From the NCBI GenBank assembly GCA_965250005.1, contig OZ252279.1:900001-932000 (forward strand): a stretch of 32,000 nt of DNA. Direction: 5' to 3'. Below the pieces are notes generated by a model. It did no database searches and was not told the DNA's origin. It was given only the letters and a program-made list of their open reading frames with translations. The translations under genes and the position numbers were made by a program. This DNA is from Demequinaceae bacterium (GTDB lineage: Bacteria; Actinomycetota; Actinomycetes; Actinomycetales; Demequinaceae). This document shows positions 1 through 32,000 of the stretch, piece after piece. Every line of letters starts with the position of its first letter. Positions within the stretch are counted from its first letter, which is position 1.

Positions 1-8046: not shown

Positions 8047-8969
8047 CCCGCTTCATTGACGAGCACAAGGGTCGTTTCGGGGTTGAGCTCATCTGCCGGG
8101 TGTTACGCGTGGCGGTTCGTGGATTTGTCACCTCGCGCGGTTATCGCGCCGCTAAGACGCGTCCACCGTCCGTGCGTGCCCTGCGTGATGGTCTGCTTGT
8201 GTCCGAGGTGGTCCGGTTGCATGCAGAGAACTACGGCGTGTACGGGAGGCGGAAAATGCATGCGCTGCTGAAGCGGCAAGGCTGGCAGGTTGGGCGGGAC
8301 CAGACCGAGCGACTCATGCGCTTGGCAGGTGTTCGGGGTGTGAAACGCTCGAAGAAAGTGTTTACGACCAAGAGTGATCCTGCTGCCGCCAAGCCGCAGG
8401 ATCTTGTGCAACGCCGGTTCACTGCACCAGCACCGCGCCGTTTGTGGGTCGCGGACATCACCTACGTCGCGACCTGGTCCGGTTTCGCTTACGTCGCGTT
8501 CGTCACCGACGTCTACTCACGCAGGATCGTCGGATGGAACGTCGCATCGACCCTGCAGACTGACATCCTGCCTTTGCGGACGCTCGACATGGCCGCCTGG
8601 GACGCGGCAGGCGACCTCGCTGGCCTCGTCCATCATGCCGACCACGGCTCAAACTATTTGGCTACGGTCTACACCGACCGCGTCATCGAGCTCGGTGCGA
8701 AACCTTCCACCGGCTCGGTCGGCGACTCATATGACAATGCCCTCGCCGAGGCCATCAACGGCCTCTACAAAACAGAACTCATCCGCCAGCAAGGGCCCTG
8801 GCGCACCGTCGAACAAGTCGAGTTCGCGACCCTCGAATACGTGTGGTGGTGGAACAACAAACGACTCCACGGCGAACTCGACATGCACACCCCCGTCGAG
8901 ATCGAACAGGCGTACTACGCTGGCCAAGAATCAACCCAACCGGCATCCGCCGGACAGGGAAACACCTAG
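8043..8969 (+). CDS. IS3-family transposase OrfB (DDE integrase core, rve domain); probably made as an OrfAB fusion
   Basis: 308-aa ORF: FGVELICRVL, WVADITYV, HHADHGSNYLA, DNALAEAINGLYKTE, NNKRLHGEL. It is in the -1 frame relative to orfA, and that frame is open from 7986. Confidence 0.9.
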   Translation: MTRFIDEHKGRFGVELICRVLRVAVRGFVTSRGYRAAKTRPPSVRALRDGLLVSEVVRLHAENYGVYGRRKMHALLKRQGWQVGRDQTERLMRLAGVRGVKRSKKVFTTKSDPAAAKPQDLVQRRFTAPAPRRLWVADITYVATWSGFAYVAFVTDVYSRRIVGWNVASTLQTDILPLRTLDMAAWDAAGDLAGLVHHADHGSNYLATVYTDRVIELGAKPSTGSVGDSYDNALAEAINGLYKTELIRQQGPWRTVEQVEFATLEYVWWWNNKRLHGELDMHTPVEIEQAYYAGQESTQPASAGQGNT

Positions 8970-8996
8970 GAACTAAACCCAGGCCAAATCACTTGC
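8966..8996. repeat. Right terminal inverted repeat of the IS3-family element
   Basis: Reverse complement matches 7683-7713 at 27 of 31 positions. Overlaps the orfB stop codon (8967-8969). Confidence 0.75.
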
Positions 8997-9075
8997 TACA
9001 AAAAGCGAGCCAACGCCTGTTGCCTCCAGTTTTGGAAGTTCCGCATGGCCGCATGGCCGCAGCTACGCGGTGTTA

Positions 9076-9351
9076 TCAGTCGCCAGTGTCGAACGTCCGA
9101 GGCGGATCTTGGCGCAGCAGCAGGTACGCAGCTGCAACCGAATCCGCGAGAACTGGCGCCGCACCGGGATACTCAGCCTCGACAACCCGCATCACGGCTC
9201 CAGCCGACTCCGCCCCTCGAACAGCACTGGCAAGTCGGTTCGCTTCCGAATCGTACTCGTCCAGAGGTGCAGACACTGTGCGCCCCATGTCCGCCGGGTC
9301 AACCAGGTAAAGAAGGCGGCTTACCAAGCGCGCGAAATTGTCCATGGGCAA
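9076..9351 (-). CDS. Putative cognate immunity protein of the RHS C-terminal toxin
   Basis: Small ORF starting 13-19 nt after the RHS stop. GGGAGG (complement of 9356-9361) lies immediately after that stop. The start is TTG 9351 or ATG 9345 (MDNFARLVSRLLYLVDPADMGRTVSAPLDEYDSEANRLA...). The call rests on position and size. I did not recognise a family with certainty. Confidence 0.55.
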   Translation of the reverse strand: MPMDNFARLVSRLLYLVDPADMGRTVSAPLDEYDSEANRLASAVRGAESAGAVMRVVEAEYPGAAPVLADSVAAAYLLLRQDPPRTFDTGD

Positions 9352-9363
9352 ACTGCCTCCCTA

Positions 9364-12300
9364 TTAGGCATCATTAAGGATACTCAGAATCTTCGACTCG
9401 AACTCAGCTCTGGTCCAAACTGTCACGACCGCCCCCGATTGATCGAGTACGACAGCGGCCTGGTCTGTCAAGTAGAGGTACTTTCCGTTGGATTGCTGGA
9501 GGACCACGCGCGGCGAGCGCACCGTTTCAACGATCAGCGAAGGCGACGCGCCCCGTTCGATTGCGCGATTGAGAAAGTGAAATGGGTCCTTCGGGTTCGC
9601 GTGGGATATACCTGTGATGTTTAGGAACGGCGGCTGGACCACCTTGCTCGTTCCGTTCGCATACATCTGCCCTAGATTTCGCGGGGCGTAGAGCGCGGTC
9701 TTAGCAAGAGTGTCAACGATAACTCCGTCGGAGCCCGCGATGAACCGAGCGGCTGGCTGCGTGGTAACGGCACCGCCAGGCACCGCCGCCGCCGCAGGAC
9801 GCGCGACGCTAGCGACGCGTGCGGCTTCCGCTATGCGGGCGGCTTCGGCGACTCGCGAAACTTCGACAGTGCGAACAAGTTGGGCGGTTCGTGCTGTCGC
9901 AGCTGCGACCTCGACGCCTCGAGCAACCCTTGTGCCAGCAGCGGCCAGGCCTCCAGGGACGAAGAACAACCCAGCTAGCGCTACCCCCTCGCCGACGCCT
10001 TGACCACACTTATCAAACTGGCCATCCCGGCACGCATCCAGAGTCGGGCCGAACGTGTAGTCCCGGTAGACTTGATATCCGCTGTCCCAGTAATCGCCGA
10101 TGGACGCATCCCCGGAGAACACGTCCTCCAGAACGTCATTGTGTTCTATCGCCCTAAGTGCCAACCCCATCGCCAAGTCTCGCGCCTCGTCGCGTGCCTC
10201 CTGGGAACACGTCTGCATGCCGGACCACCCGCCGGCAATGCACTTCACATTCTCCACCAGCATTGGGTAGGGGGTGAGGCCTGCAAGTACCTTTCCAACA
10301 CCAATAGCCCCATTTCTCAGAAAGGTGACCGCGTTGTAGACAACCAGGCTCTCGTTCTCCACCCGAATGGCGAGCTGCTCTGCTTCCCACTTCAGATGAA
10401 TGTCTTGACGCTCCAACGCCTTCAGGTAATCTTCGTGAGCTTCCCGATAGGCCTTAGCCTCACGCTCGTAAACAGCTTGCTGGAAGTGAACACCACCCAC
10501 ACCGGTTGCCATTTGGCTCGCAATCGGCGCCAACACGGCTCTGACCGCTGGATCCAAGTTCGCGGTCAAGTTGTTGTAGATCTTCAACATGTCCGCGGCC
10601 GACGTGCCCTGCAAGTGGTTGACCGCAACACCGTAGAGGTTTCCAAGTGAACCCAACGCAGACTGCAACTGTGCATTCAACGCCGCCAACTGTTGTGCCC
10701 GCAGTGCGGCTGCTGCGCGAAAGAATCCGAGGATGTCGATATATGTTTCGGGGGCACCCTCAACATAGGTGTACCGGTTCAGGGACGATGCACGTGTGAC
10801 CGTGCCGCGGTAGCGGTCATCCTGGACCCACACCCGAGAACCAATGTCATAAGACCTCGACGCAAACTCGAGCAACCCTGCCGTATCGACTTGACCGGTG
10901 AACCCCGTCACCGTGTCTTGGGACGTGTCTGTCAGCAGGTCACCGAAGTCACCGTAGAGCGCAAGATCCGCAGAAATCACCCCATCAGAGGCGGTCGTCA
11001 CAGCCGATCCCAGCAGGTCCGCCAGCACATCCACCGTCTGGATCGAGGTCGTGGCGTTCTTGCCCTTGCCCGACGTCACCATCGTGGCCTCAAACAACAC
11101 CGCACCACCCGGGCCACGTGTGAGCTGCGTGTCGCCGTCACGGACCACTGAAAGCCCGTCATACAGGCGGGTGCGGTCCGTGCCGTCTTCAGACACCTCA
11201 AGAGCCCGGCCAATACCGTCACGGCCATAAGCCACGTCCGTGTCGCCACCGGCTACTGAACTGACCAGATCGCGACCATCATACGTATACGCCACATCGG
11301 AAACCGTGTGCGTCTTCTTACCCGACGTCGTGGTCGTCAACGCCTGCGTGCGGTTACCCCGTGCGTCATACGTGTACGCCGTGGTCTCCGTCTTGGACGC
11401 CGGCATCACGGCCGGGTCCATCGCAGATGACGTCAGTTGGTTGATCGCGTTCACAGAGCGGGTGACGGTGTAACCGTCGTTCTTCTTGTTGGTCGACAGG
11501 TCCTCAGAGACCGCCTCAAACACCATGTTCGAGGCCGCATCCCACCCATAGGACGCCACATAGTCACCAGTGACGGACTCCGTCAAACGACCCAGCTCAT
11601 CATGCGTGTAGTCCGTGAGCGTGGATGCCTCATCCGTGGACAGCTCCCGCTCGTCCACCAGGCCACGCGCGTCATACGCATACTCGAACGCCAACGTCCC
11701 AGTCGAACAACCCGCAGGCTGCTGATTCGGGTGACCATTACCGTTGTCCTTGCAATGCCCAAACGCATTCCCCGGAGCCATCGAAGACGGATTCACCTCA
11801 CCCGAAGGCAACTTATTACCCACAACACCCTCACCGGCGTGAACAATCGCCGTCACCCGACCCACCAGGTCGCGCGAAATCTCTGTCTCCACACCCGACG
11901 GGCGGAGGATACCGACCAAGGCACCAACCTCGTCGTAACCAAACGCGGCGACACCGTTCGCATCCGACTGCGACACCGCAAGGTTGCGCGCATCGTACGT
12001 GCGCAGCAGCGAGCGGCCATCGTCGTACGCCACCCGCGTCTGATTGCCTGCGAGGTCGTACTGGTTCGTGTTCTTCTGGCCAAGCGCGTCCACGGCGACC
12101 GTGACCCGTGAGGCCCAGTCGTACGTCCACGACGAGGTGCCGAGATCGTCGGTCATCGACGTGCGGTTGCCCAGCGCGTCAAAGCCGGATGTCACCGTCT
12201 GGTCCGGATACGCGACCTCAACCGCGTAGCCATCAGCCGAGAACGTGGTGGCCGTCACCGAACCGTCCGGTGCGGTCACCACGGACGGGCGGCCCAGGGC

Positions 12301-15300
12301 GTCGAAGTCGACGGTGCTGGTTTGACCGAGCGCGTCTGTTTCTGTCTCCACGCGGCCGAGCGCGTCGCGCACAAACGTCGTGGCGTTGCCGCGCGGGTCG
12401 ACTGTCGCGACTGCGTCGCCGCGGGCGTCGTAGCTCACCGAGGTCGTCACGTTGACGGACTCGCTGGACGGCTCGGCCGGCAAGAAGTTCTCGACTGTCT
12501 CGGTCAGGAGGTTGCGCACGTCATAGGTGAAGTGGGTAGCGATACCCGAGGGGTCTATCGCTTCGGTGATGTTGCCTGCCGTGTCGTACGCCTGCGTGCG
12601 GGTTTCGCCTTCGGCGTTGGTGGTTGACACGAGCCTGTTCATCACGTCATAGACGAACCCGGTGGTCCCACCGCGGGCGTCCGTCGTTGACAGGCGGTTG
12701 CCGCCCGCGTCGTAGGTTGCGGTCGTGGCGAAGCCTGCTGCGTCGAGGACGAGCGTCGGGCGACCAAGCGCGTCATATGTGACGGCGGTGGTGTTTCCTC
12801 GGGCGTCGGTCGTGGCGACTTCGCGTCCCAGGGCGTCGCGCGCGGTCTCAGTACGGCCGCCGTCAGGGAGCACCGTAGCAATCGCGCGGCCTGCGGCGTC
12901 GTATTCGGTGGCAAGGACATCGCCGAGCGCGTTGGTGATTGAGGTGGTGTTTCCGTTGGCGTCGTAGCCGTACTGGCTTGTGGCGCCTTCGGGAGTGGTC
13001 ATGGTGACCATACGCTGCATGGCGTCGTAGGTGTACGCGGTGGTGTCGCCTAGGGCGTTGGTGGATGTAATCATCTGTCCGAGCGCGTCGTAGGCGAAAG
13101 TGCTCTGGGAGCCGACGGCGTTGACCACGGCGACGGGGCGCGAGGCCGCATCGTATTGCGCTGTTGAACGGGCGCTGAGGGGGTCAACCGAAGCCGTGAC
13201 GTTGCCGCGCGAGTCGTACTCGGTGAGCCAGCGTTCACCCGCGGTATCAACGCTCGCGACCTGAAGGCCACGCGCGTCGTATTCGTAGGACATCGCGTTG
13301 CCGCGCTGATCGGTTGACGTCACCTTCAGGCCACCGGCGTCGTAGACGTTGCTGGCGGTGGTGCCATCCGCGAACGTCGATCCGACCGGACGCCCGAGCG
13401 AGTCGTACGTAAGGGACGTAGTCTGGCCGAGCGCGTTTGTGGTGGACGTGCGCGCACCGATTGCGTCGTAGGTGAACGTCGTGGCGCCAGCCAGCGCATC
13501 CGTCAGGCCGACTATGCGCGACAGTGCGTCATAGGTCGCCTCAGTCCGGTTCCCTAGTGGGTCCACCGTTGCGGTCGCGTTGCCTAGCGCATCAAATTCG
13601 GTGGCCCATGTGCCGCCAAGGGTGTCTGTGCGCGACACCATGCGGTCCAGCGGGTCAAGCAGGTAGGTCTCCGTGAAGCCGCGCTGGTTGGTAAACGAGG
13701 TCACGTTGCCGTTGGCGTCGTATCCGTACGCCACTGCGGCGGTGTCCGGGGTGGTGACCGTGACCATGCGCCCCATCACGTCAAATGCGTACTCGACCGT
13801 GTTGCCGAGCGCGTTCGTCGCAGACGTCATCTGCCCTGCAGCGTCGTATGTGAACGCGGTGCGTGCGCCCACCTGGTCGGTGGTCGCTACCCGGCGCGAG
13901 AGTGCGTCGTAGTCAAACTCGGTCCGCCCGCCGGCGGGGTCGATGTTCGCCACTAGGTTCCCGCGCGAGTCGTACTCGGACAGCCAGCGTTCGCCGGCCT
14001 CGTCCACCATCGCCGTTTGCATGCTGCGGGCGTCGTACTCGTAGGCGGTAGCGAATCCGCGCGTCCCCACCGTCCCGACCGCTAGACCGCGGGCGTTGTA
14101 CGTGGTGCTGGCCGTGGAGCCGTCCGGGTACGTGGTGCGGGTGAGGCGACCGAGCGCGTCGTACGCGTAGTTGACGGCGTTGCCGTTCTTGTTTGTCTCC
14201 GAGGTGGCGCGGCCTACCGCGTCGAACGTGAAGGTCGCGTGAGCGCCGAGCGCGTCAGTGGTCGCGACCAGGCGCGAAAGCGCATCGTATTCGATTTCCG
14301 TGCGGTTGCCGAGCGCGTCAACCGTCGCGGTCGTGTTGCCAAGCGCGTCGTATTCGGTGCGCCAAAGGTTGCCGAGCGCGTCGGTCATGGAAACCTCGCG
14401 ACCGAGCGCGTCCAGTTGATACGTCTGCGTGAAGCCGCGAGCGTTAGTGGCCGACACGAGCCGGCCGTTCGCGTCGTAACTGTAGAAGCGGGTCTCGCCG
14501 TCCGGCGTGGTCACCGACTCCAGTCGGCCCATCGCGTCGTAACTGTAACTCGACGTGCGGCCAAGCGCATCCGTTTGGCTCCCAGCGGCACCGCCGGGTA
14601 GGTACGTGACAGTGTCGGAATTGCCGAGTGCGTCGGTGAACGTCACCGGGCGCGACATGGCGTCGAACGCGGTCGCGTTGCGCGCGCCGCTTGGGTCGAT
14701 TGCTGCGACGGGGTTGCCAATCGCGTCGTATTCCGTGAGCCACCGCTCGCCTGCCTCGTCCACCATGACGGTGGCGCGGCCCAGGCCGTCGTACTCCCAC
14801 GTGCGGCTCGTGCCGTCCGGGTTGGTCTGCGCGACCATGCGGTGCTCCGCGTCGTACGCGTACTCCATGCGTGAGCCGTCGGCGCGGTTCGCTGCGGTGA
14901 GCTGGAGGTTGACGTTGTATTCGTAGGTTGCTGTTTCGCCAGCCTCGTTAGTTTCACTCACGAGCGAGTCGTTGACGTCATAAACAAACGTGGCGACGCC
15001 GCCGAGGGCGTCGAGGGTGCTGATCAGGTTATCGGCAGCGTCGTACGCAAGAGTGGTCAGGGCGCCCTTCGCGTCGGTGACCGACGTGAGGCGGTTCGCC
15101 AGGTCGTACGTACGTGCCGTGACGTGGCCCAGCGCATCCGTAGAGGTGACAGAGTTTCCCCGCCAGTCGTAGGCCATAGTGGTCACGCCGCCGGTCGCAT
15201 CCGTGATGCTTGTCATATCGCCGTGCGCGTCGAAGGACGCATACGTGACGGTGCCGTCGGGCAAGTGAGTCTCGGTGGCGCGGCCGTCCTCGTTGAGGAC

Positions 15301-17658
15301 GAAGCTGGTGGTAGCGGTGCCGCCGTTCGGGTCAGGGCTGCTGATGGACACCAGGTCGCCCCGGCTGTTGTAGCCGTACGTGGTGGTCTCGCCCACGGCG
15401 TTGGTGGACGACGTCACCCGGCCATACACATCAAACTCCGACGTGTAGACATTTCCATTGGCATCCGTCGAGGTGTTCGGGTTGTAGAACTCGTCGTAAC
15501 CGTTAAGCGTCACACCGCCCTCGGCGTCGAGGGCCCGGACCACCTGGTTCTTGTCGTTGTGCGTCAGCGTGCTCGCGTTGCCGAGGGCATCGGTGAGCGT
15601 TGTTTCACGGTTAGGGCCGTAGGCGATAGTGCGAACATAGCCCGCACCATCAGTCTGGATGACCACGCGCTCCTCGGTATCGAACACGTTGGTTAGCTCG
15701 GCCACGCCGTCGGCGCCCGTGACAACCTCAAGCAGACCGCCCGCGTTATACGCGAAAGACCGAGTCCGGCCTGCTCCATCCATGATCGACGTGAGATTAC
15801 CCGCAGCATCATAGGCGAGCATCCACTGACGGCCATCCGGATGCGTGAAGCCTGTGATGCGACCCTCGGGGGTGGACTGGACCGCGACCATCTGGCCAGC
15901 CTGGTCCGTGATGCTCAAGAGCGGCGGGAACGTGTACTCGCCTTCCGCGGCCTCGGCGAGCGGTCCATAAACCAGCGTGTAGGCGTTGCCTTGGCGGTCC
16001 ACCGCGCGGGCCAGCGTTCCGTACCCGGACTCCTCGTCGAACGTGAACTCCAGCGACGTATTGTCGGCAAAGGTCAGCACAGCTCCGCCCTCGACCGCGG
16101 CCAAAGTGCTGCGCGCGCCGGGAGGCGTCACGAACCCGCCGGCGCCGTCGGACTCAAAGAACACGCTGCGACCGTCCGCGAGGATCGCCATGACAGCGCC
16201 GTTGTCATACAACTGCGCCCGGGACGAATACCCGAAGTTCCAACCGTTGCCAACCGGTGAAACGCGCCCATCAAGCGCGTTGTAGGCGAGGGTCAGGTCG
16301 ATGGCCTGGTCGCCGACGCCGGAGAGGGTGAACACCTCTTCTGAGGCAAGGAAGTTACCTGTCGCGAGGTTGACGGGGTCCGTGCCATAAATCTGGTAGT
16401 TGTTTTCGCCCAGCTGAGCGAGATCGTCGAGCACGTCTTGCGTGGGCGGCGTCGGCAGTGTCACGGGCTCGGCGCAGGCGATCCCGCCCGTTGCTTCGAT
16501 TTGCTGAATGATGCTGGAGTACACAGCGTCGGTCACCAAATCAAGCCGCGTGCTGATAATCGGCCAGTCGTAGTTGTGGCTGAGGAACAGGAGTTCTGCG
16601 TGTGCGTACGCCGGGGCCGACCCGACGAGCTGGCTGTAAGGCAACACCGAACTTGGAGGGTTGAGCCCGCGGCGGTCGGGGCGCCCCGTCCAGTTCACAA
16701 TCTGAGTCTTGGTGTTGTTACCCAGCCGGGTGCTCGCGCTGTTGCTCGCAGACCACGCGACCACTCCGCCGTCCCTGCTGATACCCCACGGGCGGGCGAT
16801 GCCATCCGACGCGGTGTTGTAGTTATTGAATGCGAGGGTCATCGCGATATCCGCGTCGAAGTTCCGGATGCGGTTTGAGCGAGTAGTCCGCGCAACAAAT
16901 GCCGTCGAGGAATTACGGGTGATGAGGACTTCTGCCAAGCATTCGTTCTCGAGCCTGGCCTTGACGGCGGTTGCGACAGCGTGGCTGAACTGAAGCTCGT
17001 TGTACACGTGCCCATTCCACAGGGCCCTGCCAAGCGCATCATCTGGGTCCAACGCGATGCGCGGGATGGTCGGGTCCGGCACGGCTGCGGCTGGTGCCGC
17101 CATAACAATGAACTCACTCAAATGATCCGACTGCGCAACCACGGCACCCAGTTCCGGGTCGTAGGCCGAGGGGACCCACGTCCACTCGTCATCTTCCGAC
17201 TCGCGGGAGTAGACACCGAGGGAGGCCACATCGACCTCCGACAACTGCTCTTCAGAGATGGGGAAGGTCAACTCGATGGCAGGAACAAACTCAGAGACAT
17301 AGGCCGGAGTGTCCTCGGTCTCCTCGACAACAGTCACCTGGTGCTCGAACTCCGTGACGTCCCCGCCCACAGCATCCGTCGCAACAATCGACACGCCGTC
17401 AGTCAGAGACACGACCGCACCATCGGCGGTCTCGGCAGTCGCGCCCTCCACCTCGATGGGCTCCGCCTCGACGGTCGCACCGTCCGTGGCCTGGTCAACC
17501 ACATTGAAATCCACCTCGCCACCCTCAGGCAAAGCGATGCTGGTGGACTCACCCTCGACCAGCAGTGAGTCATCCGTGGCATAGACCGGAGTGACGACGC
17601 CAGCGACTAGCGCGGCGGTCAGAGTGGTAGTCAGGGCAAAGCGAACGGCGGTGGACAT
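9364..17658 (-). CDS. Secreted YD-repeat / RHS-family polymorphic toxin (about 2764 aa)
   Basis: The track ORF is 9364..17697 with a TTG start. I prefer ATG 17658, which has GAGGGGA 5 nt upstream. That gives a Sec signal, MSTAVRFALTTTLTAALVAGVVTPVYA/TDD. Downstream are a DUF6531-type DPVNLATGNF motif, dozens of YD repeats (xYxYDxxGxL/R), and the RHS core end motif NRYTYVEGAPETYIDILGF (PxxxxDxxGx). About 450 aa of variable C-terminus follow. Confidence 0.92.
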   Translation of the reverse strand: MSTAVRFALTTTLTAALVAGVVTPVYATDDSLLVEGESTSIALPEGGEVDFNVVDQATDGATVEAEPIEVEGATAETADGAVVSLTDGVSIVATDAVGGDVTEFEHQVTVVEETEDTPAYVSEFVPAIELTFPISEEQLSEVDVASLGVYSRESEDDEWTWVPSAYDPELGAVVAQSDHLSEFIVMAAPAAAVPDPTIPRIALDPDDALGRALWNGHVYNELQFSHAVATAVKARLENECLAEVLITRNSSTAFVARTTRSNRIRNFDADIAMTLAFNNYNTASDGIARPWGISRDGGVVAWSASNSASTRLGNNTKTQIVNWTGRPDRRGLNPPSSVLPYSQLVGSAPAYAHAELLFLSHNYDWPIISTRLDLVTDAVYSSIIQQIEATGGIACAEPVTLPTPPTQDVLDDLAQLGENNYQIYGTDPVNLATGNFLASEEVFTLSGVGDQAIDLTLAYNALDGRVSPVGNGWNFGYSSRAQLYDNGAVMAILADGRSVFFESDGAGGFVTPPGARSTLAAVEGGAVLTFADNTSLEFTFDEESGYGTLARAVDRQGNAYTLVYGPLAEAAEGEYTFPPLLSITDQAGQMVAVQSTPEGRITGFTHPDGRQWMLAYDAAGNLTSIMDGAGRTRSFAYNAGGLLEVVTGADGVAELTNVFDTEERVVIQTDGAGYVRTIAYGPNRETTLTDALGNASTLTHNDKNQVVRALDAEGGVTLNGYDEFYNPNTSTDANGNVYTSEFDVYGRVTSSTNAVGETTTYGYNSRGDLVSISSPDPNGGTATTSFVLNEDGRATETHLPDGTVTYASFDAHGDMTSITDATGGVTTMAYDWRGNSVTSTDALGHVTARTYDLANRLTSVTDAKGALTTLAYDAADNLISTLDALGGVATFVYDVNDSLVSETNEAGETATYEYNVNLQLTAANRADGSRMEYAYDAEHRMVAQTNPDGTSRTWEYDGLGRATVMVDEAGERWLTEYDAIGNPVAAIDPSGARNATAFDAMSRPVTFTDALGNSDTVTYLPGGAAGSQTDALGRTSSYSYDAMGRLESVTTPDGETRFYSYDANGRLVSATNARGFTQTYQLDALGREVSMTDALGNLWRTEYDALGNTTATVDALGNRTEIEYDALSRLVATTDALGAHATFTFDAVGRATSETNKNGNAVNYAYDALGRLTRTTYPDGSTASTTYNARGLAVGTVGTRGFATAYEYDARSMQTAMVDEAGERWLSEYDSRGNLVANIDPAGGRTEFDYDALSRRVATTDQVGARTAFTYDAAGQMTSATNALGNTVEYAFDVMGRMVTVTTPDTAAVAYGYDANGNVTSFTNQRGFTETYLLDPLDRMVSRTDTLGGTWATEFDALGNATATVDPLGNRTEATYDALSRIVGLTDALAGATTFTYDAIGARTSTTNALGQTTSLTYDSLGRPVGSTFADGTTASNVYDAGGLKVTSTDQRGNAMSYEYDARGLQVASVDTAGERWLTEYDSRGNVTASVDPLSARSTAQYDAASRPVAVVNAVGSQSTFAYDALGQMITSTNALGDTTAYTYDAMQRMVTMTTPEGATSQYGYDANGNTTSITNALGDVLATEYDAAGRAIATVLPDGGRTETARDALGREVATTDARGNTTAVTYDALGRPTLVLDAAGFATTATYDAGGNRLSTTDARGGTTGFVYDVMNRLVSTTNAEGETRTQAYDTAGNITEAIDPSGIATHFTYDVRNLLTETVENFLPAEPSSESVNVTTSVSYDARGDAVATVDPRGNATTFVRDALGRVETETDALGQTSTVDFDALGRPSVVTAPDGSVTATTFSADGYAVEVAYPDQTVTSGFDALGNRTSMTDDLGTSSWTYDWASRVTVAVDALGQKNTNQYDLAGNQTRVAYDDGRSLLRTYDARNLAVSQSDANGVAAFGYDEVGALVGILRPSGVETEISRDLVGRVTAIVHAGEGVVGNKLPSGEVNPSSMAPGNAFGHCKDNGNGHPNQQPAGCSTGTLAFEYAYDARGLVDERELSTDEASTLTDYTHDELGRLTESVTGDYVASYGWDAASNMVFEAVSEDLSTNKKNDGYTVTRSVNAINQLTSSAMDPAVMPASKTETTAYTYDARGNRTQALTTTTSGKKTHTVSDVAYTYDGRDLVSSVAGGDTDVAYGRDGIGRALEVSEDGTDRTRLYDGLSVVRDGDTQLTRGPGGAVLFEATMVTSGKGKNATTSIQTVDVLADLLGSAVTTASDGVISADLALYGDFGDLLTDTSQDTVTGFTGQVDTAGLLEFASRSYDIGSRVWVQDDRYRGTVTRASSLNRYTYVEGAPETYIDILGFFRAAAALRAQQLAALNAQLQSALGSLGNLYGVAVNHLQGTSAADMLKIYNNLTANLDPAVRAVLAPIASQMATGVGGVHFQQAVYEREAKAYREAHEDYLKALERQDIHLKWEAEQLAIRVENESLVVYNAVTFLRNGAIGVGKVLAGLTPYPMLVENVKCIAGGWSGMQTCSQEARDEARDLAMGLALRAIEHNDVLEDVFSGDASIGDYWDSGYQVYRDYTFGPTLDACRDGQFDKCGQGVGEGVALAGLFFVPGGLAAAGTRVARGVEVAAATARTAQLVRTVEVSRVAEAARIAEAARVASVARPAAAAVPGGAVTTQPAARFIAGSDGVIVDTLAKTALYAPRNLGQMYANGTSKVVQPPFLNITGISHANPKDPFHFLNRAIERGASPSLIVETVRSPRVVLQQSNGKYLYLTDQAAVVLDQSGAVVTVWTRAEFESKILSILNDA
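9367..10722 (-). other. Variable C-terminal (toxin) region of the RHS protein, downstream of the DILGF core boundary
   Basis: IDILGF is encoded by the complement of 10723-10740. About 452 aa follow, comprising a helical segment, a Cys-containing segment with a Gly-rich hydrophobic stretch, an Ala-rich linker and a terminal domain of about 135 aa (complement of about 9367-9770). That terminal domain contains FHFLNRAIERGAS...VVTVW. Confidence 0.7.
12930..14765 (-). repeat. Tandem super-repeat of about 756 bp (252 aa), about 2.4 copies, inside the YD-repeat region
   Basis: Units start at DEAGERWL(T/S)EYD: complement of about 14760, 14005 and 13245. The protein units are colinear (EAGERWLTEYDAIGNPVAAIDPSGAR... 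/ EAGERWLSEYDSRGNLVANIDPAGGR... / AGERWLTEYDSRGNVTASVDPLSAR...). At the DNA level, an identical 18-mer CGCGCGAGTCGTACTCGG occurs at copies 2 and 3. Confidence 0.7.
16492..17064 (-). other. Amidase_3 (MurNAc-L-Ala amidase)-like domain with substituted metal ligands, inside the RHS N-terminal region
   Basis: Track-ORF residues about 212-402. IALDPDDALG stands where amidase_3 has DPGHGG. NELQFSHAVA retains the Glu. ADIAMTLAFNN stands where the family has ADLFxSIHANA. AHAELLFLSHNYD retains the Glu of the E.GF.SN motif. This is recognition from memory, not an HMM hit. Confidence 0.4.
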
Positions 17659-17908
17659 AATTCCCCTCAGGAACTGTCGGTTTCCGAGAAACAACAATAG
17701 CGTTCGGTTGAGACTATGACAGAGGTGACGCGAATTGTCTCAGCGAAAATCTGCGGGCCGATCAAATACTCGGTCCAGTTTGACACCATTCGTGACGTAA
17801 CACCCCAACAATATCGGCTCCGAAACTCTCCAACGCGTGACCAAAATCACAATGAAATGCCGCGATTATCAGGCACCTGTGGATTAAAGGGGATAAGTGC
17901 GGCGGCGG

Positions 17909-20089
<2,181 letters not shown>

Positions 20090-20103
20090 TCAAAGGACTC
20101 CGC

Positions 20104-20304
20104 ATGGAAGACCTCAACCTTGCCGCCCTTGCCCCCGTTGCACTGCTCGGACTGGGCTTCGTTGTGTACTGCCTCATCGACGTGTACCGCAGTGAGGTTC
20201 GCGGGCTGCCCAAGTGGGCGTGGGCAATCATCTGCGTCATCTCGGTCCCGCTCGGCGGGATCGTCTACCTCATCGCTGGCAGGGACTCCGGACGCTCCAA
20301 GTGA
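20104..20304 (+). CDS. PLDc_N (cardiolipin-synthase N-terminal) domain small membrane protein
   Basis: 66 aa with two hydrophobic helices and the LPKWAWAIICVISVPLGGIVYLIAGR signature. The stop overlaps the GTG start of the ABC ATPase (GTGA). Confidence 0.75.
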   Translation: MEDLNLAALAPVALLGLGFVVYCLIDVYRSEVRGLPKWAWAIICVISVPLGGIVYLIAGRDSGRSK

Positions 20305-21173
20305 TCTCCGCGCGCGGGCTCACCAAGCAGTACGGCCGCACCGTCGCGCTCGATGACGTTGACCTCGACGTGCGTGCGGGATCCGTTTACGGGCTTGCGG
20401 GGCCCAACGGCGCAGGCAAGACCACACTGCTTGGCATCCTCGCGGGCCTACGCGACGCATCGTCGGGCACACTCAGCGTTGACGCCAAGCCCGGCGAGAT
20501 CGCGGTGCTGTCCGACACCCCACGCTTCGACCAGTGGCTCACGGGACGCGAGGTTGTCGCGCTCGCGCAGGCCCTCACGGGCCCGGTGGACGACGCGCGC
20601 GTGGACCAGATCCTCAAACTGGCTGGCCTCGCTGAGGCTAGTTCCCGGCGCAACGGCGGCTACTCGCGAGGGATGCTGCAGCGCCTGGGAATCGCCGCGA
20701 CCCTCGTGGGGCGCCCCAAGCTCATCCTGCTGGACGAGCCGGCCTCCGCCCTTGACCCCCAGGGCCGACGAGAAGTGCTGGATCTCATCGCGCAGTTGCG
20801 CGGAACCGCGACGGTGATGTTCTCGAGTCACATCCTCGGCGATGTCCAGGAGGTATCAGACACTGTCGGAATCCTGAATCACGGCAAGCTGCTCTTCCAG
20901 GGCCCGCTGTCAGACCTGCTCGTGGGAGAGGCCGTTCCCCGCTACATCGTCAAGCTTCGCGAGAACGCCGACGCGGTCGCCACCAAACTCGCGGCGGCCA
21001 GCTGGGTGACCGCGGCAGAGGCGTCCGCTGGCGCCGTCGCCGTCGAAGTGGCTTCGCTCGCCGACGCCGAATCGAAGCTACCGAAGGCGCTCGCCGCTGC
21101 CGGTGCGCAGGTGATCTCGCTGGGCCCTGAAGAGGTCTCGCTGGAGCGCGCGTTTCTGGAGCTGACCCGATGA
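20301..21173 (+). CDS. ABC transporter ATP-binding protein (ABC-2 exporter type)
   Basis: Track ORF 20214..21173. I place the start at GTG 20301 (VISARGLTKQYG...), which overlaps the preceding stop. Walker A GPNGAGKTT, signature YSRGMLQRLGIA, Walker B LILLDEP. Confidence 0.9.
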   Translation: MISARGLTKQYGRTVALDDVDLDVRAGSVYGLAGPNGAGKTTLLGILAGLRDASSGTLSVDAKPGEIAVLSDTPRFDQWLTGREVVALAQALTGPVDDARVDQILKLAGLAEASSRRNGGYSRGMLQRLGIAATLVGRPKLILLDEPASALDPQGRREVLDLIAQLRGTATVMFSSHILGDVQEVSDTVGILNHGKLLFQGPLSDLLVGEAVPRYIVKLRENADAVATKLAAASWVTAAEASAGAVAVEVASLADAESKLPKALAAAGAQVISLGPEEVSLERAFLELTR

Positions 21174-21925
21174 CACTGTGGAAACTAGAGGTTTTGCGCC
21201 TGACGCGCACCAAGCGGTGGATCGCGCTACTCGGGACCTTCGTGGCCTTCGGGCTCGTCGGGCCGGTGACGGCGCGATACATCCAAGAGATCCTCTCCGG
21301 CGTGGGCGGCGACCTGGAGGGCGCCACCATCACGCTGCCCGATCCCGTGGCGCAGGATGGGCTTGCGCAGTACATCTCGAACGCGGCCCAGGTGGGCGTC
21401 TTGGTCGCCGTGGTGATCGCGGCCGGGGCTTTGGCGTTCGACGCGGTACCGGAAATGGGCGTCTTCCTGCGCACCCGAGTCACCAACACGTGGCGCATCT
21501 TGATCCCGCGCCTAGTCGTGTCATTTGTGGCGATCGCCGTCGCCTTCACGGCGGGCACGCTGGCCGCTTGGTACGAAACCTGGGCGCTCATCGGCCCGCT
21601 GCCCGCAGGCCCCGTGCTGCTGGCCACCGCGTACAGCATCGTGTTCTTGGCGTTTATGGTTGCGGTTGTCGCCGCGGTCGCTCAGTGGGTGCGAACCGTC
21701 CTGGCGACCGTGATGTGGTCGCTCGTGATCCTCATCGTGATGCCGTTGTTCGGCATCTCAGGCGCTATTGCCCAGTGGCTTCCCAGCACCCTGCTCGGAG
21801 CGCTGGGGCATTTGGACGGCGTCGAAGCGGGCGGCGAGTACCCGCAGATTGTTGTCGTCACGGTTGCCCAAACGGTAGCGCTGGTGTGGCTGGCGAAACG
21901 CGGGGCTGACCGCCGCGAGGCGTGA
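21170..21925 (+). CDS. ABC-2 type transporter permease
   Basis: 251-aa polytopic hydrophobic ORF. Its ATG overlaps the ATPase stop (ATGA). Confidence 0.75.
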   Translation: MTLWKLEVLRLTRTKRWIALLGTFVAFGLVGPVTARYIQEILSGVGGDLEGATITLPDPVAQDGLAQYISNAAQVGVLVAVVIAAGALAFDAVPEMGVFLRTRVTNTWRILIPRLVVSFVAIAVAFTAGTLAAWYETWALIGPLPAGPVLLATAYSIVFLAFMVAVVAAVAQWVRTVLATVMWSLVILIVMPLFGISGAIAQWLPSTLLGALGHLDGVEAGGEYPQIVVVTVAQTVALVWLAKRGADRREA

Positions 21926-21954
21926 GCGCCTACCAACGAGTTCTGGGGAGGGCA

Positions 21955-22911
21955 CTAACCGCGCGGCTTGCGCTCCCGCACGACGAATACCGCGGCCACC
22001 ACGAGCGCGAGACCCGTGACGAGAACCGCGACCCAGGTGGCGAGGTCATCGTCAAAGAAGTAGTTGATCAAGAGTGGGACGAAGATGAGCATCCCGATCG
22101 CGCCGGGCGCCATGACGGCCACGGTTCCCCGTTGCTGAACCGCGAGCGCGGATAGCGCAACTGCGGTCAGAACTCCGAGCGACAGAATCCACACCTCCCA
22201 GTCCCCGTCGAAAGCGACGAGGAGCACAAATAGTGACAGCACCGTTCCGACAACGAGCGCATGGGTCGGTGGCTCAAGCCGCTGCGACCAACCGCCCCAG
22301 AACCACGCCACGCCAATTGCCCAGAGTGCGAAGATGATCACCTCGTAGCGCACGTCAAGCGGCCCCGCGAGCACGCTCGAGACAAGGATGATGGCGGTTC
22401 CGAGCAGCGTAAACTGTGCGAGCGCACGGCGCCTGAGCCAGTAGATCGGGAGCGCGGCAGCCAAAGCCGCGCCGCCAATCGCGACACCTACCCAGTCGCT
22501 TTCCACGTGGCGATTGCCAACGTCACCGCGTTCGATCAACCACGCAAGCCAGCCCACGCCAAACACCGCCGCCGTGAGCAGCACGCTTACCAGCCTCTGG
22601 ATGGCGACGCTGCGCGAGCGCCACAGCTTGATACCTGCGCCAGCGACTATTCCCGTGATCGTGAATACGAGCAGCAGCCGGCCAGCGTACGTGAAGCTGT
22701 CCCACTGCTGCCCGAGGATGACGGCGATCGCGACAATTGCGAGGGCAGCGCCCAGGTATCCGAGCACCTCTGCGAGCGCGGACTTGCGGGTTGGCTCCTC
22801 GCCAGCAATGGGAACGCGGGCGGCCTCGTAGTCTGCGATCTTCTTGGCGGCGGCCGGCGTGACGACCTTGGCGTCCTGCCACTCGCTAAGCATTTGATTG
22901 ACGGTTCTCAT
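21955..22911 (-). CDS. Polytopic membrane protein, DUF2157-like
   Basis: 318-aa ORF. A soluble N-terminal helix (LSEWQDAKVVTPAAAKKIADYE) is followed by about 9 hydrophobic segments. The family assignment is from memory of the N-terminal pattern. Confidence 0.6.
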   Translation of the reverse strand: MRTVNQMLSEWQDAKVVTPAAAKKIADYEAARVPIAGEEPTRKSALAEVLGYLGAALAIVAIAVILGQQWDSFTYAGRLLLVFTITGIVAGAGIKLWRSRSVAIQRLVSVLLTAAVFGVGWLAWLIERGDVGNRHVESDWVGVAIGGAALAAALPIYWLRRRALAQFTLLGTAIILVSSVLAGPLDVRYEVIIFALWAIGVAWFWGGWSQRLEPPTHALVVGTVLSLFVLLVAFDGDWEVWILSLGVLTAVALSALAVQQRGTVAVMAPGAIGMLIFVPLLINYFFDDDLATWVAVLVTGLALVVAAVFVVRERKPRG

Positions 22912-23013
22912 CTTCGGCCTCCCCAGGCTTGCTCTTCTCCCGCCGAGGATACTCGCTTGCGGGATTCGGCACCTTAGGTTGCCAATTGGTTACATAACCG
23001 CGAGGTTACTTAC

Positions 23014-23094
23014 ATGGCTGCCGACCAGCTCAGCAAAGTGTTCTCCGCGCTCGCGGACCCCACACGTCGCGCCATACTCGAGCGCCTCGCCACC
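23014..23094 (+). pseudogene. Remnant of an ArsR/SmtB-family regulator (first ~27 codons only), fused in frame to the downstream ORF
   Basis: MAADQLSKVFSALADPTRRAILERLAT is the canonical ArsR N-terminus. The expected HTH that follows (xELAxxxxxSxPAxSxHLxxL) is absent. The frame runs on without a stop into the SRPBCC gene. Confidence 0.6.
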
Positions 23095-23142
23095 TACCTG
23101 ATCGAACTCCAAGCCTTACGTGACTCAAGGAAAGGTAGCCCA

Positions 23143-23616
23143 ATGAATAGCACCACCCTCACCCCGCTGTCCGACACGCAGTTCGTTGTGGAGCGTCGGT
23201 TCGACGCCCCGCTGCAACTCGTGTGGGACGCGCACACCAAGCCTGAGCACCTGCTCAAATGGCTCACCGGGCCGCACGACATGAAACTCACCGCCGCCAC
23301 CCTAGACCTGCGCGCGGGCGGCACGTACGAGTGGGAGTACACCGGGCCCGACGGCTCCAAGCAGCCGCTCAACGGCGAGTTCCTCGAGGTCGAGGCGCCG
23401 CACCGGATCGTCCAGAAGGACAACTGGGGCCCGGACCTCCCCGCGCCCAACGTGGAGTTCGCCTTCTCCGAGGACGACGGCCAGACGCTGCTGAAGATCA
23501 CGTTCACGGTGGCGAACAAGGAACTGCGCGACCACGTCACGTCCGACAGCGGGCTCGAGCAGGGCTACGGTGCAAGCTTCGACAACTTGGATGCGGTGCT
23601 TCCCACGCTCGCGTAG
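23143..23616 (+). CDS. SRPBCC / AHSA1 (activator of Hsp90 ATPase homolog 1-like) domain protein
   Basis: ATG 23143 preceded by AAGGAAAGG. MNSTTLTPLSDTQFVVERRFDAPLQLVWDAHTKPEHLLKWL...GGTYEWEY... is typical of this family. The same frame is open upstream to ATG 23014 (track ORF 23014..23616). Confidence 0.8.
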   Translation: MNSTTLTPLSDTQFVVERRFDAPLQLVWDAHTKPEHLLKWLTGPHDMKLTAATLDLRAGGTYEWEYTGPDGSKQPLNGEFLEVEAPHRIVQKDNWGPDLPAPNVEFAFSEDDGQTLLKITFTVANKELRDHVTSDSGLEQGYGASFDNLDAVLPTLA

Positions 23617-23643
23617 CGCGACGAGCCTAATCGCGACAGACGA

Positions 23644-23675
23644 GGCCGGGTGTCCCCTGCGGGTGGCGCCCGGCC
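23644..23675 (+). terminator. GC-rich hairpin downstream of the SRPBCC gene (possible I-shaped intrinsic terminator)
   Basis: GGCCGGGTGTCCCC-TGC-GGG(T)GGCGCCCGGCC. About 14 bp of stem including G-U pairs and one bulged T, with a 3-nt loop, 28 nt after the stop. There is no U-tract. Confidence 0.35.
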
Positions 23676-23734
23676 ACTGTCGTTCCCAGCCGCGGTCGTC
23701 CCCGGGGACGTAGCCTCGATACCAGTACCCACCG

Positions 23735-24094
23735 ATGAAAGGCACCGCCATGGCCGAAGCGCCTCCGTCCGTCACCGTGATTGGCCACAGCGGCGAGGAG
23801 ATTATCGCGGCCCACGCCGTGATCGAGGGCCGCGTTGCGCGCACGCCCATCCTGAAGGCGGCGGGCGCTCGCGTTATTCACCTGGCGTTCGCCGCCGGCT
23901 CGGAGCTCACGGAGCATTCGGCGCCCGTGCCGATCATCGTTCGGTCGCTCGCCGGAGAGTTCGCGTTCGAGGTCGCAGGCGAAAGCTTCACGCTGACTCG
24001 CGGAGGTATGGCGCACATCGCCGCGAACGTGCCGCACGCAGTTTCGGCACCCGCCGAGGCCCGGCTGCTGATCACGCTGCTCGATGGCAGCTAG
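23735..24094 (+). CDS. Cupin-domain protein
   Basis: 119-aa ORF with a cupin_2-like core ([54 protein letters not shown]). Its stop TAG and the mnmA stop share the palindrome CTAG at 24091-24094. An alternative start is ATG 23750. Confidence 0.7.

Positions 24095-32000: not shown

Follow-up and report, generated by a model that had tools for sequence, protein, structure and literature searches.

What does the giant gene that dominates the window (the whole 32,000-nucleotide stretch of Demequinaceae contig OZ252279.1 analysed here) encode, and by what route would its product leave one cell and act on another? The preliminary description of the window read the gene as a WapA-like RHS toxin with a Sec signal, and each named element of that architecture was confirmed by hidden Markov models. 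With a probability of about 80%, the locus encodes a WapA-like RHS polymorphic toxin that is exported by Sec, together with its immunity protein, in a high-GC actinobacterium.

The ORF listing of the window contains one unbroken minus-strand ORF at 9364..17697, consistent with the single gene of about a quarter of the window that had been described. The ATG at 17658 is the likely start codon, with GAGGGG four bases before it, and the resulting gene (9364-17658, minus strand) is intact, encodes 2764 amino acids and occupies 26% of the window. Its product consists, in order, of a Sec-type signal, an acidic beta-rich domain, an Amidase_3-like domain, DUF6531, YD/RHS repeats, the Rhs core and a 453-aa extension. 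The strings MSTAVRFALTTTLTAALVAGVVTPVYA/TDD (aa 1-30), DPVNLATGNF (aa 427) and PETYIDILG (aa 2303) are all present in the translation. Directly downstream lies the small minus-strand ORF noted previously (9076..9351), whose homologues follow the toxin family. The features of the locus are as follows.

7683..8996, plus strand: intact IS3-family element, with 28-nt inverted repeats, orfA (HTH_Tnp_1) and orfB (rve/rve_2/rve_3)
9076..9345, minus strand: cognate immunity gene as judged from co-occurrence with the toxin family, 89 aa from ATG, RBS GGGAGG upstream
9364..9690, minus strand: C-terminal toxin, aa 2657-2764 plus stop, colicin-D/DUF4258 (Ntox49)-like, predicted RNase (family search, model)
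9691..9813, minus strand: Ala-rich low-complexity linker, aa 2616-2656 (read from sequence)
9814..10725, minus strand: pre-toxin module, aa 2312-2615 (conservation in P0001/P0002)
10726..10956, minus strand: Rhs-associated core, aa 2235-2311, ending PETYIDILG (NCBIfam TIGR03696)
10957..16155, minus strand: YD/RHS repeat shell, aa 502-2234, ~1730 aa (Pfam, NCBIfam and PDB matches)
16156..16380, minus strand: DUF6531 (RHS N-terminal plug-type), aa 427-501 (Pfam PF20148, E 1.2e-12)
16384..17073, minus strand: degenerate Amidase_3-like domain, aa 196-425 (orthologue Pfam matches, Foldseek, AmiC alignment)
17074..17577, minus strand: acidic beta-rich N-terminal domain, aa 28-195, possibly ZU5/GPS-like (AF2 model, Foldseek)
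17578..17658, minus strand: Sec (SPase I) signal peptide, aa 1-27, cut after VYA (read from sequence)

The signal peptide, read by eye, has R6 in its n-region, a hydrophobic core of ~19 aa and an AxA-type site between VYA and T, and it contains neither a lipobox Cys nor a twin Arg. Homologues keep AHA, AQA, ASA or ADA at the same aligned position as VYA. Pfam and NCBIfam searches of the RHS protein gave no match to PAAR, VgrG, WXG, LXG or SpvB domains, in agreement with the earlier view that the N-terminus is of a classical Sec type and not of a T6SS or T7SS type. The precursor would be exported by Sec, because it combines a classical SPase-I signal with the absence of a T6SS/T7SS adaptor.

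The shell and core gave strong matches. The DPVNLATGNF motif, assigned previously to a DUF6531-type segment, indeed opens the PF20148 match, and the long YD-repeat shell that follows matches Pfam RHS_repeat (PF05593) in 26 stretches (E 1.2e-192), NCBIfam YD_repeat_2x (TIGR01643; E 3e-162) and solved Rhs cocoons in the PDB (E 1e-49 to 1e-30). Much of it (aa ~780-1700; 12559-15321) is built from about 3.6 tandem copies of a 252-aa super-repeat with 12 YD repeats each, in which AGERWL recurs at aa 969, 1221 and 1473. The copies are 39-54% identical in amino acids at offset 252 and therefore point to an old internal amplification of the shell. The Rhs core end motif that had been recognised falls within a match to Rhs_assc_core (TIGR03696) of 40.4 bits against a cutoff of 32.5 (E 3e-10). 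Both core Asp positions can be read from the sequence, one in WVQDD upstream and one in YIDILG; the motif YIDILGF departs from the canonical DPxGL in that Asp is kept and Pro is replaced by Ile. The core is the predicted autoproteolytic release site, by analogy with its family. DUF6531 and the YD repeats would thus make up an RHS cocoon of enlarged size that the Rhs core closes. If the aspartyl autoprotease of the core behaves as others of the family do, its cut would fall behind PETYIDILG and leave the 453-aa tail free within the shell. The homologous YD shell, DUF6531-type plug and predicted C-terminal core autoprotease enclosing the toxin are shared with T6SS Rhs effectors (PDB 7q97, 8h8a, Tse15 8uxt and Tse5 8cp6). 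Unlike these, the protein has no PAAR/VgrG-binding N-terminus and is predicted to be exported by Sec, and its shell is ~40% longer than their cocoons because of the 252-aa super-repeat.

The tail released by such a cut has a mass of 47 kDa. The preliminary description placed about 450 aa of unrelated sequence here; the length was accurate, but the tail is better described, from its sequence conservation, as three layers: a conserved pre-toxin module of ~300 aa, an Ala-rich linker and a toxin of ~108 aa. In the module, a domain carrying paired cysteines (C-x10-C and C-x7-C) is accompanied by a helical region and by FFVPGGLAAAG, a Gly-rich hydrophobic segment. It is defined by three sequences; the copies in P0001 and P0002 are 44-53% identical to that in the window, with invariant Cys pairs and a common FFVPG segment. 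Analogous Ala-rich linkers are present in both of these proteins, which end in terminal domains unlike the toxin of the window, and at least three unrelated terminal domains are combined with the module. It had no Pfam or PDB match. The word-indexed homologue search returned only two matches with the full 453-aa tail as query, and none with the 132-aa toxin segment. The fact that different toxins follow the module makes it a candidate adaptor for delivery or translocation.

The terminal 108 aa belong to a much larger family. An exhaustive phmmer search recovered at least 300 cluster representatives at E<=1e-3 and 72 at E<=1e-10, and in nearly all of them the match ends 0-11 residues from the C-terminus. 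Among the carriers are PT-HINT proteins, long RHS proteins, a CdiA/filamentous-haemagglutinin PT-VENN protein and small proteins that bring a signal peptide of their own; the metagenome scan for the family used a 7-sequence alignment. An AF2 model from a 48-sequence alignment (pLDDT 96) consists of a beta-hairpin, two helices (H38-46 and H50-58), four antiparallel strands (E62-66, E71-74, E78-82 and E87-93) and a helix. All Foldseek matches of this model in the PDB are weak (E>0.3, TM 0.3-0.4), and the top ones are enriched for BECR RNases: colicin E5, colicin D, CdiA-CT of NC101 and O32:H37, and RelE. In BFVD, the best match is a phage "Colicin D" (E 3e-3, probability 1.0, TM 0.61) and the second a DUF4258 protein of Microbacterium phage Honk (probability 0.99). 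DUF4258 (PF14076) is matched at E<=1 by 22 of the 48 family members, all below the gathering score (the best at E 8.7e-5). Any other Pfam family matches three of the 48 at most, and the domain in the window itself has no PF14076 match. Two conserved residues lie in the motif FHxLNRxIERG: R46 is the same in all 48 sequences, and H38 is found in most of them and in every member of the 7-sequence subset A6. The Ntox49 signature, "H, [KR]" (PMC3482391), agrees with this His and Arg. Ntox49 has been equated with DUF4258 as a colicin-like BECR branch (bioRxiv 10.64898/2026.08.28.747851), and the target of DUF4258 is listed as unknown (PMC11980606).

On the basis of the model, the domain is predicted to have a colicin-D/DUF4258-like BECR fold. 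It shares with DUF4258/Ntox49 the predicted succession of two helices and four antiparallel strands, the conserved His and Arg and the use as a C-terminal polymorphic toxin. It differs in its additional N-terminal beta-hairpin and C-terminal helix, in the scores of the window domain and most of its relatives, which lie below the Pfam gathering score, and in its immunity family, which is not Imm22. The fold matches, the DUF4258 matches and the conserved His and Arg together make an RNase activity the probable one. Following release, the pre-toxin module would act as the candidate entry adaptor, followed by the linker and by the BECR domain as the killing activity, which would most likely be that of an RNase in the cytoplasm of the target.

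Co-occurrence assigns the 89-aa product of the downstream gene as the cognate immunity protein, because its homologues directly follow members of the toxin family in five other independent loci (six with the window). They lie after small secreted toxins in L002/L012/L013 and in L010/L011, in L009 (a short contig) after a member of the toxin family, and after two different RHS proteins in L015 and L016 (HMM E 2e-24 and 1e-30). The motif LYxxDPxxxGxxxxAPxDEY is common to these homologues. Distant low-GC members of the toxin family (L014 and L017) have other small genes downstream instead. The distribution of these loci therefore indicates that toxin domain and immunity gene move as a cassette over different carriers. 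The 89-aa product would presumably bind and block the toxin in the producer and its siblings; it had no Pfam or PDB match. A resemblance to DUF1871, suggested by the DPxxxG...APxDEY part of the motif, was dropped for want of Pfam support. More generally, no Pfam or NCBIfam match was obtained, even at E<=10, when the N-terminal, amidase-like, pre-toxin, toxin and immunity segments were each searched in isolation, and phmmer and profile searches with these segments or their alignments gave only chance-level matches to PDB sequences.

The N-terminal region could hold the protein at the cell surface. ZU5 and GPS domains cleave themselves between H-(F/L) and (S/T), at a site between their last two strands. 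The acidic region of the preliminary description is present and, in addition, appears to be a folded, beta-rich domain that is possibly ZU5-like. Within it, SDHLSEF (H179-L180-S181, at 17116-17124) is invariant in 7-9 homologues and sits between the final two strands of the AF2 model; the whole block around HLS is likewise invariant, not HLS alone. The model of the N-terminus was built from a 5-sequence alignment and has a pLDDT of 53 overall, 60-84 in the acidic domain and 30-50 in the amidase part. Foldseek matched the acidic domain (pLDDT 60-84) to ankyrin ZU5A-ZU5B with a probability of 0.99 but a TM of only ~0.22, and ZU5 was found neither by Pfam nor in the profile search against the PDB. 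A ZU5/GPS-type domain that cleaves itself between H-L and S is accordingly a tentative hypothesis, rather more doubtful than probable on the model and the motif. If it holds, the N-terminal beta domain may self-cleave at this invariant site after export. Among RHS toxins of the Sec or TcdB type, N-terminal ZU5 domains have been described (Zhang et al. 2012; PMC3482391).

The amidase-like module of the preliminary description is likewise present, in a form that lacks both zinc-binding His residues. The copy in the window has no Pfam match; its orthologues P0004 and P0005 narrowly exceed the PF01520 (Amidase_3) cutoff of 27, with 28.9 and 31.5 bits over profile positions 19-172. The best Foldseek match of the low-confidence model is AmiC (4bin; E 1e-3), followed by CwlV and AmiB. 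When aligned with Escherichia coli AmiC, H196 (in DPGHGG) corresponds to an Asp or a gap in DPDD, which is DPDD or DPDN in homologues, and H265 (in SIHAD) corresponds to an Ala in TLAFN. The equivalent of AmiC E211 is retained, and an equivalence between the catalytic E373 and the Glu of AELLFL is tentative. The loss of both His residues is common to all homologues, reducing the His-Glu-His triad to Glu. The domain has a mean column identity of 86% among orthologues. We conclude from these alignments that the domain is probably an Amidase_3 fold that has degenerated and lacks the His-Glu-His zinc site. Because both zinc-binding His residues are absent, the domain is probably not an enzyme, and it is most likely a peptidoglycan-binding module. 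Outside the membrane, the pseudo-amidase would bind peptidoglycan rather than cut it, because the two ligands of the catalytic zinc are missing, and it would thereby fill the role of the wall-binding repeats of WapA. No paper that pairs Amidase_3 with RHS repeats was found in the literature searched.

WapA carries cell-wall-binding repeats. Pfam matched no such repeats in the RHS protein, which has the Amidase_3-like domain at the equivalent position. WapA-type toxins have been established experimentally in Firmicutes, among others reportedly by Koskiniemi et al. in 2013, whereas the present system, in a high-GC actinobacterial host unlike those of WapA, is known from sequence alone, and it is from there that we infer its export, cleavage, toxicity and neutralisation. 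WapA is nevertheless the closest functional analogue. Like Bacillus subtilis WapA and the WapA-type proteins of Streptococcus suis (PMC12704120), the protein has a signal peptide, a wall-associated N-terminus, a YD shell and an Rhs core, exceeds 2300 aa and combines a polymorphic C-terminal nuclease-type toxin with an adjacent immunity gene. WapA lacks the ZU5-like N-terminal domain and the ~300-aa pre-toxin module, and its toxin and immunity families differ.

Among catalogued architectures, the Sec-dependent RHS class of Zhang et al. 2012 comes nearest; Sec-dependent RHS toxins, including some with N-terminal ZU5 and some from Actinobacteria, were already listed there (PMC3482391, Table 1 and Figure 2B). 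The signal peptide, N-terminal beta domain, RHS repeats and variable C-terminal toxin are shared with that Sec/T2SS class. Those authors (PMC3482391) tie ZU5 mainly to SpvB/beta-propeller (TcdB/TcaC) proteins, none of which is present at this locus, and, unlike in their class, ZU5 membership of the present domain is argued from the Foldseek match of a mediocre model and the HLS motif. The locus adds a member to the known Sec-dependent (WapA-like) RHS polymorphic toxin class. Its distinguishing parts, a pseudo-amidase, a Cys-paired pre-toxin module that can be reused, and unnamed sub-families of toxin and immunity protein, are variations inside a well-known modular scheme.

The preliminary description placed the gene between ligA and IS debris. 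ligA (17909-20017) is directly upstream of the RHS gene, as claimed. The supposed debris is an intact IS3 element of two overlapping ORFs, 80 bp downstream of the immunity gene, with inverted repeats (7683-7710 and 8969-8996) that are 93% complementary; no target-site duplication was found around it. Beyond ligA and this element lie ordinary metabolic and housekeeping genes. The proximity of the element raises the question of whether the locus is a decaying or silent relic, severed from orphan cassettes by the insertion, and a simple scan found no sigma-70-like promoter upstream of the RHS gene. That scan was not designed for actinobacterial promoters, however, and the 8.3-kb ORF is unbroken, with a good RBS and all conserved motifs intact, which makes decay improbable. 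An intact gene could still serve another end: its product might sit at the surface and be directed at a host, as an insecticidal TcC-like protein, or serve adhesion, as teneurins do, with the downstream ORF being incidental. RHS shells do occur in Tc toxins and teneurins, the PDB search included teneurin matches, and a very large shell behind a surface-type N-terminal domain would suit such a function. Yet no SpvB/TcB, TcA or beta-propeller partner was found, the toxin family rides on CdiA/FHA and PT-HINT antibacterial carriers, and the coupling of a small gene downstream in six loci is a hallmark of self-protection against an antibacterial toxin. A host-directed or adhesive role is therefore the least credible of the readings considered, and very improbable.

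Within the preferred reading of an antibacterial toxin-immunity pair, the division of labour among domains may also be drawn differently. The killing activity could reside in the Cys-paired module of ~300 aa, for instance as a membrane-active or pore-forming unit, leaving the last 108 aa as an accessory without nuclease function. The module is conserved, contains the hydrophobic FFVPGGLAAAG segment and matches no known fold, and pore-forming Rhs toxins exist, Tse5 being an example (PMC10684867). This assignment is nonetheless hard to maintain and has only a slim chance of being correct: the module is joined to at least three unrelated terminal domains, and where a carrier has no such module, as in small secreted proteins and other RHS proteins, the immunity family still goes with the 108-aa domain, so that the toxin that sets specificity lies in these last 108 aa. 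For the Amidase_3-like domain, a working hydrolase with a non-canonical metal site, breaching the wall of the target or the producer, is also conceivable. Its homology to Amidase_3, the retained E211 equivalent and tentative catalytic Glu, the Asp near the first His position and the high conservation among orthologues would be expected of such an enzyme. Against it, the His ligands are gone in all homologues (DPDD or DPDN for DPGHGG, LAFN for SIHAD), an Ala at the second ligand position is unable to bind metal, and the window copy fails Pfam, so that hydrolysis is unlikely and a binding function is preferred. A more ambitious proposal, about equally unlikely, is that the ZU5-like self-cleaving domain, the dead Amidase_3 domain and the pre-toxin module together form an undescribed actinobacterial delivery system. 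In that system, the protein would dock on peptidoglycan of the producer or target, cleavage between HL and S would arm or release it, and the module would carry interchangeable toxins over the target membrane in the manner of the cytoplasm-entry domains of CdiA-CT.

If the reading as a Sec-exported toxin-immunity pair is correct, the locus provides a clean, intact Sec-dependent RHS toxin in the high-GC Gram-positives, a group without any tested system. The dead-amidase domain may then explain wall anchoring or targeting, and the pre-toxin module, reused with different toxins, would be a candidate entry domain. The toxin and immunity protein would form a compact pair from a widespread, unnamed sister family of DUF4258/Ntox49. 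The locus leaves the general picture of polymorphic toxins as it is, adding one member and a few testable details.

The nearest relatives of the locus are in metagenome-assembled genomes (MAGs) of Demequina and an uncultured actinomycetotan. A search with aa 1-425 recovered six fragmentary homologues of 45-70% identity with their parts in the same order, and a genome scan added L006 (uncultured Actinomycetota MAG) and L007 (Demequina sp. MAG). The N-terminus and shell of L004 and L006 are 47-64% identical to those of the protein in the window; their tails are not similar to its tail, and both genes lie in other genomic contexts. In L004, aa 1-2315 are common at 47-61% identity, followed by a different tail in another genomic context. 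L006 keeps only the first ~80 residues past the core before another tail, after which come an 81-aa Cys-rich gene and, further downstream, an orphan core-CT fragment. The C-terminus is thus variable among relatives (L004, L006 and P0001/P0002 all differ in their tails), and the downstream gene co-varies with the toxin. In relatives the RHS gene stands elsewhere in the chromosome, which supports the accessory status proposed previously. GC3 is 0.83-0.89 in ligA, mnmA and etfA and 0.80 in the shell, and drops to 0.63-0.69 from the core through the immunity gene, a decrease that fits a later acquisition of the 3' cassette.

The unusual length of the RHS shell, about 40% greater than that of solved Rhs cocoons, is due to a 252-aa super-repeat, each copy comprising 12 YD units. 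Approximately 3.6 tandem copies occupy residues ~780 to 1700 of the RHS protein (window 12559-15321), and comparison of these copies gave identities of 39 to 54% at the amino acid level and 49 to 61% at the DNA level. The shell (10957-16155) has a GC3 of 0.80, which drops to 0.63 to 0.69 over the stretch that begins with the Rhs core and includes the immunity gene, compared with 0.83 to 0.89 in housekeeping genes. The breakpoint lies at the Rhs core or just before it (9364-10956 versus 10957-16155).

An orthologous RHS protein with a different tail is encoded at locus L006, in an uncultured Actinomycetota metagenome-assembled genome (CAWGJW010000004.1), where two features follow the tail:

17924-18169, putative immunity gene, 81-aa Cys-rich (zinc-ribbon-like) product
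19610-20125, orphan fragment, ~1.7 kb farther along

The orphan fragment is 58% identical to residues 2223 to 2394 of the window protein, which represent the core and the start of the pre-toxin module, and is likely a recombination substrate for tail switching.

In metagenomic locus L002 (JGI 3300025864, contig Ga0209429_10004385), an array of small genes (1814-4365; ~190 to 240 aa each) lies 3' of an RHS tail and the immunity gene of that tail. Genes of this type each encode their own signal peptide and a different C-terminal toxin, and their products have an N-terminal segment in common (..AYDG..H..Q.H....LSV..RLSVAANS). Every toxin gene in the array is followed by a small gene. Proteins P0014, P0026, and P0036 are further cases. 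The small genes appear to encode self-contained, secreted mini polymorphic toxins and not the classical orphan C-terminal toxin parts that lack promoters.

In the window, the immunity gene is followed, after 80 bp, by an apparently intact IS3-family element on its downstream side:

7683-8996, IS3-family insertion sequence with 28-nt terminal inverted repeats
7726-8046, orfA of the element
8043-8969, orfB, overlapping orfA by 4 nt

No target-site duplication of the element was recognized. The spacer between the immunity gene and the element contains a short tandem duplication, CATGGCCG-CATGGCCG (9045-9063), 13 to 31 bp past the stop codon of the immunity gene.

Three further open reading frames had no Pfam match at an E value of ≤0.001:

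30204-31886, minus strand, 560 aa
21170-21925, plus strand, 251 aa
23650-24192, plus strand, 180 aa

The 251-aa frame follows an ABC ATPase gene and may encode the permease of that ATPase. At the window's left edge, a PAS-GGDEF-EAL cyclic di-GMP turnover protein (365-2269, plus strand) is unrelated to the toxin locus.

Follow-up and report, generated by a model that had tools for sequence, protein, structure and literature searches.

A long RHS toxin cargo from a Demequinaceae bacterium combines a constant leader, a swappable pre-toxin module and an Ntox49/DUF4258-like toxin domain

RHS/YD toxins, among them proteobacterial Rhs proteins, Bacillus WapA and Tc-toxin TcC, have in common RHS repeats, an Rhs-associated core, a PxxxxDxxG[LF] boundary motif and a polymorphic tip with an adjoining immunity gene. 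Tips of Rhs proteins are typically about 130-200 aa, and the cargos of Tc toxins are about 20-35 kDa with a pI of at least 8 (net positive), the largest natural one being 35.1 kDa (PMC6868009). In the two-domain CdiA-CT organization an N-terminal cytoplasm-entry domain, imported by way of a specific membrane protein of the target, is joined to a C-terminal toxin, while pre-toxin domains such as PT-TG (PF14449), PT-VENN and PT-HINT lie between the delivery region and many types of toxin; for PT-TG, a large study favoured a role as cleavage substrate over one in translocation. Among the toxins themselves, Ntox49 has been recorded on RHS proteins with the signature ‘H, [KR]’ and with Imm22 listed as its partner (Zhang et al., 2012). 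The literature equates Ntox49 with DUF4258 and predicts it to be a BECR-fold RNase toxin, a 2026 preprint places DUF4258/Ntox49 within the colicin-like BECR branch, and DUF4258 is listed without known activity. According to a review, the entry of protein toxins into Gram-positive cells is poorly understood.

The window analysed here, a 32,000-nucleotide stretch of a Demequinaceae genome, encodes a variant of this already known type of bacterial weapon, the RHS polymorphic toxin. Its gene, like the cargo parts and the immunity gene described below, lies on the reverse strand; it spans 9364..17697 and encodes 2777 aa counted from a TTG (open reading frame list and translation), but the true start is likely the ATG at 17658, which is followed by a signal-peptide-like N-terminus (MSTAVRFALTTTLTAALVAGVVTPVYA). 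The locus has the RHS/YD repeats, the core and boundary motif, and the variable tip with downstream immunity gene by which RHS polymorphic toxins are recognized: Pfam RHS_repeat matches 36 stretches of the protein (PF05593, E 1.4e-192), NCBIfam TIGR01643 matches at E 3.9e-162, Pfam DUF6531 covers residues 440-514, and Rhs_assc_core (TIGR03696) covers residues 2248-2324 with 40.3 bits against a cut-off of 32.5. The core match ends within the motif PETYIDILGF (residues 2316-2325, 10723..10752), which is a PxxxxDxxG[LF] form of the Rhs PxxxxDPxGL motif and is kept as PESFVDVLGF in at least 20 related C-terminal regions (CTs). QDDR and IDILGF both keep their Asp residues, as in other RHS/YD toxins, and comparison with solved Rhs and Tc structures suggests that the protein would cleave itself at PETYIDILGF. 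Judged from the profile match, the RHS boundary ahead of the cargo is real, and exactly 452 aa follow IDILGF (residues 2320-2325, window 10740-10723), the figure counted in an earlier sequence-only reading of this DNA; CT positions are numbered from the first residue after IDILGF. The protein is set apart from described RHS/YD toxins by its shell of about 1800 aa (1811 aa) and by the absence of T6SS, T7SS or TcA context within the window. Its tip differs among close relatives, the nearest loci belong to Demequinaceae-like Actinomycetota, and orphan cassettes, a further feature of RHS/YD toxins, are found in related loci. A tblastn search of plasmids returned a single RHS match, and GC content showed no clear difference between the CT and the RHS core. 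An IS3 element lies just 3' of the RHS locus.

At 452 aa (48.0 kDa, pI 6.04, both computed), the cargo exceeds the usual Rhs tips and the natural Tc cargos of up to 35 kDa. The sequence-only reading called it unusually long, which holds against proteobacterial Rhs tips but not against its own lineage, since the CTs of RHS proteins from Demequinaceae-like actinobacteria normally measure 285-528 aa. By sequence comparison, the cargo consists of a leader, a pre-toxin module (module A), an Ala-rich spacer and an Ntox49/DUF4258-like toxin domain; this architecture is established by more than 20 independent genomic and metagenomic CTs that have their parts in the same order, and the parts go beyond chance because each is kept in independent sequences. 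The four parts that had been drawn by eye are indeed conserved independently of one another, but the first has to be divided, as CT 1 to about 85 is constant across the clade and CT 86-135 goes with the Cys module. Every string on which that division leaned is present, namely LRAQQLAALN at CT 7, VKCIAGGWSGMQTC at CT 159-172, LDACRDGQFDKC at CT 228-239, GVALAGLFFVPGGLAAAG at CT 246-263, the Ala-rich stretch at CT 291-317, FHFLNRAIERGAS at CT 381-393 and VVTVW at CT 432-436. Its statement that the first three parts belong to no named family also agrees with our searches, in which they matched no known family in Pfam, NCBIfam, PDB sequences or Foldseek against PDB. Word-index protein searches returned only two proteins with the whole CT as query, none with the 135-aa tip and only three with a 12-sequence profile, and no credible match came from PDB sequences when the CT itself or a profile of the toxin, the pre-toxin region or the immunity protein served as query. 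The AF2 model of the pre-toxin region is mediocre overall (pLDDT 69, pTM 0.33).

In other RHS/YD toxins conservation ends at the boundary motif, whereas in the window lineage it runs on for about 85 aa. This constant leader (CT 1-85, 10468..10722, FRAAAALRAQQLAALNAQLQSAL...DPAVRAVL...QQ), defined by conservation and by AF2 helices at CT 2-36, 42-52 and 58-74, is kept in RHS proteins of Demequinaceae-like Actinomycetota regardless of the toxin (P0004, P0080, P0082, P0101, P0110, P0130, P0150 and P0153, and genome loci L013-L021). Identity to P0004 is 85-95% from the core to CT ~30, falls to about 60% up to CT ~75 and reaches background past CT ~85. Orphan cassettes start inside the leader, at profile positions 44-54. 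The tips that follow it include a NucA/NucB DNase (E 4e-16), an ADP-ribosyl cyclase-type NADase (29.1 bits, above cut-off), an HExxH type and a ColE5-like tip recognized by a weaker, sub-threshold match.

Behind the leader lies module A (CT 86-265, 9928..10467), which conservation and AF2 delimit as a long helix (EDYLKALERQDIHLKWEAEQLAIRVENESL), two Cys pairs (C161/C172 and C231/C239) and a Gly-rich hydrophobic end. The module is strongly conserved in P0001, P0002, P0003, L009, L012 and L020 and more weakly in P0008, P0009, P0010 and P0132, with IGVGK, AGGWS and DKCGQG among its conserved motifs, and AF2 models it as all-helical with a pLDDT of 77-93 over CT 160-245. Its cysteines may form disulfides; an argument for a disulfide from joint loss of the second Cys pair in the divergent copies P0009 and P0132, which lack some of the cysteines, was undercut by L012, in which only one Cys of that pair is missing. 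Module A occupies the same position as PT-TG, PT-VENN and PT-HINT and likewise precedes many toxin types, but matches none of these domains at E≤10 and differs from them in its confidently helical Cys core with four conserved cysteines. For PT-TG in particular, there was no match at E≤10 in the CT, in module A alone or in the other middle-module types, and the idea that the G[DN][YF]..G..hydrophobic..PG motif might mark a PT-TG domain was dropped for want of Pfam support. Pfam, NCBIfam and PDB gave no match to module A, and Foldseek of the pre-toxin model against PDB also came back empty. A genome scan with module-A patterns yielded no confirmed locus, yet L020 shows that one genome carries the module.

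Comparison among these relatives establishes that modules and tips are shuffled independently. Eleven tips without pairwise similarity to each other all stand behind module A, and in P0010 it is joined to a CdiA tRNase-like tip (a weaker, sub-threshold match). Conversely, the toxin and immunity gene of the window occur behind a different middle module, B (P0007/L005), or without any (L010). There are at least four middle-module types (A to D), each with a Gly-rich hydrophobic end in PG followed by an Ala-rich helical spacer, and a weak correlation exists in which nuclease and NADase tips come with a middle module and Ala-rich spacer and five HExxH tips come without. As in the two-domain CdiA-CT, then, what lies ahead of the toxin domain in the cargo recombines separately from it, and the immunity gene is tied to the tip. 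Unlike CdiA-CT, the carrier is an RHS protein, three pre-toxin elements (leader, module and spacer) take the place of one, and the target envelope is presumably Gram-positive.

The hydrophobic Gly-rich stretch that ends module A (GVALAGLFFVPGGLAAAG, 9934..9987) is the top Kyte-Doolittle window of the CT, with a 19-residue mean of 1.58. It had been proposed to enter a membrane; that value is borderline for a span, and AF2 confidence is low here (pLDDT below 50 over CT 248-284). Other middle-module types likewise end in ...[LIV]PG stretches, with Kyte-Doolittle values of 1.25-1.86. The spacer that follows (CT 266-317, 9772..9927, ..VAEAARIAEAARVASVARPAAAAVPGG), defined by composition and AF2, is 33% Ala and is modelled as a helix over CT 269-312, with pLDDT rising to 75-78 over CT 290-310. 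Its repeat number varies among homologues, from three ARVAEV in L020 through about six repeats in P0009 to more than eight AARALE in L009. A DNA tandem repeat was considered and ruled out, as none spans the spacer; the lone call, at its edge, has a period of 10 and 1.9 copies (19 nt, 9769-9787) and touches the last spacer codons.

A variable lead-in (CT 318-344, 9691..9771), which aligns poorly among family members, separates the spacer from the toxin domain (CT 345-452, 9367..9690), so that the terminal domain, first put at about 135 aa, has a conserved part of about 108 aa. A homologue search gave 255 proteins in total at E≤1e-3, of which 152 were retrieved; the domain was present in 136 of these and stood at the extreme C-terminus in 129 of the 136. 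Its carriers are RHS proteins, a CdiA with PT-VENN and small proteins that begin with a signal-peptide-like sequence. In CT numbering, the residues H382, R390, G391, P404, Q410, G430 and T434 are conserved, with H382 in 126 of 133, R390 in 133 of 135 and G391 in 112 of 136 sequences; H382, R390, Q410 and T434 are each kept in at least 126 of 133-136 sequences. In the H-x3-R-x3-RG motif of the sequence-only reading the His, the second Arg and the Gly are thus conserved, but the middle Arg alternates with Gln (59 R, 69 Q). Since H382 and R390 are conserved, the domain carries the ‘H, [KR]’ signature of Ntox49. Locus scanning could not be based on toxin alignments A2 and A4, whose sequences diverge too much.

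Profile and structure comparisons point the same way at low score. Matches to DUF4258 (PF14076) appeared in 18 of 42 family members, the best at E 8.9e-5 (bits not given for that match); the best readable score was 20.6 bits against a gathering cut-off of 25, with all readable scores below that cut-off, and in the five alignments examined profile positions 1-33 of 71 covered the H..R..RG helices. The window domain itself had no PF14076 match at E≤10. AF2 models it with high confidence (pLDDT 96.4) in an alpha-alpha-beta4-alpha topology, which fits the BECR pattern of helices followed by a four-stranded antiparallel sheet, and in PDB Foldseek ranked colicin D, CdiA-CT from E. coli NC101 and RelE as the top neighbours of this model (TM ~0.4, E≥0.27 and non-significant), while in BFVD it found small phage proteins at E 8e-4 to 5e-3, one of them an 85-aa protein named ‘Colicin D’. 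Like Ntox49/DUF4258 domains, the window domain is small and basic (pI 9.2), belongs to a family borne on RHS, CdiA and phage-related proteins and, in the model, has a His at the start of helix 1, Arg-Gly at its end and an alpha-alpha-beta4 core; it departs from them in an extra N-terminal strand and C-terminal helix, in scores under the Pfam gathering cut-off and in an immunity family other than Imm22. The earlier suggestion of a DUF4258-like end domain is therefore borne out by the family matches and fold neighbours, but with sub-threshold scores and no match for the window sequence itself. By homologue comparison, which establishes the family, the domain is a distant relative of DUF4258/Ntox49 in a widespread family of toxin tips, and from the model, which suggests the fold class, we predict it to be an RNase with the BECR fold.

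Twelve nucleotides past the RHS stop codon begins a 91-aa ORF (9076..9351, pI 4.4) with the motif LLYxxDPxxMGxxxxAPxDEY, which synteny with the toxin domain marks as the cognate immunity gene. Four further locus groups, independent of one another (L004, L005/L009, L006 and L002/L010), have homologues (blastp E 1e-8 to 1e-10) immediately 3' of this toxin domain, so that with the window the toxin-immunity linkage is established by comparison across five, and a profile of three homologues found the 91-aa ORF as its sole match among 485 window ORFs (E 7.6e-11). The single immunity gene follows the tip and not the middle module, and its acidic product contrasts in charge with the basic toxin domain. 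The protein had no match in Pfam, NCBIfam or PDB, and an exact look-up returned no entry. Against the Ntox49 partner Imm22, the window ORF and the three homologues gave no Pfam match at E≤10; they form instead a distinct LYxxDPxxMG..APxDEY family.

We assign a probability of about 0.6 to the reading in which the 452 aa are the cargo of an exported RHS toxin, the leader and module A deliver the Ntox49/DUF4258-like predicted RNase, and the 91-aa protein confers immunity. Under this reading the RHS protein would be exported from the producer and its cargo severed from the shell while remaining bound to it; on contact with a competitor, the leader and middle module would take the toxin to and through the target cytoplasmic membrane, where the basic domain would cleave RNA, probably tRNA, while the acidic immunity protein would shield sibling cells. 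The most conditional of these steps is the role of the first three parts in entry or translocation, which is consistent, by analogy with CdiA-CT, with pre-toxin modules and tips being shuffled separately. The cargo falls outside the size and charge range of Tc-type cargos: at 48 kDa and pI 6.0 it is without the positive charge for Tc translocation, and its enclosure in the shell and exit therefore cannot simply be assumed.

A different role for the first three parts, on the producer side, is unlikely but carries appreciable weight. They might fill, plug or hold the cargo in the shell, or serve as a protease substrate that releases the tip, as proposed for pre-toxin domains in the PT-TG study. 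The leader comes directly after the cleavage motif and is conserved throughout the lineage together with the shell, which at 1811 aa is longer than usual, Tc work has found that cargo size and steric pressure affect function (PMC6868009), and low AF2 confidence at the hydrophobic stretches would be expected of segments that do not fold autonomously. A pure filler, however, would have no need of four conserved cysteines or of IGVGK, AGGWS and DKCGQG, HExxH tips sit in the same shells without a middle module, and the same toxin domain occurs on CdiA and small secreted proteins that lack all three parts. That module A damages membranes as a toxin in its own right, giving a cargo with two toxic activities, we regard as very improbable: Gly-rich hydrophobic stretches and the existence of pore-forming RHS cargos such as Tse5 speak for it, but their hydrophobicity is borderline, each cassette has one small soluble immunity gene tied to the tip, and no candidate for a membrane-protein immunity lies 3' of the window gene.

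The identity of the terminal domain could also be misjudged. The sub-threshold DUF4258 scores, which cover the first half of the profile only, the Foldseek PDB E-values of 0.27 or above and the listing of DUF4258 activity itself as unknown would be compatible with another activity, or with convergent likeness to DUF4258/BECR proteins. We consider this improbable, given that the domain is consistently C-terminal on toxin delivery proteins with an adjoining immunity gene, that its modelled topology and top structural neighbours are all those of BECR RNases, and that it has the conserved H/R/Q/T set and a basic pI. It is scarcely credible that the long CT is an artefact, either a gene fusion created by sequencing error or a decayed pseudogene; the IS3 element just downstream might invite that explanation, but the ORF is unbroken, the immunity gene is intact and more than 20 independent CTs have the same order of parts.

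A broader proposal may also be made, as a possibility on the less probable side: the leader and interchangeable modules A-D may be import devices for enzymes that act in the cytoplasm of Gram-positive (actinobacterial) targets, and the shell of about 1800 aa may have evolved to package cargos of 30-55 kDa. A 48-kDa RHS cargo lies above the known natural size of Tc cargos and bears on the use of RHS/Tc cocoons as engineered capsules for protein delivery, and if the proposal is true, nature would have answered a question still open, namely whether added repeats raise cocoon capacity. The locus also adds an immunity family missing from Pfam, NCBIfam and PDB, and a sub-family of Ntox49/DUF4258-like toxins that present Pfam thresholds overlook. 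For the biology of this lineage, the swappable modules are candidates for the means by which toxins get into Gram-positive cells. A single shell and leader are paired there with several unannotated modules and many tips, and one toxin is found behind different modules; this makes a natural swap set, and the contribution of each part is therefore directly testable by competition assays.

The window encodes an RHS polymorphic toxin whose cargo consists of a leader, a swappable module, a spacer and a BECR-like tip, accompanied by a tip-specific immunity gene. The carrier itself is a standard RHS polymorphic toxin, encoded on the minus strand as a single open reading frame (ORF, 17697 to 9364; 2777 aa from a TTG), although judged by eye the ATG at 17658, with MSTAVRFALTTTLTAALVAGVVTPVYA behind it as an apparent signal peptide, looks like the true start. 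Pfam finds DUF6531 at residues 440-514 and 36 stretches of RHS repeats (E 1.4e-192), which make up a shell of 1811 aa (residues 515-2325; 10723-16154, minus strand), and the NCBIfam model of the Rhs-associated core domain matches residues 2248-2324. Ahead of DUF6531 and behind the signal-peptide-like start, ~400 aa (residues ~42-440; 16375-17574, minus strand) match no family in Pfam or NCBIfam; the first ~150 are acidic, with abundant Val, Glu, Thr and Asp. The boundary motif IDILGF occupies residues 2320-2325 and leaves exactly 452 aa of C-terminal region (CT, numbered from here), in which every string quoted by the sequence-only reading is present where that reading placed it. The gene sits among chromosomal housekeeping genes: ligA is its immediate upstream neighbour, mnmA- and iscS-like genes lie further out on that side, and RidA and sugar kinase genes lie downstream; no T6SS or T7SS genes occur in the window.

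Between P0004 (P, retrieved homologous proteins; L, related genome or metagenome loci) and the window protein, identity is 85-95% through the RHS core into CT ~30, drops to ~60% by CT 75 and is at background after CT ~85. Because identity is lost only past CT ~85, the variable cassette starts ~85 residues beyond the boundary motif rather than at it. This leader (CT 1-~85) recurs behind PESFVDVLGF in many proteins whose downstream parts are quite different. A genome scan found it in MAGs of Demequinaceae, Demequina, Cellulomonas, other Actinomycetota and one labelled Coriobacteriia, the Firmicute and proteobacterial matches covering the RHS core end only. Orphan cassettes in related loci begin inside the leader, which makes it at least the homology handle for cassette exchange. 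There are none in the window, and one to three each in L001, L009, L013 and L018. In L013 (2942-17089), L018 (2482-13993) and L001 (3864-11574) they follow a main rhs gene; in most, the leader and a short piece of the RHS core remain, others start within the leader (e.g., P0001 in L001), and one L013 cassette is frameshifted within it. Unlike in textbook Rhs proteins, conservation in the window's lineage does not end at the boundary motif but runs well beyond it, and the cargo is very long. To that extent the initial description of the CT as unusually long stands, but length is a trait of the lineage, in which related actinobacterial RHS genes encode proteins of 1900-2700 aa or longer, the CT making up 285-528 aa.

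Behind the leader, module A (CT 86-265) comprises the helix EDYLKALERQDIHLKWEAEQLAIRVENESL, two Cys pairs and a hydrophobic end; it moves as one unit in L009 and, more divergently, in P0009. Its core is highly conserved in P0001, P0002, P0003, L009, L012 and L020, with the motifs RNxxIGVGK, CxAGGWSxMxxC, WDxxYQxxRDxTxGPTxDAC and DKCGQG. Middle modules are of at least four types (A-D), all ending in a Gly-rich hydrophobic stretch ...[LIV]PG (Kyte-Doolittle hydrophobicity 1.25-1.86, 19-aa window) and usually followed by an Ala-rich segment. In the window this spacer (CT 266-317) is built of (E/A)AAR-type repeats, predicted helical and variable in number (~2 in the window, 3 in L020, ~6 in P0009 and >8 in L009). 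An AlphaFold2 model of CT 1-318 from 18 sequences was all-helical and of moderate quality (pLDDT 69), with a confident Cys-containing core (77-93) and two poorly defined hydrophobic stretches. The four module-A Cys, which are all the Cys of the CT and four of the eight in the entire protein, flank two predicted helix-turn-helix junctions; two disulfide staples are plausible in a protein predicted to be exported. In line with the sequence-only reading, which recognised no named family there, searches of Pfam, NCBIfam and the PDB (by sequence and by fold) gave no match to the parts ahead of the tip, and the leader-module-spacer organisation is unannotated.

A full HMMER scan with the 452-aa CT against 1.84 billion representative proteins returned 255 matches at E<=1e-3. 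The last ~108 aa were the sole matched part in 136 of 152 retrieved proteins, and in 129 of these 136 the match ended within 12 residues of the C-terminus. Carriers range from 66 to 2957 aa and include RHS proteins, a CdiA with PT-VENN and DUF6862, and small proteins with a signal-peptide-like N-terminus. This C-terminal position and variety of carriers identify the domain as a bona fide toxin tip in wide use.

The likeness of this tip to DUF4258 (PF14076), proposed from its H-x3-R-x3-RG motif, is borne out in relatives and not in the window sequence. Eighteen of 42 family members scanned singly match the profile (best E 8.9e-5), whereas the window domain has no Pfam match at E<=10; the five alignments examined cover profile positions 1-33 of 71, the H..R..RG helix pair, and reach at most 20.6 bits against a gathering cut-off of 25. 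By Pfam's own threshold the tip is not a PF14076 member. An AlphaFold2 model from a 42-sequence alignment (pLDDT 96.4, pTM 0.89) has the order strand, two helices, four strands, helix. Foldseek found no significant match to it in the PDB (best E 0.27); colicin D tRNase, CdiA-CT of E. coli NC101, RelE-type toxins and another CdiA-CT head that non-significant list. Predicted viral structures do match (E 8e-4 to 5e-3, probability 1.0), all phage proteins of 69-85 aa, one named 'Colicin D'. Across the 136 sequences H382, R390, G391, P404, Q410, G430 and T434 are nearly invariant (CT numbering), while R386, the middle Arg of the proposed motif, alternates with Gln. Zhang et al. (2012) predict a BECR fold for the toxin Ntox49, give 'H, [KR]' as its conserved residues and include RHS proteins among its carriers. 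According to a 2026 preprint, DUF4258 overlaps with Ntox49 and falls in the colicin-like BECR branch; the activity of DUF4258 is listed as unknown (Gerdes, 2025). We conclude that the tip is a divergent Ntox49/DUF4258-like domain, most likely an RNase. It represents a new sub-family, below the Pfam threshold, of a toxin class already on record for RHS proteins.

The candidate immunity ORF (9076..9351, minus strand; 91 aa) begins 12 nt past the RHS stop codon. In L004 and L006 (RHS genes) and L005/L009 (orphan cassette), the same toxin domain is immediately followed by an ORF of 93-96 aa, and a homologous ORF holds this position behind the small secreted toxin of L002/L010. All share (L/V)LYxxDPxxMGxxxxAPxDEY, and the homologues match the window ORF at E 1e-8 to 1e-10 (pairwise blastp); a three-homologue profile matches only the 91-aa ORF among 485 window ORFs (E 7.6e-11). 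In all loci searched, the pairing is present wherever downstream DNA exists, except in the divergent sub-family of L007. There, an unrelated Cys-rich 65-aa ORF (8550-8747) follows the 'SQW' toxin of the RHS protein P0026 and replaces the LYxxDP family. The immunity protein is acidic (pI 4.4) versus a basic toxin domain (pI 9.2). It belongs to an unannotated family, with no match in Pfam, NCBIfam or PDB, and differs from Imm22, which is on record as the immunity family of Ntox49. An IS3-family insertion sequence (7726..8969, plus strand; orfA 7726..8046, orfB 8043..8969) lies 107 nt beyond the ORF's end; IS3 likewise adjoins a module-A cassette in L012.

Modules and tips shuffle independently among related CTs and loci. 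Eleven module-A CTs carry 11 tips without pairwise similarity (blastp, E<=0.01), and the window's toxin and immunity pair recurs behind another middle module (type B, IEENGW...) in P0007/L005/L009 and without any RHS in L010; the immunity gene tracks the tip, not the module. Tips seen with the leader or middle modules include a NucA/NucB DNase (E 4e-16), an ADP-ribosyl cyclase-type NADase (29.1 bits, above cut-off), a CdiA tRNase-like tip just below cut-off, and weak colicin E5-like and TNT-like matches. Five HExxH tips lack a middle module, in a weak correlation whereby cytoplasm-acting enzyme tips carry middle modules and HExxH tips do not.

A recurrent HExxH tip is joined to the leader without middle module or Ala-rich spacer (L013 main CT, L016, L017, P0153, P0082 and L012 2721-3752), one copy weakly matching the Pfam eCIS_core zincin-like domain (E 1.4e-3). 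L010, whose cassettes recur in L002/L011, has three small ORFs in a row (1589-2353, 2592-3239, 3661-4287), each with a signal-peptide-like N-terminus and a common ~100-aa leader (..AYDG..H..HTN...SVAANS) ahead of differing tips. They resemble a family of short secreted polymorphic toxins in its own right; the first encodes the DUF4258-like toxin domain seen in the window and is followed by a member of the window's immunity family.

From what is known of Rhs and Tc proteins, and given the signal-peptide-like N-terminus, the RHS protein would be exported, would undergo aspartyl self-cleavage at the DxxG[LF] motif (Asp is present at both positions) and, until it encounters a target, would retain the cargo with its shell. 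Its fold family and conserved H/R/Q/T suggest that the tip would then cleave RNA in the target cytoplasm. By analogy with CdiA-CT entry and colicin translocation domains, the leader and module A would deliver the tip to the target membrane and through it, much as the sequence-only reading proposed. Support for this role is limited to three points, namely the independent shuffling of modules and tips, the tip-tracking immunity gene and the weak correlation with tip type. The main rival would have the same parts work for the producer, by packing or plugging the shell or by timing release, and for PT-TG, a comparable domain, a published study prefers a role as cleavage substrate. It is unlikely that the module is itself a further, membrane-active toxin, since there is only one immunity gene.

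Size poses a problem: at 48.0 kDa and pI 6.0, the cargo exceeds the largest natural Tc cargo (35.1 kDa) and is without the positive charge that Tc translocation requires (PMC6868009). The shell is long in proportion (1811 aa) and may exemplify in nature a bigger cocoon that serves a bigger cargo. Pre-toxin and entry domains are well known as a general idea. The leader, module and tip system offers a clean natural setting in which to ask what pre-toxin modules do and how protein toxins get into Gram-positive cells.
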